The notes beneath the pieces were generated by a model. It saw only the letters and a program-made list of their open reading frames with translations. It made no database searches and was not told where the DNA came from. Positions 1 to 64,000 of a stretch of DNA of 64,000 bases are shown in pieces. Each line of letters opens with the position of its first letter. Within the stretch, counting starts at the first letter, position 1. Made by a program: the position numbers and the translations under genes. This DNA is from Paragordius varius (Eukaryota > Animalia > Nematomorpha), in the NCBI GenBank assembly GCA_964247055.1, contig OZ176058.1, positions 434,001 through 498,000 on the forward strand. Direction: 5' to 3'.

Positions 1-628
1 CGATAATTTTTTTGAAACTTCCAAAAAAATTCACTTTAATAATTTTTTTAGAATATCAATTATTTAATAATTTTAAATGTAATTATTAAAATTTTTTTTT
101 AAATTTCCATTATAGATCCCATTGACATACTTCGTTTTATTTCAATTAAAAATGATAGTTTTAATATTCTCAAGGGTTTAAAAACTATTTTTTTATATGC
201 AAAAAAGTCTGTGTTTTAGTTTATTTTTATATTTGTCTCTTTATATTTCATTTTAATAAATTTTTAAAACTTTCAAAAAAATTTACTCAAAAAAATATAT
301 ATTTTTAGATTATTAATATTCATTAAATTAAATAATTTTAACTGTAATTATTAATATAAAATTTTTTTTAAATTTCCATCATAGGTCTTTGGCATACATC
401 GTTATATATTCAATTAGCTTTAATATTTCAAGGGTTCAAAGTTGCAAAAAAATTGTGTTTTAGTTTCGCTTTACATTCGTCTTTTTATATTATTTTAATA
501 AATTTTTTAAAAATTTACTGTATTTTTAAAATTACTTTTTTCAATATTAATATTCATATAATTAAGTTATTTTAAAGTAATTATCAAAAAATTTTTACTA
601 TAATTATGAATTTTTTTTAAAAAAATAG
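1..628 (+). pseudogene. Tandem ~250-270 bp repeats carrying truncated 5' copies of the DGAT1 terminal exon (decoys starting at 116 and 385)
   Basis: tatag|ATC CCA TTG ACA TAC TTC GTT (IPLTYFV..., stop at 179-181) and catag|GTCTTTGGCATACATCGTT (frameshifted) resemble the real exon start GTT CCT TTG GCA TAC CTC GTT; the flanking intron sequence repeats with them. Confidence 0.8.
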
Positions 629-778
629 GTTCCTTTGGCATACCTCGTTTCAACTTATCTCAAAGGTGGTCAATGGGGTAATATCCTGGTATGGTTAAGT
701 CTTATCCTAGGTCAACCAATTTGTATTTTCATGTATTTCCATGATTATTACATTCTCAACATGGTTAAAAATCATTGA
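629..778 (+). CDS. DGAT1: Diacylglycerol O-acyltransferase 1, terminal coding exon (copy 1)
   Basis: AG acceptor at 627-628, phase 0; translates [49 protein letters not shown]. This matches the DGAT1 C-terminus (human [43 protein letters not shown]), with the same last-intron position. Upstream exons are outside the window. Confidence 0.92.
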   Translation, partial: VPLAYLVSTYLKGGQWGNILVWLSLILGQPICIFMYFHDYYILNMVKNH

Positions 779-3700
779 AAAATCAGCTGATCTGCATATA
801 CAAAATTTTGAATTCACCCGAACAAGGATTTCAAACCAAGAAATTTATCTGATGTGGATTTTATCAAATTCTTATAAATACATTTGATTGCAATAACAAA
901 ATGAAAAAATCAGCTGATCTGGATAAAATTCCAAAATCTTTTTACACATTCTCATGTATTTCCATGATTATTACATTCTCAACATGTACAACAATGTTAA
1001 ATAATTGAAAATCAGTTGATCTGGATACAAATATAATGTTAAAAACAACTAACAAATGCTAAAAACAGCTAAGAAATTCATCTAATGTGGGCATATGTAT
1101 TAATTTTCTATCATATAATTTAATACATCTTTAAAAATTTTTCTCGAGTTATTGCTCTTAAAAACAATGGAAAAACGAAAACAGCTGATCTGGAAAGAAT
1201 TCCAAAACCAATTTGTATTCTCATGTATTTCCATGATTATTACATTCTCAACATGGTTAAAAATTGATTGAAAAAACAGCTGATCTGCATATACAAAAAT
1301 AATGTTAAATTCACCCAAACAATAAGACCTTTAAGGATTCATTTTCGAGTTATTGCTCTTAAAAACAATGTAAAAAAATAAAATTAGCTTATCTAGATAT
1401 AAATCTCCAATAAATTCGCATATTCTTATGTATTTCGATGATTATTAATTCTTAACATGTACAACAATGTTAAAAATGAAGTTGAAAAAATCAGCTGATC
1501 TGGACATACAAAAATATTAAATTTACCCACTAACAATGATTGTTAAAAACAGCTAAGAAATATATTAAATGTAGATATATATCTAAATTAATGACCATAT
1601 AATTTTATATAAAACATTTTGGAGTTATTTCGATTGATAAAATAATCAGCTGATCTGGATGAAATTCCAAAATAACTGACATATTTCCATGATTATTACA
1701 TTCTCAACATGGTTAAAAAATTGAAAAATCAGCTGATCTGCACGTACAAAATTTTTAATTTTTTCAAACAAGGATTTCAAACAGCTAAATGGATATATTT
1801 TATAGCATCCTTAAAAAAACTTTCTCGAGTTATTGCTCTTAAAAACAATCAAAAATTAGCTGATCTGGATTAAATTACAAAATATACTTACAATTTTCAT
1901 GAATATTACATTCAACAATCGAAAAAAGAAAAACAGCTGATCTAGATATAAATCTACAATAAATTCGCATATTTTCATGTATTTCCATGATTATTACATT
2001 CTTAACATGTACAACAATACTAAAAATGATTGAAAAAATCAGCTGATCTGCATACATATATAATGTAAACAGCTAAATTTATCTAATGTGAATTTCATTC
2101 AGACCCTTTAAAAATTTACATTACAATTGAAAAAATGAAAAAAAAGGAAATCAGCTGATCTAGATATTAATCTACAAATCGCATATTTTTATGTATTTCC
2201 ATGATTATTATATTCTCAATTTGTATAAAAACAACAGTTAAAAAAATCAACTGATCTGCACATGCAAAAATTTTAAATTCAACCACTAACAATAAATGTT
2301 AAAAACAGCTAAAAAGTATATTTAATGTGAATTTTATCAGACCCTTTAAAAATTTATTTAATCGCAATTAACAAAATGAGAAAAAAGGAAAATCAGCTGA
2401 TCTAGATATAAATCTACAATCGCATTGTATTTCCATGATTACTACATTCTTAACATGTATAAAAACGACTAAAAACAATGGAAAAAAGAAAATCAGCTGA
2501 TCTGCACATACAAAATTTTGAATTCACCCACTAACAAATGTTGAAAACAGCTTATTTAATGAGGAAATATTTTATAAGAACCTTAAAAATTTATTTTCGA
2601 GTTATTGCTCTAATAAAATCGAAAAAGAATATCAGCTGATCTGGATAGATTTCCAAAATATACTTGGATATTTTCATGTATTTCCATGATTATTACATTC
2701 TTAACATGATTAAAAATTGAAAAATCAAGTTGAAAAATCAGCTGATCTGAATATAAAAATATTGAATTTTATCAAACAATGAATGTTAAAAACAGCTTAT
2801 TTAATAAGGAGATATATTATATCCCTTAAAAATTTATTTTGGAATTATTACACGTAAAAACAATGGAAAAAATAAAATCAGCTGATCTGGATAAAATCCA
2901 AAATATACTTACACATTTTATGTATTTCCATGATTTTTATATTCTCAACATGTACAACAATTTAAAAATGATTAAAAAAATCAACTGATCTGCATGTACA
3001 AAAATATTAAATTTACCCAAACAAGGATTTCAAACAACTAACAAATTTATCTAATGTGAATTTCATTTATACCCTTTAAAAATTTACATTACAATTAACA
3101 AAATAAAAAAGAAAATTATCTGTGGAAAGAATTCCACAATAAATTCGCAAATTCTTATGTATTTCCATGATTATTACATTCTCAACATGTATAAAAACAA
3201 CTAAAAATTGTTTAAAACAGTTGAAAAATCAGCTGATCTGTATATACAAAAATATTAAATTCACCCAAATTAATAACAGCGTAATTTTTCTATTCTGGAT
3301 ATATGTAAATTTGCGACCATTTATTTAAAAACCCTTAAAATTTTGAAGTTATTTCAATTGAAAAAAAATCAGCTGATCTGGATAAAATTTCAAAATAAAT
3401 TTGTATATACTCATGTATTTCCATGATTATTACATTCTTAACATGTACAACAATATTAAAAATGATTGAAAAAATCAGCTGATCTGCATACAAAATATTG
3501 AATTTACCCAAACAATGAATGTTAAAAAGGTTCAAGAAATTTATCTGATGTGGATTTATATCTAAATTTACGACCATATGAATTTATAAGATTTTTAAGG
3601 ATTCATTTTCGAGTTATTGCTCTTAAAAACAATGTAAAAAATTAAAATTAGCTTATCTGGAAAGAATTCCACAATAATTTCGCATATTATGTATTTCCAT

Positions 3701-5075
3701 AATTATTACATTCTCAACATGGTTAAAAATTGAAAAATCAGCTGATCTGCACACAAAAATATTGAATTCACTCACTAACAATGATTGTTAAAAACAGCTA
3801 AGAAATTTATCTAATGTTAATTTCATTCAGACCCTTTAAAAATTTACATTACGATTAACAAAATGAAAAGAGAAAATCACCTGATCTGGATAGAATTTTA
3901 AAATATACTTAAACATTGTGTATTTCCATGATTATTACATTCTTAACATGTATAAAACAACTAAAAACAATGGAAAAAAGAAAATCAGCTGATCTGCAAA
4001 CATAAATTTTAAATTCATCCAAACAATGAATGTTAAAAACAGCTTTAATGAGGACATATTTTATATCACTTAAAATTTTATTTTAAAGTTATTACACGTA
4101 AAAACAATGGAAAAAACAAAATCAGCTGATCTGGAAATAATTCCAAAACCAATTTGTATTCTCATGTATTTCCATGATTATTACATTCTCAACATGGTTA
4201 AATAATTGAAAAATCAACTGATCTGCATATACAAAAATATTGGAATTCACCCAAACAATGAATGTTAAAAACAGCTAAGAAATTTTGTAAATTTATGACC
4301 ATATAATTTTATGAGACCTTTAGAAATTTATTTTGAAGTCATTGTTCTAATAAAATCGAAAAAGAATATCAGCTGATCTGGAAAGAATTCCACAATAAAT
4401 TCGCATATTCTTATGTATTTCCATGATTATTACATTCTCAACATGTATAAAAACAACTAAAAACAGTGTTGAAAAATCAGCTATTTTGCATATTCAAAAT
4501 TCACCCAAACTATAAATGTTAAAAACAGCTAAAAAATTTATCTTATGTGGGCATATATGTAAATTTACGACCCTATAATGTTATATAAAACATTTTGTAG
4601 TTAAAGCTCTAATACAATCGAAAAAAATCAGCTGATCTGGATACCAAAATATACTTGCGTTTTTTCATAAATTTCTTAACCTGATAACAATCGAAAAAAA
4701 ATCCCCTGATCTGGATATAAATATACCATAAATTCGCATATTTTCATATATTTCCATGATATTCTTAACATGTATAAAAACAACTAATAAGAGTGTTGAA
4801 AAATCAGCTGATCATCACACACAAATATTAAAATCAAAATCAGCTGATCTGGAAAGAATTCTAAAATATATACGCGTATTTTCATGTATTTCCATGATTA
4901 TTACATTCGCAACATGTATAAAAACAACTAAAAACTGTTTAAAACAAATGAAAAATCAGCTGATCTGGAAAGAATTCCAAAATATATACGCGTATTCTTA
5001 TGTATTTCCATGATTATTACATTCGCAACATGTATAAAAACAACTAAAAACTGTTTAAAACAAATGAAAAATCAG
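779..5075 (+). repeat. Exon-derived satellite array 1, ~245-bp unit, about 18 units
   Basis: Recurrent core ATGTATTTCCATGATTATTACATTCTCAACATG (= DGAT1 [11 protein letters not shown]) at about 961, 1231, 1437, 1687, 1986, 2199, 2432, 2685, 2928, 3166, 3421, 3697, 3926, 4172, 4420, 4754, 4892 and 5009; typically two CAGCTGATCT motifs per unit. Confidence 0.93.
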
Positions 5076-6700
5076 CTGATCTGCATACAAAAAATATTGA
5101 GTTCAACCACTAACAAATGTTAGAAAGGGCTTAGAAATTTATTTTATGTGGGCATATATGTGTAAATTTACGACCATATAATTTTATAAGTCCCCTTAAA
5201 AATTTATTTTATTGCACATTAAAAGTGCAAAAAGGAAAACAGCTGATCTGGATAGAATCATTTCTAAAAAATACGTCAATGTTACATGTTCTATAGCATA
5301 TTTAGGATTTTTACATTCACAGCATAACCAATATCTTCTAATCTAAAAAATCAACTGATATGGATGATTTCTAAAAGATATTATATTGATTACCTATTTA
5401 CTTGATATATAACGCGAAAAAACAACTACGTATCAATATTAAACTAGTTTTACACGAGCAATTTTGATATAATATACAATAATTTGCAATAAAAGCCCTA
5501 AAAACGAAGAAAACCAGCTGATCTTCGAAAAAATATGGAAATTACATTAACTTTTCATGTATTCATAATTATTGCATATTCTTAATATGTCGTAAAAAAG
5601 TTTTGAAACTAAAAAAACAGCTGATCTGTATAATAATTAAATAACTTTGATGATTATTACATCGTTAACACGGAAAATAACCACAAAAATGTTTAAAACA
5701 ATTAGAATATCAGCTGATATAGATGAAAACTATAAAAAAATATATACGTTTTTATCACCATAAATGATAACGCTTAAGAAAATGATATAATCTGCAAATA
5801 ATTTACAGAAAATATATTTTTATTATTCTTATGGAAAAAAGTAATAATCAGCTGATTTGAAAATAGTTGAAAAGATGTTTTTATTACTCTAAATAGAAGT
5901 AATCAACTGATCTGAAAATAACTCACAAAAATATATTACTCTTAAAATGGAAAAAGAAACAATCAGGTGATCTGAATCAAAAATTCTGAAGGTCACATTT
6001 CTCCACCATCAGATTACATAATTTTTCAGGAGGTTCTTTTAGAATTCAAATCATTAATCAATCAAACACAGCTTGAAGAAAAAAATCAGCTGATATGGAT
6101 AAATTTTAACAAAAATACACGTTTTCATTACCATAAATAGTAATGCAAAAGAAAATAAGGTATTTGAAAAAAATAACTGCAAAGATGTTTTTATTAATCT
6201 AAAACGAAGTAATCAGCTGATCTGAATCAAGAATTCCAAAGAATACGTCTCTCCACCATCAAATTACATAATTTTTCAGGACGCCCTTTTAGAAAATTCA
6301 TAAATATTAAACAATTAAACACAGCTTGAAGAAATAATCAACTAATATAGGTAAAATTGTAAAAATATTAAAATACGTTAAAATCAAGAATTGAAATACA
6401 CAGACTACATTAAAAGTCATTACTAAAGAATTCAAAAGGAAAAATCAATTATATTGAAAAAAATTCTCAAAAATACGTTTCTTTTATCTTAATTATTACA
6501 TAACATGTACAAAAAACCGCATCAATAATAATGTAGACCTTAAAGAAAAACAGCTGATCTGGATGATTTTTTAAAATATTGCTTTAAACCAAAAGTATTG
6601 CAATATATTTATTTATAAAAGTTAAAAAATTATCAAATCATTACCCTCTCATAAAACTAAAAAAAGAAAATATAATCAGCTGATCTTGAAGAACATTGAT
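5076..6700 (+). repeat. Older degenerate extension of the satellite (CAGCTGAT-bearing units)
   Basis: CAGCTGAT(C/A)T recurs every ~70-300 bp with decayed ATTATTACAT cores; collinear with about 24150-25620. Confidence 0.75.
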
Positions 6701-6796
6701 AAATGAATCATTTTACCCATATAATTTAATAAAATATTTTTAATCTCGATATATTTTTAATTAAAATAATTTAAATCAAATTTTAATAATATATAT

Positions 6797-6892
6797 TTTA
6801 ATGGCAATACGAATTGACAATTGTTAATCTACAATATTTATATGCATATTTGTGCATCGCAGACGTAATAATAAATAAATTAATATATATTT
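6797..6892 (+). other. Highly conserved ~95-bp non-coding block (paralog at about 25760-25855), ending in AATAAATAAA
   Basis: ATGGCAATA(C/T)GAATTGACAATTGTTAATCTACAATATTTATATGCATATTTGTGCATCGCAGACGTAATAATAAATAAATT has one mismatch between the copies, while the flanks are clearly more diverged. Confidence 0.7.
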
Positions 6893-9459
6893 TAAAAAAT
6901 TTTATTCCTTATTTGTCCTTTAGAACTCAACTTGTGTTTTTGAAGCATTGATTGGGTTACTATATCGTAATAATTGAAATTATACAGACAAAACGTAAAA
7001 AAATATAAAGACAAATATTTTTTAAAAAAACAATCAAATTTTTTTAAAACTTTAAATTCTCGAAAAGATACTATTAATTTAAAACGGTAAAATACGTAAT
7101 TGATTGTATTGAAAAATACATACATTTTCATGGTTTGCAATTTTTAACAATGAGTTTTATACTAAATAAATCAAGTTTAAACCGTAAGAATTGAAATTAT
7201 ACGGATAAAAGTTAAAATATAAAGACAAATATTTTTTTCTAAAAGACAATTGATTTCTTTAAGTAACTCATTGTTTTAAACTACAAAGTATAATATATGG
7301 AAATGTAAATTGGTAACACAATTAGTTATAAGTATATTACGATTGAAATCAAATGTTTTTTATAGGATAAATTAAGGTTAAAAAAGTATGGTAATTGTCT
7401 TTTGTTAAAAATATTTGTCTTTATATTTTTACGTTTTGTCCTTACTTATAATTTCATATTGTAAAAATTAATTAATTTAATTAATACTCATTGTTTGAAA
7501 TTGCAAAACATGGAATAGAGATATATTTTCTAATACAATCAAGAATATATTTCACAATATACGAGATTTTAAGGTTATGGTTGTCTTTTGTTAAAAATAT
7601 TTGTCTTTATATTTTTACGTTTTGTCCTTTCGTATATTTTCAATTTTTACTGTATAAACTTAATTAATTCAACTAAAACTCATTGTTTGTAATTGCGAAA
7701 CATGAAATATTGCAATCAATAATGTATTATACCATTGTTGTTTTATTTTATAAAACAAGTTTTAAAAAGTATGGTTGTCTTTTAGAAAAAAATATTTATC
7801 TTTATATTTTTACGTTTTGTCCTTCACGTATAATTTCAATTTCCACTGTAATTTCAGATATTGCAAAACATGAAATAGAGATATATTTTCTAATACAATC
7901 AAGAATTTATTATACAATTTTAATTCAATAGTGTATACGAGAATTCAAGGTTTTAAGTAATATCTGTCTTTCTATTTTTACCTTTAATTTTTCCGTATAA
8001 TTTTAAATTTAATGTAATTTCAGAAATATTAATTAGCTTTTTGCGGGTAGTCAAAAATTTAATTATTTAGAACTAATATATAGTGTATGGTGTGATAGAC
8101 ACGGGCAAATTCTTCTATTTTAATTTTACTATTAAATGCAAAAATAGTATATAATTTTTTCAAAATAATTATATATTAGCCTGTGGTATATTCAATTTTA
8201 TGCTATAAACTTTTATTTTTTCCTTAATTTTTTTAAAGTATAAATATGTATTACTTAAGGTGCGGAATATGCCATCTCTTTTATATAAAAAAAGCAAAAA
8301 AATGATGAAAATTTATTAATATATAGTTCCTAATTTTGGAGCACATATAATAAAAATTGAAATTATACGGACAAGATGTAAAATATAAAGACAAATTTAA
8401 TCCAAAAGATAACCTTACTTTTTAAAACCATAATTTTTCTCATATAAGCTATTTAATTACAATTGTAAAATATAGAATTGATTGTTAGTATTATATATCT
8501 CTATTTCAGACTTTGCCATTTTTAAATATGAGTTATATTGAAATAAATCAAGATTTAAAAAGTATGGTTGTCTTTTAGAAAAAAATTTGGTCTTTATATT
8601 TTTGCATTTTGTCCGTATAATCCTCATTATAGAGCGTATAATATGCATATAAGATTAAAATTAATTCTACACCTACTATACAGTAAATGCTGAAATTGTA
8701 AAGTCAAAACGTTAAAATATAAAGACAAATATTTTTTTATAAAATATAGAGGAATAATCACGGTTAAAAAGGTATGATTTTTTGAAAAAATAATTGTTTT
8801 TAGTTTTTACGTTAGGAATATATTTAAATTTTAAGTTTTACAGTAAAAATTAAAATTCTACCATGGATAAAACATAAAAATATATAGCAAAAAATATTTT
8901 TTTCAAAAGACACCCCATACTTTTAAAATCTTAATATTGTTTAATATATCTGATTATTTTCCGCAAAGTATAATATATAAATGTAAATTAGTAGCACAAT
9001 CAATTATGTATTTTACGATTGTAATTACATGTTATATAGATTAGGGTATAAAGGTATGGTTGTCTTTTGAAAAAAAAAGTTTGTCTTTATATTTTTACAA
9101 CTTGTCCGAATGATTTTAATTTTTATTGTAAAATCTTAAATAAATTTAAATCTAATTGTTTTAAACTGCAAATTATTTAATCGATTGTGTTACCTATAAA
9201 CATCTGTATCTCATACATAATAGTTTAAAACAATCATTATTTAAAAAATTAAGTTTCATAAAGTATGGTTGTTGTCTTTTAGAAATATTTGTCTTTATAT
9301 TTTTACGCATTAATTGCTTTAAACTCCGTATAAAGATTTTTTTAAATAATTTATGTTGGAAAAATTAAGGTCTAAAAAATGTGTTTCATTTACATTTTAA
9401 TTTTAAATTTCAATTTTAAGGGCAATTTTTGGTTTTAAGATAAATTTAAAAAGTGTAGA

Positions 9460-9690
9460 TACAATTATATATCCCATATTTTATCAAAAATTGATTTTTT
9501 TTGTTAAATGGGCGCATAAATATTTGGTAAAGAATGGTAAAAACAAGAGCTCTTTGGACTTATATTTTTTGATAAATATGATTTTGTTAATACCATAGAG
9601 CTCTTATTTTTACCATTCTTTACCAAATATTTATACCCCCATATGAGGAAAAAAATTAATTTTTGATAAAATAAATGATAAGTGACTGTA
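9460..9690. mobile_element. MITE family C copy (~220 bp, long TIRs, GAGCTC core)
   Basis: Arms AAATATTTGGTAAAGAATGG..ACAAGAGCTC and CCATAGAGCTC..CCATTCTTTACCAAATATTT are inverted; ends GACTG-TA. Confidence 0.75.
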
Positions 9691-10034
9691 ATAGCCAAAA
9701 ATTGGCGCCAATATCAAAATCGGCGCAGAAAATAGAAACAAATATTTAAAAAATAAAATTTGATTATAATTAAATTCCCCATCGAAAAAAATGCTATAAT
9801 TATTTTAAAATAATATCTTTTATAAGCCAGCCTGCTAACTATTGTGTTATAACATATGAAATAAAAAATTTAAATTATTATAATAAGTGTGACCCATATT
9901 TATAATTATGCCATCTTTATAATGAATTTATACAATATTTTAAAACAAAAGAAAAAGAATTTTTTTAAAATATATATTTTGAAAACCCATATTATCAAAT
10001 TATATCATATATGTTTAAGTGTATTACCATTATA

Positions 10035-10316
10035 CAGTAAAAATTGAAATTATACGGACAAAAAGTAAAAACATACCGACATATAATTTTTTTTCAAAAG
10101 ACAACCCTTTTTAAATCTTGATAATTTTAAATAAAACTCATTATTTTAATCGAAAATGTAATAAGATGTAAATGCGAAACCCTATCAATTTTATCTTGTA
10201 CAGTGTGGTAGGCAAACATTTATATAATTATATTAATTTAAAAATGTATGGTGGTTGTCTATAAAAATATTTTTTGTTTTTTTACTTTTTGTTCGTATAA
10301 TTTCAAATTTTTACTG
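10035..10316. mobile_element. MITE family A copy
   Basis: TA|CAGTAAAAATTGAAATTATACGGACAAAA...TTTTGTTCGTATAATTTCAAATTTTTACTG|TA. Confidence 0.85.
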
Positions 10317-11817
10317 TAAATAAAAATTAACGTGTTGTGAACAATAATATCCACTAAAAAAGGTTCATTAAAATCTAGTCTAAAAGCTTATATGGTATTT
10401 GTATGGTTTATACATTTTCAAATTACATTGTATAATGTTAGATATTCAAGTTTATTTTCAGAAAAAATATTTTATCAACCTGATTAACTCATAAAACACT
10501 ATAAATATATTAAAGGGTTTATATATTGAATAAAAATTTATGAAAAAAACTCAGTAGGAAATCAAAATATTCTACAGTCAAAATGTAAAAAAAACATAAA
10601 GACAGATACAGTATTAAAACAAAACTTATATAACGACAAATTTTTTCTAAAAGATAACCATAATTTTATTTTTTAAAATATAAAATCATAGTTTTAAACA
10701 ACAAAGAAATAGAGATGTTTAACACAATTTTAATATTTTATAGTAAATAAATCAATTATATGAGAGAAATTTAAATTTATAAAAGTATGGTGATTGTCTT
10801 TTAAATAAAAAATATTTGTCTTTATATTTTTACATTTTGTTAGTATAATTTTAGTTTTTACCGTCTTTTTATTATAAGGATGTACTTGTTTAATTTAATT
10901 TTTTTAACTCATTCATTGCTTTAAACTCCGCATAAAAGATGTAAAAATCAGAAGAAATAAATTATATTTAACAATTCTTATCATATAGTTTATTATGTTT
11001 AAAAAAATAAGGTCTTAAAAAAATAGGTTGTCTTTATGTTTTAATTGTAAATTTTAATTTTAAGGGCAATTTTTTGTGTTAAGATATTAATAAATAAGTG
11101 TAGAAAATAGCCAAAAATTTCGCCATTAAAACCTGGCGTAAAAGACAGAAACAAATATCGAAGAAAATAATTTGATATCTAATTAAATTCCCCTGAAAAA
11201 AATGGTGTAATTATTTTAAAATAATATCTTTTATAACTCAGCTTAATAACTATTATGTTGTAAGATATGAAATCAATGTTTTAAAAGAATATTATAAATA
11301 TGATATACATAATTATGCCATCTTTATAATGAATTTAAAAGTACATAATTTTAAGACAAAAAGAAAAGCAATTATTTTGAAAAATGGTTATTCCGATAAA
11401 ACCCATATTATCAAATTATAAAATATCTTAAGTGTATTACCATTATACAGTAAAAATTGAAATTATACCAAATCGTAAAAATATAAAGACAAAATTATTT
11501 TTCAAAATCCAACCGTATACACTTTTTCAAAACTTAATTTATCATATTAAAAACATTTAATGACAATCGTAAAATATTATATTGTTTCTATTACCAATAT
11601 ATAATCTATACTTTGCAGTTTGAAAAAATGAGTTAAATATAAAATAATTAAGGTTAAAAATAGTAAAATTAACTGCCTTCAATTTTTATTGTATTTTCCT
11701 TTTTTAACATTCAAAATTGTATCTTTTCTTTTTAAAAACTCTAAACAATAGAATATATTTTAAAAACGAGGTTTTCAAATTGATTGTCTTGAATTATTAA
11801 TTATTTATAAAGACATA

Positions 11818-12127
11818 CAGTAAAAATTGAAATTATACACGGATATAATGTAAAAAAATAAAGACATATACTTTTTTCTAAAAGACAGCCAACCATACTT
11901 TTTGACTCTAGATTTACATCAATACAACTTATTGTTTTAAATGGCAAAGTAAGAAATAGACATGTATATTGGTAACATAATCGATCCTATATAAAAATTT
12001 TAACTAAATAGCTTATATGAGAAAAATTAAGGTATTTAAAAGTATGGTTGGTTGTTTTGTCTTTTAGATATAATATTTGTCTTTATATTTTTAACGTTTC
12101 ATCGGTAAAATCATGCAATTTTTACTG
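11818..12127. mobile_element. MITE family A copy
   Basis: CAGTAAAAATTGAAATTATAC left end and matching inverted right end TTTTTACTG. Confidence 0.8.
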
Positions 12128-12427
12128 TGATAATAAAAATAATTATTAATGATTTTGTATGAGCACATCGTTTTAGTCCAATGTTAAAAAAATTCATAAT
12201 ATATCAAAAAAAGCATTTTTGACATATTTGGATATATTTGTAGGAACTAGGAGCACTGAAATATAAGTAATTAAACATATTACAGTTAATCAAAGAACTA
12301 ATTTTTGAAGAAAAGCAGATATTATATTATTAAAAATTAGTTGCAATAATATTGACAGAAAAAATTAACGAAAACTAATCGTTTACCGATTATTATCCAG
12401 AGATTCTTAAGAAAAGTGTTTGAATTA

Positions 12428-12698
12428 CAGTAAAAATTAGAATTATACGGACAAAATGTAAAAATATAAAGACAAATTTTTTTTCAAAAGACACCATACT
12501 TTTTTTAACCTTAATAATATTAGATATTATAATTGTTTCGAACTGCAAAAATATATATTGGTAGCACAATCAATTACATATTTTACGAATGTTATTAATT
12601 TATTAAGATAAATTAAGATTTGAAAAAATATGGCTGTTTGAAAAAAAAATTTGTCTTTATATTTTTACATTTAGTCGGTATAATTTCAATTTTTGCTG
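12428..12698. mobile_element. MITE family A copy
   Basis: TA|CAGTAAAAATTAGAATTATACGGACAAAATG...CGGTATAATTTCAATTTTTGCTG|TA. Confidence 0.85.
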
Positions 12699-13758
12699 TA
12701 TATAGTAGGCATTAAAATCTTTGCATATGCCAGAAACATAATGCAACATCTTTTCGATTCGCAAAAAAATCAAATGATTTAAAAGGGGGGTTTAAACTAA
12801 TAAAAGCTCGTAACCACTTCTTTGCACAGTATATACAGAGAATATATACAAAAATAAAAAGACTAATATATTTTTTCCAAAGACCACTATATATATTCAA
12901 GATTTATTGTAATAAATCTATCGTCTTGGTTGGCGAATTGGGAGCCAAAGATTTAAAATGTCCAATTCGTTAATTTAAATTTGTAGTTATATTATACATA
13001 TGGCAAGGTTAGAAAGTATGGATGTCTTTTAAAAAACTTATTGGTTTTTTAAATTATAAGTTATGTCCGTATATTTGCAATTTTACTGTATGTACTTTTG
13101 GACCTAGTTTAAATTTATTGAACCAAGAAGAATGCTACCCAAAAAGTAAAAACTGAAATTAAACAGAAGGATAAAACGTAAAAATATAAGACAAATTTTT
13201 TTATAAAAGACGATCATACTTTTTAAACCTTGATTTTTTTATATAACTCATTGGTTTAAAATGTAAAGTATAAAATACAGATGTTTACTAACACAACTAA
13301 TTCTATATTTTAAAAATCCTAACTTATATATGAAAAATAAAGGTTAAAAATAGTATGGTTGTCTATATTAAAATATTCTTTATATTTTTACATTTTGTCC
13401 TTATAATTTCAATATTTACTGTATATTAACGTGTTGCGAGTAATATCAGTATAAAAAAGTTGAAAAACTTGGAAAAAGGTTATATGGTAATCGTATGAGT
13501 TATACATTTTCATCGTAATGTTAATGCCAAGTTTATTTTTAGAAAATTATAATATTTTGCAAAACCTGATATATTGACAAAAACTAAAAGAGATTTTTTT
13601 TGTATTTCAAGATACAGTATGAGTAATATTGCTAGAAAGTTATTAATTATTGCCAAATAGCATAATCAGTAGCAAAGAGATTTATTATTCGCTAATAGGA
13701 ATAGTAAAAGATGAAAAATAACTAACCACCAATAATACAGCCCCCTATATGGCGATTA

Positions 13759-14068
13759 CAGTAAAAATGAAATTATACGGAAAGCAAAACTAAAAATATA
13801 AGTACAAATATTTTTCTCTAAAAGACAATTATATTTTTTTAATCTTTATTTTTTTCATATATATCTCAATGTTTTAAACTACAAAGTATATAATATATAT
13901 AAATGTAAATTGGTAACACAATCAAATATGTAAATTACGATTGTAATTAAATGACTTTTATAGAACAAAATTAAGGTTTTAAAAAGTATGATGGTTGTGT
14001 TCTTTTAAAAAAATATTTGTCTTTATATTTTTACATTTTGTCCATCTGCATAATTACAGTTTTTACTG
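13759..14068. mobile_element. MITE family A copy
   Basis: TA-flanked CAGT...ACTG with ~90-bp inverted arms. Confidence 0.8.
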
Positions 14069-14581
14069 TAATATTTTTCATTGCCTTAACTCCGTATAAA
14101 AGATTTTTTCTACATAATTTATGTTGAAAAAATTCGGGTCTTAAAAAAATGTTTTTTTACATTCTAATTGTAATTTCAATTTTAAGGGCAATTTTTTATC
14201 TTAAGATATTAATAAATAAGTGTAAAAAATAGCCAAAAATTTCGCCATTTAAAACCTGGCGTAAAAGACAGAAAGATATTTCGAAGAATATATTTTGATA
14301 CCAAATTGAATTCCCAAATAAGCGATAAATTTTTCAAAATTATATCTTTTATAACTCAGCCTGCTAACTATTGTTTTATAAGATATTAAAATATATAATT
14401 TAAATTGATAATATAAAAGTAAATTATAAAGATAATTATGCCATCTTAATAGTTTTAAATGTATATAATTTTTAAGGTTAAAGGTAAAGCATTTTTTTTG
14501 AAAATATAATTTGATCCTTAGTATTTCGATAACCCATATTATCAAATTATTATATGTATGTTTAAGGGTATTACCATTATA

Positions 14582-14867
14582 CAGTAAAAAATGAAATTAT
14601 ACGGACAAAACGTAAAAATATCAAGACAAATTTTATTTTTTTAAAATCCAACCGTACTTTTTTAAACGTTAATTTATCATATAAAGCATTTAATGACAAA
14701 TCGTAATATATTTCATTGTTTGAATCACCAATATATATTTCTATATTTGCAGTTAAAAAAATGAGTTTGATTTAAAATAATTTAGGTAAAAAATAGTAAA
14801 ATTGCCTTTTGAAAAAAAAATTGTCTTTATATTTTTACATTTTTCCGTATAATATTAATTTTTACTG
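14582..14867. mobile_element. MITE family A copy followed by (TA)n
   Basis: TA|CAGTAAAAAATGAAATTATACGGACAAAACG...CCGTATAATATTAATTTTTACTG. Confidence 0.8.
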
Positions 14868-14911
<44 letters not shown>

Positions 14912-15525
14912 TAATATACAGTCAATCCTCAATTCGTAAATACTTACTACGCATAAAACATTATAAATAATAAAATAATATTTGAGTTTAAGGCAAAAAC
15001 ATTACAAGAAAGTCGATTTTTTTTATACCATAGTCCTTTTACAATAATATGACCATGATTTAATACTTAGTTGTCATTGTTTAAGTATTTTAAACTACAG
15101 TTCAAATAAGTGCTTAACTTAAAATATATTCAATTATTTTTAGACGTGACAATTTGCAATATAACTATAAATTTGCTTGTAATTTAATCAAATTATTTTA
15201 AAACTATTTTTATTCCCACTTATTTACAGTAATTATAATTAAAATTTAAAATTAAAAAATAAAATTTACTATTTTCTTAAAGAAAAAAAAATTTTACCTA
15301 GTTTTTTTCTACAGTAAACTTTTCACTTTCGAATAATAATTAAGAATTACCAATATTCTTTTCACCCCCAAAAAATAGTTTATTGTCCCTTATTATAGGA
15401 AATGTGAGCATTGAAACACATATGTTACAAAACCACATCCATGGAATTTTCATTTTAATTTATATATTTATTCCAATTAATTGATTAAACATTATTAAAA
15501 CCAAATTATATGGGGTAGTATATAA

Positions 15526-15951
15526 ATTTACAGTTCAAATTAACCCTCGAACAATTCAAATTCACCCTTGAACAACTCAAATTCACCCTTGAACAATATT
15601 AATTCACCCTTAAACAATTCAAAGTCACCCTTGAACTATTCAAATTCACCTTTGAATAATTCGGATTCACCCTTAAAATAAATTATGTGTTTTCGAACTA
15701 ATATAACTCATTATTAATATGAAATATATCTTTATGGCATAATTTATTATTTTTTTAGTAATATTTTAATTTAAAACAAAATTTTTATTTTTTAAAAATA
15801 TATAAAATATAGGTAATTTTCTTAAAAAACATGTTATTTATTTGAGGGTGAATTTGAATTGTTCGAGGGTGAATTTGAATTGTTTAAGGGTGTTGAATTG
15901 TTCGAGGGAGAATTTGAATTGTTTAAGGGTGAAATTGAACTGTAAATGGTA
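15526..15951. mobile_element. Foldback-type MITE family B copy (TIRs built of 21-bp subrepeats)
   Basis: (TTCAAATTCACCCTTGAACAA)n left arm, ~170-bp core, (GGGTGAATTTGAATTGTTC)n right arm ending CTGTAAATGGTA. Confidence 0.85.
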
Positions 15952-16291
15952 TATTTAGCTAAATTTTTAGCCATAAAGTTTTATCAGCTATAAAAGATGG
16001 GGCTTGTAAATATCATTTTATATTATATAAGTTTTAAATTTCATTATTTTTTTTACAATGAAAAAATTTAAAAATAATGTGCAAAATTACCGATATAATA
16101 TTTTTCTTATAATTTGTTTTTCATTGATTTATTCAAAAAAATGTGTGAAATTACCTTTATAATATTTTTCTTATATTTTTTTTTACATTCAATTATTCAA
16201 AAATTATTTGAATTATATTACATATTCCGAATAATTTTTATTCCTCAGATGTAAAGATGCGTATTTTATTTCATTTTTATTTTTTGATATA

Positions 16292-16606
16292 TACCATTTA
16301 CAGTTCAAATTCACCCTCGAACAATTCAAATTCACCCTAATAATAAATTATGTGTTTTCGAACTAATATAACTCATTATTAATATGAAATATATGCTTAT
16401 GTCATAGTTTATTATTATTTTTCAGTGTTTTTTTAATTTAAAATTAATTTTTTATTTTTTAAAAATATATAAAATATATAGGTAATTTTTAATCTTAAAA
16501 AACATGTTATTTATTTGAGAGTGAATTTGAATTGTTCGAGGGTGAATTTGAATTGTTCAAGGGTAAATTTGAATTGTTCAAGGGTATATTTGAACTGTAA
16601 ATGGTA
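16292..16606. mobile_element. MITE family B copy (cleanest)
   Basis: TACCATTTACAGTTCAAAT...ATTTGAACTGTAAATGGTA perfect terminal inversion in a TA-rich site. Other copies at about 19697-20033, 20446-20710, 33300-33628, 34083-34395, 36117-36416, 36531-36805, 54064-54385 and 56400-56928. Confidence 0.9.
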
Positions 16607-18972
16607 TATATAATAAGTTTTTAGCCATAAAGTTATATCAGCTATAAAAAGATGGGGCAGTAAATATCATATTATTATATAAAGTTTTAAACTTCATATT
16701 TTTTTTACATTTAAAAATTAATCAAAAAAATGTTCGAAATTACCTTTATAATATTTTTCTTATAATTTTTTTTACATTTATTAAAAATTATTTGAAATAT
16801 ATTATATATTCCAAATCAAAATTCAGATGCGTATTTTATTTCATTTTTATTTATTGATTGATATATATACATTTATTTATCTATTGTTTTTTTGGGAGTT
16901 TAAATTTTTTGATTATTCTTTTTTGGTTGTGCCATTTAAATATTAGTTACTATATATTTTAGTGTTTATATTTTTATCTAATCAATTAACTTCCATTGTA
17001 CAATTATAAATATGCCATCTCTTTTACAAATAAGACAATAAAATGTATAAATATATTATATACAGTTAATCCTCATATTATAAATATATATTAAGCATAA
17101 AACATTATTTTATAATAAAATTAATTTTGAGTTAAAGGCAAAAACATTATAAAAAAGTTGAATTATTTCATCTTAAAATAATATGCCAATATTTTAAAAA
17201 TTAGCTGTTTTCGTGTAAGTAATTTATTATTGTTTGTTAAAATAATTATTTTAAAAATTTTTGATTTAGTAAAAAAGATTAATGATGTTTTAAAATGGAA
17301 AATCTAGTTTACACACTATGCTAACTTATATTTTAAAATTGTAATTAAAATTTTATAATTGATTTATTTTATTTTTAGATTAATTTAATCAGCAAATCAT
17401 ATTTTCAATAAATTTAAAATAAGTCAAACTATAAAATAAAAATGGTATAAATTATATTTAAATAACCTTTAATTATCCAATAACATTAAAACAATCAAGT
17501 ATTTATTTAAAACGACACTATATCTGATGGTTAAAATTAAGAATAGAAATAATGAAATAAATTTTACAGAAACTTGAAATTTATTATTGCACAAATTTTA
17601 TTAAATAATATTTAAATTTCATTTTAAAAAAAATGAGAAACTTGAATCTAATCCTACAAAGGAAGAAATGTCATTTTAAAATAAATTATTGATAGCAAGT
17701 ACAGTAAAACATCCAATTATACGTAAAAAACGTAAAAATATAAAGAAAAATGTTTTTACTAAAAGAAAACCATATTATATTATAATATTTCCCGTAATAA
17801 AACTACTTAATAACAATCTCAAAATTTATAATAAATTATGTTACCAATATACATATCTATTTTATACTTTGAAAATCAAAAACAATGAGTTAACACTTTG
17901 GTTGAAATTGGGGTATTTATACCCCAGACTAAATTTAAGTTGAAATTTTTAATAAAACTACTGTAAGAAACAAATTATAATTTATGCTTTTATCATGATA
18001 AAAATTATATAAATATGCCAAAATATCTTGATAATTTGTTTTTAAAAAAAGTTTTATCTCAAACTAGCTTTTATCTTAGCCTAATCCTAAAATTTTAGAT
18101 TTTTCGCATCAAAATTAATTACTTAGTATATTTTACTTTTTATAATCTCAATAAAGATTTATTGAACTGATATTTTCTTTCACTAAATTTTGACTAAATC
18201 GATCGTCTTTTATTTCATTGAGTTTTTTCGGAAAAATACTGTTAGGGATATTTGAAGTGACTTACTGTGAAACGATTATTTTTTAAGATAGTAGAAAATT
18301 ATACGAAACGTGAAAATATAAAGACAAATATTTTTTTTAATATAACCATACTTTTATTTTTGGATTGATTTAAAGATAAATCATTGTTTTAAACTACAAA
18401 GTATAATATAGAAACGTAAATTGGTAACACAATCAATTTTATATTTTACATTGTAATTAAGAAGCTTTATGAAAAACATTAAGGTTATAAAAAATAATGA
18501 GGACTTTAGACAAAAATATTTGTTTTTCTATTTTTACGTTTTGTCCGTATAATTTTATTTTTTACTGTAATTTCCATGCACTCTCATATACTTTAATTTC
18601 AAGTAATAAAAATTCCGTAATCAGTAAAATGGATTTTTTAAAAATTCTATTCAAAACAAACTATATTTGTATATTCATTAATTATTTTGATATAATAGCC
18701 TAAATATTCAGTTTCGTAATATATAATTGGTGAGATATTCGTTTTTACAGACCATCGCTTAAAATATATAGCTTATATCGAAAAATTATTTAACTCTAAT
18801 TTATTATTTAATTTTTAATATTTTATATTTCTTATTTAATTATTAATTTATTTTTTTATTTTATTTAAGTTTTTTATTTTTATTTTATTATATTTTAATA
18901 GTATTTTATTAATAATTTAATTATTTTTTTGGTTCAAGTATGGTGTAAGAATATGTATCCCTTGCCTTTTTA

Positions 18973-19454
18973 CAGTAAAAAGTGATATTATACGGACAAA
19001 ACTTAAAAATATAAAGACAAATATTTTCTCAAAGACAACCATACTTTTAGAAACTTAATATTTCAAAATATAATTTATTGTTTCAAACGATATTTTATGG
19101 GTCGGTATATTTAATATCATGTTATAATCCTTTTATAAATTACTAAATTAAATTTCTTTAGTTTTCTATTATTTGATTGCAAATATGCCATCTTTTTACA
19201 AAGAGGCAACAAAAAGGATAAAAAAATTTTAGGGGCCAAAAATAAGACAAATATTTTTTTCTAAAAAACAACCAAACATTTTTAAACCTTAATTATTTCA
19301 AATATAACCATTGTTTTGACTGCAAAAGAGAATTACATATTTTTACGATTGTAATAATTTATATGAGAAAAATAAAGGCTTAAAAAAGTATGGTTGTTTT
19401 ATAAAAATTTTGTCTTCATATTTTAACATTTTGTCAGTATTTCAATTTTTACTG
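18973..19454. mobile_element. MITE family A copy with internal insertion
   Basis: TA|CAGTAAAAAGTGATATTATACGGAC...TTCAATTTTTACTG|TA; longer than the ~300-bp typical copy. Confidence 0.7.
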
Positions 19455-19458
19455 TATA

Positions 19459-19505
<47 letters not shown>

Positions 19506-19696
19506 AATCCTCATTTTATGAATACATAATACGCATAAAATATTATAATTTATAAAATTTTTGAGTTTAAGGCAAAGACATTACAAGAAAGTTGATTAAT
19601 TTCTATACCATAGTCCTTAATAATATGACCATGATTTAATATACTTAGCTGTCATTGTTTTATTATTATTAAATTAGGTGCTTAGCTTACAATATA

Positions 19697-20033
19697 TACC
19701 TTTTACAATTCAATTCACCATTAATCAATTCAAATTCACCCTTTAAATCAAATTCACTTTCAATTAATATATATGTTTTTTAAGTTAAAAATTACCTATA
19801 TTTTTGTAAAATAAAAATTTTGTTTTCACTCAAAAATACTGAAAATATAATAAACTGTGCCCTAAAAATATATTTCATATTAATAATGAGTTAGATTAGT
19901 TCGAAAACACATAATTTATTTTTAGGATGAGTTTGATTTGTTCAAGGGTGAATTTGAATTGTTCGAGGGTGAATTTGAATTGTTCAAGGGTGAATTTAAA
20001 TTGATCAAGGGTGAATTTGAACTGTAAACGGTA
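19697..20033. mobile_element. MITE family B copy with identifiable empty paralogous site
   Basis: Flanks CTTAGCTTACAATATATA-cc...gg-TATATATTC versus empty site CTTAGCTTACAATATATATTCAATT at about 35699. Confidence 0.85.
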
Positions 20034-20864
20034 TATATTCAAATATTTTTAGATGTGACAATTTGCTATAACTATAAATTTGCTTGAAATTTAAAGCTCA
20101 GTTTATTTACAGTAATTATAATTAAAATATAAATTAAAAAATAAAATCTACTATTTTCTAAAGATAACAATATTTTTAACTAGTTTTTTCTACAGAGAAT
20201 TTTTCACTTTCGAATAATTAAGAGTTATATATTTTTTTCCCCCAAAAAATAGCTTATTGTCCCTTATAAAAAATATGTATTGATATATATATGTAACAAA
20301 ACCACATCCATGGAATTTTCATTTTCATTTAGATATTTCTAATTAACAGTTAAACATTTTTAAAACCAAATTATAAGAGGTAGTATTTAAAAATTAAGCT
20401 AAATTTTTAGCCTTAAAGTTATCAGCTATAAAGATGCTGTAAATATACCATTTACAATTCAAGTTCACCCTTGAACAATTCAAATTCTCCCCTAACTAAA
20501 ATATATGTTTTTTGAGATTAAAAATTACCAATTATATCTATATATTTTTAGAAAAATTTTTTGTATTAAATTAAAATAATACTGAAAAAATAAATAACTA
20601 TGCCATAAAGATTTATTTCATACTATAATGAGTTATATTAGTTCGAAAACACTTAATTTATTTTTAGGGTGATTCGATAATTTTTCGAGGGTGAATTTGA
20701 ATTGTTCAAGAATATATTTAAATTTAAAAAAATCTTTAAAGTTTCGATAAATACTTTTGCACTAAGATATACAATATTTCATATATAAAATATTTATTGG
20801 TTTTATTCAAAAATAAAAATATTAAAAAATAAAATTTATATAAAATTATTTAATTTTTTTTTAG

Positions 20865-20928
20865 TCTCTCTTGAGTGTTCCACTTCATATGTTTCGACTA
20901 TGGGCTTTTTTTTGGAATGCTTATGCAA
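20865..20928 (+). pseudogene. DGAT1: DGAT1 penultimate exon (copy 2), carrying +1 T in a T8 run and Ser at the conserved Tyr position
   Basis: tttttag|TCT CTC TTG AGT GTT CCA CTT CAT ATG TTT CGA CTA TGG GCT TTT TTT (T) GGA ATG CTT ATG CAA|gtaagt = SLLSVPLHMFRLWAFFGMLMQ versus human [21 protein letters not shown]. It is 64 nt rather than 63. Could be an assembly homopolymer error. Confidence 0.8.
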
Positions 20929-21119
20929 GTAAGTTTTATATTTAATTAATTTTTTTTATTGTTTTCTAAAAAACTTTTTGTTAATATCCATAAATAAAAA
21001 ATTAAATTATTCTTCTCAAACCATTTTGCATTAACACCATATTTTATATATAAAAAATTTTAGAATCAAAAAACGTCAAAAATATTTTTTTTATTAAAAA
21101 CAAAAACCATTTGTCTTTA

Positions 21120-21380
21120 CAGTAAAAATTGAAATTATACGGAAAATTTTTTTTTCAAAAGACAACCATACTTTTTAAAACCTGAATTTATTATATAAAA
21201 AACATTAAATTACAATCAAAAATATATAATTGATTGTGTTACCAATTGACATTTCTATATTATACTTTGTACTTTAAAACAATGAGTTATATTAAAAAAA
21301 ATTAAGAGATATATAAAAGTATGGTTGTCTTAAAAAAATATATTCATCTTTATATTTTTAAGGTTTGTCCATAGTTACTG
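21120..21380. mobile_element. MITE family A copy in the last DGAT1 intron
   Basis: TA|CAGTAAAAATTGAAATTATACGGA...GTTTGTCCATAGTTACTG|TA. Confidence 0.75.
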
Positions 21381-21550
21381 TATGCTGTTTAATGCTTAGT
21401 TAAAATGTTATATATATCGTGTAACTTTAGTTACAAATATACCTTACTATATTTATTATATTTAACCAAATTATATTATAAAAATACTTTTATATCTTAG
21501 ACTTTTTTTAAGTTTTTCTTTAGTTTAAAATTTTTTTTTACATAAAATAG

Positions 21551-21876
21551 GTCTTATTGGCATACATTGTTTCAACTTATCTCAAGGGTTAAATATTCTC
21601 AAGGGTTCAAAAACTATGGTTTTATTTGCAAAAAAAATGTGTTTTACTTTCTTTTTACAAATATTTTAATAAATGCTTTAAAGTTCCACAAAAAATTCAC
21701 TCTATTTTCAAACAATTGAAAATTATATTAATATTTATGTAATTAAATAATTTTTAAATGTAATTATTTAAAAAATTTTTTTTTATAAAAAATAGGTTCC
21801 TTTGGCATACATTGTTTCAACTTATCTCAAGGGTTTAATATTCTTAAGGGTTCAAAAACTATGGTTTTATCTGTAA
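21551..21876 (+). pseudogene. Two acceptor-intact truncated decoys of the DGAT1 terminal exon (21551-21592, 21796-21876)
   Basis: AG|[13 protein letters not shown] and AG|[26 protein letters not shown]; both are in frame with the real exon for about 13 codons, then stop. Confidence 0.85.
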
Positions 21877-22008
21877 AAAATACTCTATTTTCGAAATTAA
21901 CTCTTTTTCAATATTATAATATTCATATAATTAAGTTATTTTAAAGTAATTATCAAAATAATTTCAACTCTTATCAAAAAAATTTTTTAAATTAAATTTC
22001 CATCATAG

Positions 22009-22155
22009 GTTCCTTTAGCATACATTGTTTCAACATATCTCAAAGGTGGTCAATGGGGTAATATTCTGGTTTGGTTAAGTCTTATCCTAGGTCAACCAAT
22101 TTGTATTCTCATGTATTTCCATGATTATTACATACTCAACATGGTTAAAAATTGA
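22009..22155 (+). CDS. DGAT1: DGAT1 terminal coding exon (copy 2)
   Basis: catcatag| [48 protein letters not shown]; open frame, phase 0. Confidence 0.88.
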
Positions 22156-24150
22156 TTGAAAAATCAGCTGATCTGCATACAAAAATATTAAAACAATGTT
22201 GATAACAGCTAAGAAATTAATCTAATGTTAAAAACAGCTAAGAAATTTATCTAATGTGAATTTCATTCAGACCCTTTAAAAATTTACATTGCAATTAACA
22301 AAATGAAAATCAGTTGATCTGGAAACAATATTAAAACCAATTTGTATTCTCATGTATTTCCATGATTATTACATTCTCAACATGGTTAAATAATTGAAAA
22401 AACAGCTGATCTGCATATACAAAATTTAGAATTTACTCACTAACAAGGAATGTTAAAAACAGCTAAGAAATTTATCTAATGTGGGCATATGTGTAAATTT
22501 ATGACCCCATAATTATATCAGACCTTTAAAATTTATTTTAAAGTCATTGCAATTAATAAAATAATTCAAAAAAAACAACTGATCTGGATAAAATTCCACA
22601 ATAAATTCGCATATTCTCATGTATTTCCATGATTATTACATTCTGAACATGTACAACAATGTTAAATAATTGAAAAATCAGCTGATCTGCATACAAAATA
22701 ATGTTAAAAACAGTTAAGAAATTAATCTAATATGGATATATATAGGCGTGTAAATTTTCGACCATCTAATTTTATAACACCTTTCAATTAAAACAAGGAA
22801 TCAAAAAAAATCAACTGATCTGGAAACAATTCCAAAACCAATTTGTATCCTCATGTATTTCCATGATTATTACATTCTCAACATGTATAAAAATTGAAAA
22901 AATCAGCTGATCTGCATCAAAAATATAGAATTCATCCAAACTATGAATGTTAAAAACAGCTAAAAAAATTTGTAAATTTATGACTATATATTTTTAAAGA
23001 CCTTTGAAAATTCATTTTACGAGTTATTGCTCTTAAAAACAATCAAAAATCGGATCTGGATAAAAATATATTACCGATTTCTTGTATTTCCATGATTATT
23101 ACATTCTCAACATGGTTAAATAATGATTGAAATCAGCTGATCTGCCTATACAAAAGTATTAAATTCACCCAAACAAGGATTTCAAACAACTAACAAATTT
23201 ACCATCTAGTTACCCTTAAATTATGGAGTTCTTGCACGTATAAAATGGAAAAATCATCTGATCTGGATTAAATTTTAAAATTTACTTACACATTTTCTGT
23301 ATTTCCATGATTATTACATTCTCAACATGTACAACAATGTTATATAATTGAAAAATCAGCTGATCTGCATACAAAAATATTGAATTCACCCAAAGAATGA
23401 ATGTTAAAAACAATTCATTTAATGAGGACATATTTTATATATCCCTTAAAAATTTATTTTGGAGTTATTACACGTAAAAACAATGAAAGAAAAAAGAAAA
23501 TCAGCTGATCTGGAAAAAATTTTACAATAAAATCGCATATTCTCATGTATTTCCATGATTATTACATTCTCAATATGAATAAAAACAACTAAAAATTGTT
23601 TAAAACAGTTGAAAAATCAGATCTGCAACAAAAATTCAAAATTTACCCACTAACAAATGTTAAAAACAGCTAAGAAATTGTAAATATTCGACCATATAAT
23701 CTTATAGGACCCTTAAAAATTTATTTTAAAGTCATTGCTAAACAATCGAAAAAGAGAATCAGCTGATCTGGATATAATTTCCAAAATAACTGACATATTC
23801 CGATGATCTACATTCTCAACATGAATAAAAACTAAAAACAGTGTAGAAAAATCAGCTGATCTGCATATACAAAAATATTAAATTCCCTCAAACAATGTAA
23901 ACAGCTAAGAGATTTACCATCTAGTTTTATAAAACCCTTAAATTATGGGGTCATTGCAATTTAAAACCAAAATATACTTACACATTTTCATTTATCTAAT
24001 ATGGGCATATGTGTAAATTTATGACCATTTTAATTTTATAAGACCCTTGAAATTGGATTGAAAAAAAAACCTGGATAGAATTCCAAAATAAATTCGAAAA
24101 TTTTCATAATATTACATTCTAAACATGTATACAACAATGTTGAAAATGTT
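22156..24150 (+). repeat. Exon-derived satellite array 2, about 8 units (degenerate tail to about 25620)
   Basis: Same [11 protein letters not shown]-encoding core at about 22360, 22628, 22861, 23089, 23305, 23552, 23800 and 24105, with CAGCTGATCT motifs. Confidence 0.9.
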
Positions 24151-26163
24151 GGAAAAATCAGCTGATATGAATAATAATTTCCAAATAATACGTCAATGTC
24201 ACATATTCTATACAATATTCAAATTATTACATTCGAAACATAAAATAACCCTAAAAATGTCTGAAATATTTAAAAAAATCAGCTGATATGGATAATATCT
24301 AAAAAAAAAAAATTAAATTTGATACTTGAATATAAAGTTAAAAAATAAAAACAGCTGATCTGGAGAGAGAATTAACTACTTATCAATATCAAACTAGTTT
24401 TACTCGAGCAATTTTGATTGAATAGATAATAATATACAATAAAGGCCTTAAAAACTACTGATTTTTGGGAAAATATGAAAACCATCACATTAACTTGTCA
24501 ATTATTTTCATAATTATTACATATTCTTGACATGCAAAAAAGTTTAGAAACTAAAAAACAGCTGATACTGATAATAATTCGAAAAAAAACATTAACCTAG
24601 ATTACTGATTTTCTCAAAATAACGCAAAAGAAAAAACAGCTGATCTGGATAGAAAAATTTAGAAAAAATTTGTTTTACCTACATATCCTCATACACCTTC
24701 ATGATTATTACATTTACAACGTGGACAATTATCACAAAAATATATAAAACAATTAAAATATCAGCTGATATGGATAAAAATTTTAAAACAAATATACGTT
24801 TTCATCACCATAAATAGTAATGCAAAAAAAGGATTATTTGATAAAAAGTTTACTGCAAATATGGTAAATTTACTCTAAAAAGAAGTAATCAGCTGATATT
24901 AATCAAAAATTCTAAAGATGACGTTTATCCACCATTAGATTACATAATTTTTTATGATTCCCTTTTAGAAAATTCAAATTATTCAACAATTAAACACAGC
25001 TTGAAAAAAACAGCTGATATGGATAAAATTTTAACAAAAATGCACGTTTTCATTACCATAAATAGTAATGCAAAAAAAGGATTATTTGAAAAAAATTTGC
25101 TAAAAATATGTTTTTATTACTCTAAAAAGAAACAATCAGCTGATCTTCAAAAATTTAGTATACATCTTTGCACCATCAGATTACATAATTTTTCATGACG
25201 ACCTTTTAGAAAATTCATAAATATTAAACAATCAAACATAGTTTGAATAAAAAATCAGTTGATATAGATAAAATTTTAAAAATGGTAAAATTTGTTAAAT
25301 TCAAGAATTGAGATACATAGACTACATTTAAAGTCATTACTAAAGAATGCAAAAAGGAAAATTAATTTTCTTGCAAAACAATCCTCAAAAATACGTTACT
25401 TTTGACCTAATTATTACATATTCTTTACATATGAACAAAAAAAGATTAATAATAATAGACACTTCAAAGAAAACAGCTGATCTGGATGATTTTATAAAAT
25501 ATTGGTTAATTGAACCAAAAAGATTGCAATATATTTATAAAAGCTAAAATTTTTATATTTTCGAATCATTACTCACGCAAAAAAAGAGAATATTATCAGC
25601 TGTTGGAAAAAATTCATAAATGAATTATTTTACCCACATTATTTAATCAAATATTTTTAATCTCGATGGTGTCTTTCATATATATTATATATAAAATATT
25701 TTTTTAAATTTTTAATCTCGATAACATATTATATATAAATTAAATAAATATATTTATATTTTAATGGCAATATGAATTGACAATTGTTAATCTACAATAT
25801 TTATATGCATATTTGTGCATCGCAGACGTAATAATAAATAAATTAATATATATATTTTAAAAAAATTTTAATATATTAAATATTTTCAATTATTTTTCAA
25901 ATAGAATTCTTTTTTTGAGGCATTGATTGGGTAACATGTATAATATTATACAGTAGCATTCGATATTATACGGACAAAACGTAAAAATATAAAGACAAAT
26001 ATTTTTTTCTAAAGGCAATTATACTTTTTAAAACCTTTAATTCTCGTATATAAATACTCTAATTAAAATTGAAAATATGTAATTGATTGTATTACCAACT
26101 ACCTCTCTATTCCATATTTTGTCATTCAAAACAATGAGTTTTATTTAAATAAATAAGTTTATA

Positions 26164-26467
26164 CAGTAAAAATTGAAAATTTACGAACAAAACGTGAAAA
26201 ATAAAGAAATATATTTTTTTCTAAAATACAACCATACTCTTTTAATCTTGATATTTTTAAGTATTACTCATTGTTTTAAACTAAAAAGTATATAATAACG
26301 AAATGTTAATTGGTAACACAATCCATTATATATTTTACGAATGTAATTTAATGTTTTTTATAAGATAAATTAAGGTTTTAAAAAGTATGGTGGTTGTCTT
26401 TTAGAAAAAAAATATTTCTCTTTATATTTTTACATTTTGTCCTCACGTTTAATTTTGATTTTTACTG
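26164..26467. mobile_element. MITE family A reference copy (304 bp, ~90-bp TIRs, TA flanks, Tc1/mariner-like ends); about 40-45 related copies or arms in the window
   Basis: TA|CAGTAAAAATTGAAAATTTACGAACAAAACGTG...CTCACGTTTAATTTTGATTTTTACTG|TA; no ORF. Copy number was counted by eye from left-arm motifs. Confidence 0.88.
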
Positions 26468-27479
26468 TATAAACTTGATTAATTCAAATAAAACTCATTG
26501 TTTGAAATAGCAAAACATGAAATAGAGATATATTTACTAATACAATCAATTCTATGTTTTACAATGGTAAACTCAGTAGCTTATATGGGAAAGATTAAGG
26601 TTTAAAAATGGTTGTCTTTCAGAAAAAAATGCCTTTATTTTTACGTTTTGTCCGTATAAATTCAATTACTGTAATACAAAGTATGGTTGTCTTATAGAAA
26701 AAATTTTGTCTTTATATATTCACGTTTTGTCCTTTAGTTTATTTTCAATATTTACTGTAATTTCTGAAATATTAATTACCTTTTTTTGCGGTCTTTATAT
26801 TTTTACGTTTTGTCCTCACGTATAATTTCAATTTTTACTGTAAATATCAATAACGGAAACATATAATTAATTTCCCATAAATAATATGATTGTCTTTTAA
26901 TTAAAAATATTTGTCTTTATATTTCTACGTTTTATCCTTCCATAGTATAATTTCAATTTTTACTGTATCAGAAATAATAATTAGCATTTTGCAAAGAGCC
27001 AAAAATTTAATTTAGAATTAATGTATAGTGTATGGTGTGATAGACACGGGCAAATCTTTCTATTTTCATTTACTATTAATTAGGAAATAGTACATCATTT
27101 TTTTTTCAAATATTTATATTTTAAAGCCTGTGGTATATTCAATATTATGCTATATGTTTTTATTACATTAAATACTTTTATATCTTTACAACCAAAGTAT
27201 AAACATTTAGGAATTTCCATCTCTTTTATAGAAAGAGAAACAAAAATGATGAAAATTTGTTAATATATAGTTCATAATTTTGGAGCACATATAATAAAAA
27301 TTGAAATTATACGGACAAAAAATATAAAGATAAATATTTAATCTAAAAGACAACCATTTTTTTAACCTTTATATTTCTCATATAATCTATTTAATTACAA
27401 TTTTAAAATAAAGATTTAATTGTGTTAATATATCTCTAATTCAGACTTTGCCATTTAAAACAATGAGTTTGATATGTAT

Positions 27480-27840
27480 CCTTTATTTTATATAAAATTA
27501 ATTTTTTTCCGTTAAATGTGGGTATAAATATTTGGTAAAAAATTTGAAAAACAAGAGCTCTATGGCGTTTCTTATACATTTTTTGCAGAATATGATATTG
27601 TTAATACCATAGAGCTCTTGTATTTTCCATTCTTTACCAAATATTTATATCCCCTATTTAACGAAAAAAAATAAATTTTTGATAAAATAAAGGATACATG
27701 ACTGTATAATTCTTAATTTTTGCAAAATATAATATTGTTAATACCATAGAGTTTTTGTTTTTTCAATTCTTTACCAAATATTTATACCCATTTAAGTAAA
27801 AAAATAAATTTTTGATAAAATAAAGGATACATGACTGTAA
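27480..27840. mobile_element. MITE family C copy with a duplicated right arm
   Basis: One left arm and two right arms, each ending GGATACATGACTGTA (about 27707 and 27838). Confidence 0.7.
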
Positions 27841-30800
27841 AAGGCCAAAAATTGTCGCCATATCGAAATCGGCGCAGAAGACAGAAACAAATATTGAAAG
27901 AATAAAATTTCATATCTAATTAAGTTCCGATCGAATAAAATGCTATAATTTTTTTAAAATAATATCTTTTATAATCCAGTTTGTTAACTATTATGTTATA
28001 AGATATAAATTTAAATAATTTAAATATATACGATAAGTATGAATAGATATAAAATTATGCCATCTTTATATTGGATTTTGAATGTATATAATTTTTATGA
28101 CTATAGGTAAAAGCAATTTTTTAAATATATTTTGATCCTTAGTTTTTCCTATAAAACATATAAATTTTTATTGTATATAATTTCTAAGACAAAAGGTAAA
28201 AATTACTAATAAAATGTATTTTGGTCCTTAGTTTTTCCTTAAAAACCCTTATTATCAAATTATAAAATATATATTTAATTGTATTACCATTATACAGTAA
28301 AAAATGAAATACGGACAAAACGTGAAAATATAAAGACAAATTTTATTTTTAAAAGACGACCGTATATATCATATTAAAAGAATTTAATGACAATCGTAAA
28401 ATATTTTATTGTTTATATTACCAATATATATTCTAACTTTGAAGTTTAAAAAAATGAGTTAATTTAAAATAATTAAGGTTAAAAATTGCCTTTTGAAAAA
28501 AAAATTGTCTTTATATTTTTACATTTTGTCCGTATAATTTCAATTTTTATTGTATCTTTCCTTTTTTAACATTCAAAACAATAGATTATAATTTAAAAAC
28601 AATTTCAAATTGATTGTCTTGTCTTGAATAATTAATTATTTACACGATATTCCTTTAAAGACACACTGAAAAGAAATTATACTATGGACAAAACGTAAAA
28701 ATATAAAAACCAAAAAATTTTTCTATAAGACAACCCCATACTTTTTAAATCTAGATTTATATAAATATAACTCATTTGTTTTAAATGGTAGTGTGTAAAA
28801 GAGATATATATATTACTAACACAATCAATTCGTTATTTTAGAATCGTAACTAAGAAGCTTATATGAAAAACATTAAGGTTGTAAAAAGTATGGTTGTCTT
28901 TAAAGAAAATTTGTCTTAATATTTTTACATTTTGTCCGTATAATTTCAATTTTTACTGTAATTGCCATGCACTCTCATACACTTTTATTTACAGGTAATA
29001 AAAATTTCATAATCAGTAAAAAGGAATTATAGAAAACAGGCTATTATTTTCCTTTAAAAACCGAATATTTTTCTAATCTTTGATTATTTTGATATAATAA
29101 CCCAAGTGTTTAATTTCGTAATATATATTGGTGTGCTTTAAATATAGCTTACATCGGAAAAATCAAGTATGGTGGTTTTTAAGAAATAATATGTCCTTAG
29201 CTTTTAACAGTAAAAAATGAAATTATACGGACAGGACCTATAAAAATATAAAGACAAATATTTTTTTCTAAAAGACAATGATACTTTTTAAGATTGATTC
29301 ATATATAATTCAATGTATCAAAATGCAATGTATAAAATAGAGATCTTTATTGAAAATACTATCAATTACATATTTAAAAAATATTATTGAATGATTTTAA
29401 TAACAATAAATTAAGGTGTGAAAAATATGTCTTTAAAAAATAAATCTTTATATTTTTATTTTTTTGTCCGTATAATTTACTTTTTACTGTAAATTAATCA
29501 ATTATACAATTACTATTTAATTTTTATACTTTATGTTAGAAAATAGGTTAAAAAAGTTTGGTTGTCTTTTACAAAATAACATATTTGTTTTTTGATTGAT
29601 ATATTTTATCCGTATAATTTTAATTTTTACAATGTACTTTTGGACATCGTTTAAATTTATAAAACGAGGAAGAATAGTACAGTAAAAATTGAAATTATAT
29701 GAACAAAACGTAAAAATATACAGGCATATAATTTTTTTTCAAAAGACAATCATACTTTTTAAATCTTGATTATTTTCAATATATCTCATTATTTTAATCG
29801 AAAATGTAATAGGATGTAAATGCGAAACCCCATCAATTTTATCTTGTACAGTGTGGTAGGTAAATATATTATATAATAAGATTTAAAAAAGTATGGTTGT
29901 CCAGAAAAAAATATTCTTTGTATTTTTACTTTTGTTTGTATAATTTCAATTTTTACTCTAAAGTGTTAATCAATTATACATTAAATATTTAAATTTTGTA
30001 AGAAAGAAAATAGGCCTAAAAAAGTATGGTTGTCTTTTACAAAAACATATTTATTTTTCGATTGATATTTGTCTTTCGATTTTACTGTATCTACTTTTAG
30101 ATCTTGTTTAAATTTATCATACGAAGAAATATAGTATTTTAAAAATAATATTAACGAGTTGTGAACAATAATATCCACTAGAAAAGGTTCATTACAAATT
30201 AGTCTAAAAGCTTATATGGTATTTTTTGTATGGGTTATCCATTTTCAAATTACAACGTATAATATTAAATACCAAGTTTTTAGAATACTATATTTTGTCA
30301 ACCGAATTAACTCATAAAATACTATAAATTTAAAGGGTTTTTTATTGAAATAAAGATTTATGACAAAAACCCAGTAGGAAATTGAATTATTCTACAGTCA
30401 AAATGTAAAAACATAAATACAGATATTTTTGTTAAAAGGATGTACTTGTTTAATTTAATTTTTTTACTCACATTCATTGCTTTAAACTTCGTATAAAAAT
30501 TGAAAAGAAAATTCTTATATCAAATAGTTTATTATGTTTAAAAAAATTATGGTCTCAAAAAATAGGTTTGTCTTTATGTTTTTACACGTTTTAATTGTAA
30601 ATTTCAATTTTAAGGGCAATTTTCATGTTTTAAGATAAAATTAAAAAAAAGGAGATGCATTAAAAATTGATATTATAAGGACAAAACGTATGAAAGACAA
30701 ATATTTTTTTTCAAAAGACCATATGTTTTAAAACTTTAATTTTTTAAATATATCTCATTGTTTTAAACTACAAAGTATATAATATATATAAATGTATTTT

Positions 30801-31116
30801 GGTAACATAATGAAATATGTAAATTACGATTATAATTTAATATTTTATATAACAAAAATTAAGGTTTTAATAGTTATGGTTGGTTGTCTTTTGCAAAAAA
30901 TTTGTCTTTTTATTTTTACGTTTTGTCCATCCTTATAATTTCTGTTTTACGGTAATTTTTTTAACTCATAAACTTTAATCTCCGTATAAAAAATATCTAC
31001 ATGATTTATGTTGGAAAATTAAGGTTCAAAAAATGTGTTTTTTTACATTTTAATTAAAAATTTTAATTTTAAGGGCAATTTTTTGTTTTAATATATAATT
31101 AATATAAGTGTAAATA

Positions 31117-32028
31117 CAGTCATATATCCTTTATTTTATCAAAAATTTATTTTTTTCCGTTAATGGGCTAATAAATATTTGGTAAAGAATGGAATAAACA
31201 AGAGCTCTATGGTAATTCTTAAACTTTTCAATGAATGATATGTAGAGTTTTTATTTTTTCAATTCTTTACCAAATATTTATAACGATATAAGTAAAAAAA
31301 TTAATTTTTGATAAAATAAAGGATACATAACTGTATAATTCTTATACTTTTTTGACAGAATATGATATTGTTAATATCATAAAGATCTTGTTTTTTTCCA
31401 TTCTTTACCAAATATTTATACCCATATAAGGAAAAAAAATTAATTTTTGATAAAATAAAGGATACATGACGACTGTATAATTCTTAATTTTTGATGAATA
31501 TGATATTGTTAATACCATAGAGTTCTTGTTTTTACCATTCTTTACCAAATATTTATACCGATTTAAGTAAAAAAAATAAATTTTTCATAAAATAAAGGAT
31601 ATATGACTGTATAATTCATATATTTTTTTGCAAAATATGATATTGTTAATACCATAGAGCTCTTGTTTTTTCAATTTTTTACCAAATATTTATATCCATT
31701 TAACGAAAAAAAATAGTTTTTGATAAAATAAAGGATACATGACTGTATAATTCTTATACTTTTAAGATAAGTATGATATTGTTAATAGCATAGAGATCTT
31801 GTTTTTTTCAATTCTTTAACAAATATTTATACGCGCATTTAACGGAAAAAAAATTAATTTTTGATAAAATAAAGGATACATGACTGTATAATTCTTATAC
31901 TTTTAAGATAAGTATGATATTGTTAATAGCATAGAGATCTTGTTTTTTTCAATTCTTTAACAAATATTTATACGCGCATTTAACGGAAAAAAATAAATTT
32001 TTGATAAAATAAAGGATACATGACTGTA
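31117..32028. repeat. MITE family C copy whose right arm is tandemly amplified 6 times (~140-bp minisatellite)
   Basis: TA|CAGTCATATATCC left end; right-arm termini CTGTA at 31331, 31473, 31607, 31743, 31884 and 32024; the last two units are nearly identical. Confidence 0.88.
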
Positions 32029-33063
32029 AAAGCCAAAAATTGTCGCCAATATCGAAATCGGCGCAGAAAATAGAAACAAATATTTAAAAAACAAAATTTG
32101 ATACTAATTAAATTCCCCATCGAAAAGATGCTAAAATTATTTAAGATAATATCTTTTATAATCTAGTTTTGTTAACTATTGCCTTATAAAATATGAAATA
32201 AATAATTTAAATTTTTCTATTAAGGTCTTTCTATTTCTATAATTATGCCATCTTTATAATTTAAATGTATTTAATTTTTAAGACAAAAGGTAATCTTTTT
32301 GAAAAAATATATTTTGATCCTTAGTTTTTCCTTGAAATCTTATATTATCAAATTATAAAATATATGATTAAGTGTATTATTATTATACAGTAAAAATTGA
32401 AATTATATACGGACAAATCGTAAAAATATAAAGACAAAATTATTTTCAAAAGACAACCCTACTTTTTTAAACCTTAATTTATCATATTAAAAACATTTAA
32501 TGTTAATCGTAAAATATTTCATTGTTTGTATTACCAATATATATTTCTATATACTTTGCAGTTTAAAAAAATGAGTCGGATTTATAATATTTAAGGTTTA
32601 AAATAGTATGGTTGTCTTATGAAAAAAATATTTGTCTTTAGATTTTTACATTTTGTCCATAGTATAATTTCAATTTTATTGTATCTTTTTGTTTTTTCGC
32701 AATCCAAAACAATAGATATATTATAAAAACAAAATTTCAAATTGATTGTCTCGAATAATTAATTATTTAGTGTTAAAGACATACAGTAAAAATTGAAATA
32801 CGGATAAAATGTAAAATATAAAGACATATTTTTTTTCTAAAAGACAACCATATTTTTTCAATCTTGATTTTTTAAATACAACATTAAACAACAAAATATA
32901 AAATAGAGAACTATATGTAACACAATTAATTATATATTTTTAAATTGTAATTATATAATTTATCTTGGAATAATTAAGGTTTAAAAAAGTATGGTTGTCT
33001 TTTGAAAAGAAATTTTGTCTTTATATTTTCACATTTTGTCCGTATAATATCAATTTTTCGGTA

Positions 33064-33097
<34 letters not shown>

Positions 33098-36000
33098 ATC
33101 CTCATTTTCTAAACATATACTAGGCATAAAACATTATATATAATAAAATAATTTTTGAGTTAAAGGCAAAAACATTACAAAAAGTTGATTTATATCCATA
33201 CCATTGTCCTTTTACAATAATATGACCATGATTTAATACTTAGCTGTCATTGTTTAATTTTAAACTACAGTTTAAAATAGGTGCTTAGCTTACAATATAT
33301 ATCATTTGCAGTTCAAATTCACCCTTAAACAATTCAAATTCCCCCTTGAACAATTTAAATTCACCCTTAAACAATTCAAATTCACCTTCGAACAATTTAA
33401 ATTCACCCTAAAATAAATTATGTGTTTTTTAAGATTAAAAATTAGCTATATTTTTTTTTTAAAAAAAAAGAAATTTTGTTTAAAATTTAAATAATACTGA
33501 AAAATTATTAAACTATGCCATAAAAATATATTTAATTTTAATGATGAGTTATATTTGACTGAAATTTCATAATTTATTTTTAGGGTGAATTTGAATTGTT
33601 TAAGGGTGATTTTGAATTGTAAATGGTATATATTCAATTATTTTTATTTAGATGAGATAATTTGCTAAACTATAAATTTGCTTGAAATTTAATCAAATTA
33701 TTTTAAAACTATTTTTATTTTTCCCATCTTATTTACAGTAATTATAATTATCAAAATTAAAACTAAAATTTACTATTTTTTTAAAGAAAACAATATTTTT
33801 ACCTAGTTTTTTTCTACAGAAAACTTTTCATTTTCAAATATTAATTAAGAGTTTTCAATTTTATTTTCCCCCAAAAAATAACTTAATGTCCCTTATTATA
33901 GAAAATGTGTATATAGATATACATATGTAACAAATCAACATCCATGGAATTTTCATTTTCATTTATATATTTATTCTAATTAATAGATTAAACAATTTTA
34001 AAACCAAATTATAAGGGGTATATAAATATTTAGCTAAATTTTTAGCCATAAAGTTATTAGCTAAAAAAAGATGCTGTAAATATACCATTTCCAATTCAAG
34101 TTTACCCTTAAACAATTCAAATTCACCCTTGAACCATTCAAGTTCACCCTTGAACAATTCAAATTCCTTAACTAATATATATATTTTTTAATATTAAAAA
34201 TTACCTATATATTTCTATATATTTTTAGAAAATAAAAATTTTGTATTAAATTAAAATACTACTGAAAAAATAAATAACTATGCCATAAAGATGTATTTCA
34301 TACTTATAATAAGTTATATTAGTTCGAAAACACATAATTTATTTTTTGAGGGTGAATTTGAATTGTTCAAGGGGGAATTTGAACTGTAAATGGTATATTA
34401 TATTATATAAGGTTTTAGACTTCATTATTGATACATTTAAAAATTATTTGAAATATATTTATTACATATTCCGAATCAAAATTCTTTTAAAGATGCGTAT
34501 TTTATTTCATTTTTATTTATTGGTTGATATATATAATTATTTAGCTATTGTTTTTTTGGGGGTTCAAATTTTTTGATTATTCTTTTTTGGATGTGCCATT
34601 TAAATATTAGTTACTATATATTTTAGTGTTTTTTTAATCTATTCTCTTAATAATCCACTAATATAAATTATGAATATGCCATCTCTTTTACAAATAAAAA
34701 GACAATAAAATGGGTAAATATATTATATACAGTCAATTTTCATATTGTGAACATATATTAAGCATAAAACATTATATATAATAAAATAAATAATTTTTAA
34801 GTTAAAGACTAAAACATTACAAGAAAGTTAATATTTATATCATCTTAAAATAATATGGCGATATTTTAAAATTTACTGTTATCGTGGAAATAATTTATTT
34901 TTGTTCGTTAAAATAATTATTTTTTAAAAGTTTAGTAAAAAATTTTAATGATGTAAAATGGAAAATCTAGTTTACACAGTATATTACATTATTTTTTAAA
35001 ATTGTAACTAAGATTTTAAAATTGAGTTATTTATATATATTTAGATTGATTTAATCAGCAAATCATATTTTCAATAAATTTAAAGCTACAAAATTTAAAA
35101 TAATTAAAATGGTATAAATTACATTAAAATAATCTTTAATCATCCAATAACATTAAAACAAATAAGTAGAAATAATAAAATAAATTTTACTGAAATTTAA
35201 AATTTATTAGTTTGCGCAAATTATATTAAATAATATTTGAATTTCATTTCAAAAATTGAAAAACTATATGGATAAATCCCCACAAAGGAAAAATGTCATT
35301 TTAAATTAATTGTTGATAGTTAGTACAGTAAAACATCAAATTTACGAAAAAAATGATAAAATATATATAAAAAATCCTTAAAACTACCTAACAAAGGCCA
35401 AAATATATAATTAATTATGTTATCAATATAAATCTTTATTAAAAGTATGGGTGTCTTTTAGGAAAAAATATTTGTCTTTATATTTTTACGTTATGTCCAT
35501 TTAATTTCAATTTGTACTGTCATAAGTCAATCCTCATTTTATAAACATATACTACGCATAAAACATTATAAATAATAAAATAATTTTTGAGTTTAAGGCA
35601 AAACATTACAAGAAAATTAACTTATTTCTATACCTGACGATGATTTAATACTTAGCTGTCATTGTTTAAATTTTTTAAACTACAGTTTAAAATAGGTGCT
35701 TAGCTTACAATATATATTCAATTATTTTTAGACGTGACAATTTGCTATATAACTATAAATTTGCTTGAAATTTAAAATCAAATTATTTTAAAACTATTTT
35801 TATTTTTCCCAGCTTATTTACAATAATTGTATTTAAAAATAAAAAATTAAAAAATAAAATTTACTATTTTATAAAGATAAAAATTTTTTACCTGGTTTTT
35901 TCTACAGTAAATTTTACAATTTTAAATAATTAAGATTTACCAAATTTATTTTCGCCCCCCAAAAATAACTTATTGTCCCTTATTCCAGAAAATGTGTGTA

Positions 36001-39000
36001 TTGATATACATATGTAACAAATCCACATCCATGGAATTTTCATTATTTTAAATATTTATTCTAATTAATTGATTAAACAATTTTAAAACCAAATTATAAG
36101 AGGTGGTATATAAATATTTACAGTTCAAATTCACCCTTGAACAATTCAAATTCACCCTTGAACAATTCAAATTCATTTTTGATAACTCATTATTAATATA
36201 AAATATATCTTTATGGCATAATTTATTATTTTTTCAGTATTATTTTAATTTAAAACAAAATTTTTATTTTTGAAAAATATATAAAATATAGGTAATTTTT
36301 AATCTTAAAAAACATGTTATTTATTTGAGGGTGAATTTGAATTGTTCGAGCGTGAATTTGAATTGTTTAAGGTTGAAATTGAATTGTTTAAGGGTTAAAT
36401 TGAATTGTAAATGGTATATTTCCAATTAATAGATTAAACATTGTTAAAACCAAATTATAAGGGGTAGTATATAAATATTTAGCTAAATTTTTACCATAAA
36501 CTTATCAGCTAAAAAAAGATGGTGTAAATATACCATTTCCAATTCAAATTTACCTTCGAACAATTCAAGTTCACCCTTAAACAATTCAAATTTGCCCCTA
36601 ATTAAAATATATGTTTTTTAAGATTAAAAATTACCTATATTTCTATATATTTAATAAAAATTTTGTTTTAAATTAAAATAATACTGAAAAAATAAATAAC
36701 TATGCCATAAAGATGTATTTCATACTAATAATGAGTTATTTTAGTTTACATAATTTATTTTTAGGGTAAATTTGAATTGTTCAAGGGTGAATTTGAATTG
36801 TAAATATTATATTATATAAGGTTTTAAACTTATAATTTTTTTTTACAATTAATTATTTAAGAAAATGTGCAAAATTACCTTTATAATATTTTTCTAATAA
36901 TTTTTTTTTCATTTAAAAATTATTTGAAGTATATTACAAATTCCGAATCATAATTCTTTTAAAGATGCGTATTTTATTTCATTTTTATTTATTGTATATA
37001 TATATATTTATTTATCTATTATTTTTTGGGGGGTTCAAATTTTTTAATTTATTCTTTTTTTGGTTGTGCCATTTAAATATCAGTTACTATATATTTTAAT
37101 ATTTATTTTTAACTTTTCTTTTTAGTTACTTATTTTAAGGTAGATAAATATGCCATCTCTTTTACAAATAAAAAGACAATAAAATGGAAAAATATATTAT
37201 ATACAGTCAATCCTCATATTATAAACATATATTAAGCAAAAAGCATTATTTTATAATAAAAAAATTTTTGAGTTGAAGGCAAAAACATTACAAGAAAGTT
37301 GTTTCATCTTAAAATAATATGCCGATATTTTAAAAATTAGCTGTTTTCGTATAAGTAATTTATTATTGTTCGTTAAAATAATTATTTTTTGAAAGGTTAG
37401 TAAATTTTGTTATAAAAATCTAGTTTACACAGTATGCTTATATTTTGAAATTGTAATTAAAATATTAAAATAAAGTTATTTATATATTTTTGATGATTTA
37501 ATCAGTAAATCATATTTTCAATAAATTTAAAGCTAGTCAAAATTTAGAATAATTAAAATGTGGTATAAATTATACTTAAATATTCTTTAATCATTTATAA
37601 CATTAAAACAATCAAGTATTTATTTAAAACGACACTATATTTGGTGGTTAAAATTAAGGATTAATAAAATAAATTTTACTGACACTTGAAATTTTTTTCA
37701 TTACACAAATTATATTAAATAATATTTTAATTTCATTTCAAAAATTGAGAAACTATATGAATCTAACCCTACAAAGGTAAAAATGTCATTTTATATAAAT
37801 TATTGATAGCTAGTACAGTAAAAATTCAAATTATACGGACCAAAACGTAAAATATAATGAAAAATGTTTTTTTCAAAAATACAAGCATTCTACTTTATAA
37901 TATTTCCCTTGTTAAAACTACTTAAAAAGCTCAAAATAATAATTAATTATGTTACCAATATACATCTCTATTTTATTCTTTGGAAATAAAATACAATGAA
38001 TTAAATTAAAATTAAACAAGATATAAAAAGTATGGTTGACCTTAAATAAAAAAAATTTTGTCCATATATATTTACATTTTTTCCGTATAATATCATTTTT
38101 TACTGTAATACATTCAGTTATAAAATTAATTATTATCGTCAAAATTACCATACTAAAAATTTAGTAAGAGTAATTAACGTAAACCACTATAGGCATATTA
38201 AAAATTCTTAATTATATTTTTTAAGTGCGTTTTAAAGGGCCATACAAACATCAAATTATATAAAAAAAGATTTTTTATAAGATCTAACAGTGTATTTATA
38301 CCTTTTTCATCTAGCCTAAAAATAGGACAAAGTATGTTTCAACAAAATTTTGCCAACAATTTTAGATTTTGTAAAAAATATGCTTTTTTTTAAAAAAAAA
38401 CCTTTTTTTGAAAGTTTAGTATATATATTTTTTTATTGCGCAATCTTGTCATTTTTGCAATTTTAACAAAAAAGTTAAAACATTTTACGAGAGCGAAAAA
38501 AATTTGGACTTTCAAAGTCCACACCTATAAATTACTGTAAAAATATTATACTACGGACAAAACGTAAAAATGTAAAGACAATTTTTTTCCTAAAAGACAA
38601 CCCCATGCTTTTTAAATCTGGATTAATTTAAATTTAACTCATTATTTTTGTAAATTCCAAAGTAATAATAGAGATGTTAATTGGTAACATATAAATAGTT
38701 ATAGGCTTGTTATCAAGTATTTTTCTAGGATTTATTAAGTTTGAAAAAGTATGGTTGTCTCTTAGAAAAAAATATTTATCTCTATATTTTTACGTTTTGT
38801 CGGTATAACTTCAATTTTTATTGTAAAATTTTATAAAATAATTGTTTTTATAGGTTGGTTATGATATATATAAGTTCTGTTTTTTGAATGGATAATTTAG
38901 CATTCATTATAAAAATTTGGTTTTAAAAAAACGCAAATTTTGCTATTTTCTTTTATAAAGCACTTGTTATAAAAGTATTAATAAGTTTATTAAATCACTC

Positions 39001-39765
39001 GTAGGGTTAAAACATAAAAGCATCATAATAATCTTGATACATTATCTTATCGGAAATTATATATATACAAATTTATTTTGTTGACAAAATGTTATATACA
39101 TTTTATAACCTTAAAATACATTAATTTGCCTGTTGCTTTTGCGATATAAAAATTTATAGGATAAAAAATGGGGATGGGGATAGCTTGAGATGAAAATTTG
39201 TTTACAATTTTACATTTTTTAAAATTTTTTTTCATATATATTACGCCTAAATGACTAAAGAAAGCATGATTATTAATTAGGCTTAATACCTTAATTATTT
39301 TTATAAGATATATAAAATTAAAATTGCTTGGGATATAAACTGCATTAAGAAGTTTATAAATTATATTGATTTTTGCCTTAAGTAAGCATTTTAACTTTTA
39401 TGTTTAATAATTTTTTTTCATAAAACCTATTTTTTAATAAAATTTATTTTGCAAATCAAATAAAATGTAAATAATTATCAATTACATATTGTAAATTATT
39501 TTAGTTAGGATTAAGGCTTTAAAAAAGTATAGTTTGTTATAAATATTTTTCTTTTTTTTATATTTTTCTTTTAATTATAACCAATTTTACTTAAAAATAA
39601 AAAAATTATTTTCAAAACTATATATACCTAGTGAACTATTAGTTAAAAACATACACCATACTTCCCATCTCGTTTTAATTTTCTATCAAACTTTGAAAAA
39701 CCCTAAAAAAACCTGATTATTTTTTGAATTCTGAAGGAAAAAGCAAAAAATAATTCTCAAACAAA

Positions 39766-39906
39766 ATGTTGATGCCAAAAAAGAATCGTTTGATGATTTA
39801 CGAATACCTTTTTAAGGAAGGCGTAATGGTTGCTAAAAAAGATTTTCATCTTGCAAAACATCCCCACGTGCCCGTACCTAATTTGCAAGTTATTAAAGCT
39901 TTACAG
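39766..39906 (+). CDS. RPS10: 40S ribosomal protein S10 (eS10), exon 1
   Basis: [47 protein letters not shown]|gtttga; phase 0; typical metazoan eS10 N-terminus. Confidence 0.96.
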
Positions 39907-40770
39907 GTTTGATTTTTTTGAATTTTTTTGTTAGTTTTATAAGTTTTAAATTATTTTTTTGAATATTTTTTCCTGATCAGATTATCTTTTGGTTTCAAAT
40001 TATCTGACAATTTAACTGAGTGTTTTAATATTTCAAAATTTTCATTAAACGTTTTTTTATAACTTAATTTTATAATCTAATTACATATATAGTTTTAAAT
40101 TATAAATTTTAAACATAAATTGAAAAAATTATACCTTTTTACCGAAATATAATTTATATATAAAAATATTATCTTTTATTAAATTTTAAGATTTTAAAGG
40201 TTAACTTGTATGGTTTTACTATTTTTTTTAAAATTTATTTTAAATATTCTATTAAAATTCTTTATAAAATTCATTTTGATTTGATTAAAACAGAACTTAA
40301 AAATCAATCTTTGTTAAATAACCATCAAAAAAATTTATATTTGCATAAATTATTCTTTTTTTAATTTTAAAAAGAAATTTAAAGTTTTAAAATATTTTAA
40401 TATTCTCCAATAATTTGAAAAATAAAAATATTTGATATATCACACCATATGCATCTAGGTACCTACAGTGCAAAATATTCAGTAATAATTTGCAATTAAA
40501 TAAATAAATTTAATTAAAATTAATACAAAAAAATAATTTTAGAAATTAAATATAAAAAATGTTAAAAATTAAATTTAAATACAATTTAGCTTAAAAAATA
40601 AAAATATCTCAAAATCTAAATTATATATAAAAGTATCTTTTTTTTTATAAATAAATCTAAAATTATTTTATTTAAACAGCTTTTCGGGGTTAGTTTGTAA
40701 GTATTTTCGAGAAAATTCTTTGCAAGTATTATAAATTTTTTTTTTATTTTAAAATCACCTGTTTTTGCAT

Positions 40771-41251
40771 AGTTTAAAATAAAGCGGTTACGTGAATGAA
40801 CAATTCGCTTGGGCTATTTATTATTGGTATCTTACGAATTATTTTAGAGATTATATATTAGCATTTTAATGCTAACTAGAAAATTAAAATTTATCAATAG
40901 ATGCATAAAAAAACTTAAATTGTATATATATAAAATAGTTTAAAAAACAAAATCTAAAAATAAAGTTTGAAATAAAAACTGATAGTTCCCACTTCCTGGT
41001 GATACATTCGAAATACTATTTTTTAAAATAAAATATTTTGAAATAAACTCTTTTTTCAATTATAAAATATTTGGAATATTAAATTAAATCACCTGTTTTT
41101 GCAGAGTTTAAAATCACGTGGTTACGTGAATGAACAATTCGCTTGGGCCATTACTATTGGTATCTTATGAATAAATACCTGAGGGATTATTTATTAGCAA
41201 TTGAAATGCTAGCTATGAAAGATTAAATTAATAATTTCATAAAAAAATTTA

Positions 41252-41289
<38 letters not shown>

Positions 41290-42257
41290 TAGCTTTTTAA
41301 AATATAAAAATAATGTATGAAATAAAAACTTATATAAAAGTTCCCACCTCCTGGTGATACATTCAAAATATTTTTCACAATAATATATTTTCAAAAAAAA
41401 CTCTTTTTTTTCAATTCTAAAAGTTTTATGAATTTCATATTTTAAAAACCTGTTTTTACATAGTTTAAAATCACGTGGTTATGTGAATGAACAATTCGCT
41501 TGGGCTCATTACTATTGGTATCTTACGAATTAGGGTATTCAATACCTGAATTATTTGCATTTGAAATGCTAGCTATAAAATTATTAAGAATTAAAATATT
41601 TTAATAAATTTATATAAAAAAAACTTCAAATTATATATATATAAAATAGTTTAAAAAAATCTAAAAATAAAGTTTGAAATAAAAACTTATATAATAGTTC
41701 CCACCTCCTGGTGGTACTATCAAAATCATTTTTTTTTAAATAATATATTTTCAAAAAAACTTTTGTTTTTAATTCTAAAATTTTTATAAACTCAAATCAT
41801 ATGTTAAAATCACCTGTTTTTGCAGAGTTTAAAATCAAGTGGTTACGGGAATGAACAATTCGCTTGGGCCCATTACTATTGGTATCTTACGAATGAGGGC
41901 ATTCAATACCTGAGGGATTATTTGCATTTGAAATGCTAGCTATAAAAGAATTAAATTAAAATATTTTAATAAATTTATAAAAAACTTTAAATTGTATATA
42001 TATAAAATTTAGCTTCTAAAAATATATAATTTAAAAATAAAGTTAAAAGTTAGTTTTTTCTTAAAATGAAAACTCATTTTATAGTTCCTGGTGATTACTA
42101 TAGATTAAATATTTGCTGTAAAAACTTGTTTTTTTCTAAAATATGTGGAATGTCAAATTAAATCATATGTTAACCATCTGTTTAGAGTTTAAAATCACGT
42201 GGTTACGTGAATGAACAATTCGCTTGGGCTCATTACTATTGGTATCTTACGAACTAA
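40771..42257 (+). pseudogene. Five truncated tandem copies of the RPS10 exon-2 5' part (starts 40771, 41105, 41462, 41826, 42186)
   Basis: Each repeats intron end plus AGT TTA AAA TCA CGT GGT TAC GTG AAT GAA CAA TTC GCT TGG; spacing 334/357/364/360/239 bp; every copy has an early stop or frameshift. Confidence 0.92.
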
Positions 42258-42424
42258 ATAGGGTTTTATAAATAAATACCTATAAAAAATGTTAAAAAAG
42301 TTTGAATTTAATTTTTTAAAATCTTGATGTTATATTTAAAATACTATTTTTTAAAATAAAATATTTTCAAAAAAAACTTTTTTTAAAGTTTTAATTATTT
42401 AATGTAAATCACCTGTTTTTGCAG

Positions 42425-42605
42425 AGTTTAAAATCACGTGGTTACGTGAATGAACAATTCGCTTGGGCCCATTACTATTGGTATCTTACGAACGAAGGTA
42501 TTCAATACCTGAGGGATTATTTGCATCTGCCGCCTGAAATTATTCCTGTCACTCTTAAGCGTGCGGTCAGAACGGAAGGACCAGCTGGGGGCCGACCTAC
42601 AAAAG
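42425..42605 (+). CDS. RPS10: RPS10 exon 2
   Basis: tttttgcag|[61 protein letters not shown]|gttaca; 181 nt, phase 1. Confidence 0.96.
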
Positions 42606-43993
42606 GTTACATTTTTAAAAAACAGATGTTTTTTGAAAAAAATATGATTATATATAAATATTTTTTAAATTTTAATTAATATCATTTTTAGTCTAATTTT
42701 AGTTTAAAAAGTGTGGAAAGTCGTCATATAAATAAAAAAAGTTTTTTTTGTTTAGGAAAGAAATGTTTTTTTTTTAAAAAATGAAATCAGCTGTTTTAAC
42801 ATCAGCTGGTTTTTACATTTTTTTGAATAAATTATGATTTTTTGCATTTTTTTCAATAAAATATAAAAAGTGTCTATAAAAAATGTTTTTAAATTATATA
42901 AAAAGGGAGCTATATGTAATATTAACAAAAATTATTTTTTTGTTCAGGAAAGAAATGTTTTTTTAAAAAAATGAAATCAGCTGTTTTAACAGATTTTTAC
43001 AATTTTTTGAATAAATTATGTTTACATTTTTTTGTGAATAAATTATGATTTTTTGCATTTTTTTGTAAAATTATATAAAGTGATTATTTTAAATCAAATA
43101 TTTTCTAGATTAAAAAGTGTGGAAAGTCGTCATATAAATAAAAAAAGTATTTTTTGTTTAAGAAAAGAAATATATATATATATATATAAGAATGTTTTTT
43201 AAATTTTAATTTATATCATTTTTAGTTTATTTTTAGTTTATGTATGTAATCAAGAAATTAAGGAAATTTATTACAAAGGAAAATATATCAAGAGTTTTTT
43301 CTTAGTTTTACAAAAATCATTATTTTATTTCAATTTAAATCAAACTTAAGATTTTAAATTTTATTAGCGTTGGACTTAAACAGCTGAAACAAGCTGATTT
43401 TGGCATTTTTTTACAATGTTACAAATTGTTAGCAAAAATTTAAACAGTATATAAGAAATTTACTAACTAATAATTTTACCATTTATAGAGATACTAAAAT
43501 TTGCCAATCTGAAAAAACAAAATTATTTTAGATTTTAATTTTACCTTAATTAGCTTTTACATAAATTAATTTAAATTTTATAAAATTATTATAAATTTAA
43601 ACTTATAATACATTAAAATTGAAATTATACAGAATGAAAAAAATTAAAAATATAAAGACTTGCTTTAAGACAACTAACCATACTTTTTAACTTTTAATAT
43701 CTTATAAAAAAATATTTAATTACAATCGTAAAATATTAATTGATTTTCTTTATTTTATACTTTTTAGTTTTAAACAATAAGATTTATTTAAATCAATTTA
43801 GGTTTTAAAGTATGTTTATATTTTAGAAAAAAAATTTGACCTTATATTTTCACGTTTTGTCCTTGCGTATAATTTCAATTTTACTGTAAAAATCCAAGTT
43901 TTAAACCTATTTTTATATTTTTTTATAATTTTTTTTATATTTTTTATAATTATTTTGTAATAATTTTTTTTCTTTAATATTTTAATTTCTTAG

Positions 43994-44091
43994 AAGCATC
44001 TGATATGCCAGAGAAAGAGGGCGCATATCGCCGCGCAGAAACAGCTGATAAGAAGGCAGACGCGGGGCCTGGGGCCGCCCCCTTGGAATTT
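43994..44091 (+). CDS. RPS10: RPS10 exon 3 (copy a)
   Basis: ttcttag|(G)AA-ASDMPEKEGAYRRAETADKKADAGPGAAPLEF|gtaatt; 98 nt, restores the frame. Confidence 0.93.
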
Positions 44092-45458
44092 GTAATTTAT
44101 TTTTAAATTTTGAATTTTTTAAAAAAATTATTTTTTTTTAAATTTTTATAAAAAAATATTTTTTTAAAACAAAACTGATAAAATTAATATAATTTTTTTC
44201 AAAAAAATTGTTTTTTTCTAAAAAATAATTTATAAATTAATTATTTAATTTTTAATTTTATTTAAAAAAATTGTTTTTTTCCAAAAAAATTCATAAAATT
44301 ACGGAAAAATTTAATTTTTGAATTTTTATAAAAAAATGAACAAATTAATTATCTGATTTTTATTTTTATTTGAAAATTATTTTGTAAATTTTTTTAAAAA
44401 AAATGATAAAATTAATTATTTTATTTTCAATTTATTTAAAAAATTGTTTTTTTTAAAAAAATGATAAAATTAATTGTTTTATTTTCATTTTATTTAAAAA
44501 TTGTTTTTTTTTTAAATAAAAATTGATAAATTAATTATCTAATTTTTAATTTTTTCTAAGAATATTGTTTTTTTAAAAAAAATATGATATAATTAATTGT
44601 TTTATTTTCAATTTTATTTAAAAAAATTGTTTTTAAAAAAAATTGATATAATTAATTGTTTTATTTTCAATTTTATGTTTAAAAAAAATGTTTTTTTTAC
44701 CAAAAAAATGATTATTATTATTATTTGGAAACTTAAGATATATATTACAATAATTTTTTAGATATTTTAAAATTTATTTTAAAACTCATTTATAAATACA
44801 GTCTATATTTTCTTAATATAATTGAAATGTTATATAATTGGTTATTAAAAAAAATAAATTATTATAGATATTTAAAAAATTTATAAATTTATTTTATAAC
44901 GCATTTTTAATTAGAGTATATATTTTTTAATAATAATTTATTAACTTTAATTTTTATACATATAATTTTTTGAAAAAATATTTTATTTTTCAAAAAAACA
45001 TATATGTATAGTTATTCTAAAATTATTATTATTTGTAAAATTAAAAATAAAAATATATTATTTTATATATTTAAAAAAATTATTTTAAAAATTAAAAGCA
45101 TTTTTAAATACAGTCTATATTTAATATAATTGATATGTTATATAATTGGTTATTTTATTCAATATATATATTTTTTCATTTCACCTAAATTTTTTTTATT
45201 AATTTATTTTTAATTATATAATATATTTTCTAATATATTGATATGTTATATAATTGGTTATTTTATTCAATATATATTCACCTAAAATTTTTACATTTAT
45301 TTATTTTTTATTTAATATAATATATTTTTTTATAATAATTTTTTAATAATATATATAAATTTTTATACATGTAATTTTAAATTATTTGTAATTTAATAAA
45401 TACATAATTTTTAAATAATTTAAATTTTTATTAATATAAATTTTTTATACTTTTTTAG

Positions 45459-45494
45459 AGAGCTGGATTTGGTCGTGGAAGAACGCCCATGTGA
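45459..45494 (+). CDS. RPS10: RPS10 exon 4 (copy a), stop TGA; spliced protein 151 aa
   Basis: tttttag|RAGFGRGRTPM*; matches the eS10 RGGFGRGR tail and the conserved F|R intron position. Confidence 0.92.
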   Translation, partial: RAGFGRGRTPM

Positions 45495-45509
45495 AAACAA
45501 TCCAATTTA

Positions 45510-46200
45510 ACAAATTTATAATGATTTTTTCGCGAAAAAATTAAAATAAATTCGTTATAAAATTTAATTTAATCAGTAATAAAAAATGAAATATCGACAA
45601 AACTTAAAGATTATTATATGATATTTTTAATTTAAAAGCAACATATTTAAATTCTGATTTATTTTTGAAAGATTCATAAGCAAAATAAAATCGTTAAGGA
45701 CCAACCTAAAATGTTCAAGAATCAACACTTGAAATTTAAACTCTTTTTATGATTTTTTTGAGAAAATAAAATAAATTCGTCATAAAATTTAATTTAATCA
45801 GTAATAAAATTCGAAATACAAACAAAACCTAAGGATCATTATATAATAATTTTAAATTAAAATCGAACATATTAAGAAAATTCTGATTTATTTTTCAGAG
45901 ATTTATGGGCAAAATAAAAATGTTTAAGGACCAACTTAAAATGTTCAAGAATCAACACTTGAAATTAAAATTGTTTTTATGATTTTTTCGAGAAAATAAA
46001 ATAAATTTGTTATAAAAAACGATTGATTTCTTAATATACATGTAAAAAATTGAAATACAGACAAAACGTAAAGATTATAGTATAATATTTTATTAACCAT
46101 AAAATTCTCTGAATTCACACATGTAAATCATTATTACACACCTGTGGTTAAATTAAAATGTTTAATGACCAACTTAATTCAAAAACAACTTAACGTACAA
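45510..46200 (+). repeat. ~232-bp tandem repeat of RPS10 3' flank (3 units; 4 units at about 50530-51450)
   Basis: GACCAA(C/T)TTAAAATGTT at about 45698, 45929 and 46168, and at 50722, 50956, 51191 and 51411. Confidence 0.85.
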
Positions 46201-46579
46201 AAATTGTTTTATTTATAATATATTTTTTGAATTGGCCCTTAAAAAAATTGTAATTTTGGGTTAATCTAACTTTAAATTAAATATAACTTTATAACATGAT
46301 TTATATTATCTTCATTAATATAAAATTTCAAAAAATTAGTTATTTTTAATATCGGCATATCTTATTTTGGGTAAATTAAAATTTTTTAATGGTTAATTTC
46401 AGATGAAAATGATATATATATATTAATTAAAATAATATTTTTATTATTTTATCGTTTTCTGCTTACTAATAGGAAATTTTAAAAAAGTCAGTTTATAAGT
46501 TATATCAAAACTATAATATCTTTAAAATTATAACTAGGCAAACGTTGGAAAAGTGTTACCAAAATTTTAATTTTTTTTA

Positions 46580-46799
46580 CAGTCAAGTATCTTTCAATTT
46601 ATCAAAAATTTTTTTTTACCTTATATGGGTATAAAGTTAAAGAAAAAAACAAGAGCTCTATGGTTTTTATCTTTACTTTTTTTGATGAATATTATATATT
46701 GTTAAAACCATAGAGCTTGTATTTTCCATTCTTTAACAAATATAAGCCCATTTAACCAAAAAATGATAAATTTTTGATAAAATAAAGTATATATGACTG
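46580..46799. mobile_element. MITE family C copy
   Basis: TA|CAGTCAAGTATC...AACAAGAGCTCTATGG...CCATAGAGCTTG...ATATGACTG|TA. Confidence 0.8.
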
Positions 46800-46979
46800 T
46801 AATTCTCTTTTTTATAGTTAATTTAATTTGCTTAAGCGAATCCGAAATATATAACCAGTTTTTAATTTTTTTGTATGAATTTGCTTTTTAGAAGCCACAA
46901 TAAATTATTAATATATATATATATATATTTAAATTTGCCATCTAACCATTTTTTAATCGAGAGTCTTATGCGTTATTAT

Positions 46980-47170
46980 ATGCATTTTAATGGTTGCTTA
47001 TTTTACAAACATTATAGTAGGGTCAATTTGCAACACATGACAGTAGTGTATGGAAAAAAAGAACAAAAGGGTTGAATAAACAATTATTTCCTTTCTTTTT
47101 TCCATACACTACTGTGTTGTGTTGCAAATTACCTTACTATAGTGTGAAATAAGCAACCATCAAAATGCAT
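46980..47170. mobile_element. Near-perfect ~190-bp hairpin element (family D-related); relatives at about 55620-55790 and 56176-56350
   Basis: ATGCATTTTAATGGTTGCTTATTT / AAATAAGCAACCATCAAAATGCAT and inner ACAGTAGTGTATGGAAAAAA / TTTTTTCCATACACTACTGT are inverted pairs. Confidence 0.8.
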
Positions 47171-49745
47171 ACTGTAATAATATTATTAGTAATTTCATGT
47201 TATTGCATAACGAATTGAATTTAAAATACTATCCTCCAATTTAAAGTGTTTTAATAAAAAATTTTCCTTACAAATAATTAAAATAATTTGGAATTAAATA
47301 ATATTAACTTTAAAGTTGTTTTTGGGATTAAAATGGTGTTTTAGATAGGAAAAAAATTCTATTAATAAAAAACTGCTTCCTTTGTAAAATTATAATTGTA
47401 ATTAAAAATATGTTTTCGGATATAAAATGTAGTTTTTGGAAATAAAATATAGTTTTGATTTAATATAAAAAGGGTGATAAAAGCAAAAAAATGATGTTTT
47501 TAAATATTAAAAAAGTAGTTTATAATTATTTATTTATTTATTTAAAATATTGATGTGTCATTGAATAAAGAATAAGTTTGTTTTGCCATAAAAATTAGTG
47601 ATTAAATTGATCTTTTTGAATAGTAGAATAATTAAATAATATAATTTTTTTTATAAAAAATGTAGATTTTGCATGATAAAAGGCAGAAACAATTAGAATA
47701 TATATAAGAATGTTTTATAAATTTAATATCTTCAGTTTATTTTTTTGAACAAATAATGATTTTTTCATTTTTTTGAATAAAAATAAAAAGTATCTATAAA
47801 AAAATAATTTAAATCATATTTTTTATATAAAAAGGGAGATATATGTAAAATCTTAACAAAAATGTTTTTTTTGTTCATGAAAGAAATATATCTTTTAACA
47901 AATTTTTACATTTTTTTTAAATAAATTATTTAAAGTGTTTATAAGACAAAAATTGATAGCAAATCATATATTATTTTAGAATAAAAAGTGTGACAAGTAT
48001 TTGTATAACTAAACCAAGTTTTTTTTGTTCAGGAAAGAAATGTTTTTTTTTAAAAAATGAAATCAGCTGTTTTAACATCAGCTGGTTTTTACATTTTTTG
48101 AATAAATTATATTTTTACATTTTTTTGATTATGATTTTTTTGCATTTTTTTGTAAAATTATATAAAGTGATTATTTTAAATCAAATATTTTTCTAGATTA
48201 AAAAGTGTGAAAAGTCGTCATATAACTAAACCAAGTTTTTTTTGCTCAGAAAAGAAATATATATTTTAAACATCAGCTGGTTTTTACATTTTTTGAATAA
48301 ATTATGGTTACATTTTTTTGAATAAATTATGATTTTTTGCATTTTTTTGAATAAAATATAAAAAGTATCTATAAAAAAATAATTTAAATCATATTTTTTT
48401 ATATAAAAAGGGATATATATGTAAAATCTTAACAAATATGTTTTTTTTAAATATATATTTTACAAAATGTCCAATCAACGGATGTTTAACATCAGCTGAT
48501 TTTTACATTGTTTTTGAATAAATTATGTTTTTTACATTTTTTTTAATAAATTATGATTTTTTGCATTTTTTTGTAAAATTATATAAAGTGATTATTTTTA
48601 GTTAAATATTTTTCTAGATTAAAAAGTGTGGAAAGTCGTCATATAAATAAAAAAAGTTTTTTTTGTTCAGGAAAGAAATATATATATATATATATATATA
48701 TATAAGAATGTTTTATAAATTTTAATTAATATGCATTTTCAGTTAAATTTTAGTTTAAGTTTTTCATGTAATTAAGGAGTTTATTACAAAGGAAAATATA
48801 TTAAGAAATTTCTTTTAAAATTTACAAAAATCATGACTTTTTTAAATCCAAAATTAAACTTAAGATTTTTTTTAGTTTTGTTCTTACAGTTGAAACATAT
48901 CAGCTGATTTTGCAATTTTACAAAATTTTATCGAAAATTTAAACAATAAAAATTAATTAACTAGTAACTAAACCATTTATAGAGATACTAAAATTGTCAA
49001 TCTGAGCAAATCCAAATTATTATTTTTGAAAAATTATGATAAAAAGAGCCCTTTAATTTTACCTTAATTGGCTTATTTTTCTAACATAAATAAATTTAAA
49101 TTTTATTAAATTATTATAAAATTTAATACATTAAAAAAATCGTAAAAATATAAAGACAAATGTTTTGCCTTAAAAAACAACTAACCATACTTTTTAAACC
49201 TTAATTATATATAAAATATTTAATTACAATCGTAAAATATATAATTGATTTTCTTTATTTCATACGTTTTAGTTTTAAACAAAAAGTTTTATTTAATTCA
49301 ATTTAGTTTTAAAAGTCTTTTTATTTTTACGTTTTGTCCTTTTGTATAATTTTTACTAATTTATAAAAATTGATTTTATACATAATGACAAAACGTAAAA
49401 ATATAAAGACAAATTTTTTTTCAAAAGTCAACATACTTTTTAACTTTTAATATCTTATAAAAATGATTTAAATATAATCGTAAAATATATAATTGATATT
49501 CTCTATTTCATATTTTGTAATTTTAAATCATAAATTTATAAATCAATAAAAAAAAATTTTTTTTTATATTTTTACGTTTTGTCCTTTTGTATAATTTCAA
49601 TTTTACTGTAAAAATTTTAAATTTAAGCCTATTTTTATATTTTTTATAATTATTTTTATATTTTTTATAATGATTTTTATATATAATTTTTTTAATAATT
49701 TTTATAATAATTTTTTAATATAATATTCCTCCTATTATTTATTAG

Positions 49746-49843
49746 AAGCATCTGATATGCCAGAGAAAGAGGGCGCATATCGTCGCGCAGAAACAGCTGA
49801 TAAGAAGGCAGACGCTGGGCCTGGGGCTGCCCCCTTGGAATTT
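49746..49843 (+). CDS. RPS10: RPS10 exon 3 (copy b), intact
   Basis: Same 98 nt, AG/GT intact, 3 differences from copy a, all synonymous (CGC>CGT, GCG>GCT, GCC>GCT). Expression not shown. Confidence 0.75.
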
Positions 49844-50480
49844 GTAATTTATTTTTATATTTTTTTAAAAAATTTTATTTTTGAATTTTTTTAAAAAAAA
49901 TTGATTTTTTTGAAAAAATGAACAAATTAATTATCTGTATTTAATTTAAAAAAATTGTTTTTTCTAAAAAATTCATAAAATTACGGAAAAATATAATTTT
50001 TAAATTTTTGTAAAAAATTTTAATTAAAAAATAATTTTTAAATAAAAAACATATATGTTTAATTAATTGGAAATGATTATTATTATTATTATTTGTTAAA
50101 TAAAAAAATGTACAATAAATTATTTTAGATATTTTAAAAATTTATAAATTTTTAAAAAAATGATTATTATTTGTTAAATATGAAAAATATATTACAAATA
50201 TTTTAAATATTTAAAATTTTATTTTAAAACGCATTTGTAAATACAGTTTTAATATTCTAATATAATTGATACTTTATAAAATTGCTTATTTTATTCAATA
50301 TATATTTTTTCATCTCACCTATTTTTATTTTTTATTCGATATATATATATATTTAATAATATAATTTATTAACTTTGATTTTTATACATGTAAATTTTTA
50401 TATATATAAAAATTTATACATTTAATTTTATATGATTTGTATTTAAATAAATACATATTTTTATTTCATTATTTTTTTAG

Positions 50481-50516
50481 AGAGCTGGATTTGGTCGTGG
50501 AAGAACTCCCATATGA
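50481..50516 (+). CDS. RPS10: RPS10 exon 4 (copy b), intact
   Basis: tttttag|RAGFGRGRTPI*; ACG>ACT synonymous, ATG>ATA in the last codon. Confidence 0.72.
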   Translation, partial: RAGFGRGRTPI

Positions 50517-52119
50517 AGAAAAATCCAATTTAATAAATTTATAATGATTTTTTTGCGAAAAAATAAATAAATTTGTTATAATTAATTTTAATAATAAAAA
50601 TTGAAATACAGACAAAACGAAAAGATTACCATATAATATAGTTTTTTATTAAAAACGCAACATACTTGGAAAATTCTGATTTATTTTTCAGAGATTTATA
50701 GGCAAAATAAAAATGTTTAAGGACCAATTTAAAATGTTCTAGAATCAACACTTGAGATGAAAAATTTATAATAATTTTTCGAGAAAAATTTAAAATAAAT
50801 TCGTTATAAAATTTAATTTAATCAGTAATAAAAATTGAAATACAGACAAAACTTAAAGATTACCATATAATATAGTTTTTTATTAAAAACGCAACATACT
50901 TGGAAAATTCTGATTTATTTTTCAGAGATTTATAGGCAAAATAAAAATGTTTAAGGACCAATTTAAAATGTTCTAGAATCAACACTTGAGATGAAAAATT
51001 TATAATAATTTTTCGAGAAAAATTTAAAATAAATTCGTTATAAAATTTAATTTAATCAGTAATAAAAATTGAAATACAGACAAAACTTAAAGATTCTTAT
51101 ATAACCTATTTTTTTATTAAATGCGAACACATATATATAAAATTCTGATTTATTTTTCAAAGATTTATAGGCAAAATAAAAATGGTTTAGGACCAACTTA
51201 AAATGTTCAAGAATCAACTCTTGAAATGAAAAATGTTATTATTTTTTCGAGAAAATAGAATAAATTTGTTATAAAAAACGATTGATATCTTAAAATACTT
51301 GTAAAATTGAAATACAACAAAATTTAAAGAATATAATATAGTATTTAATTAAAACAACATAATTTCAAAATCTGATTTATAGAAATTAGGCAAAATAAAA
51401 TTGTTTAAGGACCAATTTAAAATGTTTAAGAATCAACACTTGAATTTTTATAATATATAATTTACTGTTTAAACTCGCCCTTAAAATAAATTGTATTTTT
51501 GGGGTTACTCTAATTTTAAATTAAATATAACTTTATAATATGATTTATGAATTATTCATTTATTTAAAATTTCAAAAAATAGGAATTTTAATATTACAAA
51601 ACACATTTTTTTTTTGGGTAAATTAGATTTCAATGGTTAATTTCAGAAGATATATATATATATATATATTATTAAAACTGTCATTTTTTTATATCACTAA
51701 TAAGAAAGTTTTTAAAAAGTCAGTGTCTTTTGAAAAAAATATTGTCTTTATATTTTTGCGTTTAGTCCGGTATAATTTCATTTTTACTGTATTTATGTAA
51801 AAATTTGTGAAACAGCCATCTATTCAGGCAAAATTCTTATCAAATATTTTTTAATCAAAAGCCTAATATTTTCTGCATACTCTTCTAGATATATTTATTG
51901 ATTTTATGAGTTTTTAACCAACATATTTCATTATACCTTATTTGCAACCTTAAAAAATTAATAGAAAATCATAGTTTAAAAATTAATATATAGTTGTCTT
52001 TTTTTTTAAAAAAAAATTGTTTTTTAATTATATTTTAAAACACAATATTTGCCATATTTTTTAGTATTGTAAGGTGTACTACGGACTTTAATACAAGAAA
52101 AATTATTAATTGATAAATA

Positions 52120-52400
52120 CAGTAAAAATTGGAATTATACGGACAAAACGTAAAAATATAAAGACAAATATTTTTTTATAAAAGACAAACATTTAACTTA
52201 TTTTTTTAAATACAACTGATTGTTTTTAACTGTAAATTATGTTATATATATATATATATATATTACTAACACAATCAATTATATATTTTACTATTGTAAC
52301 TATATAGCTTATTTATATGGGAAAAATAAGGTTCAAAAAAGTATTGATGTTTTTAGATAAAAATTACGTTTGCCCGTATATAATTTAATTTAGTTTACTG
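52120..52400. mobile_element. MITE family A copy
   Basis: TA|CAGTAAAAATTGGAATTATACGGAC...CCCGTATA..TTTACTG|TA. Confidence 0.8.
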
Positions 52401-52638
52401 TATTTTAAAATTGATTTCTAAAACGATATTTAAGACTGTAATAAATTTCTTTTGAGGAAAATCAGTTTTTTAAGGAATAAAAATTTGGCCTGATAAAAAA
52501 TCATATAAAAACAATTGCTTTTTAAGCAAATATTTATCTTGGCGATACTTAAAGTGTTTTTAGCTTAAAAACTCATATATAGTTTATTGATTTAATAAAT
52601 TTTAAAATTTAGAGTGTTTTTCAAGAAACAAACCTGTA

Positions 52639-52936
52639 CAGTAAAAATTGGAATTACACGGACAAATCGTAAAAATAAAAAGAGAAATATTTTTTTTCAA
52701 AGATAACCCCCCATACTTTTTGAATCTCAATTTTTCTAAATATGACTTATTGTTTTAAACTATAAAGTATTAGGTAGAGTTGTTTATTGGTAAAATCCAT
52801 TTTAAAATTTGCACAGTTTGAAACATTCAGATATAATAAAATAATTATAGATTTTAAAAAGCATGTTTCTTTTGAAAAAAAAAATTTGTCTTGATATTTT
52901 TACGTTTTGTCCATAGTATAATTTCAATTTTCACTG
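52639..52936. mobile_element. MITE family A copy
   Basis: TA|CAGTAAAAATTGGAATTACACGGAC...TTTCAATTTTCACTG|TA. Confidence 0.85.
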
Positions 52937-54063
52937 TAAAAGTCAGAATGTTTTTAAGAAACAACGACATTTATTAATTCTTAATTTTCTAAATATAACT
53001 CATCGTTTTGAATTGATATGGTATAGATATTGAGATTTGTAATACACTTTATTTTTTAAATTATATATATGTCAAATGATAAACTTAAATATCTAAGGGT
53101 TTTAAGAGTATAATCAACGATGTTTCACTAACACAAATGGCTTTGTGGGCCGAAATTTTAAAATTATAACCCAATTGAAATTATAAAAAATTAAATTATG
53201 CGGACAAAATGTAAAAATATAAAGACAAATATTTTTTTTTAAAAGACAACCATATTTTTCAATAAATTAATCCTAGTAAAATACTTAATAACAAGCCTAA
53301 AATATATAATTGATTAAGTTACCAATATACATCACAATTTTATAATTTGGAAATAAAAAACAATGAATTAAATTTTAATTAATCAGGATTTATAAAGTAT
53401 GATTGTCTTTTAGAAAAAAATTTTGTCTTTACATTTTTACGTTTTGTCCGTGTAATTTCAATTTTTACTGTATATGGGGATATTACTAAATATTATATTA
53501 CAATTCAAACATAAGACTGTAAAAATATTAATTTTTTTAAAATAATTATTGCTAAATTTGTTAACGAATATCAAACTTGTTTTGATTAAATAATAAACAG
53601 CAATTAATAAAAAAATTTATTTAGAAAATTTGTTTGCGAAAACTCTATAATCTGGCTTAGTTTTTATACTAATTTGCCTTTTTTTAATTATATTTTATTT
53701 ATATAAAATTTGTTTAAGAGGTATTTCTTTCAAATAAATTTTTTTAACGAGGACCCTATGTTGGACACACTTGGTTTAAATGGTTAAAATTTAAAATTGC
53801 AATTCCACTCTTGTTTAGATATGAGATATTTTTTAAAATCTAAAACTTTTTTATATAATTATTATAAGAGTGAAAATAAATAGTATTTTAGTGTAGAAAT
53901 ATCTGAATAGCGAACCTTTTAACCCCCAAAACTATGCAATTAAGCCTTTTTAAGTCCTTAACCCTTTAATATAAAAAAGAAAAAAGAGACTGTATAAACT
54001 GTATACTACATTCAAAACTTTGAAAAGATATCGAATAAAGAAATATATATATATATATATATA

Positions 54064-54385
54064 TACCATTTACAGTTCAAATTTACCCTTAAACAATTCA
54101 AATTCACCCTCGAACAATTCAAATTTACCCTCGAACAATTCAAATTCACCCTCAAAAAAATATATGTTTTTTAAGATTTAAAATTACCTATATTTTAATA
54201 TATTTTAAAAAAATAAAATTTTGTTTTAAATTAAAATAATACTGAAAAAAATAATAAATTATGCCCTAAAGATATATTTTATATTAATAATGAGTTATTA
54301 ATTCGAAAACACATAATTTATTTTTGCGTGAATTAGAATTATTTAAGGGTGAATTTGAATTGTTCAAGGGTGAATTTGAACTGTA
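54064..54385. mobile_element. MITE family B copy inserted in (TA)n
   Basis: TACCATTTACAGTTCAAAT left end; GGGTGAATTTGAACTGTA right end; TA runs on both sides. Confidence 0.85.
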
Positions 54386-55127
54386 TAAACTATATATATA
54401 AAATATATATATATATATATATATATTAAGTAAATGACAAAAACGGTATAATTTTTTTAATTTAGTTTAATTTTATTTATTTTTGATTAATTATAAAAAT
54501 ATAACCGTAAATTAGGGAAATTTATTAAAAAAATTAACAATTTATTTTTTAAAAAATCATTTATAGCATTTTTGCCATTTACTTTAACTTTGTGAAAAGA
54601 TATCATCACCGATATATTTGATTTGCAACGCTTGAAATTTTGATTTAATAAACATATTAAATTATAAATTTAAACATTTTTTGATAATCACTAGAATTTT
54701 AATTGACAAAAATAATTTTTATATAAATCTTCAGAGATTAAAATGCCATCTAATTAATGGTAATATTTTCAATTATAAGTAAAATAATTAGTTTCATACA
54801 TACGGATTATACTGAAAACAAGAAAGAAATAAAAACAAAATTGGTATTATTAATATTTTTTAACAAATCAATCAAACTAGGATATTACAAATATATTTGG
54901 GTAAAATACTCATAAATATCAACGTTTAATGTGTTATTTTTTTAAAAATATATTTTTTACCTTGAATGAGTTAGTTAACATTTTACTAGATTTATAATAA
55001 AAATGAAATTATACGAACGAAATTTTTAAATTTAAACATATTTCTTAATTAAAACAACTATATTTTTTAACCTTAATATTTACTGTAATTCGAACAATTT
55101 TCAAAAAAAACACTTTTTTAAGATTCA

Positions 55128-55421
55128 CAGTAATAAATGAAATTATACGGACAAAACATAAAAATATAAAGACAAATATTTTTATCTTTCACAACCATAC
55201 TTTTTAAAACCTTAATTGCTTACATTTAAGCTCTTTATTAACAATTGTTAAATGTAGAATTGATTGTGTTATATATATATATATATATATATCAAATTCA
55301 CATTTTACAATTAAGAATAATAAGCTTATATGAAAAAAATGATTTAAAAAGTATGGTTGGTTGTTTTTTAGATAAAAAATTTTGTTTTTACTTTTTGTCC
55401 GTATAATATCAATTTTTACTG
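55128..55421. mobile_element. MITE family A copy
   Basis: CAGTAATAAATGAAATTATACGGAC...GTCCGTATAATATCAATTTTTACTG|TA. Confidence 0.8.
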
Positions 55422-55827
55422 TATCTAATTAAAGTTTTGAAAAATATAATTGTTAGATTATTTCAAAAAATTGGTTATCAAAAAATAATTCATTGCCAAA
55501 TTTTAACTTAAATTATCTGTTTTATATTTAAATAAGTTGTTTAAAATAACTACAGTTTTTACTTTTTTTTAACCTTAATTTTACTGTAAAAATAAAACTT
55601 TATTATTTTAATACTGTATATGCATTTTAATGGTTGCTTATTTCGCACTATTATAGGGGAATTTTTAATACAGTAGTGTATGGAAAAAATGATAAAATGC
55701 TGATTAAACAATTCTATTCTTTCTTTTTTTCCATACACTCCTGTTATATTGCAAATTGCCTAACTGTGAAATAAAGAATGCCCTTAATATATATTTAACA
55801 AGAAAACTAGGATATTAATAAAAAATA

Positions 55828-56108
55828 CAGTAAAAACTGAAATTATACGGACAAAACGTTAAAATATAAAGAAATATTTTTTTCAAAAAATAACCATACT
55901 TTGTAAATTAAAATTTTTCTCATATAATTGTTTTATTTATAATTATAAAGTAGCTAATTAATTGTGCTAATATAAATTATTTTATACTTTGTTGTTTAAA
56001 ACAATAAGTTATATTAAATAAAATTAAGATTTAAAAGTATGGTTGTCTTGAAAAAAAATATTTTGTCTATATATTATTACGTTTTGTCCGTATAATATCA
56101 GTTTTCTG
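55828..56108. mobile_element. MITE family A copy
   Basis: TA|CAGTAAAAACTGAAATTATACGGAC...GTCCGTATAATATCAGTTTTCTG|TA. Confidence 0.85.
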
Positions 56109-56399
56109 TATTTAACCTTATTATTTATACTGTAAAAATTTAAAACAGCAAAACCTTTTTGTTTTAATACTGTAAGCATTTTAATGGTTGCTTATTTCAC
56201 ACTATTATAGGGGAATTTCTAATACAGAGGTGTATGGAAAAAACGATAAAATGTTGAATAAACAATTGTATCCTTTCTTTTTTTCCATACACTACTGTTA
56301 TGTGTTGCAAATCGCCCTGCTGTGAAATAAAGAACTGCCATTAAAATGTATAAAATAAAAAAACTATTTTGACAAAATTAATACTAAATAAATACACAA

Positions 56400-56928
56400 T
56401 TTTAATTTAGAATTCACTCTTAAACAATTCAAATTCACCCTTAAACAATTTAACTTCACCCTTAAACAATTCAATTCACCCTTAAACCATTCAAATTCAC
56501 CCTTAAATAATTTAGTTGAACAATTCAAATTCACCCCGGAACAATTCAAATTCCCCCTCGAACAATATAACTTCACCCTTAAACAATTCAAATTCACCCT
56601 TGAACAATTCGATTCGCCATTAACAATTCAAATTCACCCTTGAACAATTCAATTCCCCCTCGAACAATATAACTTCACCCTTAAACAATTCAAATTCACC
56701 CTCAAATAAATTATATGTTATTTAAGATTAAAAATTACCTATTTTTTATATTTTAAAAAACAAAATTCTGTTTAAAATTAACATAAAACTAAAAAATAAT
56801 AAACTATGCCACAAAGATATATTTTATATTAATAATGAATTATTTTAGTTCGCACAAAATTGTTTTTTTAGGGTGTATTTTAATTGTTTCAGGGTAAATT
56901 TGAATTATTCAAATTTGAATTAATGGTA
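56400..56928. repeat. MITE family B copy with expanded 21-bp minisatellite arm (about 14 units)
   Basis: (AAACAATTCAAATTCACCCTT)n over about 56405-56705, then the family core and a short right arm. Confidence 0.85.
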
Positions 56929-57904
56929 TATATATTTGAAGTTAATTTAAATTAAAATTAAACCAAATTTAATCTTTTTCTAAATTTTCAGACTATAAAA
57001 AAGGTAATATATAAAATATTAGGACGATAAATTTGTTTTTATTTAAAAATTAGTTCTTTCATTATTAGCCTTTTCAATTTAAACTTAATTATTATGAAAT
57101 CTATCAAATAATCCTTATTTTTCGCTAATAAAAAGGTTTCAATAAAAAATGATAACAAACAGGCAAAACGTAAAAATATAAAGACAGATATTTTTAAAGA
57201 CAACCATCTTTTTTTAAAATTTAAATTTTTCTCATATAATAAATTTATTTACAATTATACATTTTGTGTTACTAATATATATCTCATTAAAAAGTATGGT
57301 TGTCTTGAAGAAAAAAAATTTGTCTAAATATTTTTACGTCTTGTCCGTATAATTTTAAGTTTTAATGTAATACTAAGTATTTTTTTAGTTGTGAATGATT
57401 ATTTTAATTTAATTAATCATATTTACGAAAATTGATGTATTTTAAAAAAATTGGAAAATTAATCTTAAAAAAAATTTCGACAGTAATAGCCAAAAATTAA
57501 AATATTAAGATGACAAATTTGGTTTATGAAAAAAAATATTTTTTTCATTATTTGCCTTTAATTATATGTAATAAAATATTTTTGATATCTTTATCTTAAA
57601 ATCTAATTTTTCGCTAATAGAAAGGTTTCAATAAAATTATAATTATAGGGGCAAAATGTAAAAATATAAAGACAAATATTTTTACCTACAATCCCCCCCA
57701 TACTTTTTTGAATCCTAACTTTTCTATAAATAAGCTATTTATTCACAATTGTAAATTATAGAACTGATTATGTTAGTAATATATATCCAAATTCACACTG
57801 TGCAAATTAAATCAATGAGTTATAATGAAAAAAATCAAGGTTTATATGGAGAATATCTTTTATTTAAGAAATTTGGATTTGTTTTTACGTTTTGTCTATA
57901 TATA

Positions 57905-58188
57905 CAGTAAAAACTGAAATTAACGGACAAAACATAAAAATATAAAGACAAATATTTTTTTAAAAGAAAACCCCATTTTAAATTTACATTTATATCAATA
58001 TAACTCATTGCTTTAAATGACAAAGTGTGAAATAGAGATATATATATATATATTAAATATATTACTAATACAATCAATTCTATATTTAAATTTGTAACTA
58101 TTTAGTTATATTGAAATAAATCGAGTTTAAAAAAACTTGTCTTAATATTTTTACGTTTTGTCCGTTCATATAATTTAACTTTTTACTG
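57905..58188. mobile_element. MITE family A copy
   Basis: TA|CAGTAAAAACTGAAATTAACGGAC...GTCCG..TTTTTACTG|TA. Confidence 0.82.
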
Positions 58189-58423
58189 TAAAATATTGTT
58201 CGATTTTATAATTAAAACAAAACTTACCTTGACCATCTACTTTTAATTAAAAATATTTATTTTTTAATACTAAAAACAACATGATATATATATATATATA
58301 AATATATAGATGTATAAATGTTGTGAGACCTTAAAATAATAAATAAAATAAATGTTAATTTTTCAAGGTAAAAATACTTTTTTATGTTACGGAAATATTT
58401 AAAAATATAGAAAAATATTATAT

Positions 58424-58462
<39 letters not shown>

Positions 58463-60171
58463 GTATTATTATAAATACTAAATATTAAAAATATAGAAAA
58501 AATGAAATATATATATATATATATTATAAATACTAAAAGCATTTTTGAACTATATCCAAATTTATATATTAGCCAACTTTCTGTCATAACATATTTATAT
58601 AAAAAATGTTGTTTTTTAAAAATTATATAACAAGCTAAAATTTTGTTAAATATACCTGTATTATATGTAAATATAGTTTTTATATAATATTTTTAAAATT
58701 AAAGTTTTTAGAAATAAAAAATTAATCAATAATCATTTTTTTCATTTTAGCCAATTTTGTCAATATATATATATTATATATATATTATATCAAATAAAAA
58801 TTTTATATTTTCTAATTATTTATATTAAAAATTAATTAATTTTATATAAAAATTTAAATTATTTCAAAAATTGTGATTTTTCCATTAGCTAGCATAAATA
58901 ATGTTTTTTTTCAATAACTATAAAATTACCCCTGTTTATAAAAATTAATATTTATAATTAATAAAAATATTTAATACTTAAATTTTTTAGTTAAAAATTA
59001 TATCGAAAGATAAAATTTTTATGTTAGCCAACTTAAAATTATAGTTTTTTTAAAAAATAATAAAAAAACTTATTTTAAAGCGTGTTAAAATAAAATAATT
59101 TAAAATAATATTTATATTTAATAAAAATAAGCTTATATTTATAGTAATAATATATTTTTTTGTTTAAAATTATTAAATATATATAATTGAGTATAAAAAT
59201 ATAAAAATGTGTGTTTAATACTACATAAACTATAAAATAGGTTAAATTACCGTATATTATTTTTTATTGATTTTTATATAACCTTATTATATATCTCTAA
59301 CAAAAAAATATATTTTAAATATGTATTGATTTAACAAAAAAAAATATATTTTAAATATGTATTGATTTAACAAAAAAAATATATTTTAAAATACAAACAT
59401 ATTTATATATAAAAAAAATAATTTTAAAATAATTAATTAGCAATGTTAAATTTTTTAAAATAAAAATAAATATTAATTATGAATTTTTTTTTAATTAAAT
59501 TTTTTCTGAAAATTGATTTTCGTAAAACTTAAAACAATCTACATATATATATATATATATATATATAGTATTATTATTATTTAAAATACCTGTAATAATA
59601 TTATTTTTTGACAGTAGGGTATAATAAAAACCAACAAAAGATTAAATTAAAACACATATTTCAATGTTTTAATAATTTTGTTTATTTAATTATGGCCCCA
59701 CTTTGTTCCATACTATACGCTACTGTAAATATAGCCTTGATTTGTTTTTTATCATTATTTAAAACAGCTGAAATAACATAATAAATTAGTTATATTAATT
59801 AAACCCAAAATATTTATAAAATTATAATAATAACTTAAAAAACATGAAATTTTTCATAATTTTAATTGTAATAAGAATATTAATAAAATTAATAATCTAA
59901 AATGTAGGTTATAATTAAACATTAAAAAATATTGTATTTTTAAAATAAAAAAATTTAAAATATAATAATACAAAAAACTAAATATTTTTAGATATCAAAA
60001 AATAAATAAATTAAAAAAATTTATTTTTAAAACATAAAAATATATATTTCGCTTTTTGGCATGAATCATCAATAATATTTAACAAGAAATAGAAATAAGG
60101 CGAAGGTAAACAAATTATTATCAATATAAATAAATAAGAAAGATATATTGTTTAAAATTTTTTATTTAATA

Positions 60172-60337
60172 CAGTAGTGTATAGCATAAAACAATATTAG
60201 TCCATAAAAGTAAATGTATTTTTTTCAAAAGAGAAGATATTATGGATAAGTATATAATATATAAAACTGGGTTTGTTTTTTAAAAAACCTTTTTTATACA
60301 TTTATGGACTAATTATATTTTATACCATACGCTACTG
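60172..60337. mobile_element. MITE family D copy (~37-bp TIR); smaller relative at 59612-59725
   Basis: TA|CAGTAGTGTATAGCATAAAACAATATTAGTCCATAAA...TTTATGGACTAATTATATTTTATACCATACGCTACTG|TA. Confidence 0.8.
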
Positions 60338-60349
60338 TATATACAAATA

Positions 60350-60351
<2 letters not shown>

Positions 60352-60383
<32 letters not shown>

Positions 60384-60414
60384 AGGTGTAAAATAAATAT
60401 TATTGATAAAATAA

Positions 60415-60456
<42 letters not shown>
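60352..60456. repeat. (TA)n microsatellites; others at about 14869, 19466, 33070, 41256, 48677, 58425 and 61555
   Basis: Direct reading of the sequence. Confidence 0.9.
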
Positions 60457-60460
<4 letters not shown>

Positions 60461-60990
60461 TGGTTTTTGTGTTTTGTTTTTGCTATTTTATTGTGAAATC
60501 AATCATTTTTGTTTTTTTGTAATATTCGCCGCAAATTTATAATATTAATTGTGCAGGTAAAATATTTTTTTAGAATATATTTTAATTAAATATTTTAATA
60601 TTAATTGGAATTTTTGATATTATAATAATGTTTTTTTATTAATTGTATTTTAAATATAAATTGGAATCTTTTTGATATATTTTAAAATATAATTATAATT
60701 TTTTTAATATCAGAAATTATATTTTGATGTTTCGAAAATAAAATTTTTTTGATGTGAAATCCTAATTCCATAAAACATTAAATATGTTAAATTTCATTTC
60801 TGATAATTTATATTCTGATGCTTTTATAATTAGGAATGATTTAATATATAAAATTTTTATGTAAATGCAATACTTATTTTTAATTTGCAAAAACTACTAT
60901 TAATACATTATTAATTTATAATGGATAAAATTTGTATATAAATTGTAAAAAAGAGATTTTTTGAATTTTAGTTAACCGTAAACTATATTA

Positions 60991-61340
60991 CAGTAAATTA
61001 GAATTCGTTACATATATTATGAAATTTAATTAAAATTAAGCTTAAAAATTAATGTTATATGGATGAAACATGATATAAAGACAATATTTTTTTCTAAAAA
61101 ACAACCACATACTGTTTAAAACCTTTATTTTTCCAAATATAACTTATTGTTTTAAGCTATAATATGAGATAGATAGATATTTATTAGTAATACAATCATT
61201 TATATAATATGCAGCCTTAAACAATTAGATATATAAAAATAACTTATAATTTAAAAAGTATGGCTGGTTGTCTTTTAGAGAAAAATATTTGTCTGTATAT
61301 TTTTACCTTTTGTCCATCCGTATAATTTCATTTTTTACTG
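60991..61340. mobile_element. MITE family A copy
   Basis: TA|CAGTAAATTAGAATT...CCGTATAATTTCATTTTTTACTG|TA. Confidence 0.72.
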
Positions 61341-61550
61341 TAATATAACATTTTAGTTTTTGCCCATTTAAAATAAATTTAATCAAAAATGTTGTTCAAT
61401 ATCAATTTTATATAAATTTTTTCAATTATATTTTTGCAATTTATATAGAGTCTCGAACAGGCTACCTCTGATTTAAACATTATTTTAAACCGATTTTTTC
61501 CTTTTTCACTTAAAATTTTAAAAAAACATTTTAATTTTAACCTTAGGTAA

Positions 61551-61585
<35 letters not shown>

Positions 61586-61959
61586 GTTTTAATGAAAATA
61601 ATAAGTTAATCTTTATAAATTATTGCGACCACCTGTATAAGTAATATATGTCTTACAAAATATTGAGATTATGCGGGCAAAACGTGAAAATTATAAAAGA
61701 CAATTATTTTTTTAAAAGACAATAATTATTTTTATAACCATCTTGAAGTTTTTAAATAAATACTTTTTTTGAAAATATACGGTAAAAATTTAAAGACAAA
61801 TATTTTTATCTAAAAGATAACCATATTTTTTAAATCTTGATTTTTTAAATATAACTCATTGTTTCAAACAACAAAGTATAAAATAGAGATCTATATTAAT
61901 AACACAATTAATGTAATATTATATAATTGAAAATTAATGCGTTAGCTTAAAAAGATGTT

Positions 61960-62260
61960 GCACTTGGTCAAAAAAATGTTGCATTTGACTGCAAAAATGA
62001 CATAGAATTAACTCATTTTATCAAGCCCTTTTTCCAATTTTGAATAGTTTTAATATATAATCTTTAACAACATATTTATTTTGAATGTTTTGTGGACGAT
62101 TAAGTAAATAACTTGCCGTTTAAAAAGTTGTGTTTTTGGGTAAAATTTAATTTCAATGAATAACTTATGTTATCACAGTTCTTTAATATCTAGAGTCCAA
62201 AATTGGGAAGCATACTCAATTACAAACAGTTGATCTTAAAATCCTTTAAAATAAAATCTG
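61960..62260 (-). mobile_element. Possible decayed non-LTR retrotransposon (CR1/L2/Jockey-like) 3' fragment
   Basis: The minus strand gives RS...IEYASQFWTLDIK, resembling the LEYASxxW motif after the LINE RT domain; broken by stops and frameshifts. Confidence 0.35.
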
Positions 62261-62902
62261 TTGTTAAAATATTATCCTAAACTTTTTTAACTACATATGT
62301 GCTTAAAAGCCTAAGATTACATATTTTTGAAATCTCCTAGTAAAAAATTTATACGGACAAAATGTAAAAAGATAAAGACAAATTTTTTTCCAAAAGACAA
62401 CCATACTTATTTAAACCTTAATAATTTTAATGATAACTTATTGTTTTGATTTTTCAAAATTTAAAATAAGTATATATTGGTAACACAGTCAATTATACCT
62501 ATTTGTTGTTAAATGCCTTTAATAGAATAAATTAAGGTTTAAAAAAGTTCGGTCGTCTTTTGAAAAAAATTTGTCTTTAAATTTTAACATTTTGTCCGTA
62601 TACAGAAGGTAAAATGGCCATTGCGCCTTAAAATACCCCAAAAGATAAAGTAAATATTTTTCCGCAAATGGGAAATGAAACACTTTTACAAACTTATAAA
62701 AAATTGATTGTCTAATGCTACCTTTTTTTAAAAATAATTAAGGTAAGTTAATATATGTATTTCGAAACATTTCAGATCTATGAAATATTTTATATATAAT
62801 TTTCTTAAGTTTTTTTATTTTATACTATTTTAATTCCATAAAATATAAATATATATATATTTCAAAAAATTTTACAGGTAAAGAGCAATTAACAAGCAAA
62901 AA

Positions 62903-62977
62903 ATGACAATTTTGAAGTCTTGTTGCCTGTGTTTTTCCCTTCGACAGGGAAGCATGATATCTGGAATCATAACTTTG
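62903..62977 (+). CDS. First coding exon of a probable LAPTM/Mtp-like or DUF4728-type multi-pass membrane protein
   Basis: tttacag|...in-frame TAA...ATG: MTILKSCCLCFSLRQGSMISGIITL|gtaaag. The CCxCxxxRxG motif before a hydrophobic helix resembles LAPTM4 (CCLCCHVRTGTIxLG). A likely 5'UTR intron is 62743-62877 (AAG|gtaagt). Confidence 0.65.
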
Positions 62978-63032
62978 GTAAAGATTATGAAAAAATTTTA
63001 TAAAAATTAAATATTTTTATTTTCATTTTTTA

Positions 63033-63313
63033 CAGTAAAAATTGAAATTATGTAAATTATAAGGACAAACATATTTTTCTAAGTGATAACCATTTGTCTA
63101 ATCATTTTTAGATATAACTGATTATTTTAAAATGCAAAGTAGGATAATAGTAATATATATTGATAACACAATCAATTATATAATTTGCATGAATCAACTA
63201 ATAAAGTTATTAAAATAATCATGATATAAATAGTATGGGGTTGTTTTTTCGAAAAAAAACGTTTGTCTTTATAGTTTTACGTATTGTCCATATTATAATT
63301 TCAATTTTTACTG
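63033..63313. mobile_element. MITE family A copy (intronic); another begins at 63787 and runs off the window
   Basis: TA|CAGTAAAAATTGAAATTATG...ATTATAATTTCAATTTTTACTG|TA. Confidence 0.82.
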
Positions 63314-64000
63314 TAAGATATATTACGAATTTTTACTAGTTAAGTTGTAGAAATTTGAAAATATTTATTCAGAATTGTCTAAAAAACCAATTTAAATTTC
63401 ATTTAAAATTCAAAAATATATATACTTTTTAAAATTTTGAAAAGCAGTCTGTATTTTATAATAGGTTTTAAAAATTATTACCTATAACATAATTATTATA
63501 CAATAATTATAAAGTTATATATATATAATTTATATATTTATCTGAAAATGAAAAAATTTTTTTTTAAGTTTTGAAAAAAAAACGTATTTTTAGCTTTTTA
63601 TAGCTTTACACCTGTATAAATATTGGAAACATCTTTATAACCTTATTTTTGCACCTGTTGAGTTTTTCAATAAAAATTTTATTTCAAAAATCAATAATAT
63701 ATGGATAAAAAAATAATTTTTAATTAATATGTAAAAATATGGGTAGATTTAAGAATAAGTCTTAAATTTCAAGAAATTTCAAGATACAGTAAAATTTGAA
63801 GTTATACGGACACAATGTGAAATTATAAAGACAAACATTTTTTTCAAAAGACAACCTATACTTTTTAAACCTTAGTATATCCTATAAAAAACATTTAATT
63901 AAAATCGTAAAATATATAATTGATTGTGTTACCAATTACAATTCTATATTATATTTTGCAGTTTTAAACAACGATTTATATTAAAAAAATTCAAGATTGA

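Follow-up and report, generated by a model that had tools for sequence, protein, structure and literature searches.

The terminal exon of DGAT1 in the hairworm Paragordius varius is followed by an old tandem array whose units are built from the end of the exon itself. The stretch of DNA analyzed here (64,000 nucleotides, hereafter the window) carries two copies of this exon, each with its own array, and each repeat unit combines 11-17 codons from the very end of the exon with the stop region and 3' flanking sequence. The array was already present when the exon was copied four-fold, and its variable segments have been reshuffled around conserved blocks; its origin, locality, age and mosaic structure can be read directly from the four resulting arrays. 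We hold with moderate confidence that the whole is explained by an old, local tandem duplication at the exon edge that was copied along with the exon and later underwent exchange anchored at the conserved blocks.

All features described here within the window lie on the forward strand. The first exon copy in the window, termed copy C, occupies positions 629-778 (49 codons at 629-775, stop codon at 776-778). The repeated part of the exon starts at 713, and a "live" array of units extends from there to 5075, where the last intact unit ends. A 26-mer taken from positions 731-756 (codons MYFHDYYIL) has 24 matches with no more than three mismatches in the window, while zero are expected from shuffled sequences. 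Seventeen matches fall in 731-5025, confirming the exon-tail repeat originally predicted at 713-5075, and the other seven fall in 22111-23570, at exon copy D (22009-22155; 48 codons, stop codon at 22153-22155). Units are mostly spaced 205-280 bases apart (median ~245), and some reproduce a full exon-like stretch running from CCAATTTG (codons PICIL...) to the stop region. The coding tail had been estimated at 15-20 codons and the unit numbers at about 18 and 8; the repeated tail spans 11-17 codons, and we count 19 units after exon C, two of which form a young pair of 116-base half-units, and six intact plus one or two broken units after exon D. The live array of copy D covers 22094-23750. Beyond each live array lies a distal "dead" part, at 5076-6700 for copy C and, together with the broken units, at 23751-25500 for copy D, the latter collinear with the former. 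In the distal part of array C the coding segment has decayed (at least 10 mismatches in 33 bases), and CAGCTGAT cores are mostly retained.

Searches of the entire 110-Mb assembly place this repeat family beside DGAT1 terminal exons only. The 26-mer has 42 matches, all on C9, the assembly sequence to which the window belongs, in four clusters that each adjoin one DGAT1 terminal exon. All 54 matches obtained by BLAST with the whole unit, and all 29 obtained at the protein level, lie within these same four clusters. Thus, the proposed derivation of the unit from the DGAT1 exon tail, stop codon and 3' flank holds, the exon match is homology rather than coincidence, and no DGAT1-independent repeat of this kind is found in the genome. 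Arrays A, B, C and D contain about 13, 12, 19 and 6-7 units, respectively. Classical satellite DNA can carry a conserved protein-binding box, such as the CENP-B box, as a short invariant motif within diverging tandem units that form megabase arrays. In contrast, the DGAT1 family comprises about 50 units (roughly 13 kb) in four local arrays of about 1.5-4.3 kb at one gene family, with no link to centromeres. This is minisatellite scale, and the term satellite DNA, which implies high copy number, long arrays and a sizeable fraction of the genome, does not apply.

The identity of the gene was established by searching human DGAT1 (6vp0) exon by exon, which gives collinear matches to residues 97-141 (E 9e-14), 259-286 (4e-8), 387-416 (1e-3) and 438-481 (1.3e-11), the last being the terminal exon of copy C. 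Four copies of the terminal exon exist, all on C9. Two copies of DGAT1 had been assumed in the window, but the full genes reside upstream of it, at C9:393.8-414.7 kb (+) and 375.9-352.9 kb (-), and copies C and D are orphan 3' fragments located 20 and 41 kb downstream of a full gene. On C9, the terminal exons B, C and D are at 414537, 434629 and 456009, and the penultimate exon of the full gene is at 411661-411723. Homology of copy C to gene B begins within the last intron, and the duplicated block holds no further DGAT1 exon upstream of copy C. The only other DGAT1 exon in the window is a copy of the penultimate exon at 20868-20931 (..LLSVPLHMFRLWAFFGMLMQ), which belongs to copy D and is frameshifted by a one-base insertion in a T run at 20908-20915 (T8 versus T7) that could be a homopolymer assembly error. 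The four terminal exons are 92-97% identical to one another, with mostly synonymous differences, while their flanks are 51-57% identical. The C-terminal tails differ, ending in VK, VKN or VKNH, and each of these stop-region variants that tell the four exons apart recurs in units of other arrays.

Within a unit, the order is palindrome 1 (..CAGCTGATCTGGA), ~45 bases, a coding island, 25-45 bases, palindrome 2 (..CAGCTGATCTGCA) and ~140 bases. The island corresponds to 11 codons (for example, positions 731-763). An alignment of 37 units reveals three blocks with conservation of at least 0.9, compared with 0.5-0.7 elsewhere, and these are the island codons and the two ATCAGCTGAT palindromes. The edges of the blocks are sharp. 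When scored by ungapped Hamming distance, island mismatches are distributed bimodally, with three or fewer per 33 bases in 38 of ~49 proximal units and broken islands in about 11; one island contains a stop codon. Non-consensus bases make up ~6% of synonymous and ~2% of non-synonymous island positions, versus 30-50% in the flanks. Distal units retain palindromes after decay of the island, and several of these palindromes are themselves degraded in one or more of the collinear copies. The sense strand of the arrays is about three-fold depleted in AATAAA.

The palindromes belong to a word, AWCAGCTGWT, that is over-represented throughout the genome. From 784 to 6687 there are 47 sites matching the CAGCTGATCTG core with at most two mismatches, or about two per unit. 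The first core (784-794) begins five bases past the stop codon and is kept in all four exon copies. Genome-wide, ATCAGCTGAT occurs at 929 sites, ~46-fold more than the 20 of a reversed-word control, and an extended 14-mer occurs at 129 sites versus none for its control. On C11, on C10 and at other places on C9, unrelated arrays have this 14-mer as their conserved core. In 164 kb, the hexamer CAGCTG is present 159 times, compared with about two expected from base composition.

Several observations indicate that the arrays are old and that their parts have been reshuffled. Two units of the same array are on average no more alike than two units of different arrays (mean identity 0.68 in each case), such that the variable parts display no within-array homogenization. 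The best cross-array pairs of units reach 0.78-0.84, and their order is not collinear. Flank subtypes are common to all four arrays, and the decayed distal part is collinear from A through D at 79-87% identity (865 ungapped four-way columns). The junction ..AAAA|CCAATTTG is shared by every exon-like unit in B, C and D, which points to a single origin; exon-like units are absent from A. Flank types on the 5' and 3' sides of the island are unlinked (permutation p 0.43). Among 28 complete units, Mantel comparisons of similarity matrices give modest correlations within a spacer (r 0.22-0.27, p about 0.01), a weak one across the island (r 0.10) and none across the palindromes (r 0.00 and -0.02). 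Tandem Repeats Finder (TRF) reports only fragments over array C because the units are too diverged; one row (4836-5083) corresponds to the only young duplication in this array, the two 116-base half-units at 4841-5072. These are 97% alike, with a CAGCTGATCTG core at both borders.

In the history that we favor, one old tandem duplication of ~245 bases (possibly of ~120 bases at first) would have had one breakpoint within the DGAT1 terminal exon and the other in the 3' flank, so that the gene keeps an intact exon as the first repeat. Every further repeat would then consist of 11-17 codons of exon end, stop region and flank. Four copies of exon plus array would have arisen subsequently, first when the entire gene underwent an inverted duplication (A and B) and then as two tandem copies of ~20-21 kb that include only the 3' end of the gene (C and D). 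Since that time, the proximal parts of the arrays may have kept changing by unequal exchange or gene conversion, with junctions falling in the three near-identical blocks, namely the island codons and the two palindromes. Both this exchange mechanism and the reason for block conservation are inferences; on this view, repeated exchange with terminal exons under protein-level selection would hold the codon block uniform. Exchange is favored by the present differences in unit number between arrays, by the palindrome cores that border the one young duplication and, for traffic between exon and array, by the recurrence of exon-distinguishing stop-region variants in units of other arrays. Conversion tracts, however, would be expected to blur the edges of the blocks, and direct selection fits their sharpness at least as well. 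The strong conservation of synonymous island positions also counts against exchange, and the model does not account for palindromes that outlast the island in distal units.

The sharp block edges and the surviving distal palindromes speak for an alternative that we regard as unlikely overall but as the strongest competitor, in which the array is a selected cis-regulatory or 3'-end module and the blocks are under direct selection in each unit. In this module, AWCAGCTGWT sites would form a phased lattice with two sites in every 245 bases; a symmetric DNA-binding protein would recognize the lattice together with the island, or both would be read at the RNA level as part of a long 3' UTR. The genome-wide excess of ATCAGCTGAT and CAGCTG, the use of the 14-mer as the core of unrelated arrays, the retention of the first palindrome in every exon copy and the depletion of AATAAA are all in keeping with such a module. 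However, the island is absent elsewhere in the genome, and thus nothing marks it as a general binding site; moreover, about 11 of 49 proximal units have a broken island, and several distal palindromes have decayed in one or more copies. An explicitly functional version, to which we assign a somewhat smaller chance still, holds that the array is retained because it works, with gene B using alternative terminal exons B, C and D, ~20 kb apart, each equipped with its own lattice of AWCAGCTGWT sites and exon-tail copies acting in cis. Proteins bound to such a lattice would determine which 3' end is chosen, or would control termination or insulation; alternatively, the lattice would supply donor copies for gene conversion, which would preserve the exon tail in a genome exposed to extreme A/T mutation pressure. 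In orphan exons C and D, conservation ends at the exon edges and changes are mostly synonymous, a pattern that is hard to explain unless both are expressed.

The remaining alternatives are far less probable. The original prediction envisioned a young satellite caught forming from a coding exon. The unit does come from the exon, and the 97%-identical duplication demonstrates that the array is still able to grow, but this is a single young event among units that are ~68% alike and no more similar within than between arrays, and the array accompanies each of the four old paralogous exons, with common subtypes and a collinear decayed distal part; we judge this account very improbable. Slightly less credible again is chance resemblance of the exon to a transposon or other genome-wide repeat, or an artefact of assembly. 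Other arrays in the genome share the CAGCTGATCTG core alone, but matches to the whole unit and to the island are confined to the four DGAT1 sites. Contigs from two DNA runs match stretches of the array exactly, with the same single-copy depth as the flanks (about 160x in one run and 45x in the other). This dispels the concern, raised at the outset, of a collapsed or mis-expanded array, and the four arrays have diverged from one another. Joints seen in DNA contigs at 90% likeness most likely represent contigs of sister arrays. The original prediction also placed the array possibly within the 3' UTR; two possible RNA runs yield zero contigs over positions 1-6000, exon included. Finally, units serving as alternative coding mini-exons for the DGAT1 C-terminus were rejected because in-frame acceptors are absent. 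The variants seen in the island do include 7 of 12 possible synonymous and 20 of 87 possible non-synonymous changes, a mild synonymous excess that is confounded by C-to-T mutation bias. However, the nearest AG upstream of the islands is in a different frame, the product would miss the preceding 33 residues of the terminal exon, and one island has an internal stop codon, such that this possibility merits next to no weight.

The favored reading, an old exon-edge array copied with its exon, makes the DGAT1 arrays a variant of known exon-edge repeats rather than a new class. In amphioxus, tandem duplications at exon boundaries of the Adh3 and globin genes, called "mirages", undergo concerted evolution (PMC3087553). 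Like mirages, the DGAT1 arrays are head-to-tail repeats that include a truncated exon edge and have the authentic exon as the end repeat; unit sizes are similar (150-160 bases in globins, ~245 here), and in both systems either side of the exon can be affected, with turnover by unequal exchange in mirages and, as proposed above, probably here (PMC3087553). The arrays upstream of the window exons match the mirage definition exactly (PMC3087553). Upstream of copy C (1-628), units of about 245-269 bases each include a decayed splice acceptor joined to the initial ~35-45 terminal-exon bases; direct repeats are spaced 234-269 bases apart, with half-exon copies near 111-147 and 380-415. Upstream of copy D (21527-22008), the acceptor and the first 43 exon bases recur at 21547 and 21792, ahead of the exon itself at 22005, with 91-93% identity and spacings of 245 and 213. 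In contrast to mirages, the array at 713-5075 spans the stop-codon end and 3' flank instead of an exon-intron junction, and therefore carries no splice signal. Its units are old and ~68% alike, versus 81-100% for globin mirages (PMC3087553), it was copied four times with its exon, and short conserved blocks stand within decayed units. In intron 7 of human F7, the first unit of a 37-base VNTR spans the exon 7 boundary (PMC1557585). Here too, a tandem array starts with a unit that belongs to a genuine exon edge, but its units are short and intronic and repeat a donor site, whereas those of DGAT1 are ~245 bases long and involve a terminal exon and stop region.

The same palindromic core is known from Drosophila, where the CAGCTG E-box (Ohler motif 5, NDM5) of housekeeping promoters peaks just upstream of transcription starts (PMC1779564, PMC3375229). 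The hairworm word likewise has A/T flanks and a strongly non-random genome distribution, but it sits past the stop codon and occurs twice per repeat unit.

The DGAT1 arrays illustrate the long-term fate of tandem repeats that began within coding sequence: most of the unit decays, and the short blocks linked to the authentic exon or to a genome-wide palindrome are preserved as the apparent points of reshuffling. The array also rewrites the last residues of the protein, in that the endings VK, VKN and VKNH each match a unit variant. This locus offers a concrete local test bed for two genome-wide peculiarities of a very AT-rich animal, its exon-edge arrays and the AWCAGCTGWT word.

An Rfam search of positions 1-26000 returned no match, and a literature search on repeats in hairworm genomes returned nothing useful. 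In other organisms, a word-based protein search recovered two terminal exons of DGAT1 at 63-64% identity, one of them with only 74 bases of flank. The pattern FYxDWWN has no match on C9, probably because an intron splits the motif. When the genome was scanned with the Pfam MBOAT model, the DGAT1 genes on C9 escaped detection (one match, E 0.037), and other MBOAT genes were detected on C1, one SOAT-like and one LPCAT-like.

At window positions 629-775 (629-778 with the stop codon), on the plus strand of a 110.5-Mb animal assembly with roughly 20% G+C, lies an open DGAT1 terminal exon of 49 codons with an AG acceptor just before it. This exon, termed copy C, matches human DGAT1 (488 aa) over residues 438-481 at E 1.3e-11. 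When up to 3 mismatches are allowed, the 26-mer at window 731-756 (codons MYFHDYYIL) occurs 24 times in the window and not at all in shuffled sequences. Seventeen of these copies fall in window 731-5025 and seven in 22111-23570, most with a spacing of 205-280 bases. Within the exon, the repeated part begins at window 713, and intact units stop near 5075, such that the coordinates, period and unit counts of the original prediction are correct. TRF detects the array in fragments only, because the units are too divergent.

A genome-wide search with the exon protein confines the repeat family to four clusters on contig C9 (OZ176058.1), of which the window spans 434001-498000. All 54 whole-unit BLAST matches in the genome fall in the same clusters, as do all 42 matches to an exact pattern with ≤2 mismatches (control, 0). 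Each of the four clusters adjoins one full terminal-exon copy: A (C9:353059-352916, minus strand), B (C9:414537-414677 or 414680, plus strand), C (C9:434629-434775, window 629) or D (C9:456009-456152, window 22009, to 22155 with the stop codon). Since clusters are present only beside DGAT1 terminal exons, the unit is not an independent genome-wide repeat, and the three independent searches rule out this alternative to an origin from the exon. A collapsed or mis-expanded assembly is likewise ruled out. Contigs from two DNA runs (two samples) are identical to stretches of the array, for example window 2088-2457 and 4434-4906, and their depth there (about 160x and 45x in the two runs) equals that of the unique flanks; thus the array is neither collapsed nor inflated. 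At window 2601-2800, the summed contig depth of run X2 falls to 16, compared with about 100-170 in adjacent bins, and that of run X1 is normal; the drop could reflect a unit-level difference between samples or a filter effect.

DGAT1 exons were located by comparing the A and B regions, and individual exons, searched one at a time, are collinear with human residues 97-141, 259-286, 387-416 and 438-481. Only A (C9:375.9 to 352.9 kb, minus strand) and B (C9:393.8 to 414.7 kb, plus strand) have full gene bodies, arranged head to head, and the two copies in the window are not genes. Homology of C to gene B begins inside the last intron and continues onward, and that of D begins ∼400 bases before the penultimate exon. 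Because this homology is limited to the 3′ end, C and D are DGAT1 3′-end fragments, produced by two segmental duplications in tandem, each of about 20-21 kb. The B, C and D terminal exons are in tandem, about 20 kb apart. In the penultimate-exon copy of D (window 20868-20931), one extra T shifts the frame; the run at window 20908-20915 is T8, compared with T7 in both full genes, which is either a true frameshift or a homopolymer error.

The four terminal-exon copies are 92-97% identical, and their flanks 51% (300 bases upstream) and 57% (300 bases downstream). The conserved stretch extends from the acceptor to just beyond the first palindrome, and differences are mostly synonymous (4 synonymous and 1 conservative change between B and D). 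The orphan exons C and D retain an open frame and the acceptor, and judging from sequence a single DGAT1 gene may express them as its alternative last exons. Two runs that may be RNA yielded no contig over window 1-6000, the exon included. Sense-strand AATAAA is depleted about three-fold in the arrays relative to the 164 kb around them, which is compatible with the array being transcribed as 3′UTR or not.

The 253-base unit consensus, from an alignment of 37 units, opens with a CAGCTGATCTG core and GA, then has ∼45 variable bases and the 33-base coding island (11 residues, as at window 731-763); 25-45 variable bases spanning the stop region lead to a second CAGCTGATCTG core, here with CA behind it, and ∼140 variable bases close the unit. 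Conservation is 0.9-1.0 in the island and both cores, and 0.5-0.7 elsewhere. The array is present at 4/4 exon copies, and in their variable part units average 0.68 identity, whether compared inside one array or across arrays; the top cross-array unit pairs reach at most 0.78-0.84, and their order is not collinear. Variants of the island-flanking segments are common to all four arrays, and exon-like units carry one identical junction throughout, between AAAA and CCAATTTG. Beyond a sharp boundary at window about 5100 (C) and about 23750 (D), units have lost the island, and these distal units are collinear across A-D at 79-87% identity. Together, these features show that the array is old and arose once, before the four-fold copying of the exon. 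The presence of the array at all four copies, its 0.68 identity and its collinear distal part contradict the proposal that a satellite has been caught forming. A 116-base half-unit pair (window 4841-5072), 97% identical and bounded by the palindrome core, is the sole young event.

Unit numbers differ among arrays (about 13, 12, 19 and 6-7). The island has ≤3/33 mismatches in 38 of ∼49 proximal units and is broken in the others, chiefly by indels, giving a bimodal distribution of mismatches. Flank types 5′ and 3′ of the island are unlinked (permutation p 0.43). When linkage was assessed by correlating pairwise-similarity matrices of neighboring segments, matrices correlated within one spacer (r 0.22-0.27, p about 0.01), weakly across the island (r 0.10), and not across either palindrome (r 0.00 and -0.02). 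Given these values and the unlinked flanks, the units are mosaics with junctions in the conserved blocks, the expected result of unequal exchange or conversion requiring short stretches of identity. The exon end presumably participates in this exchange, since the stop-region variants that distinguish exons (tails VK, VKN and VKNH) are each found again in units of other arrays. Island variants occupy 7 of 12 possible synonymous and 20 of 87 possible non-synonymous changes, a comparison confounded by C-to-T bias.

Amphioxus ‘mirages’ are tandem duplications across exon-intron boundaries, with units of 10-160 bases, concerted evolution and unstable length (PMC3087553); the F7 intron-7 VNTR is a human case (PMC1557585). 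The half-exon arrays upstream of C and D (window 1-628 and 21527-22008) are mirages by this definition. In contrast, the downstream array is a stop-codon-side analogue that repeats no splice site, and is much older, with conserved blocks.

The palindrome is a genome-wide word. ATCAGCTGAT has 929 genome sites (20 for the reversed control), and the 14-mer AATCAGCTGATCTG has 129 (control, 0); unrelated arrays on C10, C11 and other parts of C9 have it as their conserved core. Within the 164 kb around the window there are 159 CAGCTG sites, where base composition predicts about 2. The DGAT1 array is a non-coding occurrence of this word downstream of a gene. A CAGCTG core is a housekeeping-promoter motif in Drosophila (PMC1779564, PMC3375229), a resemblance that might serve as a lead only. 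(A/T)ATCAGCTGATCTG is the most conserved element of unrelated arrays (units of 120-240 bases) at C11:672-676 kb (L029), C10:3156-3159 kb (L032) and C9:1983-1986 kb (L031). Another array, at C9:1190-1192 kb (L030:3200-4990), has units of about 270-290 bases in which the CAGATCAGCTGAT palindrome is paired with CCCTAGATGGCGC and each unit carries a donor-like GGTAAG; CCCTAGATGGCGC resembles the insect CTCF site.

Other repeats were observed within DGAT1 and the window. An intron array of copy A (C9:370449-371115) shares the 12-base palindrome AAACAGCTGTTT among its units. A large DGAT1 exon (C9:396856-397710 and 372089-371193) contains an internal repeated insertion (..SADVSLPRQRRGKD..) that differs in copy number between genes A and B, with CATCAGCTGATG in each repeat. 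A 21-base repeat, TTCAAATTCACCCTTGAACAA, forms many arrays in the window (15530-16610, 19924-20025, 33312-34166, 36120-36597, 54072-54380 and 56411-56906), frequently in facing orientations, and these look like subterminal repeats of a foldback-type mobile element. Elsewhere, C1:4787656-4788501 (stretch L002) holds an intronless 488-aa open frame matching the MBOAT family, unlike the other MBOAT genes of the genome, which have many introns.
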